Positions 1 through 47,141 of a DNA stretch of 47,141 bases are shown here, in pieces. Position 1 is the first letter of the stretch; each line of letters starts with the position of its first letter. Below the pieces are notes generated by a model that did no database searches, was not told the DNA's origin, and worked only from the letters and a program-made list of their open reading frames with translations. Origin of the DNA: Synergistaceae bacterium (GTDB lineage: Bacteria > Synergistota > Synergistia > Synergistales > Synergistaceae); the NCBI GenBank assembly GCA_031290235.1, contig JAITNX010000100.1, positions 1 to 47,141 on the forward strand. The letters run 5' to 3'. Both the position numbers and the translations under genes were made by a program.

Positions 1-558
1 GCCGCGGCTCATGAAGAACGAACTCCTCAGCGTCTCGGTGACCTCGCCTTCAGGGCAGTACAGGCATTCCTCCATGTCGTCGCGGCCGGCGTGTTCTATC
101 ATGCCGAAGAGGTAGTTGACGCTCTTCATCAGGGGATAAGGGCGGCCAACCGGAGTCGGCAGCACCACGACCCCCTTTTCATATTCCTCCTGGGACGGCG
201 CGGCACATTCCTCTAATATCCCGAAGTATCTCGGCTTTGGGAATTTGCCGAAATTATTTTCATCCCCGCCTGTTATGTATACTTTGGCAATACAGTCGCC
301 ATTTCCGGGGTAGTCGTCGCGTTTTGCGCCCTCCCGCACTATGTCGCGCAGCCTGTCGACTACAGTGCCGCATTCGATTCCCGCCATGGCGGCGCTCTGC
401 GCCAGGCGCTTCATGTGTTCGTCGAGCGCGAAAAGCCGCCTGTCGTATATCCTGATGCTGTCGAAAACCCCTACTCCACGTTGAATGACCAGATCTGTCA
501 CCGGCAGGCAGCACTCGCCTGTCGGGCGCCATCTGCCGTCTATAAAACATATTGACAT
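1..558 (-). CDS. Fold-type IV PLP aminotransferase (branched-chain / D-amino-acid aminotransferase family), N-terminal part; gene runs off the left edge
   Basis: Absent from the ORF track because it is open at the window edge. Minus-strand translation from ATG 558 gives MSICFIDGRWRPTGECCLPVTDLVIQRGVGVFDSIRIYDRRLFALDEHMKRLAQSAAMAGIE... The RG-GVFD-IR...H--RL pattern is typical of class IV aminotransferases. GGGGAGAG SD about 7 nt upstream. Listed ORF 260..634(-) is another, Arg-rich frame. Confidence 0.7.
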   Translation of the reverse strand, partial: MSICFIDGRWRPTGECCLPVTDLVIQRGVGVFDSIRIYDRRLFALDEHMKRLAQSAAMAGIECGTVVDRLRDIVREGAKRDDYPGNGDCIAKVYITGGDENNFGKFPKPRYFGILEECAAPSQEEYEKGVVVLPTPVGRPYPLMKSVNYLFGMIEHAGRDDMEECLYCPEGEVTETLRSSFFMSRG

Positions 559-713
559 ATCTCAACTCTCCCCATTCTTTCAGCATAAACATGGACATCG
601 AAGTTACGTCGATGTCCCGATAAGTATACAGCAAAGTCTGTATTAATGAGGCGGTTATGGTGTTAAAATTCTATTGACATACGCCGCTGGTAAGTGTCAT
701 GGAGGAAACTGGG

Positions 714-1841
714 ATGAGTTTGAGGGTTCTGGCGGTAAATCCGCGCAAATCTACGACTAAGATAGGGTTCTTTTCAGGACGCGAAGAGATCGTTTGCAGG
801 GAGATTCACCACGATGAGGCCGAGCTGTCGAAGTTTCAGTCGATGGCCGAACAATGGAGCCATAGGCTCCGCGCTCTGGAGGAGCTGCTCTCTGAGCTGA
901 AACTGTCGGCGGACGACGCGCCGACAGACGCGGTCATCGCTCTCGCGGCGCTTCCGGTTTACGCCCCCGGAGGCGCTTACTCAGTCGATGGGGATCTCCT
1001 CGATATGCTGAAAACAATAGAGCCCGAGGAAGGCCGGGCAGGCCTTGGCGCGTCCCTGGCGGATTCTCTGGCACAGCCCCGAAAAGCCCCCGCGTTCGCG
1101 GTGGCCGAAATCGCGAGCGAAGACTTGGACCCGATATCGCGGATCTCAGGCCTTCCCGAACTCCCTTTCGGCTGCGTATCTCACACTCTCAGCATAAGCG
1201 ACGCGGTACACAGGGCGTCCTACGATCTCAGCATACCTGACTCCGAATTATCGGTGGTGGTCGCGCACCTTGGCAAGGGCTTTTCGATATGCTCGCACAG
1301 GGGCGGCAGGGTTATCGACCTATCGACCTCCAATGAGCGGGGGCCGTTCTCGCCGGTCATGACTGGCTCGGCGCCCGCGGCTGAGATAATCCGAATGGCC
1401 TACAGCGGACTGTGGTCCAGGGACGCGCTGTTGGAACAGGTCAAGTTTCTCGGAGGCATGATGAGCTATACCGGCGCGTACAGCCTTCAGGAGATCGCGA
1501 TGCGCAGCATGGGCGGCGATTCCTTCGCCGGGCTTGTGATGAAAAGCATGGCGTATCAAATAGCGCAGGAGATTGCCTCTCAGTCTACCGCACTCTCTGG
1601 GCGCGTGGACGGGATAATACTCACTGGGGGATGCGCTATGGAGGAGCTCTTCGTCGATATGATAAAGGACGGCATATCCTGGATAAAGAGCCGCATCCTA
1701 GTGTACCCCGGCGAGGATGAATTGAGGTCGATGGCGAACTGCGCGTTGAGGGTCCTTATGAAGGAGGAGCGAGTCCGAGTCTGCCAGGAGGCGGTGGCTC
1801 GCCGCCCGAGCCGGCCCGACAACAAAAACGCCCCATACTGA
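714..1841 (+). CDS. buk: Butyrate kinase-like protein (ASKHA acetate/butyrate kinase family), divergent motifs
   Basis: ORF 699..1841. Blocks LRVLAVNPRKSTTKIGFF, VVAHLGKGFSICSHRGGRVIDLS, GPFSPVMTG and ILTGGCA parallel the butyrate kinase blocks INPGSTSTK / AHLGGG / GPFSPERSG / TGG. Start moved to ATG 714, with GGAGGA 7 nt upstream. Confidence 0.7.
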   Translation: MSLRVLAVNPRKSTTKIGFFSGREEIVCREIHHDEAELSKFQSMAEQWSHRLRALEELLSELKLSADDAPTDAVIALAALPVYAPGGAYSVDGDLLDMLKTIEPEEGRAGLGASLADSLAQPRKAPAFAVAEIASEDLDPISRISGLPELPFGCVSHTLSISDAVHRASYDLSIPDSELSVVVAHLGKGFSICSHRGGRVIDLSTSNERGPFSPVMTGSAPAAEIIRMAYSGLWSRDALLEQVKFLGGMMSYTGAYSLQEIAMRSMGGDSFAGLVMKSMAYQIAQEIASQSTALSGRVDGIILTGGCAMEELFVDMIKDGISWIKSRILVYPGEDELRSMANCALRVLMKEERVRVCQEAVARRPSRPDNKNAPY

Positions 1842-1957
1842 TTATTGAAAAATAATTTGATTGAATTCTCCCAATCAATGGATTTGTCTGTTAATATATG
1901 CATGACAACTTGCGTCGGGTTGCCTCAAAAAAGCAAAACTACAGGGAGGGCATTCGC

Positions 1958-3220
1958 ATGGATATAGGAAGCAAAGGCTACAAGGATCTTCTGGCAAGGC
2001 GTCCGCTCAACGTTCAGGTCCTTTATGGAAACGAACCCCTCGGATTGGTCAGCGGGCGCGATATAGCGACGTCCGCCAAGGAAACCGGGACGATAGTTTT
2101 GGCTGGCAACGCTCGCAACGCGCTGATCATCAAGGGGTTGCTCAAGGCGGCACACGAGCTGAATTCGTCGCTTTTGATCGAGCTGGCCAAGTCGGAGGAC
2201 TCATACTGCGGCACGACGTACGACAATGTAGCGGATTATGCCATGAAATACTCGGCCGAGCTTGGGCATGGGGTGATATTCGCCCTGCACGTCGATCACT
2301 ATGCCATAAAGGGCAAAGAGGACCTGATGAAGGGCGCGGGGCATTTGACTAAGATAATAACGAACGGATTCACGTCGGTGGCCATAGACGCGTCGCATCT
2401 CGATGACTACGCGAACCTTGCGGCGACCAGGGATCTTGGGACGTGGCTTCCATCGGCGATAGGGCTCGAGGCCGAGGTTGGCGAGATAAAAGGAGCCGGT
2501 GAGCTGACAACAGTGGAGGAGGCGCTCTACTTCATTGGCGGCTTGAACGCGTGGGGCGTATTCCCCGACTACCTGGCGATATCGAACGGCAGCCTGCACG
2601 GCACATACGACCCGGCGGCCGGAGTCATCGAGGGCATCGACCTCGTCCGCACGAAGGAAATTGCCGACGCGGTGGCGCCGTATGGGGTGTCGATAGCTCA
2701 ACACGGCATATCCGGCACTCCGTTTTCAAAGGTTTCCCAGTTCTCGAAGTTTGGAATCAACAAGGGCAACGTGGCGACGCTTTTCCAGAACGTGGTGTTC
2801 GGAATAAAGATGGACCCCGAGACCGGAAATGCCGTCACTGAGGGCGGGACCTATATAAAGGAGAGCGACCGGGGGATATCGGACAAGCTGTGGAACGAGT
2901 TGGTGCATGAGGCCGATTCGAAGGGGATTGGCCGCAAGAGCGGCGACTACAAGAAGCTGAATCTCCCGTTCCATGCCAAGATCCTTGCAGAGCCGGATCA
3001 CATAGTGGGCCGGATAGTGGACGAGGTTTCCGAGTGGGCGAAGCGCTTCATAAAGGCTTTTGGCGGAGAGGGCACAGCAGAGCACGTCCTCGAGGTCGTC
3101 TCCCGCAGGAGAGACCATAATTCTTCACCTGAGAGGGTCATCAGAAGCCCAAGGGCGAAGTATGGCCCAGCGGATGCGCCAAATCAGACCACGGGAAAAG
3201 GCGGAAATTTCGACGACTGA
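1958..3220 (+). CDS. fba: Class II (metal-dependent) fructose/ketose-bisphosphate aldolase family protein
   Basis: ORF 1898..3220. Motifs HVDH, AIDASH, GEIKG, SNGSLHGTY and AQHGISGTP correspond to class II aldolase metal and catalytic blocks. Start ATG 1958 lies directly behind AGGGAGGG. Confidence 0.75.
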   Translation: MDIGSKGYKDLLARRPLNVQVLYGNEPLGLVSGRDIATSAKETGTIVLAGNARNALIIKGLLKAAHELNSSLLIELAKSEDSYCGTTYDNVADYAMKYSAELGHGVIFALHVDHYAIKGKEDLMKGAGHLTKIITNGFTSVAIDASHLDDYANLAATRDLGTWLPSAIGLEAEVGEIKGAGELTTVEEALYFIGGLNAWGVFPDYLAISNGSLHGTYDPAAGVIEGIDLVRTKEIADAVAPYGVSIAQHGISGTPFSKVSQFSKFGINKGNVATLFQNVVFGIKMDPETGNAVTEGGTYIKESDRGISDKLWNELVHEADSKGIGRKSGDYKKLNLPFHAKILAEPDHIVGRIVDEVSEWAKRFIKAFGGEGTAEHVLEVVSRRRDHNSSPERVIRSPRAKYGPADAPNQTTGKGGNFDD

Positions 3221-3266
3221 GAGGATGCGGCTCTTATGGCATAACTTTGATTTAAAATTTGGCATA

Positions 3267-3297
3267 AAACCCGGTGCGACAAGTCCGGGTTTTTTTG
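3267..3297 (+). terminator. Rho-independent terminator after aldolase gene
   Basis: AAACCCGG - 10-nt loop - CCGGGTTT followed by a T-run (ccgggtttttttgtg). Confidence 0.75.
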
Positions 3298-3417
3298 TGT
3301 GCATGATTTTGCTTCATGATATATGGTATTTTTCATTCGCTATTTCCGGCGCGACTCGCCGTCTGTTTTGATGTAAAATAGTTACGGATATTGCCAAGAG
3401 CGGAGGGGAGGACTGGA

Positions 3418-4467
3418 ATGACAACATCGCCATCTTCAAGGCTCCTTAATACTTCCGAGCTAAAGCGCCTTGCCGCGGCCGATGTGTTCAAGGGGATCTT
3501 TGTCGTAAAAAGTCTCATAAAGAAGACTGACAAAAATGGGCGCCCGTACTGGGAGATCACGGTGTCGGACACGGCAGGCGACCTCGGCGCGAAGATCTGG
3601 TCCGACGCGGGGTGGTGGGACAGGTCGAACCTCGAGCTGGAGAACAAGCCCGACATGCTGACGGACGCGCAGGTAATGGACCTCAAGGGGAAGACGGTAG
3701 GAATCACCGGGAAGGTGGCTGACTTCAGGGGGCAGCTGCAGTACAACTTCAACGGCATATCACTCCTGAATCAGAGTAAGTTTCCTCCCGCGAGCTTCGT
3801 GGCCCATTCGGACGTGCCTCTGCCGGTGCTTTTGCAGCGGCTTGAATCCATAATCGAGGGCTGCGGGCTTGAAATACGTAATTTTCTCAAGTTCGTATTC
3901 AGCGGGGAGAGGGTCCGCGCGTTCGGAGACGCGCCGGCAGCGGTCTCCAATCATCACGCATACGCCCACGGCCTGTTGGAGCATACTCTGACAGTGACGG
4001 AGTGTGCCAAGATAATCGCGGCGGCGTACAGGGATTCATACCCTTCGATCGACGTGGATATCGTCGTGGCTGGAGCGCTGCTTCATGATCTCGGAAAGAT
4101 AGAGTCGTACTCCATGTCCCCGACCCCAGAGATTACTCTGGCTGGGGCGGTGCTCGATCACATTGCGCTTGGATACTCGACATACGTCAGGCTGGCGGGA
4201 GAGGCCGGTCTTTCGGATTCGCTCAGGATGCAGATCGGTCACATACTCTTGAGCCATCATGGGCAGAAGGAATTCGGATCCCCCGTGCTGCCGGCCACGC
4301 CGGAGGCGCTCATAGTATCGTCCGCCGACGAACTCGACTTTCGGCTGTTCTGCTGGAAGGACGCGGTCAAGGACCTTGCCCCGAATCAGGATATCTCGTT
4401 ATACCATTTCGCGGCTCAAAGGCGGTTCTGGAGGACCGGAGGCGGGGAGGAGAAGGGTGAGGGCTGA
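3418..4467 (+). CDS. yhaM: OB-fold + HD-domain protein, YhaM-type 3'-5' exoribonuclease family
   Basis: An N-terminal OB-like region is followed by HD motifs (HHAYAHGLLEHTL, LLHDLGK, LSHHG). Start ATG 3418 lies behind GGAGGGGAGG. The ORF track starts at TTG 3391. Confidence 0.65.
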   Translation: MTTSPSSRLLNTSELKRLAAADVFKGIFVVKSLIKKTDKNGRPYWEITVSDTAGDLGAKIWSDAGWWDRSNLELENKPDMLTDAQVMDLKGKTVGITGKVADFRGQLQYNFNGISLLNQSKFPPASFVAHSDVPLPVLLQRLESIIEGCGLEIRNFLKFVFSGERVRAFGDAPAAVSNHHAYAHGLLEHTLTVTECAKIIAAAYRDSYPSIDVDIVVAGALLHDLGKIESYSMSPTPEITLAGAVLDHIALGYSTYVRLAGEAGLSDSLRMQIGHILLSHHGQKEFGSPVLPATPEALIVSSADELDFRLFCWKDAVKDLAPNQDISLYHFAAQRRFWRTGGGEEKGEG

Positions 4468-5380
4468 GTTCCGGGGATTTGCGGCGACCCCTGATCAGGA
4501 GGGGAGAAGGCTCGACAGGGTATTGCGCGGGCTGTACGCGGACGTTCCCCTCGCCGCTATAATGAGGAAGATACGCAAGGGAGAAGTCAGGGTAAACGGC
4601 AGGAAAAGCGAGGGCGCTTGCCGTCTCGTTTCAGGCGATGTCGTCGGCGTGCCATGGGGCGAGCCGGAGATCAGGCGGCCGATTCCCGCTGCGGCCAGCA
4701 GCCGCGGCGCGAGAGGTATCGGCGGACTCAAAACGCTGCTCAGAGACGACGGGGTATGGTTTGTCGATAAGCCGGCCGGGTTACTCAGTCAGCCCGACAA
4801 AAGCACCAACGACTCCGTGATCACCAGGGCATGGGCCGAGTTGTCATGGGACAGGTCCGACTTTCGCCCAGCCCTGATACACAGGCTGGATCGCAACGTC
4901 TCCGGCGTGATGGCAATAGCCATGAACGCGCGGCTGTTGCGCTTGCTATCGGAGCTGATGAGGGAGCGTGGCATAACGAAGACCTACAGGGCCATCGTCG
5001 AGGGTTCTCCGCCTGAACGCGGGGAAGTGAACATGCCGCTTCTCAAGGATGAGTCCAGGAATATCGTCAAGGTTGACCAGCGCGGGAGAGCGGCATTGAC
5101 CAGGTACAGGACGCTGTGGAACGACGGGCGCCACGCCCTGGTGGATCTGGAGCTGGTGACAGGCAGACCTCATCAGGCGAGGGTGCATATGTCTTCGATC
5201 GGGTGTCCCATAGCCGGAGACGCAAAATATGGGGGAACGGCGGCCGGGAGGCTGCTTCTTCATTCGTACTCCCTGACGTTTCCGGACATTCAGGAGCTGC
5301 CTGAAATTTTGAGGGGGGCAGTGGTGTCGTGCGAACCACCGCTGGAATTTACCAAAATAAATAGATATATTAATGAATAG
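4457..5380 (+). CDS. RluA-family (RluC/RluD-like) rRNA pseudouridine synthase with S4 domain
   Basis: S4-like RLDRVL...VRVNGR, catalytic HRLDRNVSGV, TKTYRAIVEG and GRPHQARVH. GTG 4457 behind GGAGGAGAAGG is chosen as start and overlaps the upstream stop. The start is uncertain. Confidence 0.75.
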   Translation: MRAEFRGFAATPDQEGRRLDRVLRGLYADVPLAAIMRKIRKGEVRVNGRKSEGACRLVSGDVVGVPWGEPEIRRPIPAAASSRGARGIGGLKTLLRDDGVWFVDKPAGLLSQPDKSTNDSVITRAWAELSWDRSDFRPALIHRLDRNVSGVMAIAMNARLLRLLSELMRERGITKTYRAIVEGSPPERGEVNMPLLKDESRNIVKVDQRGRAALTRYRTLWNDGRHALVDLELVTGRPHQARVHMSSIGCPIAGDAKYGGTAAGRLLLHSYSLTFPDIQELPEILRGAVVSCEPPLEFTKINRYINE

Positions 5381-5487
5381 TCGGTTTTTTTCAGTAAATA
5401 CTACCTTACCCAACACGATGGCTGAATTACAATGTTATACAGTAATAGTTTCTGCCTGTAGCACAAAAAACCGAGGAGGTAGATAAA

Positions 5488-6765
5488 ATGTCAGTTAAAA
5501 AACGCACTTCCAAAAACGTTCTTCTCGACACCGCGCTCAATAATTTTTACGGCGCGGCTGATGAAATGGGCCTTGAGGATGATCTGGTCGAAATATTGAG
5601 CAGGCCTGAGCGATCGATAATCGTTTCGCTGCCGGTAGTGATGGATGACGGGAGCGTTCGTGTTTTCGAAGGTTACAGGGTTCAGCATTCGACTGCACTC
5701 GGTCCGGCCAAGGGCGGTTTCAGGTACCATCCGGACGTTGACATAGAGGAGTGCGAGGCGCTTGGCAGCCTTATGACGTGGAAGTGTTCACTGGCCGGCA
5801 TTCCCTACGGAGGGGGCAAGGGCGGCGTATCGTGCGACCCTCTGGAGCTGTCGACGGCCGAGAGGGAGCGCCTTACGCGCACTTTTGCGGCGCGCATCTC
5901 ACCGATAATCGGCGAGTGGACCGATATCCCAGCGCCGGACGTCAATACTGGAGCGCCTGAGATGGTGTGGTTCATGGACACTATCAGCAAGATGAGGGGA
6001 AGGCTCGAGCCGGGAGTGGTAACGGGAAAGCCGATCTCGATATGGGGTTCGCGCGGCCGCACCGCAGCGACAGGACTCGGTGTCGCCACCTGCGTCAGGG
6101 AGCTCCTGAAGACCGTGAAAATGGACGTCAAGGGTACTCGCGTCATAGTGCAGGGCTTTGGCAACGTCGGAACCTACGCCGCGCTGTCCATGTCCCAATC
6201 AGGAGCGAAGATAGTGGGCATTTCGGATGTTACCGGAGGCTACCACGCACCTGACGGCATCGACGTCCAAAAGGCTTTCGGGCATATCAACTCGCACCCC
6301 AAGAAACTGCTGGAGGGCTATTCTCAGCCTGGGCTGCAAAAAATACCGGGGGATGACATCCTGCTCGTGGACGCTGACGTACTGACGCCGTGCGCGCTCG
6401 AGGGCGCCGTGAACGCCAGGAACGCGGCCAGCATAAAGGCGAAGTATATAGTGGAGGGCGCGAATGGGCCTATAACTCCTGATGCTGACGAAATCCTGAG
6501 TTCAAAGAATATTCTTGTGGTGCCGGACTTCCTTGCGAACTCGGGCGGAGTTATAGGCTCCTACTTCGAGTGGGTGCAGAACCTGAACGGTTTCTTCTGG
6601 ACCGAGGAGGAGTACAACAGCAGGCTTATCCCCATAATGACCGATAACTTTTACAGGGTGTGGAATTATTCCCAGACGCACGAAGTCAAGATGCGCCGCG
6701 CCGCATTCCTCGTAGCGATCAAACGAGTCGCCGACGCCGTCAAGATGCGCGGCACGTTCCTGTAG
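5488..6765 (+). CDS. gdhA: Glutamate dehydrogenase (Glu/Leu/Phe/Val dehydrogenase family)
   Basis: GPAKGGFRYHP...MTWKCSLAGIPYGGGKGG signature, GFGNVG Rossmann motif, GAGGAGG SD. Confidence 0.9.
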   Translation: MSVKKRTSKNVLLDTALNNFYGAADEMGLEDDLVEILSRPERSIIVSLPVVMDDGSVRVFEGYRVQHSTALGPAKGGFRYHPDVDIEECEALGSLMTWKCSLAGIPYGGGKGGVSCDPLELSTAERERLTRTFAARISPIIGEWTDIPAPDVNTGAPEMVWFMDTISKMRGRLEPGVVTGKPISIWGSRGRTAATGLGVATCVRELLKTVKMDVKGTRVIVQGFGNVGTYAALSMSQSGAKIVGISDVTGGYHAPDGIDVQKAFGHINSHPKKLLEGYSQPGLQKIPGDDILLVDADVLTPCALEGAVNARNAASIKAKYIVEGANGPITPDADEILSSKNILVVPDFLANSGGVIGSYFEWVQNLNGFFWTEEEYNSRLIPIMTDNFYRVWNYSQTHEVKMRRAAFLVAIKRVADAVKMRGTFL

Positions 6766-6803
6766 GAACGGCTGATTTTCTTTGCGGCGTATTATTTAAC
6801 AAT

Positions 6804-6830
6804 GCCGGCGTCAATCGCCGGCTTTTTATT
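6804..6830 (+). terminator. Rho-independent terminator after gdh
   Basis: GCCGGCG-tcaat-CGCCGGC followed by TTTTTATT. Confidence 0.75.
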
Positions 6831-6845
6831 TCTGGAGGGATTCTA

Positions 6846-7907
6846 ATGGGCAGCGGCAGAAGCGTGCGTATCGGCGGGGTTCAATTTGGCGATGGGGCTC
6901 CGGTTAGAGTTGAGAGCATGTTGAAGAGCCGCCTCGATGATACGGAGTCGTGCTTGAAAGAATTGGCGGAGTTAAGGGAGGCCGGATGCGAGCTCGTCAG
7001 AGTCGCGTTCCCATCGGAGGATCTAGCCCCAAGCCTGACCGAGCTCGTGTCGAGGGCTGAAGTTCCCTTAATGGCCGACATTCACTTCAATCACAAGCTG
7101 GCTCTGACGGCGATGGAGTGCGGCTGCGGCTCAATAAGGATAAACCCCGGAAACATGAGCGGCGCGGAGGGACTGATGTCGGTGCTGGACGCTGCTAAGT
7201 CGAACGGAGTCGTCATAAGGATAGGCGCTAACGGAGGCTCGCTCAGCGGCCGCCAACTGGACGCCTGCGGCGGGGACAGGGCCCTGGCGCTCGTGCTGGC
7301 TGTGGAGGAACAGCTGGTCCCGCTCTTGAAGAGAGGATTCGAGGAAGTGATTATATCCGCGAAATCCAGCTCAGTGAATGAGACTGTCCTTGCAAACACA
7401 ATACTGTCGCAGAGGTATCCCTACCCTCTCCACATAGGCATTACAGAAGCGGGCGCCGGCATGGACGGCGCCGTAAAGAGCGCGGCAGGCCTCGGCATCC
7501 TGTTGAGCCAGGGGATAGGCGACACTATGAGGGTAAGCCTTACGGGAGATTCCAGGACCGAGGTCGATGTGGCTTACATGATTCAACGCTCCATCGGCAC
7601 GAGAAAACGGGGAGTCAATATCATAAGCTGTCCCGGATGCGGCAGAAGGCGCGTGGATGTGGCGAACCTGGAGCGGCGGACAAGGGAAATCCTGTCGGGC
7701 GTCGGAAACCTGCCGGACGGGCTGGACGTGGCGGTTATGGGGTGCGAGGTCAACGGCCCCAAGGAAGCCGCCTCAGCCGACATAGGAATAGCCGGCACTC
7801 AAAATGGGTTTGTAATGTTCAAAAAGGGCGTCGCTATCGAGACCGGCGGAATAGAGGCATTGGACCGGGCGCTCGCCGTCAGGCTGAAGGAGCTGTCAAC
7901 CGCGTAA
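6846..7907 (+). CDS. ispG: 4-hydroxy-3-methylbut-2-en-1-yl diphosphate synthase (GcpE/IspG)
   Basis: MGSGRSVRIGGVQFGDGAPVRVESM, ADIHFN, IRINPGN, CPGCGR...MGCEVNGP. Start ATG 6846 lies behind GGAGGG. The ORF-track start at 6660 overlaps gdh. Confidence 0.9.
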   Translation: MGSGRSVRIGGVQFGDGAPVRVESMLKSRLDDTESCLKELAELREAGCELVRVAFPSEDLAPSLTELVSRAEVPLMADIHFNHKLALTAMECGCGSIRINPGNMSGAEGLMSVLDAAKSNGVVIRIGANGGSLSGRQLDACGGDRALALVLAVEEQLVPLLKRGFEEVIISAKSSSVNETVLANTILSQRYPYPLHIGITEAGAGMDGAVKSAAGLGILLSQGIGDTMRVSLTGDSRTEVDVAYMIQRSIGTRKRGVNIISCPGCGRRRVDVANLERRTREILSGVGNLPDGLDVAVMGCEVNGPKEAASADIGIAGTQNGFVMFKKGVAIETGGIEALDRALAVRLKELSTA

Positions 7908-7956
7908 GCTATATGGCCATCCCGCGGAAGACGCGTCATACTGGTCCAAATTGGTA

Positions 7957-8658
7957 TCAGGTTGGAAAACTCGGACGGTAATCCTCCCAGTCCAGTTTTG
8001 TATAAATTTCCAACACTACGCGCTCGCCAGCCAAAGCGTCGAGCGCGGAGGCCGGTGAATTTTCGAGCAGCCGCCGGCTCACGCAATGATGCGAAATGGG
8101 AAGCCCGGCGCGCTCTGCCGCTTCCTCCACTATCCTTTCGCCCTCTGTCAAATGCGAGATCTCCGTCAGCGCGGCCAGGTTCGCGTTGTTGATTATTCCC
8201 GTGACTTTTAACCGGGAGGATAGTTCGACCTTGCCCAACATCTCAAGAATGTCCGGAACGCTGGCAGTCAGGGGACGGAAGGTATTGACTATGAAAAGGA
8301 CCTTCAATTTCTCAGGCGGGACCTGGCGAAATCTATGATTGTACTGTCCAAGCGCCGTCGCCCCAACCGGGTTGCCCCCTACGTCAAACACTACGCTGTC
8401 GTAATCTCCGTCGAACGCGGACGCCACAGCCGGCGCTACAACCGGGACATCTGCCGCCTCCAGCGTATACCGCGAGGCAACGAGCCGGACATTCTCACGT
8501 TCCAGCAGTTCCTTGTGGTAACCTGAGCGAAAAAAAGGGTTTACGATATCGAGATCCACGAGCATAGAGCGCTCTCCCCGGCGCGCCGCGGCAATCGCAT
8601 AATTTAAGGAAAACTCAGTTTTGCCGCTTCCATAGTTGCCGATGATTACGCTGTTCAT
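7957..8658 (-). CDS. P-loop NTPase, MinD/CooC/ParA-like (SIMIBI class), function unknown
   Basis: Walker A GNYGSGKT at residues 7-14, followed by LVDLD and FDVGGNP blocks. It is the last gene of the minus-strand cysS-oxidoreductase cluster. Confidence 0.6.
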   Translation of the reverse strand: MNSVIIGNYGSGKTEFSLNYAIAAARRGERSMLVDLDIVNPFFRSGYHKELLERENVRLVASRYTLEAADVPVVAPAVASAFDGDYDSVVFDVGGNPVGATALGQYNHRFRQVPPEKLKVLFIVNTFRPLTASVPDILEMLGKVELSSRLKVTGIINNANLAALTEISHLTEGERIVEEAAERAGLPISHHCVSRRLLENSPASALDALAGERVVLEIYTKLDWEDYRPSFPT

Positions 8659-8717
8659 GACGTCTTTATATCGAGCCCCTTATCGCCTGGCGGATCCAGA
8701 GTCAATGACGGCGGGCC

Positions 8718-9278
8718 TCATACGTCGCTGCCGCCCATTTGTTCGCTGTACAAAGCGCCCCTGTCGATGGCCTCGTGGTTGATTTCTATAATACTTGGTT
8801 TGTTTTTGAACGCGACTTTGACAAACCTCTTCAGCGCGTCGATTTCGACAATTTTCTTCCTGCTCAGCATACAGCCAAGCATAATCATATTCGCGACCTT
8901 GTCGTTGCCCATTTCTGACGCGATGTCATTGACAGGGATCCTGATGACGTCGATGTCCTGGCGGGAGGAGTCCACGTCAATCAGGGAGCTGTTGACCAGC
9001 AGGAGACCTCCTGGCTCGACATAGCTCTCGAATTTCAGCATGGAGGGGATGTTCATTACGACCCCAGTCGTGATATCCCCAGCATTCGGCATTGGGGAAC
9101 CAATGGGTTCATCCGCCACCATCACTGTTACGTTGGACGTGCCGCCCCTCACCGCTCCGCCATAAGCGGGCATCCAGCTCACCTGCCGTCCGGAATCCAT
9201 TGCTGCTTGGGCCAGCATCTTTGACATCGCCTGTATGCCCTGTCCTCCGAATCCAGCAAAGATAATTTGCTCATACAT
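8718..9278 (-). CDS. 2-oxoacid:ferredoxin oxidoreductase, gamma subunit (KorC/VorC type)
   Basis: IIFAGFGGQGIQAMSKMLAQAA...MPAYGGAVRGGTS is typical of the gamma subunit. Confidence 0.85.
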   Translation of the reverse strand: MYEQIIFAGFGGQGIQAMSKMLAQAAMDSGRQVSWMPAYGGAVRGGTSNVTVMVADEPIGSPMPNAGDITTGVVMNIPSMLKFESYVEPGGLLLVNSSLIDVDSSRQDIDVIRIPVNDIASEMGNDKVANMIMLGCMLSRKKIVEIDALKRFVKVAFKNKPSIIEINHEAIDRGALYSEQMGGSDV

Positions 9279-10023
9279 GGCCTTTGGCTCCCTTGTCTTT
9301 GAAGGTGCCCAGCTGGAAGTATGGGATCATCTGCTCTCGCACGAAGCTCATGGACTCGGATGGGCTGAGGCCCCAGTTTGTCGGGCAGGTGGACAGCACC
9401 TCAACGAGGTTGAAGCCCTTATTCTCCGCCTGGTATTGGAAGGCTTTTTTGATCGCGCTCTTTGCCTTGCGTATGTTGGCTGTCGTGTCAAGGGCGACTC
9501 TCTCCAGATAATAGCTGCCCTCGTGCGTAGCCAGCATCTCGCACACCCGAATTGGCCAACCGGCAGTCTCGACGTCACGACCGTAGGGGGCCGTCGTCGC
9601 CTTTTGTCCTGGCAGCGTCGTTGGGCTCATCTGCCCTCCGGTCATTCCGTAAATCGCGTTGTTAACGAAAATAGTGGTTATCTTCTCGCCGCGGATAGCC
9701 GCATAGTTGATCTCAGAACAGCCAATGGAAGCGAGGTCCCCGTCGCCCTGGTAAGTAAACAGGATCTTCCCTGGTTCCGCTCGCTTTGCGCCGGTCGCCA
9801 CGGCTGGAGCGCGCCCGTGTGCCGCCACGATTATGTCGAGTTCGAAATAATCGTAGCAATACAACGCGCAGCCTACGGGCGCGACTGCTATTGTCCTGTC
9901 GGCCAGACCAAGCTCCTCTATCGATTCCGCCACCAGCCTGTGTATCACGCCGTGGGTGCAGCCAGGGCAGTAGTGAAACTGCGCGTCCGAGAGCAGGGCG
10001 GTCTTCTGGAATACAGTTTCCAT
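9271..10023 (-). CDS. 2-oxoacid:ferredoxin oxidoreductase, beta (TPP-binding) subunit
   Basis: HYCPGCTHGV, TYQGDGDLASIGCSE (TPP GDG motif), VNNAIYGMTGGQ. Confidence 0.85.
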   Translation of the reverse strand: METVFQKTALLSDAQFHYCPGCTHGVIHRLVAESIEELGLADRTIAVAPVGCALYCYDYFELDIIVAAHGRAPAVATGAKRAEPGKILFTYQGDGDLASIGCSEINYAAIRGEKITTIFVNNAIYGMTGGQMSPTTLPGQKATTAPYGRDVETAGWPIRVCEMLATHEGSYYLERVALDTTANIRKAKSAIKKAFQYQAENKGFNLVEVLSTCPTNWGLSPSESMSFVREQMIPYFQLGTFKDKGAKGHV

Positions 10024-10024
10024 G

Positions 10025-11080
10025 TCATTTCCCCTCCTTCAGCTTCACGACGTACTCGACTAACTGTGCTGGGGTCGGAAGCGTCAGGTCCAGCCAGCCT
10101 TGAAACTCGACAGGTTTTTTTCCGTTGACGCCAAGCCTGACATCCTCGATCATCTGACCCTCTGAGATTTCCACCGAGATAAAAGATCTTACGCTCTCGC
10201 GCTCCGCGCAAACCCGGAACGTCTCATACGGAAAGGGGAACAGCGTTATGGGGCGAATCAGCCCAACCTTGATCCCTTGTCCAGCCAGCGTCTTGATCGC
10301 GTTTTTCGCGATACGCGCCACAGTTCCGTAGGCGGCAATCACGAATTCCGCGTCGTTGAGGCCGGTCTCCTCAACCCGGACTTCCTCCCGGCTCATGCGC
10401 GCGTATTTTTCAGTCAGCCGCAGCTCCAGCCCAGGCTTGCTCCTTGGGTTGATTATCGCCTTGGGCCGGCTTGACCCCTTCGTCCAGCCACGCGCGGCCC
10501 AACTGATGTCGTATTCCTTTGGAGCCGGTGTTTTTATCTCGACAGGTTCCATCATCTGCGAAATTATAGCGTCACAGAGCAGCAAGATCGGCTGGCGATA
10601 TTTCTCAGACAGGTCGAAAGCGAGCTGAAGCAGATCGCAGGCCTCCTGCACTGAGGAGGGAGACAATGCCAGGGTGCGGTAGCCTCCGTTGCCGCCCCCT
10701 CGCGTTGATTGAAAGTAATCGGTCTGGGATGGGACGATTGTTCCAAGTCCGGGACCCGCGCGCATAACATTGATATAAACGACCGGCAGCTCCGCCGCGG
10801 CACAGTAGGAGATGCCCTCCTGCTTGAGGGAAATGCCTGGGCTGGAGGAGCTGGTCAGCGAGCGATGGGCGGTCCCCGCCGCGCCGTACACCATGTTGAT
10901 GGCCGCTATTTCACTCTCTGCCTGTAAAAAACAACCTCCCTCTATTTTGGGCAGGCGAGACGCCATATACTCCGAAAGCTCGGTCTGGGGCGTAATCGGG
11001 TAGCCGAAATACAACTTGCAGCCCGCCTGTATAGCGGCTTCAGCCAGCGCTTCGCTGCCCTTCATCAGAACTTTAGCCAA
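10025..11080 (-). CDS. 2-oxoacid:ferredoxin oxidoreductase, alpha subunit
   Basis: MKGSEALAEAAIQAGCKLYFGYPITPQTE...AESEIAAINMVYGAAGTA is typical of the alpha subunit. Confidence 0.85.
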   Translation of the reverse strand: MAKVLMKGSEALAEAAIQAGCKLYFGYPITPQTELSEYMASRLPKIEGGCFLQAESEIAAINMVYGAAGTAHRSLTSSSSPGISLKQEGISYCAAAELPVVYINVMRAGPGLGTIVPSQTDYFQSTRGGGNGGYRTLALSPSSVQEACDLLQLAFDLSEKYRQPILLLCDAIISQMMEPVEIKTPAPKEYDISWAARGWTKGSSRPKAIINPRSKPGLELRLTEKYARMSREEVRVEETGLNDAEFVIAAYGTVARIAKNAIKTLAGQGIKVGLIRPITLFPFPYETFRVCAERESVRSFISVEISEGQMIEDVRLGVNGKKPVEFQGWLDLTLPTPAQLVEYVVKLKEGK

Positions 11081-11093
11081 TTTTCTTGCCTCC

Positions 11094-11300
11094 CTACTTC
11101 TTGATCACAAAACAGATATCAGGACAGGTGAGCGCGCAGGAGAGACAGGCCACGCAGGCGTCTGAATCCGTAATCTCGGCGGGGTGAAAGCCCTGCCGGT
11201 TGATAAAACTTCTGGATATCGCAAGTATGTGTTTTGGACAAGCGCGTACGCATAAACCGCACCCCTTGCACCTCTCCCTGTCGATCGTCAGCTCTGCCAT
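11094..11300 (-). CDS. 2-oxoacid:ferredoxin oxidoreductase, delta subunit (2x[4Fe-4S] ferredoxin)
   Basis: Two CxxCxxCxxxCP motifs (CKGCGLCVRACP, CVACLSCALTCP). AAAGGAGAA SD. Confidence 0.85.
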   Translation of the reverse strand: MAELTIDRERCKGCGLCVRACPKHILAISRSFINRQGFHPAEITDSDACVACLSCALTCPDICFVIKK

Positions 11301-11337
11301 GTCGATGGTTCTCCTTTTTGTGGTATGTTGTGATTAC

Positions 11338-12768
11338 TCACGCCTCCGCCTTCTTCCACCTCGTGCCCTGGGGCGTGTCCTCCAGGATTATTCCCCTGTC
11401 GGACAGGGATTTGCGGATTTCGTCCGAGCGGGCAAAGTCCTTTCGCGCCCTCGCCTCATTGCGCTCCTTGATTAGCGTATCGATCTCGTCCGTTTCAGAT
11501 TCGCGCGAGCGCTCCATAGAATCTATCTGCAATATTCCCATTATGTCGTCGACCGAGCGAAGGAAATTCGCGGCCTCTTCAACTGTCTCGTAGTCTATTC
11601 CGCCCTGGCGGCCCAGCGAGCTGTTCGTGGCGCGGATGATGTCGAAGATCGCGCCTATCGCTCCGGCGGTGTTGAAGTCGTCGTCCATGGATTCTACGAA
11701 GAGTTCCATGGCGTCTTTTATGGCCTCCCTCAGCCCATCGTCCCGCTCGCAAGGAACGACGTCGCAGGGACGGGCCTCGAGAGCGTAGGATATCTCGGCC
11801 CATCCATTTCTCAGGCGCTCGTAAGCGCTCTTGGCCTGCTCCAGCGTCTCCTCCGAGAAATTTATTGGGGATCTGTAATGGGCGGAGAGCATGAAAAGCC
11901 TTATCACAGGTGTGGAGTACTTTGCCCGGACTTCCCTCACAGTGAAGAAGTTGCCAAGAGATTTGGACATCTTCTCGCGGTCCAGCATCACGTATCCGTT
12001 GTGGATCCAAAAGCGGGCGAATGTGCGGCCGTGAGCGCACTCGCTCTGCGCGACTTCGTTTTCGTGGTGGGGGAATATCAAGTCGCTGCCACCGCCATGT
12101 ATGTCTATCGTTTCTCCAAGGTAGCGTGTCGCCATTGCGCTGCATTCGATGTGCCAGCCCGGTCTCCCCATGCTCCATGGACTCTCCCACGCCGGCTCGC
12201 CGGGCTTCTGTGCCTTCCAGAGCGCGAAGTCCAGCGGGTGGCGCTTTCGCTCGTCCACCTCCACCCTGGCGCCGGAGTCGAGATCCTCCAGATTCTGCTT
12301 TGAAAGTTTTCCGTAATTCTGGAACGTAGAGACCTCGAAGTAGATGTCACCTCCCGCCTCGTAAGCGTGTCCCCTGTCGATCAACTTTTCGATGATCGCT
12401 ATTATAGCGGGTATCTCCTGCGTAGCCCTGGGGTTATGGGTCGCCCTCCTTATACCCAGGGCGTCGGCGTCCTCATAATAGGCTTCGATGAAGCGTTCGG
12501 CAAGCTCAGGGACCGTTATCCCGAGCTGGTGGGCCCTCTGAATCATCTTATCGTCCACATCTGTGAAGTTTTGCACGAAATTTACCTTCAGTCCATTGAA
12601 CTCCAGGTAGCGCCTGAGGACGTCAAATACTATGAAAGGCCTGGCGTTGCCGATGTGGAAATAATCATAGACTGTTGGGCCGCAGACGTAAAAACTCACG
12701 GCTCCCGGTTCTAAGGGTTCAAAGGACTCCTTGCCGGCAGACATGTCGTTATATAATTGTAAACTCAA
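11338..12768 (-). CDS. cysS: Cysteine--tRNA ligase
   Basis: YVCGPTVYDYFHIGNARP (HIGH) and KMSKSLGN (KMSKS). (M)SLQLYNDMSAGKESFEPLEPG parallels the N-termini of characterised CysRS. The start is therefore TTG 12768 with AGGAGGTG about 9 nt upstream. The 536-aa ORF-track version (to 12948) carries a spurious extension. Confidence 0.9.
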   Translation of the reverse strand: MSLQLYNDMSAGKESFEPLEPGAVSFYVCGPTVYDYFHIGNARPFIVFDVLRRYLEFNGLKVNFVQNFTDVDDKMIQRAHQLGITVPELAERFIEAYYEDADALGIRRATHNPRATQEIPAIIAIIEKLIDRGHAYEAGGDIYFEVSTFQNYGKLSKQNLEDLDSGARVEVDERKRHPLDFALWKAQKPGEPAWESPWSMGRPGWHIECSAMATRYLGETIDIHGGGSDLIFPHHENEVAQSECAHGRTFARFWIHNGYVMLDREKMSKSLGNFFTVREVRAKYSTPVIRLFMLSAHYRSPINFSEETLEQAKSAYERLRNGWAEISYALEARPCDVVPCERDDGLREAIKDAMELFVESMDDDFNTAGAIGAIFDIIRATNSSLGRQGGIDYETVEEAANFLRSVDDIMGILQIDSMERSRESETDEIDTLIKERNEARARKDFARSDEIRKSLSDRGIILEDTPQGTRWKKAEA

Positions 12769-13044
12769 ACGAGGTTGCACCTCCTGTGGAATGCGTCTCT
12801 TCGATGGAGATCTTATACTATAATTCCCATAGACGCCAGATAATTTTTGCAAAAAACTGGGGAAGGGCTGATTTTTTTGAAGGGCCGGCACAGCAAAATT
12901 ACGCAATTCGCGCTCACGGATCGCTCCAGAGGCGCGAACGCGAGGCAAACTACATGAATTGCTGGTATACTATATACGTGCGGCGCGACGCCGGCGCCAG
13001 TTTTGTTTCGAAGTGGGACTGCCGACAGGCCGAGGGAGTGTGCG

Positions 13045-14508
13045 ATGGACCGAGAAAGTTTGCTCAAGATGATTCGGCGTTTCCCAGATAAGCCTGGCGT
13101 CTACCTGATGCACGACGCGAGCGGGCGGACGATTTACATAGGCAAGGCCAAATCGCTGAAAAAGCGGGTCTCGTCATATTTCAGGCATGCCTCGTTTGCG
13201 TCGCCGAGACTCGCAAAACTTGTGGACGGAATAGACGACATCTCCACCATAAGGACGGAGAGCGACGCCGAGGCGATGATACTGGAGTCCCGCCTGATAA
13301 AGGTTTACCAGCCGTTTTTCAACGTAGAGCTGAAGATGGGGGAGAAGTATCCCTTCATAAAGATAACGTCCGAGGATTTTCCAAGGGTGATTGTCACTCG
13401 TCACAGACAGGACGACGACTCCGTTTACATCGGGCCGTTCGTAAGGGTGAGAGATCTCAGGGTCCTCGTTCGGTTGGCGGAGCGCTATTTTCCACTGCGA
13501 ACCTGCGCGCTGCCGCTCAAGAAGGATAAACTGCCGGCAAAGGTCCGCCCATGCATGAGGCAGACACTTGGCCTTTGCCTTGGCCCATGCGCGGCTCTCT
13601 GTACCGAGGCCCAGTATCGGGAGCGTGTCGCGGATCTAATACTGCTGCTGCAGGGCAAGGGGGCGGATCTCGCGAACAGGCTGCACAAGAGGATGGACGC
13701 CTCGGCGAAACGGCTCGAGTTCGAGGAGGCGGCCCGGCTCCGCGATACGATAAGGGCTATCTGGCGCGTGAACAGGCAGAAGGTTTCCAATCCTGTGATG
13801 ACTGACGACGCCGGTGACGAGTGGGTCCCTCTCAAGCGCTTGAAGGAGGCCCTTGGCCTGCCGCTGCTGCCGTGGAGGATAGATGGGTTTGACATATCGC
13901 ACACGGCGGGGGAAAGCACAGTCGGGGTCGTCGTCGTGTTCGAGCAGGGGGTTTCGAACCCCTCGCTCTACAGGCGCTTCAACGTTGTCACAGTGGAGGA
14001 TGTCGACGACTTCAGGTCCATGGAAGAGACTCTCTCCCGCAGGTACAAGCGCTGTCTCGATTCACAGGAACCTCTGCCTCAGCTCATAATGATAGACGGC
14101 GGCCCGATTCAGCTCGACTTTGCCCGCCGCGCGCTGGTGGGGCTGGGCCTGGGGTCGACAGCCACAGTGGCCCTGGCGAAACGCGAGGAGGAGATCTTCA
14201 TCCCCGGAAGGCACGAACCGATAAGGCTCGGCCTTAACGATCCAGGACTCAAGCTGCTTCAGAGGGTGAGGGATGAAGCCCATAGGTTCGCTATAACTTC
14301 CCATAGGAGGAAACGCGATAAAAAATTTTCGAAGAGCGCACTTGAAGATATTCCTGGAATGGGTAAAAATAGGGTGTCTCAACTCCTGAGCAGATTTGGC
14401 AGCATAAGGGCCATAGCCGGACTGCATCAGGACGAGCTGGCGTCAGTGCCGGGAATAGGGCCGGTCCTGGCGGAGCGCATCTTATCGGCGCTCGATATCT
14501 CGGCGTGA
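13045..14508 (+). CDS. uvrC: Excinuclease ABC subunit C (short, 487 aa)
   Basis: GIY-YIG (GVYLMHDASGRTIYIGKAKSLKKRV), UVR motif (RLEFEEAARLRDTI), endonuclease block IDGFDISH, C-terminal (HhH)2 (IPGMGKNRV...VPGIGPVLAERI). ATG 13045 lies behind GAGGGAG. Confidence 0.85.
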   Translation: MDRESLLKMIRRFPDKPGVYLMHDASGRTIYIGKAKSLKKRVSSYFRHASFASPRLAKLVDGIDDISTIRTESDAEAMILESRLIKVYQPFFNVELKMGEKYPFIKITSEDFPRVIVTRHRQDDDSVYIGPFVRVRDLRVLVRLAERYFPLRTCALPLKKDKLPAKVRPCMRQTLGLCLGPCAALCTEAQYRERVADLILLLQGKGADLANRLHKRMDASAKRLEFEEAARLRDTIRAIWRVNRQKVSNPVMTDDAGDEWVPLKRLKEALGLPLLPWRIDGFDISHTAGESTVGVVVVFEQGVSNPSLYRRFNVVTVEDVDDFRSMEETLSRRYKRCLDSQEPLPQLIMIDGGPIQLDFARRALVGLGLGSTATVALAKREEEIFIPGRHEPIRLGLNDPGLKLLQRVRDEAHRFAITSHRRKRDKKFSKSALEDIPGMGKNRVSQLLSRFGSIRAIAGLHQDELASVPGIGPVLAERILSALDISA

Positions 14509-14543
14509 CGGCGTTATACTTAAATTGGGGAGGACATGTACTT

Positions 14544-15674
14544 TTGACAGAGGGAATTAAGCGGGATCACGCCAGGGAAGAACGTTTCATGAGGATGGCT
14601 CTGAGTTTTGCGATGAGAGGGGCCGCAAGCGTGAGTCCCAATCCAAAGGTGGGCTGTGTCATTGTGGATGAGAGCGTCTCTGGCGGACGTTTGACGGCGT
14701 GGGGTTATCACAGGATATATGGAGGGCCTCACGCTGAGGTGGAGGCATTGAGGAAGGCGGGAGGACGCGCCGCTGGGTGTACGGTCTATGTAAATTTAGA
14801 GCCGTGCTGTCATGAGGGAAAGACGCCTCCGTGCAGCGAAGCGTTGATAAAAGCGGGCGTTTCTCGCGTCGTCATAGGCGCCGAGGATCCCAACCCCAAG
14901 GTATCCGGGGGAGGCGCGGCGTCACTTCGCGGGGCCGGGATCGACGTGTCGGTCGGGGTTCTCGAGGAGGAATGCCGATGGCTCAACAGGGGGTTCATAA
15001 GAGCTATGACTATGGGCAGACCCTGGGTCACGGTAAAGGCCGCCATATCCATCGACGGCGAGATGGCGCTGCAAAACGGCGAGAGCAGATGGATAAGCGG
15101 CAGCGAGTCCAGGAAGCGCGCGCACCTGATGAGGGCCGAAAACGACGCGGTTTTAGTCGGAGTGGGAACTATTTTGAAGGATGATCCGGAGCTTACAGTG
15201 AGGAACGCGGATGGGAGGTCTCCGATGAAGATAATAATGGACAGGGACCTCGACACGCCGCCTGACGCCAAGGTGCTTGACGAGGGAAAGTGTATGTTTT
15301 TCACCAGCCCGTCGTCCGATGAGGGCAGGGCCGGCGAGCTGAGCCGGCGCGGAGCGGCCATAATGCGCCAAGAGGGGCCTATGGAGCGGCGTCTGTCCAT
15401 AGATGAGCTATTGGGCCGACTCGTCCCGTACGGCATAAACAACCTCATGGTGGAGGGTGGGGCGAAGCTGATAGGTTCGTTCATCAGCTCGCGCCTCGTG
15501 GACGAGTTCTCGCTGTTCGTGGCCCCTAGATTGCTTGGGCAAGGACTGGACCTGTTGGGCGGGATGACCTTCAAACACATGGAGGAGGCGGTATCTATGA
15601 AGCGGCTGAGGATAAGAAGAACCGGCGACGATATCTGGTTTGAGGGGATTCCGTCTTGTTCACCGGCCTTGTAG
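14544..15674 (+). CDS. ribD: Bifunctional riboflavin biosynthesis deaminase/reductase RibD
   Basis: Deaminase Zn motif HAEVEAL...PCCHEGKTPPC plus a RibD_C reductase domain. Start is TTG 14544 (GGGGAGGA 8 nt upstream); the alternative is ATG 14589. Confidence 0.85.
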   Translation: MTEGIKRDHAREERFMRMALSFAMRGAASVSPNPKVGCVIVDESVSGGRLTAWGYHRIYGGPHAEVEALRKAGGRAAGCTVYVNLEPCCHEGKTPPCSEALIKAGVSRVVIGAEDPNPKVSGGGAASLRGAGIDVSVGVLEEECRWLNRGFIRAMTMGRPWVTVKAAISIDGEMALQNGESRWISGSESRKRAHLMRAENDAVLVGVGTILKDDPELTVRNADGRSPMKIIMDRDLDTPPDAKVLDEGKCMFFTSPSSDEGRAGELSRRGAAIMRQEGPMERRLSIDELLGRLVPYGINNLMVEGGAKLIGSFISSRLVDEFSLFVAPRLLGQGLDLLGGMTFKHMEEAVSMKRLRIRRTGDDIWFEGIPSCSPAL

Positions 15675-16336
15675 AGTGCGTCGGTGTCGTCCGCTCCGTC
15701 TCTTACGAAGGGGGCGGAGTCCACAGGATAGGCATAGACGCTCCCTCCATAGCCCAGTTTCTGAAACGAGGGGAGTCGGTGTCGGTGTCCGGCGCTTGCC
15801 TCACCGTGGTGGAGTCATGGGGGGACACATTTTACGCCCAGATGATGAGCGAGACCATGGGCGCGACACGGCTTGGAATGATAAAGCCAGGGGACAGGCT
15901 GAACCTTGAACGGCCACTCAGAGTGGGCGACAGGCTGGACGGCCACATGGTGCTCGGCCACGTGGACGGAGTCGGCAAGGTGTCCCGGTTGGAGGACGAG
16001 GGAGTCACAAAAAAGATATGGATAACACCGCCGGACGACATAGCGTGGGGAGTGGCGGCAAAGGGTTCCATCGCGGTGGATGGGGTGAGCCTGACGGTTA
16101 TAGACCAGCCCGGCGAGCACAGCTACGACTTCTCCATAGGAGTGATACCGACCACGCTGAGAGAGACGACGATAGGAGATCTGACGGAGGGGCGCGCGGT
16201 GAACATAGAGATCGACGTCCTGATAAGATACGCGGCCAGGCTGCTTCGCGCCGACGGGGAATCGGATGGCGCCAGTGACGCCCTTTCACGCGAGAAGCTG
16301 CTGGACTACGGCTGGGACCTGGGAGGCAACGAATGA
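15656..16336 (+). CDS. ribE: Riboflavin synthase (alpha chain)
   Basis: The MFTGLVECVG N-terminus is typical, and there are two lumazine-binding repeats. TTG start overlaps the ribD end. Confidence 0.85.
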   Translation: MFTGLVECVGVVRSVSYEGGGVHRIGIDAPSIAQFLKRGESVSVSGACLTVVESWGDTFYAQMMSETMGATRLGMIKPGDRLNLERPLRVGDRLDGHMVLGHVDGVGKVSRLEDEGVTKKIWITPPDDIAWGVAAKGSIAVDGVSLTVIDQPGEHSYDFSIGVIPTTLRETTIGDLTEGRAVNIEIDVLIRYAARLLRADGESDGASDALSREKLLDYGWDLGGNE

Positions 16337-17556
16337 ACGATGAAATCATGAGTCTCGACTCGATCGAGGATGCCATAAAAGACATAGCGGCGGGTAAAAT
16401 TATCATAGTTGTCGACGACGTCGACCGCGAAAACGAGGGCGACATGCTCATGGCGGCGGAGTTCTGCACGACGGAGCGGATGAACTTCATGGTTCGGCAG
16501 GCGCGCGGGCTGGTTTGCGCTCCAGTGGACGCGGCTATAGCCGCGTCATTGAAGCTGGACCTCATGGTCGAGAAAAATACCGACCTGCACGGGACTGCGT
16601 TCACCGTGTCGGTTGACGCAATGGATGGCACAACTACCGGAATATCCGCGGGCGAACGCTCCGTAACCGTGAGGCGGCTCGCCGACCCGGAGTCAAAACC
16701 GGGGGACTTCAGGAAGCCTGGACATGTTTTTCCGCTGATAGCCCGTCATGGCGGAGTCCTCAAGCGAGCCGGACACACGGAGGCAGCGGTGGATTTCGCG
16801 CGGCTGGCGGGCCTGAGGGGCGCGGGGGCGATCTGCGAGGTGTTGAACGAGGACGGTTCCATGGCCCGTCTGCCGCAGCTGATGAAATTCGCGAGGGAAA
16901 ACGGCCTCAGGATAGCGTCGGTCGCCGATCTCATAAAGTACCGACTGAGCAGGGAGAAACTGGTAGTCAGAGAGGCTTCTGTCGCGTTTCCGACTGAATA
17001 TGGGGATTTTACGGCTCACGCTTACAGGTACGTCGGGGACGAGAGCCACGATACGGTTCATGTGGCGCTGATCCGGGGCGACGTGTCGTCGGTTTCCAGC
17101 GTACTCGTGAGAGTACACTCCGAATGCCTCACCGGGGACGCCCTCGGGTCTCTGAGGTGCGATTGCGGGCCTCAGCTGCACAGCGCCATGAGCATGATAG
17201 GGCGCGAGGGAGTTGGGGCGGTGCTATATCTCAGGCAGGAGGGCCGGGGAATTGGACTCCTGTCCAAGCTGAAGGCTTACGAGCTTCAGGATAGGGGGAT
17301 GGACACAGAGGAGGCAAATATCGCCCTCGGTTTTGGGGCGGATCTGAGGGATTACGGGGTCGGCGCTCAGATCCTGGTCGATCTGGGCATAAAAAGGATA
17401 AGGCTCATGACAAACAACCCGAGGAAGGTCGTGGGGCTGGAGGGCTACGGCCTCGAGATCGATGAGCGAGTCCCGCTGGAGTTCCCGCCGAACGAGCACA
17501 ACAGGAAATATTTGCAGACAAAGTGCAGCAAGATGGGGCACATTCTGCACATCTGA
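16333..17556 (+). CDS. ribBA: Bifunctional 3,4-dihydroxy-2-butanone-4-phosphate synthase / GTP cyclohydrolase II
   Basis: DRENEGD (DHBPS) and RVHSECLTGD...CDCG (GCH II). ATGA overlap with ribE. Confidence 0.9.
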   Translation: MNDEIMSLDSIEDAIKDIAAGKIIIVVDDVDRENEGDMLMAAEFCTTERMNFMVRQARGLVCAPVDAAIAASLKLDLMVEKNTDLHGTAFTVSVDAMDGTTTGISAGERSVTVRRLADPESKPGDFRKPGHVFPLIARHGGVLKRAGHTEAAVDFARLAGLRGAGAICEVLNEDGSMARLPQLMKFARENGLRIASVADLIKYRLSREKLVVREASVAFPTEYGDFTAHAYRYVGDESHDTVHVALIRGDVSSVSSVLVRVHSECLTGDALGSLRCDCGPQLHSAMSMIGREGVGAVLYLRQEGRGIGLLSKLKAYELQDRGMDTEEANIALGFGADLRDYGVGAQILVDLGIKRIRLMTNNPRKVVGLEGYGLEIDERVPLEFPPNEHNRKYLQTKCSKMGHILHI

Positions 17557-17578
17557 TGCAGGCAGGAGGTTATGAGCC

Positions 17579-18067
17579 ATGAGAACTATAGAGGGATCTT
17601 TCATTGGGTCCGGGCTGCGGTTTGCCATAATCGCTTCCCGTTTCAACGATCTCATAATAAGCAGGCTGCTTGACGGAGCTGTGGATGTTCTGACCCGCCA
17701 CGACGTCAAGCAGCAGGATATAGAGGTCTATAGGGTTCCTGGAGCGTGGGAACTGCCGCTGATCGCGAAGGAAATCGCGCTCTCCGGCAGATACGACGGG
17801 ATAGTGGCCATAGGCGCTGTGATCCGCGGCGACACGCCTCACGCGGATTATATATGCGCGGAAGTATCGAAGGGGCTGGCGAGCGTGAGCCTCGAACAGA
17901 GGGTTCCGATTGGATTTGGGGTACTAACGTGCCTCAATCTTGAGCAGGCGCTTATACGCGCCGGGAGCAAGTCGGGGAATAAGGGCGCGGATGCCGCGAT
18001 AGCCGCTCTCGAGATGGCGAATTTGCTGACAGCCGCAAGGCGCTCTCTCGGAATGGAAGAAAACTGA
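17579..18067 (+). CDS. ribH: 6,7-dimethyl-8-ribityllumazine synthase
   Basis: MRTIEGSFIGSGLRFAIIASRFNDLI..VPGAWELP. AGGAGG 10 nt upstream. Confidence 0.9.
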   Translation: MRTIEGSFIGSGLRFAIIASRFNDLIISRLLDGAVDVLTRHDVKQQDIEVYRVPGAWELPLIAKEIALSGRYDGIVAIGAVIRGDTPHADYICAEVSKGLASVSLEQRVPIGFGVLTCLNLEQALIRAGSKSGNKGADAAIAALEMANLLTAARRSLGMEEN

Positions 18068-18156
18068 TGCTCGAATCGCTTAAAAAAAAGGAAAACGGCC
18101 TCGGCCTTGACGTCCTCTGGCTGATACAGGCGGCCGAGGCCAGGGGCAGATAGAGG

Positions 18157-19917
18157 ATGCTGAGTTTATTCCTCTCCCCTTTCATAAAGGTCGACTCTTA
18201 CCTGACGATGATGGCGGTCATAGTAGCGGTGGTGGTTGCCTGCGCCTTCATCCAGCGAATATTCAGGCGTGACCTGGAGAGCGACCAGTACTATTATCTA
18301 AGGGACATCTGCCTTATCGCCTCATGGGCCATCTGCGGCATCTGGACACAAAACTCTCCGATGAAACTGACGATAACGGCGGGGGTGATAGCCGGGTTAG
18401 TCGGCTTTTGTCAGAAGGTCGTCAAGAACTGGGACCTGAGGATATGTTTTCTTGCCATAGGTTTCGGAGTGGCTCTGCTGGGACCGCGGATAACGTTCAT
18501 AGGGCAGCCGGACGGAGAGTTTATGTACCTGTCGAGCTTCACCACGATTATCATCCTCAGCACGCTCTGGATGGGCTTTTTCCCCATATTGTTCCAGGAA
18601 CTCGACGAGATACCTGGCATGGGGGGAGGACTTCTCCTGGTGAGCTGGGTGCTAATGGTCATAGTCACCGCCATTTCGTCGAAGGGACTCTCCGACGCGC
18701 TCATGATGTCATTCTGCGGGCTGGCCCTCATTCTCGTCTTCTGGAGCAGGCACGTAAACGTATACAGAAGGCTTGGCTCTCCCCTTGCCGCCATGTGGGG
18801 GATGCTCCTCGCGGGCACTTCGATGCTCGGCGCGAGCAAGGGCGTGGCCTTTGCCACTGTAATGGTTCTGCCGCTCGGACTCTTCGCGATACCGATAATA
18901 GAGACGTCGCTGAGCGTCCTGTCGGCCGCTTTTTTGCCGAAGCCGCTCGGCAACATGATATTCTACAGGAAGCTCGTCAACAGGGGCATCGATCACCCGT
19001 CGGCGGTTTTCATAGTGAGCGCGATCTGCGGCGTTTGCGGCATCTCCATGGCGATACTCCAAATGAAGCTCATGGATCCGCTCTCCCTGTTCCTGACAGT
19101 CATCTTTCTCAGCGCCGGCGTCCACATCGCCATAGCCAGCACCAGGGATTCAGGTGATGGGCCGGCGGAGCGCCCGTGCCTATGGGGGGTGGCCGTAGAT
19201 AACTTCTCTCTGGATTACGCGCTTGGGCGTGTGAGCGGGTGGGTTTCCTCCGCCTGTTCGCCGCAGATGATAGTTACGCCGGACGCACTTGCGACGCTCC
19301 GGAGCAGGCTCGACAAACGTTACGCGGACGTGGTCCGCCGTGCGGGCCTTGTCCTGCCTGACGGATCGGGACTCGTGTGGGCCCTGCGATTTCTCGGATT
19401 TACAGTGCAGGAGAGGATATCCGGCGTCGACTTCATGGATCACATCTGCCGCTTGGCGGCGAGCCACGGCTGGCCCGTCTATTTCTTCGGCGGAAAACCT
19501 GGCATAGCTAAGAGGGCGTCTGAGAAGCTTGCTGAGAAATACCCCGGACTCATCGTCGCCGGCTTCAGAAACGGCTACTTCAAGCCTGTAGAGAACGGCG
19601 AAATATGCGCCGAGATAAAGAAGTCCGGCGCGCGCCTCCTATTTGTCGCGATGGGCGCGCCTAAGCAGGAGTTATGGATGGACGAAAACATGCCGCACAT
19701 TGGGGGCATAGTGGGTATGGGAGTGGGAGGCAGCTTCGACGTAATATCCGGCGCGCTCAAGCGAGCTCCGGCCAGCTGGAGGCAGATGCATCTGGAGTGG
19801 CTCTACAGGGCGATACAGGAGCCGGCGAGGTGGAGGCGCGTAGCAAGGCTGCCAGTCTTTGTCATGCTGGTCTTTTTACGGAAGCTGCACCTGGACACGT
19901 GGCAGCCGCCGATGTAG
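18157..19917 (+). CDS. Fusion protein: N-terminal polytopic membrane domain (distantly MraY/WecA-like) + C-terminal WecG/TagA/CpsF-family glycosyltransferase
   Basis: C-terminal ~240 aa: LVLPDGSGLVWALRFLG, YFFGGKPGIA, LLFVAMGAPKQELWM, GVGGSFDVISG and EWLYRAIQEP are TagA/WecG blocks. N-terminal ~340 aa has many hydrophobic segments. QELDEIPGMGGG weakly recalls the NxxDGxDGLAGG loop of GT4 phosphotransferases. Confidence 0.7.
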   Translation: MLSLFLSPFIKVDSYLTMMAVIVAVVVACAFIQRIFRRDLESDQYYYLRDICLIASWAICGIWTQNSPMKLTITAGVIAGLVGFCQKVVKNWDLRICFLAIGFGVALLGPRITFIGQPDGEFMYLSSFTTIIILSTLWMGFFPILFQELDEIPGMGGGLLLVSWVLMVIVTAISSKGLSDALMMSFCGLALILVFWSRHVNVYRRLGSPLAAMWGMLLAGTSMLGASKGVAFATVMVLPLGLFAIPIIETSLSVLSAAFLPKPLGNMIFYRKLVNRGIDHPSAVFIVSAICGVCGISMAILQMKLMDPLSLFLTVIFLSAGVHIAIASTRDSGDGPAERPCLWGVAVDNFSLDYALGRVSGWVSSACSPQMIVTPDALATLRSRLDKRYADVVRRAGLVLPDGSGLVWALRFLGFTVQERISGVDFMDHICRLAASHGWPVYFFGGKPGIAKRASEKLAEKYPGLIVAGFRNGYFKPVENGEICAEIKKSGARLLFVAMGAPKQELWMDENMPHIGGIVGMGVGGSFDVISGALKRAPASWRQMHLEWLYRAIQEPARWRRVARLPVFVMLVFLRKLHLDTWQPPM

Positions 19918-19946
19918 GCATGGCCTTATGCTGTCGTGACGCGCGA

Positions 19947-19970
19947 TAAAAAAACCGGGAGGAACCCGGT
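19947..19970 (-). terminator. Hairpin with T-run only on the minus strand (orphan minus-oriented terminator, or U-tract-less stop for the upstream + gene)
   Basis: Plus strand reads AAAAAAAACCGGG-aggaa-CCCGGT. As the minus strand it reads ACCGGG-ttcct-CCCGGTTTTTTTT. Confidence 0.35.
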
Positions 19971-20016
19971 GATCTTGACCTTGACTTTATCATTATTGAG
20001 GGGGAGTATCGGTATC

Positions 20017-20325
20017 ATGAAGATGGACAAGATGCTGAAGCAGGTACAGAAGATGCAGGCTCAGATGACGCTGATGCAGGAGGAGCTTGCGAACGAGGTA
20101 GTAGAGGCCACGAGCGGAGGCGGCATGGTCAAGGTCAGGGCGAATGGCCACGGCGACGTGGTCTCGGTGTCGATATCAAAGGAGGTAGTGGATCCGGAGG
20201 ATATCGAGATGCTGGAAGATCTCGTGCTCTCCGCGGTTAAAGAGGCACTGCGCCTCGGTCACGAGATTGCGGAGAAACGCATGGGCGGCATCACCGGCGG
20301 CCTCAACATCCCTGGCCTGTTTTGA
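20017..20325 (+). CDS. ybaB: Nucleoid-associated protein YbaB/EbfC
   Basis: MKMDKMLKQVQKMQAQM...SGGGMVKVRANGHGDV. ATG 20017 lies behind GAGGGGGAG. The ORF-track start at 19936 is an extension. Confidence 0.85.
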   Translation: MKMDKMLKQVQKMQAQMTLMQEELANEVVEATSGGGMVKVRANGHGDVVSVSISKEVVDPEDIEMLEDLVLSAVKEALRLGHEIAEKRMGGITGGLNIPGLF

Positions 20326-20942
20326 GCCTGCCGGATTCCTTTGAAGAGCTTATCGGGCTGCTAGGACATTTTCCGGGCGTCGGCGAGAAGACCGCCCGGA
20401 GGATGGTTTTTTTCATGCTGAGTTCCGATCGGTCATGGGTGGACGCTCTGGCCCACTCGATCGGAGAGCTTAGGGAGAGAGTCGCGTCCTGCGAGGTGTG
20501 CGGCGCCATAGCTACCGGACCCCTGTGTGGGACGTGCTCCGACCGAACGAGGGACAGGACGCAAATTTGCGTCGTTGAAACGCAGGAGGACTGCGTAGCA
20601 ATGGAGCAGTCAGGGGTGTTCGGAGGCGTCTACCATGTCCTCGGTGGCAGATGTTCTCCCCTTGAGGATGAGGAGGTGCCGTCAGAGAGCTTGGAGAGGC
20701 TCAGGATGCGGATTCGGGAGAACGGCACGGCGGAGGTCATCCTTGCGCTCAATCCAAGGATAGAGGGTGATATGACAGCTTATGTCGTGCAGGAAGCACT
20801 CGCTGGAATGGCGGTGAAGATCACGCGCCTCTCGTATGGACTCCCCGTTGGCGGGAGCATTGGGTACGCCGACAGGGTTACTCTCCACATAGCCCTGGAG
20901 TCGAGGCGAGAGATGGAGGTGGATAAGGAGGAGGGCCGATAG
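20322..20942 (+). CDS. recR: Recombination protein RecR
   Basis: HhH FPGVGEKTARRM, Cys4 finger CEVCG...CGTC, Toprim region. TTG start overlaps the ybaB stop. Confidence 0.9.
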   Translation: MSLPDSFEELIGLLGHFPGVGEKTARRMVFFMLSSDRSWVDALAHSIGELRERVASCEVCGAIATGPLCGTCSDRTRDRTQICVVETQEDCVAMEQSGVFGGVYHVLGGRCSPLEDEEVPSESLERLRMRIRENGTAEVILALNPRIEGDMTAYVVQEALAGMAVKITRLSYGLPVGGSIGYADRVTLHIALESRREMEVDKEEGR

Positions 20943-20996
20943 GAAGCCTAAGATTTCGTGTATGCGCCGTATTTTTGTATGAAGGGAGAGGGCAAT

Positions 20997-22166
20997 GTGC
21001 CAGAGACTGGAATAAACGGCATAATGCGAGCAGCGCTCAGGTTTCTTATGACGCTCGTATTCGGGATAGCCGGCTATCAAATATCCCTGCTTCTGCTGCA
21101 GCTGCAGCCTGAATGGGCGGCCAAGATCGGCCACCCTAATATATGGACGGCTTTTTCAATACTGTTGTTTGCCCTGTGTGGTTTCATGCTGACTCCGCTG
21201 GTATGGTGGGCGTTGAAGAAGATCGGTCTGTTTTTTGAGAACATGCTCCAAAACGTTAGCATTCCTGATATCGCTGTAACTCTAATGGGACTCATAGTGA
21301 GCCTGCTCCTTGCAAACCTCCTGGCGATACCTTTCATTGGAATTCCGGGGATAGGGTTTTACATCGCTATAGCGCTCAACATACTGTTCGCTTACGTTGG
21401 AGTGCGCGCGTTCCTGAAGAGGAGGGACGATATATGGACCCTGACTCTCGGGATAGTCGGGCTGGGCGGACGGCTGTCGGCAAGAAGGAAGGGCGGCCAA
21501 GGGGCCTCGCACGCCGGAGAACCTCAACAGGGTGCCGTGATGTCCTTGTATGGCGGACACTCCGATGCGACCAAAAAAGTGCTCGACACCAGCGCCCTGA
21601 TCGACGGCAGGATTCTCGACATAGCCACTACCGGGTTTCTGGAGGGGACGCTGGTGCTGCCGCGATTTGTGCTGACGGAGCTTCAGGGCGTCGCGGATTC
21701 CTCCGATCCGGCCAGGAGGACCCGGGGAAGAAAGGGTTTGAGCGTCGTTTCGGACCTCCAGAAGATCGAGAGCATGACGGTGCTGATAGACGACATCGGC
21801 ATGAGGGATCTAAAGCGGGACAAGGTGGACGAGGCCTTGGTGGAGCTATGCAAGAAACTCGACGCTAAGATCATAACGACTGATTACAACCTCAACCAGA
21901 TATCCAGAATAGAGGGCATAGAGGTCCTCAACGTAAACGAGCTGGCAAATTCACTCAAGCCGCAGTTTCTGCCGGGCGAGTTCGTCAAGATAGACATCAT
22001 CCGGCCCGGCAAGGAACATGGGCAGGGCATAGGCTATCTGGAGGACGGCACGATGCTGGTTGTGGAGGACGGCGCGGGGGCGATTGGAGAGACGGTCGAG
22101 GTCGTGATCACCTCCATGCTCCAGACAGCCGCAGGCAGAATGGTGTTCGGAAAACTGAGAAGATGA
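20997..22166 (+). CDS. yacL: PIN/TRAM-domain membrane protein (YacL family)
   Basis: N-terminal TM helices, a PIN block (VLDTSALIDGRILDI...ITTDYNL) and a C-terminal TRAM-like barrel (GEFVKIDI...GETVEVVIT). GTG 20997 lies behind GAAGGGAGAGG. The start is uncertain (range 20958-21024). Confidence 0.75.
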   Translation: MPETGINGIMRAALRFLMTLVFGIAGYQISLLLLQLQPEWAAKIGHPNIWTAFSILLFALCGFMLTPLVWWALKKIGLFFENMLQNVSIPDIAVTLMGLIVSLLLANLLAIPFIGIPGIGFYIAIALNILFAYVGVRAFLKRRDDIWTLTLGIVGLGGRLSARRKGGQGASHAGEPQQGAVMSLYGGHSDATKKVLDTSALIDGRILDIATTGFLEGTLVLPRFVLTELQGVADSSDPARRTRGRKGLSVVSDLQKIESMTVLIDDIGMRDLKRDKVDEALVELCKKLDAKIITTDYNLNQISRIEGIEVLNVNELANSLKPQFLPGEFVKIDIIRPGKEHGQGIGYLEDGTMLVVEDGAGAIGETVEVVITSMLQTAAGRMVFGKLRR

Positions 22167-23320
22167 GCAAAGCCGGGAGGACGTGGTCCTTCATTCTCGT
22201 GGCCGCTGGCGCGGGGAGCCGGATAGGCGGTGTGCCAAAGCAGTTCCGCACTTTGGGGGATCGTGCGATGTGGATTTGGTCTGCGGACGTGGCCGACGAA
22301 CTTTTCAGCCGAGGCCTGATAGACGAACTCGTCGTCGTATTCCCCAGCGGTTGCGGCGCTCATGGCGAAGGGCGCGCTTTTAAATGCCCATCTGTTTATA
22401 TCGAGGGCGGCTCGAGCAGGACCGAGTCCGTTAAAAACGGCGTAGCCGCTTCAAGCTCGGATTACGTCATGATTCACGACGCGGCGAGGCCCTTTGTGAG
22501 CGCGGAAATCTGCTCCGAACTGATAAAGGCGACTACGGCGGCTCGGGGCGCCATACCGCTGCTCGCGTCAGTCGATTCCCTTAAAAAGGTGAACGGGGGC
22601 GTCATTTCAATATTGTCGAGGGACGAGGTCATGAGGACACAAACGCCCCAATGTTTTCACAGGGGGACGCTTGCCGGCATCCTGGAAGTTTCCGCTGAAG
22701 GGGGCACGGATGAGGCGTCTTTATGGCTTGAGTCCTCCATGGACTTGACCTATGTCCAGGGTTCCGAGGAAAATTTCAAGGTCACTACCGAGTTCGACTG
22801 GCTTGTGGCGAGGTCGTTGGTGAACGAGCGCCGCGAGGTAAGAGTCGGGATTGGGTACGACGTACACGAACTCGTCCCTGGGCGCAGGCTGATACTGGGT
22901 GGCGTCCTGATTGCGTCGCCGCTCGGCCTGCTTGGCCACTCGGACGCGGACGTGATTTGCCACGCCGTGGCTGACGCGTTGCTTGGCGCGACTGGGGAGG
23001 GGGATATCGGGACCTTGTTTCCAGCCTCCGACGAGAAATACAGGGACGCCGACAGCACGGTTCTGCTCTCGCGCGTCATAGAATTAGTAACTATAAAAAA
23101 ATGGCGGATTACGTGGCTTGACATCATTTTAAAGGCCCAAATTCCAAGAATTGGACATGAAATATCAAGAATTGCTGATAATTTGCAAAAAGTCTTTACT
23201 AACGCGTCAACTGAGATTAAACTTAACTTGAGCGTCAAATCGGGGGAGTTCGTCGGAAGCGTCGGAAGGGCCGAGTGTATGGAGTGCTACGCGGCGGCCA
23301 CGGCGGAGCGTTTTGTGTAG
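22163..23320 (+). CDS. ispDF: Bifunctional IspD/IspF (MEP cytidylyltransferase / MEcPP synthase)
   Basis: LVAAGAGSRIGGVPKQF (IspD) and GIGYDVHEL...GHSDADVICHAVADALLGA (IspF). ATGA overlap with yacL. Confidence 0.9.
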   Translation: MSKAGRTWSFILVAAGAGSRIGGVPKQFRTLGDRAMWIWSADVADELFSRGLIDELVVVFPSGCGAHGEGRAFKCPSVYIEGGSSRTESVKNGVAASSSDYVMIHDAARPFVSAEICSELIKATTAARGAIPLLASVDSLKKVNGGVISILSRDEVMRTQTPQCFHRGTLAGILEVSAEGGTDEASLWLESSMDLTYVQGSEENFKVTTEFDWLVARSLVNERREVRVGIGYDVHELVPGRRLILGGVLIASPLGLLGHSDADVICHAVADALLGATGEGDIGTLFPASDEKYRDADSTVLLSRVIELVTIKKWRITWLDIILKAQIPRIGHEISRIADNLQKVFTNASTEIKLNLSVKSGEFVGSVGRAECMECYAAATAERFV

Positions 23321-23337
23321 GCCGGGGAGGTTGAGAT

Positions 23338-24087
23338 ATGAATATGGCTGTAAGAATAACGAGATCCATTTTCTTTGGGATGGTATTTTCTTTGCTGGTC
23401 TCGGGCGCCGCGTTTTCGGCCCCGTCGAATATCGTGCTGGAGGGGGTGACGGCGGTCTGGAAAATTGGGGCGGTCGCGGTATGGCGTTTTCCGTCGTTAT
23501 ATGCGATCGAGGCGACTACGATATCGGACCGCTTTAACGCACTGTATTCCAAGGGGTTCGACCTTGACGACATCCAGGTTCTCAAGAAAGGTGAAACCTG
23601 GACGCTCGGCGTCGGCGACAGGATGATAGCGACAGCTCTTCCGAGATATGTGGCAAATGCTGGCATGAGTCCGCACCTCATGGGCCTGACTTGGCTGTCC
23701 AGAGTTTACGAGGCAGTCGGTTCGCTGCACGCGCAGCAGCTGACTCCGACGTATAAGCTGGGCGGTGCGTATGATCTCAGCACGTCCGTATCCTGGTATG
23801 GGGGAAAACGGATGCTGGGTAAAAAATTCGCCAATGGCGAGTACTTTACCGAGAGCCATCTCTCAGCGGCGGCAAAGAATTTGCCATTCGGCACCCTGGT
23901 GAAGATAACGACCCCCGCCACAGGAAAATCTGTTGTTGTCAGGATAACGGATCGCTTCAAGGAACACAAAAACAGGGTGCTGGATCTCTCGCAGGCAGCC
24001 GCTGAACTCCTGGGCATAAAGGGCATGGGGGTGGCCAAGGTTACGGTAAAAGTAATTGGAAGAGTGGATAAAGTTGGAGGAAGGTAG
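23338..24087 (+). CDS. rlpA: RlpA-like double-psi beta-barrel (septal ring lytic transglycosylase family) secreted protein
   Basis: N-terminal signal-like helix. C-terminal SWYGGKRMLGKKFANGEYF...LPFGTLVKITTPATGKSVVVRITDR. GGGGAGG SD. Confidence 0.75.
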   Translation: MNMAVRITRSIFFGMVFSLLVSGAAFSAPSNIVLEGVTAVWKIGAVAVWRFPSLYAIEATTISDRFNALYSKGFDLDDIQVLKKGETWTLGVGDRMIATALPRYVANAGMSPHLMGLTWLSRVYEAVGSLHAQQLTPTYKLGGAYDLSTSVSWYGGKRMLGKKFANGEYFTESHLSAAAKNLPFGTLVKITTPATGKSVVVRITDRFKEHKNRVLDLSQAAAELLGIKGMGVAKVTVKVIGRVDKVGGR

Positions 24088-25444
24088 CGAAAACTCAGAG
24101 GTCGTAACGAGGTTTGCCCCGTCTCCGACGGGGTCGCTTCATATAGGGGGGGCTAGAACCGCCCTATTTAACTATCTCTGGGCCAGGAGGCGCGAGGGGA
24201 AGTTTCTTCTGCGCTTCGAGGACACTGACATGGCGAGGTCGTCTCCGGAACACGAGGAATCCATTTTGAACGATCTGAGATGGCTGGGCATAAAGCCGGA
24301 CGGAGAGGTGACACGGCAGACTGAGAACCAAACGAGACATAGGAGCGTACTGGATGAGCTCGTCCGCCTTGACGTTGCGTATCCATGTTTCTGCCCTCAT
24401 TCCAGTCTTGGCGACTCGCATGGCATCTGTCACTGCGGGCGGATTCCCCAAAGCGAGGCATTGGGACGGGCGGCCTCCGGCCAGACGCACTGCTGGCGCT
24501 TCAGGGCACGGTGCGTCGATGGGATTTTTCGCTTCACGGACAGACTGAGAGGGAGCATGGAGATTGCCGAGCCGCAGATAGGGGACTTCGTTTTAGCTCG
24601 CGGGGACGGGTCGATGACCTATCTTTTTGCGGTGGTTGTAGACGATCACGACTCCTCGGTGACCCACGTCATAAGGGGCGAGGAACATCTGCCTAATACT
24701 CCGAAACAGGAGATGATATACAGGGCTTTGGGTTGGGATGTCCCAGAGTGGGTACACATACCAATGATACTGGACTCGGAGAGGCATAAACTGAGCAAGA
24801 GGAGCGGAGCGATCTCGATCGGTTCGTATAGGGAGGCGGGCTGGCTGCCTGAGGCGGTGGTTTCGTATATCGCGACTCTGAGCTGGGCCGGAGCGCCCGC
24901 GGATGAACTCAAAAGCCCGCTGGAGCTGTCCCGCTCGTTCGATCTCGACTCAGTAGCGCTGACGTCGCCCATCCACGATCCCGAGAGAATGCGCCATTTC
25001 GGAAGGATGTCGATCGCAAGCGCGTCTCCGGAGGAGGTCTGCGCCAAGTACGACGAGCTGTTTCCGTACGAGCCTCACGCGGGGGAGGGGCTTCGCAGGG
25101 ACAGGGAGGCACTGGTTGCCGAACTGGCGCCGTCGTGCGCGACTATTGATGAGCTTGGGAACGGGATAAAGCTGACGTTTCTCGTGTCGGACGCGCTTCT
25201 CCAGGAGCCTCATGCATGGATAGCCGAAGCGCGGGAGTTCCTGATCGGATTGAGAGAGGACGAGTGGACGTCGGATGAAATTAAAAATTCGCTGAAGCGT
25301 TTTCAGAAGGAGAGGGGGTTGAAGAGCCGCGATCTCTACCACACGCTGAGGGTTCTCGTCACCGGCCGGGAGGCTGGCGCGCCCCTAACACTGATTATGT
25401 CCTGCCTTGGAAGAGAGAGGTCGCTTGAGAGGATGGGGCGTTAG
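24056..25444 (+). CDS. gltX: Glutamate--tRNA ligase
   Basis: RFAPSPTGSLHIGGART (HIGH) and HKLSKRSG (KMSKS). Start is TTG 24056 or TTG 24074; both overlap the rlpA end. Confidence 0.9.
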   Translation: MEEWIKLEEGSENSEVVTRFAPSPTGSLHIGGARTALFNYLWARRREGKFLLRFEDTDMARSSPEHEESILNDLRWLGIKPDGEVTRQTENQTRHRSVLDELVRLDVAYPCFCPHSSLGDSHGICHCGRIPQSEALGRAASGQTHCWRFRARCVDGIFRFTDRLRGSMEIAEPQIGDFVLARGDGSMTYLFAVVVDDHDSSVTHVIRGEEHLPNTPKQEMIYRALGWDVPEWVHIPMILDSERHKLSKRSGAISIGSYREAGWLPEAVVSYIATLSWAGAPADELKSPLELSRSFDLDSVALTSPIHDPERMRHFGRMSIASASPEEVCAKYDELFPYEPHAGEGLRRDREALVAELAPSCATIDELGNGIKLTFLVSDALLQEPHAWIAEAREFLIGLREDEWTSDEIKNSLKRFQKERGLKSRDLYHTLRVLVTGREAGAPLTLIMSCLGRERSLERMGR

Positions 25445-25483
25445 GGATCTGAGTCGCAAAAAATATAAAAAGGAGAGAATCCT

Positions 25484-26977
25484 GTGAGCAACGTAGAATT
25501 TAACGGATACCAGGGGAAATTTGCCAGCTACAAGGGCTTTACATTTGACGATCTGCTGCTTGAGCCAGGTTATAGCGAGGTGTTGCCGTCACAGGTCGAC
25601 ACTGGTACTTTTTTAACCAGGGAGATAGCTCTCTCCGCTCCGATATGCAGCGCAGCGATGGACACCGTTACGGAAGCCCGCCTCGCGATAGCTCTGGCAC
25701 GAGAGGGAGGTATAGGTATCCTGCACAGGAACCTGGCGATAGAGGATCAGGCTGGAGAGGTTGACAAGGTCAAGCGGTCGGAGTCTGGCGTCATTGTAGA
25801 TCCATTCTATCTCTATCCCGAGGACATGGTGACGGGCGCAATGGAGCTGATGGCCCATTATCACATCTCTGGTGTTCCAATAGTTGATCACAGCCTCAAG
25901 CTCGTGGGCATAATTACCAACAGGGATCTCAGGTTCATAACGCACTATGATCAACCCATAGATAACGTTATGACAAAGGAAAGCATAGTGACCGCCCCCG
26001 TTGGCACCGACCTCGAAAGCGCAAAGAAGATCCTGAGCAGCAGGAAGGTTGAGAAACTGCCTATAGTCGACGGGAACGGCAGGCTCAAGGGCCTGATCAC
26101 GATCAAGGACATACAGAAGGTGAAGGACTTCCCCAATGCTACAAAGGACTCCCATGGCAGGCTGCGGGTTGGCGCGGCCATAGGAACGGGGGCGGACGCC
26201 ATGGCGCGGCTCGAGGCTCTGGTGGCGGAGTCAATCGACGTCATCGCTGTGGACACTGCCCACGGCCACTCGAAGTCCGTCCTCGACGTAATAAAGGCCG
26301 TGAGGCGAAAGTACCCCGACCTGCAGCTCATTGGGGGCAACATAGCTACGGCCCAGGCCGCAGAAGCCCTGATCGAGGCCGGCGTCGATGCTGTCAAGGT
26401 TGGAATAGGACCCGGATCGATATGCACGACCAGAATAGTGGCCGGCATAGGGGTACCCCAGGTGGCGGCCATCCTCAACGTGGCGGCCGTCGCCCATAAG
26501 GCCGGCTGCAAGGTGATAGCGGACGGCGGAATAAGATACTCCGGAGACATAGTGAAGGCACTCGCGGCAGGGGCAGACAGCGTGATGATAGGTTCGCTAT
26601 TCGCTGGGACGGAGGAGAGTCCGGGCGAGGCCGTCATATATCATGGCCGTTCGTTCAAGAGTTATCGCGGCATGGGATCCCTCGGGGCCATGAAGGAGGG
26701 GTCGAGCAAGGACAGATATTTCCAGGAGGGGACGCCGGAGGATAAACTTGTCCCTGAGGGGATAGAAGGCTTGGTGCCGCACAAAGGTTCGCTGAGCGGC
26801 ATAGTCTTTCAGATGCTTGGCGGCATACGTTCCGGGATGGGATACTGCGGCACGGCAAATATAGAGGAACTTCACGCGCGCTCCCGCTTCATAGAGGTGA
26901 CGCCCGCGTCCATGAAGGAGAGCCACCCTCATGACGTTGTCATAACGAAGGAGGCCCCGAATTACGCTGTAGAATAA
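25484..26977 (+). CDS. guaB: IMP dehydrogenase
   Basis: CBS pair and catalytic loop [14 protein letters not shown] start behind AAAGGAGAG. Confidence 0.92.
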
Positions 26978-27039
26978 TTTTTCATTCTGTAGTATAATAC
27001 CCTGACGCGGAGATGGTATCAGGGCAGGGGGTGCGTACG

Positions 27040-27219
27040 ATGGCAGTTCTCGGTATGTCTAAGGGCGATCGAATGTTAGAGTACGAGTGTATAGAGTTGC
27101 TGCCTGACCTTGAGGAAGACGTTTTCTTTGTGGACATCCTGATACCGGATCTGGAGGAGTCTTACGTGGCAGGTCTGGATGACTGGTGGGGAGACTTTAT
27201 CGCCGGTTCTAATTTGTAG
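27040..27219 (+). CDS. Small acidic hypothetical protein (59 aa)
   Basis: Part of ORF 27013..27219. ATG 27040 lies behind GGGGGTG. A TATAAT box sits at 26993-26998 and a hairpin CCCTGA-N13-TCAGGG lies upstream. Sequence MAVLGMSKGDRMLEYECIELLPDLEEDVFFVDILIPDLEESYVAGLDDWWGDF. I recognise no family. Confidence 0.35.
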   Translation: MAVLGMSKGDRMLEYECIELLPDLEEDVFFVDILIPDLEESYVAGLDDWWGDFIAGSNL

Positions 27220-27252
27220 GCTGGAGGTGCGTTGACTCTTTATGCGCATGAG

Positions 27253-27281
27253 TTGATGATTCTCCGAAATGGTGATATAAT
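27253..27281 (+). promoter_or_regulatory. Sigma70-type promoter of the rimP-nusA-infB operon (extended -10)
   Basis: TTGATG (27253-58), 17-nt spacer ending in TGa, TATAAT (27276-81). Confidence 0.6.
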
Positions 27282-27311
27282 TATTTAGTTGTGCTGCCGG
27301 AAGTTCGTTTG

Positions 27312-27341
27312 AAGAGTGGGTTTCCCCACTCTTTGTTTTTT
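27312..27341 (+). terminator. Promoter-proximal intrinsic terminator / attenuator in the rimP-nusA leader
   Basis: AAGAGTGGG-tttc-CCCACTCTT followed by TGTTTTTT. It lies about 30 nt after the -10 box and 32 nt before the rimP start. Confidence 0.65.
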
Positions 27342-27372
27342 ATAGATCAAGGGTGGGGGGAGATGTAATCGA

Positions 27373-27900
27373 GTGGCGGAGAGGAACAGGATTGGAAAAC
27401 TCAAAGAAGCCTTGAGAGGCATGATAGTGTGTATGGGCTACGAGTGCGTGGGAGTTGACGCGTCGGCTTCCGCTTCTGCTGATCTGCTTCGTATTTATAT
27501 AGATTCCACGGCCGGTGTCGGGCATTCCGACTGCGTTGCCGTATCGCGGACAGTGACTGAATATCTCGACAAATGCGACGAAGAAGGGAATGCCTGGTTC
27601 AAGGGCAAATACCTCGTCGAGGTGAGTTCTCCAGGGCTGGAAAGGCCGTTGTTCACGCCCGAGCACTACGCTCGTTTTGTCGGCAAACTGGCATCTGTCA
27701 GGCTGGTCAACGGGAGAAAGCTCAAGGGAGTCATAGCTTCTTGCGACGAAGAGGGGAACGTGTCGTTGGAGACAGCCGGCACAGGCGGGGCCATGGGGGA
27801 ACTTGTGCGAATGCGTTTCGACGAGATCAGGCGCGGTAATCTCCTGTACATAGAGGAGAAAGGAACCGGGAAGCGCGGCAGGAGTTCCGGGATTCGATAG
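27373..27900 (+). CDS. rimP: Ribosome maturation factor RimP
   Basis: YLVEVSSPGLERPLFTPEHYARFVG is the RimP hallmark. GTG start. Confidence 0.85.
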   Translation: MAERNRIGKLKEALRGMIVCMGYECVGVDASASASADLLRIYIDSTAGVGHSDCVAVSRTVTEYLDKCDEEGNAWFKGKYLVEVSSPGLERPLFTPEHYARFVGKLASVRLVNGRKLKGVIASCDEEGNVSLETAGTGGAMGELVRMRFDEIRRGNLLYIEEKGTGKRGRSSGIR

Positions 27901-27935
27901 AGGCTTCTTCCAACACAACGAGGAGGAGAATTTAG

Positions 27936-29063
27936 ATGCAGCTTGGGAAGGATTTCATAAAGGCCTTGAAGCAGATAGAGGTGGAGAAGGGCTTGCCGGT
28001 GGAGATAATAGCCTCCAGCCTCGAAGCCGCCATGGTGTCAGCATATAAAAAGTATAAAAATGGAAACCAGGAGGTCAACGTTCACTTGAGCCCAGGAAGC
28101 GGGGAAATATCCTTGGCCGAGAAGTATCTCATAGTCGAGGCGGTGGAGAACCCGGATGCTGAGTGGACCATCGACGAAGCGAAGAGTAATGGGCATGACG
28201 GACTCGAAATAGGAGATTACGCATACGTGGAGGTCAATCCCGAAAACTTCGGCAGGATAGCCGCGCAGACTGCCCGGCAGGTTATAATCCAGCGATTGAA
28301 GGACGCGGAGCGCCAGATAATCTTCAACGAATTTGCCGACCATATCGGAGACCTCGTGACTGGGACGATATTCAAGGCAGAGGGAGATCAGATACTCGTG
28401 CGGGTCAACGACAGGACGGATGCCCTGTTGCCCAAGGAGGAGAGAATCTCCGGCGAGGCGTGCCCGCCAGGTGAGCGCAGGAAGTTCCTGCTGCTGGATG
28501 TCCGCAAGACGACAAGGGGACCTCGCATAGTTGTATCGCGGACTCACCCCGGGCTGCTCAAGAAGCTCATGGAGCTTGAGGTGCCGGAGATAGCGGAGGG
28601 GACGGTCGAGATCAGGTCGATAGTGAGAGAGGCAGGCACGAGGGCCAAGATAGCGGTGGCATCCCTCGATGCGAATGTGGATCCTGTGGGGGCCTGCGTT
28701 GGCACTGCGGGGGCCCGGATAAAATCGATCAGCGAGGAGCTGGGAGGCGAGCGCATAGACGTAATAGTCTGGAACGGCGACCCGATGCAGTTCGTCCGCA
28801 ATGCCCTCTCCCCGGCGAAGGTTGCAAAAATAGAGCCAGTTCTGGAACAGGAGCACTCCCTCCGCGTCTATGTGAGGCAGGATCAATTGTCTTTGGCCAT
28901 AGGCAAGGCCGGACAGAACGTCAGGCTTGCGGCGAGGCTTACGGGGTGGAAGATAGACATAAAGGTCATTGAGCCGGAGAGACTGCCTACCATGCAGGAC
29001 CTCTTCGAGGATATAATAAAGGTTAGCGGGGAGTCGTTGTGGGAGGACCTTCCAAAGAACTGA
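27936..29063 (+). CDS. nusA: Transcription termination/antitermination factor NusA
   Basis: S1 (GDLVTGTIFKAEGDQILV) and KH1/KH2 (GACVGTAGARIKSI; LAIGKAGQNVRLAARLTGWKIDI). GAGGAGGAG SD. Confidence 0.92.
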   Translation: MQLGKDFIKALKQIEVEKGLPVEIIASSLEAAMVSAYKKYKNGNQEVNVHLSPGSGEISLAEKYLIVEAVENPDAEWTIDEAKSNGHDGLEIGDYAYVEVNPENFGRIAAQTARQVIIQRLKDAERQIIFNEFADHIGDLVTGTIFKAEGDQILVRVNDRTDALLPKEERISGEACPPGERRKFLLLDVRKTTRGPRIVVSRTHPGLLKKLMELEVPEIAEGTVEIRSIVREAGTRAKIAVASLDANVDPVGACVGTAGARIKSISEELGGERIDVIVWNGDPMQFVRNALSPAKVAKIEPVLEQEHSLRVYVRQDQLSLAIGKAGQNVRLAARLTGWKIDIKVIEPERLPTMQDLFEDIIKVSGESLWEDLPKN

Positions 29064-29332
29064 CCGTGCCCCGCAGACGCCCAAGGCGGTGTGTGGGCTG
29101 CGGAGGAGAATTTGCGAGGGGCGGCCTCATCCGAGTTGTTCGCTCTCCGGAAGGCGCCGTGATGATTAACGCAGGCGCTAAGACGCCGGGGCGTGGGGCT
29201 TATGTGTGCATGAACAGAGGCTGCGTGGCCATGGCGCGCAAAAAAAACGCGTTGGCGAGGGCCCTTAAAACAGCGGTCGGTCCTGAGATATACGACGGGC
29301 TGGAGGAACTGTGCGTTGAAGGGACGGGGTGA
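29039..29332 (+). CDS. ylxR: YlxR/RnpM family (DUF448) RNA-binding protein
   Basis: RRCVGCG...GRGAYVC motif. GTG 29039 lies behind GGGGAG and overlaps the nusA end. Confidence 0.8.
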   Translation: MGGPSKELTVPRRRPRRCVGCGGEFARGGLIRVVRSPEGAVMINAGAKTPGRGAYVCMNRGCVAMARKKNALARALKTAVGPEIYDGLEELCVEGTG

Positions 29333-29363
29333 GAACGTAGTAAGGCTGTCGGAGGAGGAACGT

Positions 29364-29660
29364 ATGACCCGCGCGCTCTCGCTCCTGGGGATGGCAAGGC
29401 GGGCCGGCTGCCTGCTTATAGGCCAGGATCGCGTGTTGGGAGCGAAGGGGGACTTGTTTATATTGACGGCGGAGGACTGCTCGCCCTCGGTCCTGCGTAA
29501 AGTCGCCCCAAGGTTGGTCAAAGGCGTGAGCGTGTGCCTGAATATGAGAGGCGTCACGCGTGAGACGCTTGGCAGATCGGTCGGGGTGAACGGCGCACAG
29601 ATAGCAGCCCTCCCCATAGGGAGCGGCTTTATAAAGAATTTGGCTGAACTTCTGCAATAG
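29364..29660 (+). CDS. ylxQ: L7Ae/L30e-like ribosomal-protein-family protein (YlxQ)
   Basis: LLGMARRAGCLLIGQD. ATG 29364 lies behind GGAGGAGGAA. Confidence 0.75.
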   Translation: MTRALSLLGMARRAGCLLIGQDRVLGAKGDLFILTAEDCSPSVLRKVAPRLVKGVSVCLNMRGVTRETLGRSVGVNGAQIAALPIGSGFIKNLAELLQ

Positions 29661-29675
29661 GGGGGCATTGCGTTA

Positions 29676-31739
29676 ATGAATAAAATCAGGGTATATGAAT
29701 TGGCAAAACTTTTAGGAAAGACAAATCCTGAGCTGCTTGACAAGCTCAAAGAGTTCGGGATTGAGGTAAAAAACCACATGAGTTCCATAGATATGGAAGT
29801 TGCCCAGATGGTTGAGGACTCCTTCAAGGGTACGGCAAACGGCCCCTCACGGCTTGCATCTGGCGGTGGAGATCGCTCTGAACCGACCGGCGGAAAGCGG
29901 ATTGCAATAGGTGAGGCCGCAACCGTCGGCGATATCGCGAAACAGCTTGGAAAGGCGCCGGCGGACCTCGTAAAGATCCTGATAGACGAGGGCTTCATGA
30001 TACCGGCCAATACGGTCCCGAGCGACGACGTATTGACAGTTATAAGTCTCGCTTTTAACTGCGAGATAACTAAGGGCGATACAGAGACCACGCCACTGGA
30101 GGAGGTCAAGGCGCCTCCGGCGGAAGTCTCCAAGGTTTCGCAGGAAAAGAGAGATGCCACGGCAGAGACCGCCGCGGTTGTCGCAGTCCCGCGGAAGAGG
30201 GCGCCGGCCGTTGATGTGCCGGACGCCGTCGCAAGGTCCCCAATTGTGACGGTCATGGGTCACGTGGATCACGGAAAGACCACCCTGCTGGATTTCATAC
30301 GCCACACAAGGGTCACTGAAGGTGAGGCTGGGGGCATTACCCAGCACATAGGCGCTTACAAGGTGAACTACAACGGAAACGAGATAGTTTTCCTCGATAC
30401 ACCGGGCCATGAAGCCTTTACAGCGATGAGAGCGCGGGGAGCCGGCGTGACCGATATTGCTATACTGGTGGTGGCGGCCGATGACGGTGTGATGCCTCAG
30501 ACGCTGGAGGCGCTTAACCACGCCAAAGCCGCCGGAGTCCCGATAATAGTGGCGGTAAATAAGGTGGACAAGCCAGACGCAAAACCCGAGCGAGTCAGGC
30601 AGCAGCTCTCCGACTACGGTCTCGTGCCAGAGGAGTGGGGCGGCGACGTCGTCATGGTGGACGTCGCGGCGAAGGTCGGCACAGGCATCGACACCCTGCT
30701 TGAAATGGTCCTTCTCGTGGCCGAGATGTCAGAGCTCAAGGCCTCGACCACTGTGTCAGCCGAGGGGGTTGTCGTTGAAGCGAACCTCGACAAGGGCAAA
30801 GGCCCAGTAGCTACCATAATAGTGCAGCAGGGCTCGCTTAAACGAGGGAGCATAATAGCTACCGATACGTCGTGGGGCAAGATAAGGGCGATGCTCGACG
30901 ATGCCGGCAAATCCATCGACGCGGCAGGACCCAGCACCCCTGTCGAAATTCTGGGCCTCGAGAACGTTCCGATGCCTGGGGAGACATTCCGCATAATGTC
31001 GTCTGAGAGGGAAGCGCGCGATTTGGTCAGCGCCGGCGCGAGGCGTGAGTCGGATCAGATCAAAGGGCGCGGCAGACTCACGCTCGAGGAACTCTACGAA
31101 CAGATGCAGTCGGACGATGTGCCACAGTTGAACGTCGTGCTAAAATGCGACGTTCAGGGTTCGCTGGAGGCGTTCCACTCGACTCTCATGAAGATGAGTA
31201 CGGACGAGGTGCGGATAAGCATTATACACGAGGGGGTCGGAAGGATCTCCGAATCTGACGTTACACTGGCGTCGGTCTCTAACGCGATTATAATAGGCTT
31301 CAACGTGCGCCCGGATTCCAATGCCAAAAAACTTTCCGAGTCAGAAAACATCCAGATACGCCTGTACAGGGTCATTTATGACATGCAGGAGGATATAAAG
31401 GCGGCGCTGGAGGGAATGCTCGCTCCGACGCTGCGTGAGAACATAGTGGGACAAGCCGAGATCAGGGCGAGCTTCAAGGTCCCTAAGATCGGTCGTATCG
31501 CCGGCTGTTTTGTGCTGGATGGCGCCATCAAGCGCAGCACAAAGGTCCGTGTCGTCAGGGATGGCGTGGTCTTGTGGGATGGTTCGCTCTCCGGGCTGCG
31601 GCACTTCAAGGAGGACGTGCGCGAGATAGCGTCTGGAAACGAGTGCGGGCTGAGCTTCTCCGGTTTTCAAGATTTCCGCGATGGGGATGTCGTCGAGGCG
31701 TATGAGATCCTCTCCGAGAAGAAGACGCTGGATCTCTAG
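29676..31739 (+). CDS. infB: Translation initiation factor IF-2
   Basis: G domain [25 protein letters not shown]. Confidence 0.93.
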
Positions 31740-31759
31740 CACGGTGAGAGAACAGCGGC

Positions 31760-32071
31760 ATGAAACCCTGGATGGGCGTGGCTCTTTTTTCCATAAAAAT
31801 ATATGACGCGGGCAGTCTCAAGGACAGGAGACAGGTGGTAAGGTCGCTTCTGGAACGTCTTAAACATTTCAACGCGTCAACGGCCGACCTTGGTCCCGAC
31901 GGTTCGTGGAGCGTGGCGGATATGGCGGTGTCCTGTATTGGTTCCTCTCATAAAGAGATGGAGTCACGTTTGGATCAGCTCTTCTCCTTAATGGAGAGAA
32001 GCGAGGCAGAAGGCGAGTTCGAGATATTGAATGCGCGTCGCGAGGTGTTTTCTTATGGCGATTTCTTTTAG
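31760..32071 (+). CDS. ylxP: DUF503 protein (YlxP-like)
   Basis: It holds the conserved position between infB and rbfA. The ~100-aa protein contains GSLKDRRQVVRSL. Confidence 0.7.
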   Translation: MKPWMGVALFSIKIYDAGSLKDRRQVVRSLLERLKHFNASTADLGPDGSWSVADMAVSCIGSSHKEMESRLDQLFSLMERSEAEGEFEILNARREVFSYGDFF

Positions 32072-32414
32072 GATAGAGCGTCTGAACCGTGAATTTTTGC
32101 GGCTTATAGCCGATATGCTCGCCAACAGAGTTAAAAACGAGCTGGCATCCGAGGCTATATTGACTCATGTGGACTGCTCGCGTGACCTGAGCCACGCGAA
32201 AGTGTATTTCACGATAATCAACGAGTCAAGGAAGGACGACATCGCGCATGCCCTCGATGCGACGAGGGGCGCTATAAGAGGCATGTTGGGCAGGGAGATG
32301 CATATAAGGCAGATCCCAGAGCTTCACTTCATATATGACGACTCGGAGAAGGTGGCGAGATCCATCGACGAACTGATCGACAGGACGCTTAAAGAAGATC
32401 TCGAAAAGGGCTGA
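32055..32414 (+). CDS. rbfA: Ribosome-binding factor A
   Basis: RIERLNREFLRLIADML...LTHVDCSRDLSHAKVYF. ATG 32055 overlaps the ylxP end. Confidence 0.85.
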   Translation: MAISFRIERLNREFLRLIADMLANRVKNELASEAILTHVDCSRDLSHAKVYFTIINESRKDDIAHALDATRGAIRGMLGREMHIRQIPELHFIYDDSEKVARSIDELIDRTLKEDLEKG

Positions 32415-32430
32415 GAAATTTTGGTGAATT

Positions 32431-33444
32431 ATGCTGAGTGAAACTTCCGTTTTTCCGTCCGATGAAATGAATGAGATAATTGACGTGCTCGACAGAGCCG
32501 TCAAGTGGCTTGTTCTGTCCCACGAAAAACCGGATGGCGACACGACAGGCTGCGCCGCGGCAGTGGCCCGCCTGGGCATTCGGCTGTCCAAGGAAGTAAC
32601 TCTCGGCGGCCCGGATCCCTGTCATGAGCAATATGAATTTTTACTCGACGGCATGAATTTTCGTATATTGAGAGAAATCCCGGCTGGCTTTATTGGGGGC
32701 GACTCCGCTATAATATGTCTGGACACCAGCACGGCTGACCGCGCAGTGCATGGAGTGATCGAGGCTTCTTCGTCCTGTCCGGTAATAAATATTGATCATC
32801 ATCCGGATAACGAAAGGTTTGGGACTGTGAACTGGATTGACGCCACAGCGTCCGCGACCGGGGAGATGATCACGGAGATGTTGTCCTCTTCCCCGTGGGG
32901 AGTTGACAAACAGGAAGCTGAGGCGCTGTACGTGGCGATAGTGACGGACAACGGTGACTTCCGGTTTCCGTCGGCAACAGTGAGAAGTCATGAGTGCGCC
33001 ATAAGCCTGATGGAGTCCGGGGCTGTACCGAGCAGACTGGCGGCCATACTCGAAGCCAGCCTGTCGTCGGAGGTCCTTAGGCTGTGGGGGAGGGCATTGT
33101 CAAGGACAGAGCTATTCGCCGGAGGCCGCGCGGCCGTTTACTGGCTGGGATTGGATGATTTTGAGGCGAATGGCGTTACCAGAGGCGATACGAATGGTCT
33201 TGTCAATTTTTTGCTTAAAATAAAAGGCGTAAGATTGGCAGCTCTCTGCAGCGAGACGGATGACGGCGTAAGGGTGAACCTCAGAACGAGGCCTCCATTC
33301 AGCGCCAGGGATGTGGCGGTCGTATTTGGAGGCGGAGGTCACGAGCTTGCGTCAGGCTGCACGATCAAGGCGCCGATGAGCGAGGCGTTAGCTTTGTTGA
33401 GGCTTGAGATGGAGAGAAATGCCGCAAGGCATCCTGCCGATTAA
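32431..33444 (+). CDS. nrnA: DHH/DHHA1 phosphoesterase (NrnA-like oligoribonuclease / pAp phosphatase)
   Basis: HEKPDGDTTGC, NIDHHPDN, TDNGDFRF, GGGGHELASG. Confidence 0.8.
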   Translation: MLSETSVFPSDEMNEIIDVLDRAVKWLVLSHEKPDGDTTGCAAAVARLGIRLSKEVTLGGPDPCHEQYEFLLDGMNFRILREIPAGFIGGDSAIICLDTSTADRAVHGVIEASSSCPVINIDHHPDNERFGTVNWIDATASATGEMITEMLSSSPWGVDKQEAEALYVAIVTDNGDFRFPSATVRSHECAISLMESGAVPSRLAAILEASLSSEVLRLWGRALSRTELFAGGRAAVYWLGLDDFEANGVTRGDTNGLVNFLLKIKGVRLAALCSETDDGVRVNLRTRPPFSARDVAVVFGGGGHELASGCTIKAPMSEALALLRLEMERNAARHPAD

Positions 33445-34342
33445 CAAGCCGATAGGAGTTCGCAGCACGCTGTGCGTGGAGAGGGTGAAGCGGGCGTTGG
33501 GGCGCGGCGTCAAGGTAGGACACGGAGGAACGCTAGATTCGACGGCTTCCGGAGTTCTGGTACTGCTGATTGGAGGAGCGACCAGGTTAAGCGGTTTTAT
33601 AATGCGGATGCCCAAGGTCTACAGGGCTTTAGTGAGGTTAGGAGTGGAGACCACGACCTGTGACTACGCCGGAGAGCCTTCCGGCGGCGCGAGCTGGAGA
33701 GGCGTCGTGGACGAGGATGTGGATTTGGCGCTGATTTCTTGTCTTGGCTGGAGGATGCAAGTTCCGCCAAAGGTGTCGGCGGTTCACGTTGGGGGCCGCA
33801 GAGCCCACGAGGTCTTTCGCGGGGGCAGCGACCCGGATGTTAAACCAAGGCCGGTTTTTGTGGAGAGCGCAAGGCGGGTGACGCCCATATCCACGGAGGG
33901 AGAGTTTTCTCTTATGATAAAATGTGGAAAGGGCACATACGTTAGAAGCATAGCCAGAGACATCGGCAGATTCCTGGGTTGCGGCGCTCATCTCGGCGCT
34001 CTGGAGAGAGAGAGCATAGGTCCGTTCAAGCTGCCCAGGGCGTTCGACTTCGATCCGGAGTCAGGCCCGGACGGGAGACGCATCGTTGAATCGCTTCTGC
34101 CTCCGGAAGCGATGGGAGAGTTCCTGCCGGCTTATGACGTTACAGAGGAGGATGCGACGAGGCTTGAAAGGGGGCTTCCAGTTCCATTTTCAAGGGCGAG
34201 CCGCAGAACGCTGGGCTGTTCGCCAGCAGCGGGGGAGATTTTGCTCGTTTCAGACGGACTCTGCTCCGTGGCTGGTCTTGGGCGTCGTGACGGATGTTTG
34301 TGCATGTTGCCTGAAGTAAATATTGTCAGTGATAAATCTTGA
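33419..34342 (+). CDS. truB: tRNA pseudouridine(55) synthase TruB
   Basis: GILPINKPIGVRS...GHGGTLDSTASGVLVL (catalytic Asp). ATG 33419 lies behind GGAGAG. Confidence 0.9.
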   Translation: MPQGILPINKPIGVRSTLCVERVKRALGRGVKVGHGGTLDSTASGVLVLLIGGATRLSGFIMRMPKVYRALVRLGVETTTCDYAGEPSGGASWRGVVDEDVDLALISCLGWRMQVPPKVSAVHVGGRRAHEVFRGGSDPDVKPRPVFVESARRVTPISTEGEFSLMIKCGKGTYVRSIARDIGRFLGCGAHLGALERESIGPFKLPRAFDFDPESGPDGRRIVESLLPPEAMGEFLPAYDVTEEDATRLERGLPVPFSRASRRTLGCSPAAGEILLVSDGLCSVAGLGRRDGCLCMLPEVNIVSDKS

Positions 34343-34375
34343 TTCAAAGAATCTATTCTTATCGAGGTTTTGCCA

Positions 34376-35308
34376 ATGATAGTGACGATAGGAACGTTTG
34401 ACGGTTTTCACCGGGGACACCAGACACTACTTCAACGTGCGTACACCAGGGCCATAGAGTCCGGGACCACCTGGGGGGTGATAACGTTCAGGATGATGAC
34501 TGGTTTTAAGGATTTCAAGTCCCTGTTCACTCAAAAAGAGCAGATGACGCTGGAAAAGTTCTTTGCTATCCCTGTCGTACACAGGATTGATTTTACGTAC
34601 GAGATATCGAATATGGCGCCCCCTGAGTTTCTCGATTTCATAGGCGAAAGTCTCGGGGTAACAGGCATAGTCATTGGCCGAGACTTCAAGTTTGGCAAGG
34701 ACAGGGCGGGCGATGCGTGGTTCTTGGAGTACGAGTGTCCTGTGCGCGGCTGGTCCATAGATACTCTGCCAGTGCTCAAGACCAACATCGGCATGCCGCT
34801 GGGCAGCACCGGAATTCGCTCCGCGGTAACGTACGGCCGGCTGGAGCACGTTGCGGAGCTTCTGGGTTATCCATACTTCTGCCAAGGCGTTGTAATCCAC
34901 GGGGACGATAGAGGTTCGACGCTAGGGTTCCCGACCGCGAACTTCGAAATCAGCAAAGAGAAGGTCGAAGTCAGGCGCGGGGTATACTCCACGCTTGTAT
35001 TTGTCGGCGGCAATTGGTATATAGGCGCCGCCAATATAGGAGTCAACCCAACTTTCCCGGGCTCGAGGAGTAAACACATCGAGGTAAACCTCTTGGGCTA
35101 CGAGGGACAATTGTATGGAGAGGAGCTGACCATATTCCTCCTTTCTCACATCAGAGATGAGATTCGTTTTGGAAACGTGGAAAAACTCAAAAATCAGGTA
35201 ACCCTGGATATTAGAAGGATCAGAGAAATAGCTGAGGAGTCCATGAAAAGTTACCCGGACTTCTGGCACAGGATGGGCTGCGCCATAGCCGCAGTCCCGC
35301 CCATATAA
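34376..35308 (+). CDS. ribF: Bifunctional riboflavin kinase / FMN adenylyltransferase
   Basis: GTFDGFHRGHQ (FAD synthetase) and LGFPTANF...GVY...NIGVNPTF (riboflavin kinase). Confidence 0.9.
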   Translation: MIVTIGTFDGFHRGHQTLLQRAYTRAIESGTTWGVITFRMMTGFKDFKSLFTQKEQMTLEKFFAIPVVHRIDFTYEISNMAPPEFLDFIGESLGVTGIVIGRDFKFGKDRAGDAWFLEYECPVRGWSIDTLPVLKTNIGMPLGSTGIRSAVTYGRLEHVAELLGYPYFCQGVVIHGDDRGSTLGFPTANFEISKEKVEVRRGVYSTLVFVGGNWYIGAANIGVNPTFPGSRSKHIEVNLLGYEGQLYGEELTIFLLSHIRDEIRFGNVEKLKNQVTLDIRRIREIAEESMKSYPDFWHRMGCAIAAVPPI

Positions 35309-35334
35309 GCCAGTCTGGCTGGCTGGCGTTTTTT
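35309..35334 (+). terminator. Rho-independent terminator ending the rimP...ribF operon
   Basis: GCCAG-N9-CTGGC followed by GTTTTTT. Confidence 0.65.
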
Positions 35335-35434
35335 ATAAGATAACCGGAATGATATCAAATTAAGAAGCCGCGCTCTATCAAATCGTTCAATTGCAAGCGG
35401 CGGCCCTCAGGGTAAATGAGGACCGCCGCTTACT

Positions 35435-35680
35435 TCAATCTAAATAGTCTCCGGTATCGTAGCTGTTGATCTGTTTTTTTACCTTGATGATAATGGAGCC
35501 GTCATCCTTGGTCTTCTCGTCTACGATAATATACTTTGTGCGGTTGCGCTCAAGGAGCTGCTTATAGCTCTCAAACTCCTCCTTTACCATGCGAACAGCC
35601 AAAGCGTGAGCAATATTTTCCTTCAATTGGAAATGAATAGTCTGTCTGAGGCATGCTGATTGAATGCGTCTCACTCTCAT
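35435..35680 (-). CDS. Small hypothetical protein, paralog 1 (81 aa) in AT-rich islet
   Basis: MRVRRIQSACLRQTIHF...IIIKVKKQINSYDTGDYLD. It shares its N-terminal (RI-SACL-QTI-F) and C-terminal (Y----GDY-D) blocks with the neighbouring ORF. A strong hairpin lies at 35395..35431, just past the stop. Confidence 0.55.
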   Translation of the reverse strand: MRVRRIQSACLRQTIHFQLKENIAHALAVRMVKEEFESYKQLLERNRTKYIIVDEKTKDDGSIIIKVKKQINSYDTGDYLD

Positions 35681-35710
35681 TACCTGCCTTTGTTTTTTTG
35701 AGGTTAATTG

Positions 35711-35911
35711 TTAATCAAAATAATCTCCTATGGGATGTCTGTTGTAATCCCTGATAAGTTTTACCATGACCGAATTATCAGGCTGGCTTTTCGCTCCGAC
35801 AACCTTGTGTTTGACGCCTTTTCGATTGAGATTGGCGATAAAGGCCTGATGCTCCTCTTCCGATTCAAACTTGATGGTTTGTTCCAAGCATGCGCTGAGA
35901 ATGCGTTTCAT
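35711..35911 (-). CDS. Small hypothetical protein, paralog 2 (66 aa) in AT-rich islet
   Basis: MKRILSACLEQTIKFESEEEH...VMVKLIRDYNRHPIGDYFD. ATG 35911 lies behind GGGGGAGGTG. The ORF-track start at 35947 is an extension. Confidence 0.55.
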   Translation of the reverse strand: MKRILSACLEQTIKFESEEEHQAFIANLNRKGVKHKVVGAKSQPDNSVMVKLIRDYNRHPIGDYFD

Positions 35912-36255
35912 TTTTTTCACCTCCCCCTGACAACACATCTGCCGCATAAAACTGTATTGTCAAAATTGGTATCAATTATTCATATTTGGGATATCTATCC
36001 CAAACTAGTCAATATAGGATTATGTTTACTATATGAATAGTAACATTATCCTCACGTAAATTCAAGTAATCTATGCGGAGAATAATTAAAAATATCGGCA
36101 TTTAATGGATTATAATGAATATAACCACATAGTAAGTTGAATATTTCGAATTATATTTATTTGATTTACTTTGTAATGTTTAAATCGTGAACGCGGCTGG
36201 AATTATCGATGTCGATGCACAAAAAACATATAGACAACAAAAAGGATTGGCTAAG

Positions 36256-36498
36256 TCACTCTCCATTTTCCTCTCCGTCCAGATCCTCCAGGTCCTTCAT
36301 ATAGCTTTTCCATAATTTAATAGCGATTGCCGCCAGCGCGGAGCCGGCAAAAAATCCGAGCGCGGCGGTCACAGGGCGTCCCTTGCCGGCAAGGTAGCCT
36401 CCGACGCCGCCGATCAAGTACCCGTAACAGATGACTGTTCCAACGGAACAGAACAGCGTCGCCAGCCTTTTAATTGTCGCTCTGGTCTCAAGTTTCAT
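36256..36498 (-). CDS. Small membrane protein (two TM, glycine-zipper-like; acidic tail)
   Basis: MKLETRATIKRLATLFCSVGTVICYGYLIGGVGGYLAG...GFFAGSALAAIAIKLW...DLEDLDGEENGE. ATG 36498 with GAGG 6 nt upstream. Confidence 0.5.
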   Translation of the reverse strand: MKLETRATIKRLATLFCSVGTVICYGYLIGGVGGYLAGKGRPVTAALGFFAGSALAAIAIKLWKSYMKDLEDLDGEENGE

Positions 36499-36546
36499 GT
36501 ACCGCCTCAATCTCACTTCAAGGTCCGTTTCGGAACCTTCAATAAT

Positions 36547-36712
36547 AAAAAACCGATCCCCCGGCAGGAGGCCCAGCTTGCCACGGCGCTCGAAGAGCTT
36601 TGCTTACCGTTGCTTCCTTCCGGACCTGGCGGGATTCACAATTCTTCGCCGCATGGGACTGGGCCTCCTGCGGAGGAGCGATTCATTTCGCCGGCTGAAT
36701 ACCGGCGAACTT
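36547..36712 (-). ncRNA. ffs: Signal recognition particle RNA (4.5S/SRP_bact type, ~165 nt with an extra 5' hairpin)
   Basis: The minus strand contains CCCGCCAGGTCCGGAAGGAAGCAACGGTAAG. Its CAGGTCCGGAAGGAAGCA core matches the E. coli 4.5S domain IV/GGAA tetraloop region as I remember it. It is closed by a 12-bp helix CAGGAGGCCCAG/CTGGGCCTCCTG and ends in a T-run (36552-36547). Boundaries are approximate. Confidence 0.85.
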
Positions 36713-36716
36713 TGCA

Positions 36717-36745
36717 ATCATAACATGCCGTGACTTCGATGACAA
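36717..36745 (-). promoter_or_regulatory. Promoter of SRP RNA
   Basis: Minus strand reads TTGTCA (36745-40), 17 nt, TATGAT (36722-17). Confidence 0.6.
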
Positions 36746-36799
36746 GATCCCGCGCGCTTAAAACCCCTTATGAGGAGCGTGTGGATTTACTTTGTTTCG

Positions 36800-39700
36800 T
36801 TAGTGCCCGGCCTTGGTCCGGCTCAGCTTTTTCTCTGTCCAGTGCCGTAGTGTGCGGTACAGCTCTTCGGGATCTATCGGTTTCGTTATGTGGTCGTTCA
36901 TGCCGGCGTTCACGCTTTTTTCGTAGTCGCCCTTCATTGCGTGAGCGGTCATCGCTATGACGGGCAATTGGTCCTTGGTTATTCCCAAGACGCCCCGAAT
37001 CCTCCGCGTTGCCTCCAGCCCGTCCATTATCGGCATTTGCACGTCCATGAAAACCAGGTCGTAACTGGACTCCTTGAGCATCTCGATGGCGTCCGCCCCA
37101 TTTGGCGCTACCTCAACTGCGGCGCCGAACTGTGTCAGCATCTCCACCGCTATCTCCTGGTTTATCTCGTTATCCTCGACCAGGAGAACGCGCGATTCGA
37201 CCTTGGGATGTGTCTCGTCCTCGGTTTGGGTCCCGGCGTCATGCTTCTTCAGGGCGAGGTTCTTCTCCTCGTAGTCGGCGATCACTCCAAGTTTTATTGT
37301 GAACTTGAATGTGCTGCCTTCGCCATAAACGCTCTCGGCCCAGATCGAGCCGTTCATGCTCTCCACGAGGTGCTTGCTTATGGAGAGGCCGAGGCCGCTG
37401 CCGCCGTATTTCCTCGTTATAGAGCCGTCCGCCTGGGTAAATGGCTTGAACAGCTTTTTCAGCTGCTCCTCCGTCATGCCTATCCCGCTGTCTTTGACCG
37501 CGAAACTGAGTTCATCGACTGGCATGTCCTCGTTCATCTCGTCGGTATGAGTTGACGATACCAGGAGGGTTATTTTTCCTCGCTCCGTGAATTTGACAGA
37601 GTTGTTGCACAGGTTCACAAGAACCTGGTTCAACCTCAATGGGTCGCCCATGAAGGCCTTCGGTACGTAGTCCGGAATGTTCATCTCGAAGGAGACCCCC
37701 TTCTCCTCCGCCTTGAACGCGACGAGGTCCCAGAGGCTCTTCATTATCTCCCTCAGCCTGAACGGAGAGTTGTCCAGCGTGAATTTTCCGGACTCTATCT
37801 TCGAGAAATCAAGTATGTCGTTTATTATTGACAGCAGGGCGCTGGCGGCGTTTTTTATCTTGACGAGGTAGTTCTTCTGCTTCTCGTTGGGGTCCGTCTG
37901 CAGGCAGAGGTGGGTCATGCCGATTATGGCGTTCATCGGAGTGCGAATTTCGTGGCTCATGCTGGCGAGGAAGTCGCTCTTCGCCCTCGCGGCATCCTCG
38001 GCCATTATCTTGGCCTGGGTGAGTTCTGTCACGTCTGAGATCCATGACAGTATAGACGGCTTGCCATTGTAGACGAACGGGTGCAGCGTCATGAGCGTGT
38101 CCAGCGTTTCGCCGTCCGGGCTGTAAAGCTTGATGGGCCAGTTCCTGATCGAATTTCCCAAGCCGGCGGCGGATATAATCTCCCTTTGCTGTTCCTTTTC
38201 CACGTACAGGCTGTCTACCGAGTCTCCGTTGTGGATCCCAAGCGTCGCGGTGCCGTAATCGTTCACGTTTACCACGACGCCGCCGTGAACTATGGCCATT
38301 ATAGTTGGACTCGAGTCCAGTATCTCCTGCAGGTTCTCCTTTTGCTGCGTCAGATAGCGCTCTGCCTTCTTCTGATCGCTGAGGTTATGAATGGAAGCGA
38401 TGCTGACTCTCTGCTGGTTGACCCTGACGAACGTCCAGGTCACGAGGCATGGTATCTCCTGCCCCTCCGAGTCGATGTACGTCCATTCGAAGCGCGTCTG
38501 GTCGCTCTCTAGCAGAGTCCTCGACTTCAGCTCGAATTCATCTTTTGATGCGCGGCCGTTGTCCTGGAACCGCGGCGAGAAGCTCATGAAGTTCTCCAGT
38601 ATCCGCTGCTTGCCATGTGCCTTGAAGAGCTTTATCACAGCGACGTTGCAGTCGATCGGGACAAATTCATCGGAGAAGAATATGTAACCCTCCTCCGTGT
38701 TGTCATATAATGCCTGCATCATCATGCTCGACCTGGTCGCCTCCGTGAGGTCGATGACGGCTATGATCGCTCCGGTCTTCACCCCGTACTTGACCACCGG
38801 GGAGACCGATATCTCGACTGGGATGAAATTGCCGCTTTTGTCCAGGATCCAGAGGCCGTGCAAGCTCTCCTTCTTGTCGCTGCCTGTGGCGGATCGCAGC
38901 CCGCACTTCTCGTCCAAACAGACCGCGCCCTCTGAGCGGGCGTGGCTGACGACGGAGAAGAAGTCGTGTCCCAGAAGCTCGTCTTCGCCGTAGCCCAGCA
39001 TCGATAGAGCTGTCGAGTTTGCGAATGTCACTAAGTTCTCCTTGTCCAGCTCGATGATCGCCTCCGTCGTCAGGTTGAGTATGAGGCGGGTATGCTTCTG
39101 CGCCTCCTCCAGTTCCATCGTGCGCTCCAGGACGATCATCTCGAGCTGTGAATTTTGCATGAAGAGTTCGTCGCTGGCCTCGGTCGCCCTCTGTTCGAGG
39201 ATCTTGGCGTTGCCGAGGGTCGTTTTCAAATTGTCCACCATGACGTTGATGGCTCTGAATAGCCTGCCCAGCTCGTCAGGGTTTTTATCGTCAAGCTGAT
39301 CCGAAATGTCGCCGGCGGCTATGGACTCGGCATACGATACCCCTGCCTCCAGCCTTGGTATGATCGATCTGACGAAGCGTTTGGACGCTGTTATCGCGAT
39401 GGCGAAGACCAGCATGTAGATTCCAAGGCTGATGTTGCGGAATATGATGAGGGGCCTGTAGATATGAGCGTTCTCCGCGTAGGAGACCAGGTGCCATTTT
39501 ACGCGCGACAAGCCGGAGAAAAAAACGGTCCCGTCGTCCAAGGACAGATTGCCGTTCTGATCGCGCATGATCCCGGATACCGCGGTGTCGATGTTGAAAT
39601 AGACGTCATCCGGTCCGGTCTCGATCATGACGTTCCCATTCTCGCCGAGAAGGAACAGGCGGTTCCTGTCGTCGAAATTGTACCTGGCCCTTATTTCGTC

Positions 39701-40267
39701 CCTTAAAAATCCCCGGACGTCCACTCCTATCAGCACAACGCCAATCATGCCTCCATCTCTCGCTTTTTGCACAGGAGCGGCGATCGTATATACCTTGTCC
39801 GGCTCTCCAAAACTGTCCTGGGTAAGGGCTGTGACGAGGTATCCGGATAACGCGGTCCTGAAAAAGTCGTCGCCGGATATGTTCCCGGCGGCCCCGGCTG
39901 TCGAAATCAGAATGTTTCCCGACGCGTCGGCTATGGTTATGTCTGCCGTGACTGGCAGCGCGTTCTGTATGGACCTCAGGGAACGCCTGATCCTGAGGAG
40001 AGAATCCTCCTTGTCATTCCCGTCTGAGGCCGCGGTGACGTAGTTCACGGCCTCTTCGCTCGATCCGAGGGACTCGGCGGCATGTTGCATGGCGATTATC
40101 TTGTTGTCCATGTCGTTCTTTATCTCTCTGACTGTCATCTCCTCTCTGTCGTTCAGTGTCTTCACTATTTCTTTTCTAAAGATTGTGTAATTCAAGATCG
40201 CGGTTGAGAATACACCAAGGAGTATGCTTAAAATAATCACCATATAAAGCCTAGTTCTGATTTGCAT
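36800..40267 (-). CDS. Hybrid sensor histidine kinase/response regulator (TM-dCache-TM-HAMP-PASx3-HisKA-HATPase-REC)
   Basis: N-terminal TM plus a periplasmic Cache-like region of about 250 aa, then a second TM and HAMP. Repeated PAS-like segments follow. H-box SHEIRTPMNAI, G-boxes DSGIGM and GGSGLGLSI. Receiver LLVEDNEINQ...DLVFMDVQMPIMDG...KP. Confidence 0.9.
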   Translation of the reverse strand: MQIRTRLYMVIILSILLGVFSTAILNYTIFRKEIVKTLNDREEMTVREIKNDMDNKIIAMQHAAESLGSSEEAVNYVTAASDGNDKEDSLLRIRRSLRSIQNALPVTADITIADASGNILISTAGAAGNISGDDFFRTALSGYLVTALTQDSFGEPDKVYTIAAPVQKARDGGMIGVVLIGVDVRGFLRDEIRARYNFDDRNRLFLLGENGNVMIETGPDDVYFNIDTAVSGIMRDQNGNLSLDDGTVFFSGLSRVKWHLVSYAENAHIYRPLIIFRNISLGIYMLVFAIAITASKRFVRSIIPRLEAGVSYAESIAAGDISDQLDDKNPDELGRLFRAINVMVDNLKTTLGNAKILEQRATEASDELFMQNSQLEMIVLERTMELEEAQKHTRLILNLTTEAIIELDKENLVTFANSTALSMLGYGEDELLGHDFFSVVSHARSEGAVCLDEKCGLRSATGSDKKESLHGLWILDKSGNFIPVEISVSPVVKYGVKTGAIIAVIDLTEATRSSMMMQALYDNTEEGYIFFSDEFVPIDCNVAVIKLFKAHGKQRILENFMSFSPRFQDNGRASKDEFELKSRTLLESDQTRFEWTYIDSEGQEIPCLVTWTFVRVNQQRVSIASIHNLSDQKKAERYLTQQKENLQEILDSSPTIMAIVHGGVVVNVNDYGTATLGIHNGDSVDSLYVEKEQQREIISAAGLGNSIRNWPIKLYSPDGETLDTLMTLHPFVYNGKPSILSWISDVTELTQAKIMAEDAARAKSDFLASMSHEIRTPMNAIIGMTHLCLQTDPNEKQKNYLVKIKNAASALLSIINDILDFSKIESGKFTLDNSPFRLREIMKSLWDLVAFKAEEKGVSFEMNIPDYVPKAFMGDPLRLNQVLVNLCNNSVKFTERGKITLLVSSTHTDEMNEDMPVDELSFAVKDSGIGMTEEQLKKLFKPFTQADGSITRKYGGSGLGLSISKHLVESMNGSIWAESVYGEGSTFKFTIKLGVIADYEEKNLALKKHDAGTQTEDETHPKVESRVLLVEDNEINQEIAVEMLTQFGAAVEVAPNGADAIEMLKESSYDLVFMDVQMPIMDGLEATRRIRGVLGITKDQLPVIAMTAHAMKGDYEKSVNAGMNDHITKPIDPEELYRTLRHWTEKKLSRTKAGH

Positions 40268-40415
40268 CTATAAACATCTCCATCGCAATGTTTATTTCAG
40301 TTCCATCTCTAGCTTTCTCATATCTTTGCGTATCAATAGTAACACAACAAGGGCTGAAACATGGAGAAAGGGAGCGTGATTTTTGCTCATGCCAAGCCGC
40401 GCTCAAACGTTTATT

Positions 40416-40450
40416 TTTGGTTTGCCTGAACTATTGTATAGCTTGGTTTT
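40416..40450 (+). repeat. 35-bp direct repeat, left copy (flanks twin toxin-like cassette)
   Basis: tttggtttgcctgaactattgtatagcttggtttt compared with 41493..41527 tttgatttgcctgaactattgtatagcttggtttt. Same orientation, 1 mismatch. Confidence 0.8.
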
Positions 40451-40575
40451 ATGCTTTACCCTTCAGACCTTTGATTTCCCGAGTTTAACAGTTAAGGAGA
40501 TCAAAAAATCCCATAGAATATTGCAGTTAAGGATTGCGCGTCTTGTTGATCGTTTTTTGCTGTAAAACTCGGGAT

Positions 40576-40604
40576 TTGAAATCCACGGATGGGAGTGTTA
40601 TAAT
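40576..40604 (+). promoter_or_regulatory. Consensus-like promoter for antisense RNA A (convergent with toxin-like mRNA A)
   Basis: TTGAAA (40576-81), exactly 17 nt, TATAAT (40599-604). The predicted TSS near 40611 reads into the 3' UTR of module A. Confidence 0.65.
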
Positions 40605-40614
40605 CTGCCTCAGT

Positions 40615-40647
40615 AAGAAGCCCGCCGGAGAGCGAGCGGGGCTTCTT
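40615..40647 (-). terminator. GC-rich 3' hairpin of toxin-like mRNA A
   Basis: AAGAAGCCCGC - 10-nt loop - GCGGG(G)CTTCTT. The tail is U-rich but there is no clean U-run. Confidence 0.45.
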
Positions 40648-40716
40648 GAGTTGCTTGGCTGATTTGGCCGAGTGGAGGACACTCAGCCAATGTGACAGAA
40701 TCAGCCAAGTGCGACG

Positions 40717-40830
40717 CTAGACGAACAGGCGGATTAATTCCGTCAACGCTTGAAGGAACCATGCGACGGTTCCGAAAAGCGAAGAAAGGGCGAGCCAGAG
40801 TAAAATCTGTTCGCTCTTTTCTTTTTTCAT
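40717..40830 (-). CDS. Candidate type I toxin-like hydrophobic peptide A (37 aa)
   Basis: Not in the ORF track (<60 aa). atg aaa aaa gaa aag ... gtc tag translates to MKKEKSEQILLWLALSSLFGTVAWFLQALTELIRLFV. The SD GGGAGG lies 9 nt upstream and pairs with CCUCC (hairpin 40840..40855). A same-length paralogous frame exists in module B. Confidence 0.55.
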   Translation of the reverse strand: MKKEKSEQILLWLALSSLFGTVAWFLQALTELIRLFV

Positions 40831-40911
40831 CTAAGGCCACCTCCCTTCGTGGAGGTTTCCCCAATTGCCAAATAGCACCACGGAAAAGATGTCCGTGTCT
40901 CTCCGCGTTGG

Positions 40912-40920
40912 ATTTTAACA
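40912..40920 (-). promoter_or_regulatory. Extended -10 promoter (TGtTAAAAT) of toxin-like mRNA A
   Basis: Minus strand reads TGTTAAAAT. The equivalent TGATAAAAT sits at the same position in module B. Conservation between the copies begins here. Confidence 0.5.
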
Positions 40921-41051
40921 TGTCGTTTTATAACGCATGTACACCTCGCAACGCTACTTAAATTTTCCTATTTGAAGTATCGAAATGATACTCCAAGTGC
41001 AGGACATTGTCACGATATCTAGTTGACAAAAAACACAGGAATTAACACGTG

Positions 41052-41060
41052 TGATAAAAT
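41052..41060 (+). promoter_or_regulatory. Extended -10 promoter (TGaTAAAAT) of toxin-like mRNA B
   Basis: TGATAAAAT at 41052-41060. TTGACA lies further upstream (41022-27) at non-canonical spacing. Confidence 0.5.
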
Positions 41061-41142
41061 CCAATACGGAGAGACACGGACATCTTTTCCGTGGTGCTGA
41101 ACTTTGACAAAGCGGGAACTCCCACGAAGGGAGGTGACCGAG

Positions 41143-41256
41143 ATGAAGGGAAAGGAAAAGAGCCAGCTCATTATCTGACTGACTCTTTCCATACTTCTTG
41201 GGGCCACCACACGGCTCCTTGAAGCTTTGACGGATTTAATCCGTCTCCTGATTTAA
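41143..41256 (+). pseudogene. Paralog B of the toxin-like peptide ORF, interrupted by in-frame TGA at codon 12 (41176-78)
   Basis: MKGKEKSQLII*LTLSILLGATTRLLEALTDLIRLLI*. It has the same 38-codon length as A. The TGA aligns with TGG (Trp12) of A. SD GGGAGG is sequestered in the hairpin CTCCC-acgaa-GGGAG (41119..41133). Confidence 0.5.
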
Positions 41257-41324
41257 GGTCCCACTTAGCTGATGCTGATCTTGGCTGAGTGTCCCACCAC
41301 TCGGCCAAATCAGCCAAGCAATTC

Positions 41325-41357
41325 AAGAAGTCCCGCTCGCTCTCCGGCGGGCTTCTT
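41325..41357 (+). terminator. GC-rich 3' hairpin of toxin-like mRNA B
   Basis: AAGAAG(T)CCCGC - 10-nt loop - GCGGGCTTCTT followed by tct. Confidence 0.45.
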
Positions 41358-41367
41358 TCTGAGGAAA

Positions 41368-41396
41368 ATTATAACACTCCCATCCGTGGATTTCAA
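41368..41396 (-). promoter_or_regulatory. Consensus-like promoter for antisense RNA B
   Basis: Minus strand reads TTGAAA (41396-91), 17 nt, TATAAT (41373-68). It is identical to the module A promoter over 37 nt. Confidence 0.65.
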
Positions 41397-41492
41397 ATCC
41401 CGAGTCCCGAGTTTAACAGCAAAAAACGATCAACAAGACGCGCAATCCTTGCAAATACTGAGAATTACGAGTGTGGCACGCAGAATGAAAAC

Positions 41493-41527
41493 TTTGATTT
41501 GCCTGAACTATTGTATAGCTTGGTTTT
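41493..41527 (+). repeat. 35-bp direct repeat, right copy
   Basis: See 40416..40450. Confidence 0.8.
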
Positions 41528-41739
41528 TACGCAAGGCGGAGGCGGCGTGGGCAGAGTACGTAAAAATATAAAAAATTTCTGAGACTAAGAGTATGCCAAA
41601 CGCCCGCCTGTGTTATACTATGTACGCGCTTTGAAGGATGTTGAGGCGGCATGGAGCGCTCGTCGGCAGGAACGGAAAGTTTCAGCGGTGTGTTTTATGA
41701 ATTTTTTGCGATTTGTGTGAGTTTTATATGTCTGTTTTA

Positions 41740-41769
41740 TTGACAAGATGGCTCGATTCGTGGTTATAT
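41740..41769 (+). promoter_or_regulatory. Candidate promoter of pilMNOPQ
   Basis: TTGACA (41740-45), 18 nt, TTATAT (41764-69), about 70 nt upstream of pilM. Confidence 0.45.
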
Positions 41770-41839
41770 CAACTCTGGCAATCCGCTATATGTTGGATAG
41801 ATGGGCCAAGGTCCTAAGCAACGCAAAGGAGGCGCCTTT

Positions 41840-42802
41840 ATGGGATTATTCAGCAAGAAGGATGGAGGGTCTAGGGCGGGACTTTTTATCTTTGGAGGAG
41901 TCATGCAGTATGTAGTGATTTCAAAAATAGATGAAAGATCGTTTCGCCTGGAGGAGTGCATTGACGCGCCTTATGATGCCAGTTCGAGCGGCGGAGAGCT
42001 TTTTTCGAATCCCGAGAGAATCAAGGAGAATTTAAGGGCACTCAAGAAGCTCGTCGGCAGGAAGTGGGCGGATAAGGTTTATGCCGGCATCCAGTCTAAG
42101 GATGTTCTGATACGCACCGTGGAACTTCCTCAGATGGAGCTGTCCGATATAAGGGACGCGTTCAGATACGAGTTCGATAGGTTTTTCCCCATACCTGTCG
42201 ACGAAGCGGTTTACGACATAACGTTCATAGATAGGCCGGGCAGGGACGATGCCACACAGGGGGCCATAGTGAACTGTATCGCCTCGGCTGTTCGCAGCGT
42301 CACGGTCGAGAACCTGATGACGGCCTGTCAGGACGTCGGCGTAAAACTGAGCGGGATAGAGCCATCCCCCGTCTCCTTGCTGCGCTGTTTGATGGGTCCC
42401 GAGGTTCCGTCTGGGTTCAATCTCTATGCGCTCGCCGGAATTGCCAGCAGCATCATAATAGCGACCTACAAGGACAATGGGATAGTCTACAGAAATACGT
42501 CCCAGTCCTTTGCGGTGGACGACCCGTCGAACAAGACCATAGGGAACTTCACAAGGGACCTTCAGGCGACTGTGAACTTCGCTTCCACTCAGATCAGGGG
42601 ATTCGCCGCCGATAAGGTATATATAGGCGGTTATGGCGCCAGGCATTCTGAGGAGATAATGTCCAGCGTCGCCGAGGTCGTTACGGCGCCCATAATGATT
42701 GTGAATCCATGGGAGGCCTGGGGAATATTCGGCCAGCCGCCGCAGGCGTTTGGCTGGGAAATAGCGCTTGGCCTGGCACTCAGGCCTACGGAGGTGAGGT
42801 AA
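41840..42802 (+). CDS. pilM: Type IV pilus assembly protein PilM (actin-like ATPase fold)
   Basis: VYAGIQSKDVLIRTVELPQMELSDIRDAFRYEFDRFFPIPVDEAVYD is a typical PilM block. ATG 41840 lies behind AAAGGAGG. Confidence 0.8.
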   Translation: MGLFSKKDGGSRAGLFIFGGVMQYVVISKIDERSFRLEECIDAPYDASSSGGELFSNPERIKENLRALKKLVGRKWADKVYAGIQSKDVLIRTVELPQMELSDIRDAFRYEFDRFFPIPVDEAVYDITFIDRPGRDDATQGAIVNCIASAVRSVTVENLMTACQDVGVKLSGIEPSPVSLLRCLMGPEVPSGFNLYALAGIASSIIIATYKDNGIVYRNTSQSFAVDDPSNKTIGNFTRDLQATVNFASTQIRGFAADKVYIGGYGARHSEEIMSSVAEVVTAPIMIVNPWEAWGIFGQPPQAFGWEIALGLALRPTEVR

Positions 42803-42805
42803 AGT

Positions 42806-43486
42806 ATGCGTGTTCTTTTTGATTTAAGGCCTCCACACCTAGTTCAGGTTCAGGATCAGCGCGTGGATGCGCTGAGGTTATTCAGCGTCCTGCTATTTGC
42901 AGTTTTTTGCGTTTTGTCAGTTTTTAACATTATATATACCACCATCAGGCTGAGGGAAGTCAGGACAAATCTCGTTGCCTCCAGGAACGAGGAGCGCACG
43001 CACAACGACAACGTCGCGCGCCTGGCTGAGAGCATAGAGCAAATGAGGGCGATGAAGGACGCCACGAAACTTTACCTGGCTTTCTCCAGGGAGGAACTGC
43101 CCACGGTCGAATTCATGGCCGCCCTCGAGGGCGCGGTTACTCCTGGTTTGAAGGTGGCGACCCTCGACATCCGCCCAGGGAATGTCGCTATGACAGGATC
43201 GGCTCTCACTGAACAGGATGTAATAGAGTTTGGCGGGAAGCTGGGCGGCATGAAGAATATCGTGGCAGGAGTCAATGCCCCTGTGACCACCAGAGGCGCG
43301 ATAGGGGAGACCTCCATATCTAACTACTCCATATCCTGCACCATAAAATCAATCTCCGACATAGCGAACGCTTATTCCGAGCCGCTGCCGGATCTCCCTC
43401 CGCAAGCAGAGGAAGCGCCGCCAGAGGGACCTCCTGAAGTGGTTCCTGATTCCAGCGACGAAGAAGGGGGGGAGATTGCCCAATGA
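42806..43486 (+). CDS. pilN: PilN-like pilus assembly protein (single TM, coiled coil; Pro/Glu-rich tail)
   Basis: Its position after pilM, an N-terminal TM (LFSVLLFAVFCVLSVFNIIY) and a coiled-coil segment. C-terminal PPQAEEAPPEGPPEVVPDSSDEEGGE. Confidence 0.65.
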   Translation: MRVLFDLRPPHLVQVQDQRVDALRLFSVLLFAVFCVLSVFNIIYTTIRLREVRTNLVASRNEERTHNDNVARLAESIEQMRAMKDATKLYLAFSREELPTVEFMAALEGAVTPGLKVATLDIRPGNVAMTGSALTEQDVIEFGGKLGGMKNIVAGVNAPVTTRGAIGETSISNYSISCTIKSISDIANAYSEPLPDLPPQAEEAPPEGPPEVVPDSSDEEGGEIAQ

Positions 43487-43998
43487 AGACGCCAAGGCAG
43501 CAAGGATTGTTCGTAGTACTCATTGGGGTCACAGCCTTGCTTTTGGTGGTGGCTCAGTTTATGATCCAATCTCTCTACAGAAGCGCGAGCGTCGAGCTGG
43601 CATCCGCTCAGGGCAATGTGAAGTCGCTCAGAAACATGGTCAGTGTCAGGTCGGGGTTGATGGATAGGTACAAGCAGTTCGAGACGACTGTCGGTCCTAT
43701 CACCACCACAGAAAGGACATACCCTGAGACCCCTCTTGAGTTCTACGAGCTCCTGAGCATGGCTCTGAAGGACAATGGGGTGGATCACAACAACCTGACT
43801 ACCAGTACCGGGAGCGCTCCTGGTTCGGTTCTCCAGTTTCAAATAGCGTTCACTGGTCCGTACTATGGGCTGATCAAGGCGATTGCGTCTATCAGGGCGG
43901 GCCGCTTTATAACGAGGATCTCCGAGTTTCGGATAAGCGCTCAGGAGAATGGCCAGGTCTCAGGCACTATGACAGTCCTGAGTACGGCCAGGAGCTAG
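43483..43998 (+). CDS. pilO: PilO-like pilus assembly protein
   Basis: ATGA overlap with pilN. TM (LFVVLIGVTALLLVVAQF) plus coiled coil. Size and position fit PilO. Confidence 0.55.
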   Translation: MKTPRQQGLFVVLIGVTALLLVVAQFMIQSLYRSASVELASAQGNVKSLRNMVSVRSGLMDRYKQFETTVGPITTTERTYPETPLEFYELLSMALKDNGVDHNNLTTSTGSAPGSVLQFQIAFTGPYYGLIKAIASIRAGRFITRISEFRISAQENGQVSGTMTVLSTARS

Positions 43999-44011
43999 GG
44001 GGAGACGCTCG

Positions 44012-44632
44012 ATGGCAGATATCCTAAAATCTTCGGGCTCATCTGGAGCAGCATTGACCAGAAAAGGGGCTCAGAAGTCAAGTGAAAAGAGGCTTAAGCA
44101 GGTTCTGCTCGTAGTAGTCCTTTTTGCGTGCTGCGCAGTCAGCGTCTATTTTTTAAGGAGTACGATGATGACGCAGTCAGCGCCTGGTCAAGACTTGAGC
44201 GCGGAGGCGGCGCTTCAGGCGCTGCAAGCCGAGATTGACAATGAAATAGTGGATATAGGTGAAACAGAGAGTGATGTGACGGGTATCAGCAGGGCTTCTA
44301 CAATGGTGATGCAGACCGCGCTTCTGGCGGAGGTGTCGGGGAGATATCCGGTGGCCCCCGCGTCTGTCCTGGCTCCGCCTCCCCCGCCGACTTCGATCAG
44401 CCTTCCATCGGTTGAGGTCATAGAGCCGGATCCGCCGGAGGTCACAGTCATAGCGATCATGATAACGGACAGCGACAAGGTTGCTATGGTGGATGTACTG
44501 GGCGAAGTAGGCGGTCTCATAGTTAGGCAGGGCAGTTCTTTTGCAGGAGGCACGGCAAAAGTTACAAAAATTGACGCGAAGGGTGTGACATTTATATGGA
44601 TGAAAAAAAGTTATACGATAACAGTGCAGTGA
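44012..44632 (+). CDS. pilP: PilP-like pilus assembly protein
   Basis: TM anchor, a Pro-rich linker and a C-terminal beta domain (VAMVDVLGEVGGLIVRQGSSFAGGTAKVTKIDAKGVTF). It lies immediately upstream of the secretin. Confidence 0.5.
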   Translation: MADILKSSGSSGAALTRKGAQKSSEKRLKQVLLVVVLFACCAVSVYFLRSTMMTQSAPGQDLSAEAALQALQAEIDNEIVDIGETESDVTGISRASTMVMQTALLAEVSGRYPVAPASVLAPPPPPTSISLPSVEVIEPDPPEVTVIAIMITDSDKVAMVDVLGEVGGLIVRQGSSFAGGTAKVTKIDAKGVTFIWMKKSYTITVQ

Positions 44633-46560
44633 TGGAAGGCTGGCGGAGGAAAACGGCTGTCTTGCCGAGGCGTCTTCTGCCGCTGTTCATCCTGTGTCTC
44701 GCGCTTTTCGTATGCGCTTCGGCAGCTCTTGCCGGCGACAGCGACCCGTTCCGCGTGACGAGTCCGCGGACTCTTGAACCCAAGTACCAGAGGAAAGGCG
44801 ACATAGAGCCGTACTTGACCATGGACACTCCCATCGGCCCTGTCCTCGCCGGCATTCAAGTCCATCAGATGGGCGGAGACGGGATACTTCTCAAGGTGAG
44901 GGGTTTTAATATTCCAATTCCACGCGCCGTCACCTCGCCGGGCGAGAACAAGCTGGTGCTTCAGTGGGACGAAGCGAGGTTCCCCCAGAACACTGACAAG
45001 CGCGATTGGTGGGACGACTACGACTGGGATATACTGAAATTCCCGGTGAACAAGAGCAAGTCGGACTGGTGGAAACAGTATGACTATCCCCTGCTCAACA
45101 GGATAGACGTGGCCGCCTTCGACCAGAAGAGCATGAGGATGACCTTCACGTCCACGCAGCCGCTGGTACTTGAGAGGATAGATGGCATAGCGGGCGCGGA
45201 CAACATTAGCGTGCTGCTGAAGGCCTATTCCGAGCCTAAAGCCCCGAAGCCGGAGAAGGTTGTGACCTACCAGAAGGGCGACCCAATGGCCATTACCGCG
45301 CCGGTCACGCTTCAATTGAGGGACGCGGAGGTAAAGTCCGTTTTCAGGATGCTGACGGATATGCAGAAGCTGAACCTCGTTATAGATCAGTCGGTGCCGG
45401 ATACGGTCGTCACTTTTTCCTTCACCAATGTGCCGTATAAAGATGTCTTTGGCTACCTCCTCAGGGTGACTGATTTGAGCTATGCGGTTTTGAACGGAAC
45501 ACTGGTGGTTGGCACGAGGGAGAGCCTTGCGCATACTCTCGGCACGGAAATCCTGCGGGAGTACAAGCTCTCGTATGCGCTGACGCCGGCAAACGGAGAG
45601 GTCAGGGGAGATCTGGTTTCCGCGCTGACGGCACTGGTGCCGCTTTCCAAAGCTCCGACACTGGACCAGCGCAACCGTACGCTGTACGTGACGGCTTCCC
45701 CCGAACAGCATGAAGAGGTGGCGGAGATGCTGGAGCGTCTGGACCAGCCTGGCAGACAGGTCATGATCCAGGCAAAGATTGTCGAGGTCAACTCTAACGC
45801 GGCTCAAGATCTGGAGTCCCTGATCTCGGGCGTATACGACCAGTGGCTGATGAATACGGCCGGAGGACGCCTCAACTTGGGGTATAACTATGCCACCCAA
45901 GCCTTTGAAGGGGCTGATCTCGGCATCCCGATCGCCGGCACGCCGCAGGGAAGCACCACGGTGTGGGATAATGTCGTGATGGATGGCGGCAATAAGCTGC
46001 TGTCGGCGGGTCTCACGGCTCTCGAAAGCAGCGGCAAGGGCAAAGTCCTTGCCCACCCGTCGGTAGTGACGCTCGATGGCCATGAGGCGACTGTAGCGCT
46101 GACTCAGAACGCGTTGTACGCGTCCGGCGTCGACTCGAATGGAAACACGACGTTCTCCAGTGTCGAGAGCGGTCCAAGGATAAACTTTACGCCAGTGATA
46201 GGCAGGAACGGTATCATCACCATCGACATATCGATACAGACAGGCGATATAGTCGCTTACAGATCGACAGGGAATGGCGCGCAGACGCCAGAGACAACCA
46301 CCAGGTCGGTACAGACTATGGTCAGAGTGCGCAACGGAGAGCCCTTCGCCGTAGGCGGCCTCTATCAGGAGACCAAGACAAATACCCGTGAAAGAATACC
46401 GGTCTTGGGTTATATACCTTTCCTTGGCGATCTCTTCACCACCAAGACCGACAAGCATGTAAAGTCCGAGGTCGCTATGATTGTGGTGCCCTACATCTTG
46501 GATGTCCCGGACGAGGAGATATCGACCCGCGATCTGATGAGGTCGTCGCTGAACCAGTAG
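44596..46560 (+). CDS. pilQ: Type IV pilus secretin PilQ
   Basis: Signal peptide LFILCLALFVCASAALA and AMIN-like N-terminal repeats. Secretin blocks VMIQAKIVEVN, GKGKVLAHPSVVTLDGHEA and RIPVLGYIPFLGDLF. An alternative coupled start is ATG 44632. Confidence 0.88.
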   Translation: MDEKKLYDNSAVMEGWRRKTAVLPRRLLPLFILCLALFVCASAALAGDSDPFRVTSPRTLEPKYQRKGDIEPYLTMDTPIGPVLAGIQVHQMGGDGILLKVRGFNIPIPRAVTSPGENKLVLQWDEARFPQNTDKRDWWDDYDWDILKFPVNKSKSDWWKQYDYPLLNRIDVAAFDQKSMRMTFTSTQPLVLERIDGIAGADNISVLLKAYSEPKAPKPEKVVTYQKGDPMAITAPVTLQLRDAEVKSVFRMLTDMQKLNLVIDQSVPDTVVTFSFTNVPYKDVFGYLLRVTDLSYAVLNGTLVVGTRESLAHTLGTEILREYKLSYALTPANGEVRGDLVSALTALVPLSKAPTLDQRNRTLYVTASPEQHEEVAEMLERLDQPGRQVMIQAKIVEVNSNAAQDLESLISGVYDQWLMNTAGGRLNLGYNYATQAFEGADLGIPIAGTPQGSTTVWDNVVMDGGNKLLSAGLTALESSGKGKVLAHPSVVTLDGHEATVALTQNALYASGVDSNGNTTFSSVESGPRINFTPVIGRNGIITIDISIQTGDIVAYRSTGNGAQTPETTTRSVQTMVRVRNGEPFAVGGLYQETKTNTRERIPVLGYIPFLGDLFTTKTDKHVKSEVAMIVVPYILDVPDEEISTRDLMRSSLNQ

Positions 46561-46574
46561 AGTTGGATTGACAG

Positions 46575-46617
46575 AAAAAAAAGGAGCCTCCCAATTTTTG
46601 AAGGGGCTCCTTTTTTT
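46575..46617. terminator. Bidirectional terminator between convergent pilQ and clpB
   Basis: AAAAAAAAGGAGCC - loop - GGCTCCTTTTTTT. Confidence 0.8.
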
Positions 46618-46640
46618 AGGCCTTTGATTTCAAATTTGCA

Positions 46641-47141
46641 TTATACCCTCACCACTATGTCGTTTCCCTGGTTTTCGACCGTTATTCTTCCTCCGTCTTG
46701 GACCTCTCCGCTTATGAGTTCCCTGGCCACCTCAGTTTCGATGCGCCTTTGGATGTATCTCTTTATGGGGCGGGCGCCGTAGACCGGGTCATAGGAGTTC
46801 TTGGCGATTACCGAGAGGGCGCCGGGGGTTACGTCGAGCGCAATGTTTCTTTCTCCCAGTCGGTCGCGCAGACCGTTTATTGTCAGCCTCACTATCGACT
46901 CTATCTCATCGAGCTTTAAAGGCTTGAATATGATTATATCGTCGATCCTGTTCAGGAACTCCGGCCTAAAGTGAACTTTCAACTCGTCCATGACGGATTT
47001 TCTAACGTTCTCGCTTATGGACCCTGTGTTCGTCGCCCCGCCGGCAATGGCCGGCGCGCCGATATTGCTGGTCATAATTATGACCGTGTTCTTGAAACTT
47101 ATGGTCATCCCGTGGCTGTCAGTGACCCTCCCGTCGTCCAG
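46641..47141 (-). CDS. clpB: ClpB/Clp-family AAA+ chaperone, C-terminal fragment; gene runs off the right edge
   Basis: The minus strand from 47141 reads LDDGRVTDSHGMTISFKNTVIIMTSNIG...FRPEFLNRIDDIIIFKPL...YGARPIKRYIQ, which are D2 sensor and C-terminal blocks of ClpB. Confidence 0.85.
   Translation of the reverse strand: MDDGRVTDSHGMTISFKNTVIIMTSNIGAPAIAGGATNTGSISENVRKSVMDELKVHFRPEFLNRIDDIIIFKPLKLDEIESIVRLTINGLRDRLGERNIALDVTPGALSVIAKNSYDPVYGARPIKRYIQRRIETEVARELISGEVQDGGRITVENQGNDIVVRV

Follow-up and report, generated by a model that had tools for sequence, protein, structure and literature searches.

A putative, unannotated type I toxin-antitoxin-like module in two inverted copies in a Synergistaceae contig

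[quoted passage not shown] The layout closest to that of the locus described here is known from Bacillus subtilis, where txpA/RatA and bsrG/SR4 (also bsrE/SR5 and yonT/SR6) combine a short structured mRNA with an antisense RNA that is transcribed convergently from the 3' side and overlaps the mRNA 3' end and ORF; such a 3'-convergent antisense RNA is the layout of Gram-positive type I families (PMC8594479). The B. subtilis txpA-type systems have an SD occluded by mRNA structure and encode a small single-helix peptide, and they are often prophage-borne and present in multiple copies. Sequestration of the SD is also a property of hok/Sok (plasmid R1) and aapA1/IsoA1 (Helicobacter pylori), whose antisense RNAs map to the 5' part of the mRNA and in which a long-distance 5'-3' pairing keeps the full-length hok and aapA1 mRNAs inert. 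The par system (fst/RNAII) of Enterococcus faecalis pAD1 displays convergent transcription, a small helical toxin peptide, and a GC terminator hairpin between the two promoters; direct repeats mediate the pairing of its antitoxin with the toxin mRNA, in the 5' region of the latter (PMC8594479). For TisB and DinQ, divergent antitoxin RNAs are encoded upstream, with no overlap with the toxin mRNA (PMC8594479). T1TAdb comprises 24 families from 218 species, and Synergistetes are unmentioned in its paper (PMC8594479).

The locus analyzed here lies in a window of 47,141 nt (the whole stretch of DNA that was examined). An earlier note, made from the letters alone, had described twin inverted copies of a type I TA-like module around a ~130-bp center, in a stretch with no credible long ORF. 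This layout was recovered: copy A, the intact module, occupies positions 40529-40920 on the minus strand; copy B, a broken module, occupies 41052-41450 on the plus strand; a unique center of 131 nt (40921-41051) separates their divergent sense promoters, and no credible long ORF is present between 40267 and 41801. The inverted duplication is built by arms of 112 nt (95% complementary), 46 nt (98%), 47 nt (94%), and 26 nt (85%). The outer 46-nt arm, upstream of antisense promoter A (40529-40574), was identified by a repeat-pair call with its partner at 41405-41450 and is absent from all fetched loci. Two core motifs of 24 and 31 nt occur twice each in the 47-kb window, against zero occurrences expected, and an nhmmer search confirmed the family matches and limited the window copies to two. 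We read the locus as two inverted copies of an unannotated type I TA-like module of Synergistaceae, with a putative toxin and a putative antisense RNA, a reading that we consider probable from the sequence. All in-silico tests able to refute it came out in its favor, the toxin role being putative. Copy A would be the live module of the window and copy B a putative-toxin pseudogene in which Trp12 has changed to a stop. A 35-nt direct repeat brackets the window locus; it was considered as an attachment site or a target duplication and is found in no other locus.

Searches for the module recovered 59 peptide clusters and, at the level of whole modules, 16 complete and 8 truncated or divergent ones. 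Twelve nucleotide-level copies came from a 19-21-nt motif and further ones from peptide searches; of 28 metagenome matches to the 19-mer, 18 were discarded as unrelated coding sequence. The module measures ~320 nt from the sense extended -10 box to the convergent extended -10 box. Across all sources, the peptides are named only 'hypothetical protein' and the only organisms named are Synergistaceae MAGs; the family belongs to gut bacteria of the Synergistaceae and to their prophages. The suggestion that this may be an undescribed family agrees with the searches: Pfam, NCBIfam, PADLOC, and PHROGs contained nothing significant for the peptide family, and the Pfam and NCBIfam toxin families gave no match at E values up to 10, with no homology to Fst or Ldr. 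An Rfam search of the whole window at the gathering threshold returned only SRP RNA, elsewhere in the window, and a relaxed scan (E ≤10) of 40250-41850 returned only chance microRNA and leader matches. The family thus differs from txpA/RatA and bsrG/SR4 in having no peptide or RNA sequence similarity to them (Pfam, NCBIfam, Rfam antitoxins) and no sequence homology to hok/Sok or aapA1/IsoA1. Copy A had no blastn match in plasmid and phage collections, and a DNA-motif scan of viral contigs was negative as well; a homology search with XXX-padded peptide A retrieved only the window's own peptide, and no identical database proteins are on record for the window proteins. Profile matches in the PDB (a short transmembrane segment of CyoC; designed helical peptides) were rejected as compositional, not homologous.

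Family members reside in diverse surroundings. Many copies sit in ordinary chromosomal intergenic regions, one (L033) is in a hicAB cluster, three (L037, L039, and L040) have phage or plasmid-type neighbors, and twin or tandem copies occur in the window, L003, and L038. Twin or tandem arrangement, phage surroundings, and proximity to hicAB are typical settings for toxin-antitoxin loci. The phage neighborhoods raise the possibility of a phage accessory ('moron') peptide, holin/antiholin-like or active in superinfection exclusion, that has spread to chromosomes and whose antisense RNA is a lysogeny-stage silencer. Locus L041 lies inside a phage head-gene cluster, L037 beside GP7, holin, and integrase genes, and L039 next to Phage_tail_X, and the Phage_holin_Dp1 profile gives sub-threshold matches in four of 13 members. 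Yet the best of these matches (E = 0.019, 13.5 bits) is not significant against a cut-off of 25 bits, and they are confined to the hydrophobic stretch. The setting of L041 is one of head genes and that of L039 a tail gene, with no adjoining endolysin; in L037 a peptidoglycan-binding protein and the holin gene are ~3.4 kb off, and the window copies have no recognizable prophage around them. We regard this explanation as improbable, and it overlaps the type I TA-like reading because several known type I TA loci are prophage-borne, for instance those in the skin and SPbeta elements of B. subtilis.

Family conservation begins exactly at the sense extended -10 box, and none was found upstream of it. 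The TGnTAAAAT box attributed to each copy was located as TGTTAAAAT in copy A (40912-40920, minus strand) and as TGATAAAAT in copy B (41052-41060, plus strand), both read from the sequence, and the sense promoters of both window copies have no recognizable -35 box. The same motif is found in 12 of the 16 modules, and its place is taken by TAGTACAAT in L002, TGGTAGAAT in L031, TGATATACT in L032, and TGCTATAAT in L037. In copy A, the 5' UTR (40831-40906, minus strand) starts with the conserved 5' end GGAGAGAC, followed by a hairpin named P1, the GCUAUUUGGC motif, and the anti-SD/SD pair; in the 5' UTR of copy B (41061-41142, plus strand), the UUUGGC motif is degraded to UUUGAC. P1 corresponds to the CACGGA/TCCGTG hairpin of the earlier note and was found at 40879-40897 (minus strand) and 41075-41093 (plus strand). 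The SD GGGAGG faces an upstream complement in each copy, as had been claimed: CCUCC (40851-40855) pairs with the SD at 40840-40845 on the minus strand in copy A, and CUCCC (41119-41123) stands before the SD at 41129-41134 on the plus strand in copy B. The 3' UTR of both copies contains the expected two-tier long hairpin (40654-40709, minus strand; 41264-41318, plus strand) and a GC hairpin, assigned by a terminator scan. In copy A, this GC hairpin and its pyrimidine/U-rich tail form the predicted intrinsic terminator of the mRNA (40615-40647, minus strand); its counterpart in copy B is at 41325-41357 (plus strand).

Both predicted mRNAs fold far better than their shuffles, with z-scores of -6.4 and -5.8. 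At the family level, the named structure has 90.5% paired cells, versus 31.6-50.7% with slid partners, and seven pairs with double changes; its covariation score was reached by 0 of 500 shuffles, a statistic that is inflated because the 16 aligned sequences are related. P1 is 97.8% paired, with compensatory changes in four of its six pairs. The SD helix is 90.8% paired in 16 sequences, and its changes are one-sided only (G-U/G-C, A-U/G-U), with none on both sides. Like described type I mRNAs, the predicted transcripts sequester the SD in the fold: its probability of being unpaired is at most 0.10 in all 15 modeled mRNAs, with the anti-SD as partner (0.01 in copy A and 0.10 in copy B). The long 3' hairpin is 88.8% paired in its lower stem and 99.4% in its upper stem across 16 modules. 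Its sense-strand wobble pairs are would-be mismatches on the antisense strand, the G-U versus C-A asymmetry pointed out before, and L037 shows compensatory replacement there of A-U by G-C and of U-A by C-G. Ascertainment accounts for part of the invariance of its 3' arm, which had served as the search pattern. The loop of the terminator hairpin, CGCUCUC, is invariant in the 16 aligned modules (alignment A4). Conservation of the RNA elements is family-wide for the antisense promoter, the SD helix, and the structured 3' UTR, including a branch with an otherwise different UTR.

A 10-bp complementarity between the 5' UTR (GCUR-UUUGGC) and the 3' UTR (GCCAAAUCAGC) recalls the long-distance pairing of hok/Sok and aapA1/IsoA1. 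It is paired in 158 of 160 cells (98.8%), with two covarying pairs, and was chosen by RNAalifold on 16 sequences; the local 3' hairpin wins in 13 of 15 single-sequence ensembles (P ~1), and the long-distance fold is therefore a candidate only. A second long-range pairing, between 5' GGAGAG and CUCUCC of the terminator loop, is invariant in its core and pairs at a flanking position in only 11 of 16 modules, and was set aside as too weak. A pairing between the 5' end and the terminator U-tract, present in RNAalifold on 11 sequences and absent on 16, was dropped.

A 38-codon ORF had been assigned to each copy, which holds for copy A and was not confirmed for copy B. The copy A ORF (40717-40830, minus strand, from the ORF list) has 37 codons plus a stop and encodes the candidate toxin MKKEKSEQILLWLALSSLFGTVAWFLQALTELIRLFV, as quoted before. 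Copy B (41143-41256, plus strand) keeps the frame and length of copy A, and its codon 12 is TGA (41176-41178), giving a pseudogene that reads MKGKEKSQLII-stop-LTLSILLGATTRLLEALTDLIRLLI. This TGA replaces the TGG of copy A and of nearly all relatives; Trp12 is invariant in alignment A3 (13 sequences) and at least 90% conserved in alignment A5 (43 sequences). A recoding of TGA as Trp in copy B was rejected: under genetic code 11, the long ORFs of the window are uninterrupted.

Judging from the alignments, purifying selection acts on the family reading frame. Of the 15 aligned modules that retain the SD and ATG, 13 have it open, versus 0-3 of 15 for other sense frames. dN/dS ranges from 0.09 to 0.91 and is below 1 in all 45 pairs, and the three codon positions show 37, 15, and 42 extra states, position 2 varying least. 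ORF indels (+3 and -21 nt) are all multiples of 3, and the spacing between SD and ATG is fixed across the family. These observations bear on a non-coding explanation, namely a structured RNA or a MITE/REP-like repeat in which the palindromic UTRs are selected and the ORF is incidental. The element is indeed highly structured (z ~-6) and multi-copy; L001, L014, and a second hairpin in L038 retain the 3' hairpins only, and the two window copies are more alike in their core UTR blocks (94-98% identical) than in the ORF segment (only ~62%). However, the frame is kept as described above, and 59 peptide clusters have the common motif LLEALADxxRLL. No terminal inverted repeats or target duplications are common to the loci, and the bounds of conservation are promoters. 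We find this explanation very hard to credit. A broken frame with the RNA kept, which the earlier note had named as the mark of a non-coding element, is not the rule in the family.

Frames are nevertheless lost repeatedly. Of the 13 copies that the DNA motif recovered, five carry independent ORF-killing lesions (one nonsense codon, one deletion of 21 nt, one deletion of the SD and ATG, and two truncations at the 5' end) and retain the antisense -10 box, a toxin-like pattern. The broken copies have different, independent lesions, as in gene decay and unlike a non-coding element. The many ORF losses could alternatively point to a peptide that is dispensable, not toxic.

The family peptide is 37-42 aa long, within the class of small (<60 aa) helical membrane-type peptides on short mRNAs that characterizes type I systems, with borderline hydrophobicity. 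A Lys/Glu-rich N-terminus is followed by a hydrophobic stretch and then by an amphipathic stretch with an R-E-D-R polar stripe; M1, W12, L13, L15, L18, L26, and R34 are invariant in alignment A3. Peptide A, whose homologs P0002 and P0003 are 75% and 73% identical to it, is predicted by AlphaFold2 to form a single helix at residues 4-36 (pLDDT 86). The best 19-residue Kyte-Doolittle window scores 1.6-1.7, borderline for a transmembrane segment, versus 2.2-2.6 for four classical type I toxins. The family differs from txpA/RatA and bsrG/SR4 in its less hydrophobic peptide, in the conserved R-E-D-R stripe, and in its Synergistota host. The helix has four charged residues in its C-terminal half and might therefore belong to a harmless small membrane or oligomeric protein.

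Such a protein, for example a transporter or envelope regulator, would be non-toxic, its expression simply adjusted by a cis-antisense RNA together with a 5' UTR that occludes the SD, and would play no part in addiction or defense. Its moderate hydrophobicity, the conserved charged stripe, and the many copies in ordinary chromosomal intergenic regions agree with this view, as does the likeness of the C-terminal half to designed coiled-coil and helical-assembly peptides (3j89, 6wl1, CC-Hex; weak E values of 0.012-1). The family, in contrast, is multi-copy and patchy, with copies in prophage and toxin-antitoxin contexts and with frequent independent ORF knock-outs that retain the antisense promoter. 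It is also under tight control at two levels, an SD paired with P ≥0.9 and a predicted convergent antisense RNA. These are hallmarks of toxic genes and not of housekeeping small proteins, and we consider the non-toxic alternative unlikely.

On the opposite strand, the TTGAAA-17-TGTTATAAT promoters reported earlier were both found, with 11 of 12 consensus positions plus TG in a promoter scan: the copy A antisense promoter (40576-40604, plus strand) would fire into the copy A 3' UTR and ORF, and that of copy B (41368-41396, minus strand) is intact despite the dead ORF. A convergent TGnTATAAT-type box occupies the equivalent position in 22 of the 24 family copies, nine of which also have the TTGAAA -35 box, and conservation ends at the box. 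This -10 box is kept in the divergent branch L038/L039 and in the deletion variants L035/L036. The 3'-side convergent geometry is shared by the window and all relatives, and the only conserved opposite-strand promoter is the one at the module 3' end. By position, any transcript from it would be perfectly complementary to the mRNA.

Candidate terminators for the antisense RNAs were located opposite the N-terminal codons. In copy A (40781-40828, plus strand; RNAfold -20.7 kcal/mol), a hairpin opposite codons ~2-17 is followed by UCUUUUCUUUUUUCAU, which is the complement of Lys/Glu codons of the copy A ORF. In copy B (41143-41193, minus strand; scan site 41180-41161; RNAfold -18.6 kcal/mol), the hairpin is followed by CUUUUCCUUUCCCUUCAU. 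In 14 of 15 modules, the N-terminal-codon hairpin folds more stably as antisense RNA, the average advantage being 3.5 kcal/mol, and its sense A-C mismatches are G-U pairs on the antisense strand. The 5' UTR hairpins, P1 and the SD helix, are more stable on the sense strand in 12 and 14 of 15 modules, respectively, and the GC terminator hairpin, which lies between the two promoters as in par, is equally stable on both strands. The hairpin and U-rich tract suggest a candidate antisense terminator, from which we infer the 3' end. The strand asymmetry, with UTR hairpins on the mRNA and a hairpin plus U-tract on the antisense strand, suggests that an antisense RNA ~230 nt in length covers the ORF in full. 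The 5' UTR motifs GGAGAG and GCUAUUUGGC agree in sense with the predicted antisense RNA and are not complementary to it; the antisense RNA therefore cannot pair there, and the interaction would proceed via the overlapping 3' UTR and ORF. In this respect, the family departs from par, whose pairing repeats lie outside the overlap and with which it otherwise shares convergent transcription and a small helical peptide (both predicted here), and from hok/Sok and aapA1/IsoA1 in having its antisense RNA on the 3' side. It resembles txpA/RatA and bsrG/SR4 in its predicted 3'-side overlap and differs from them in a predicted antisense RNA that appears to span the ORF completely, with its terminator opposite the start codon.

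In the mechanism that we propose, the antisense RNA would start at the mRNA terminator tail, ~7 nt past the TGnTATAAT box, continue back across the 3' UTR and, probably, all of the ORF, and end at the hairpin and U-tract after ~230 nt. The mRNA/antisense duplex would block peptide production by RNase III-type cleavage, by holding the mRNA in its closed fold, or both, and the peptide, once made, would damage the membrane. Copy B, whose antisense promoter is the same as that of copy A and whose 3' UTR is 95% identical, could supply extra antitoxin RNA in trans. A tentative joint reading, possible yet in our judgment doubtful, goes further. The antitoxin would span the ORF and use the Lys/Glu-codon complement as its terminator U-tract, so that the same DNA would provide both codons and a terminator. 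The mRNA would switch between the local 3' hairpin and the 5'-3' pairing, and dead copies would be kept as donors of antitoxin in trans, their UTRs matched by gene conversion. If the type I TA-like reading holds, the family would be a sequence-novel type I TA family in a gut phylum that has been little studied and is mostly uncultured. It would also be a compact model for RNA and protein constraints sharing one DNA stretch, and a model for orphan-antitoxin persistence and for module travel on prophages. For annotation, the peptide motif WLAL..LLG...LLEALAD..RLL, combined with a pair of extended -10 boxes that face each other, would serve as a ready signature.

The amphipathic R-E-D-R helix may interest the membrane-active-peptide field. 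The SOS-induced E. coli toxins TisB and DinQ are likewise short amphipathic helices with a few charged residues on one face; the window family differs from them in giving no significant profile match, and no LexA-type control is evident at the window locus. As a lead only, the DinQ segment '...ALLELIRFLL...' resembles '...ALTELIRLFV' of peptide A.

Positions 40529-41450 of the window hold two ~395-nt copies of one unit in inverted orientation, as found by repeat search and in agreement with pairwise alignment: copy A on the minus strand (40529-40920) and copy B on the plus strand (41052-41450). The inverted arms detected by the repeat search measure 112 nt (95%), 46 nt (98%), 47 nt (94%), and 26 nt (85%), and they enclose a unique centre of 131 nt (40921-41051). 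The core motifs occur twice in the 47-kb window against zero occurrences expected, and a family HMM found no third copy there. The elements that the earlier note had read from this locus are in place: the TGnTAAAAT boxes, the CACGGA/TCCGTG hairpin of the 5' UTR (P1), the Shine-Dalgarno (SD) sequence GGGAGG facing CCUCC in copy A and CUCCC in copy B, the two-tier 3' hairpin with its GC hairpin, and in each copy an opposite-strand TTGAAA-17-TGTTATAAT promoter, which the promoter scan matched at 11/12 consensus positions plus a TG extension. Measured against shuffled controls, the two predicted mRNAs are far more stably folded (z = -6.4 and -5.8). The observation is real, except that the 38-codon ORF attributed to both copies is intact in copy A only, where the ORF listing contains the 37-aa frame. 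In copy B (41143-41256), length and phase are kept, but codon 12 reads TGA instead of the TGG of copy A; this nonsense codon falls on the conserved Trp12, which makes copy B a toxin pseudogene.

The module belongs to a family. Searched as a motif, 21 nt of the 3' hairpin matched two Synergistaceae MAGs in a species-representative genome collection, and a 19-nt version matched 28 metagenome contigs, 10 of which carry the module, the rest being chance matches in coding sequence. Peptide A, used as query in a full HMMER scan, retrieved four related small proteins, and a 13-peptide profile retrieved 59 peptide clusters. These clusters have no Pfam domain; the sole name they bear, where the sources give one, is 'hypothetical protein', and the sole organism name attached to them is 'Synergistaceae bacterium'. 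The best named relatives of the window RibF are in Synergistaceae MAGs, at identities of at most 56%, which places the origin of the window in an uncultured Synergistaceae member. With the contigs fetched for selected peptides and the yield of one scan of viral contigs, the full-length main-type modules numbered 16, and these were aligned; truncated copies and a divergent branch were also recovered. In the divergent branch (L038 1-480, L039 120-600), the UTR sequence is unrelated and the order of ORF, long hairpin, terminator, and ATTATAnCA box is kept. L038 also has an orphan main-type long hairpin and a second promoter box directly after the module (~391-470).

The module ORF is a gene. Among the 15 modules that retain SD and ATG, its frame is open in 13 (the exceptions being copy B and L003b, the shorter copy in locus L003), as against 0 and 3 of 15 for the other two sense frames. 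ORF length changes by +3 nt in L021 and by -21 nt in L003b, pairwise dN/dS ranges from 0.09 to 0.91 and is below 1 in 45/45 pairs, and codon position 2 is the least variable (15 extra states versus 37 and 42). The peptide consensus is M-x-x-K-x-K-S-Q-L-I-x-W-L-A-L-x-x-L-L-G-A-x-A-R-L-L-E-A-L-A-D-x-I-R-L-L. Arg34 is invariant in both the 13- and the 43-sequence alignments, while Trp12 is invariant in the former and at least 90% conserved in the latter. Given the family alignment, AlphaFold2 models residues 4-36 as a single uninterrupted helix (mean pLDDT 86). A helical-wheel sector of ~100 degrees holds the polar residues T16, T23, R24, E27, D31, and R34, and the best 19-residue hydropathy window scores 1.6-1.7, which makes the predicted helix amphipathic and borderline-transmembrane.

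In the 16-module alignment, the local structure was scored over P1, the anti-SD/SD helix, both stems of the long hairpin (lower and upper), and the terminator. This structure pairs 90.5% of cells, compared with 31.6-50.7% for slid partners; seven pairs have changed on both sides, and 0/500 shuffles matched its covariation score. P1 alone has compensatory changes in four of its six pairs (CACGGA/TCCGTG, CGCGGA/TCCGCG, and CGCAGGA/TCCUGCG, among others). In partition-function folds, the SD is paired with the anti-SD in all 15 predicted mRNAs, with P(unpaired) of 0.10 or less. The G-U wobble from which selection on the mRNA fold had been argued generalises: the sense strand is the more stable for P1 in 12/15 modules, for the SD helix in 14/15, and for the long hairpin in 14/16.

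RNAalifold on the 16 sequences preferred another partner for the 3' arm GCCAAAUCAGC, namely the 5' UTR motif GCUR-UUUGGC. This 10-bp 5'-3' pairing keeps 158/160 cells, and two of its pairs covary (A-U/G-U/G-C, and G-C to A-U in L031 and L037), although one evolutionary event may account for all three variant sequences. In ensembles of single sequences, the local hairpin prevails over the 5'-3' pairing, with P ~1 in 13/15 modules. A long-distance fold of the module mRNA, recalling the 5'-3' locking of the hok and aapA1 mRNAs, is a possibility.

Facing promoters mark the limits of conservation. On the 5' side of the sense TGnTAAAAT box the loci have nothing in common, and in several a neighbour's terminator lies there. 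The 3' limit is ATTATAnCA, that is, TGnTATAAT on the opposite strand. Boxes of this type occur in 22/24 copies, including the divergent L038 and L039, whose UTR sequence is otherwise different, and in nine copies a TTGAAA -35 box accompanies them with a 16-17-nt spacing. The count takes in L035 (6090-6140) and L036 (6100-6135), in which both 3' hairpins are deleted and the antisense -10 box abuts the ORF; L035 has lost its stop codon too, extending the ORF to 69 aa. Such forms could have arisen as independent deletions or could represent a short-form architecture. Comparison across loci strongly supports the predicted convergent promoter, whose transcript would start at the mRNA terminator tail. 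The antisense RNA would read through the 3' UTR and ORF and end opposite the start codon, at a length of ~230 nt. For a hairpin over codons ~6-18, it is the antisense strand that folds more stably, in 14/15 modules and by 3.5 kcal/mol on average, and a sense A-C mismatch becomes an antisense G-U pair in 10/12 main-group sequences. On that strand the hairpin is followed by a U/C-rich run, the complement of Lys/Glu codons, and a terminator scan flagged the site in copy B.

Decay was counted in 13 copies ascertained by DNA motif, hence without selection for an intact ORF. Five are disabled, each differently: copy B by its nonsense codon, L003b by a 7-codon deletion, L025 by loss of SD and ATG, L014 by loss of the 5' half, and L001 by reduction to the last codons. 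The antisense TATAAT box is kept in 13/13. An antisense RNA transcribed from copy B, whose toxin frame is dead, would find a nearly perfect complement in the 3' UTR of copy A, the live module.

The twins have discordant relationships. The nearest ORFs to that of copy A are in L031 and L032 (85-86% nt), and those to copy B are in L002 and L021 (76%), whereas the two UTRs are mutual nearest relatives, with core blocks 94-98% identical; the inverted duplication reaches 46 nt past the family-conserved module. Gene conversion between the inverted copies could have homogenised the UTRs, or an ORF segment could have been swapped in. A 35-nt direct repeat (40416-40450 and 41493-41527, 34/35 identical) flanks the locus at distances of 79 nt and 43 nt from the ends of the inverted repeat. 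None of the other fetched loci has it, and it may be left over from the duplication or insertion by which the locus arose. Positions 40470-40491 (TTTGATTTCCCGAGTTTAACAG) repeat part of the module's outer end (the antisense -35 region) a third time, inverted relative to 40560-40581, with a potential 22-nt stem across 68 nt. A TCCCGAG heptamer is duplicated in copy B (41399-41412).

The module has the architecture of the 3'-convergent Gram-positive type I families, TxpA/RatA, BsrG/SR4 and relatives, whose layout is summarised in the T1TAdb paper (PMC8594479). It matched no Rfam antitoxin family and no Pfam or NCBIfam toxin family, PADLOC and PHROGs gave no hits, and the only resemblance was a sub-threshold one to holins. 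Membership in any described type I family fails because homology is absent, which bears out the guess of an undescribed family: the layout is known and the sequences are unrelated. No type I system from Synergistetes turned up in our literature searches. On sequence analysis, the type I interpretation is supported, and we consider a true type I toxin-antitoxin module fairly likely; the family would be a new one, sequence-unrelated to known families, of a known kind of system.

Copies are paired as twins in the window and arrayed in tandem in L003; in L038, orphan hairpin-promoter units accompany the module. A complete module at L041 2900-3230 (IMG/VR UViG_3300006226_000195), a predicted phage, lies within the head-gene cluster, between a Mu F-like head-morphogenesis gene and DUF2213, cement-protein, and major-capsid genes, and looks like a phage accessory ('moron') gene. 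Other modules adjoin GP7/holin/integrase genes (L037), Phage_tail_X (L039), or ParB/HTH genes (L040). An ORF-only remnant with a changed C-terminus and without 5' UTR, SD, or 3' UTR lies between a hicB-like gene and a hicA-hicB pair (L033 1448-1591), and further copies occupy plain chromosomal intergenic regions. Decay and context together appear to suit a toxin module, whether selfish or defensive, better than a small protein with a housekeeping role.

Downstream of the twin locus, 41801-46560 holds a type IV pilus or secretion-like cluster, in which two unassigned ORFs accompany a PilM-like gene, a PilN-like gene, and a secretin, and the L001 remnant lies directly 3' of a prepilin-like gene; this may be a neighbourhood common to related genomes. 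Elsewhere in the window, 35300-36800 is gene-poor and of low GC (44-48%), with two tandem paralogous small ORFs on the minus strand of 81 aa (35435-35680) and 78 aa (35711-35947). Also on the minus strand are an 86-aa Gly-rich membrane-like ORF (36256-36516) and an SRP RNA (36567-36665; Rfam, 67 bits). In L031, a second small ORF (1406-1582), preceded by an SD, lies ~320 nt upstream of the module; its 58-aa product (VKKKRPPQKSRKKTPILTKVKRLLPVGYWVLSFLKFLLAVFSYL), very basic at the N-terminus and hydrophobic at the C-terminus, may be that of another toxin-like small gene.
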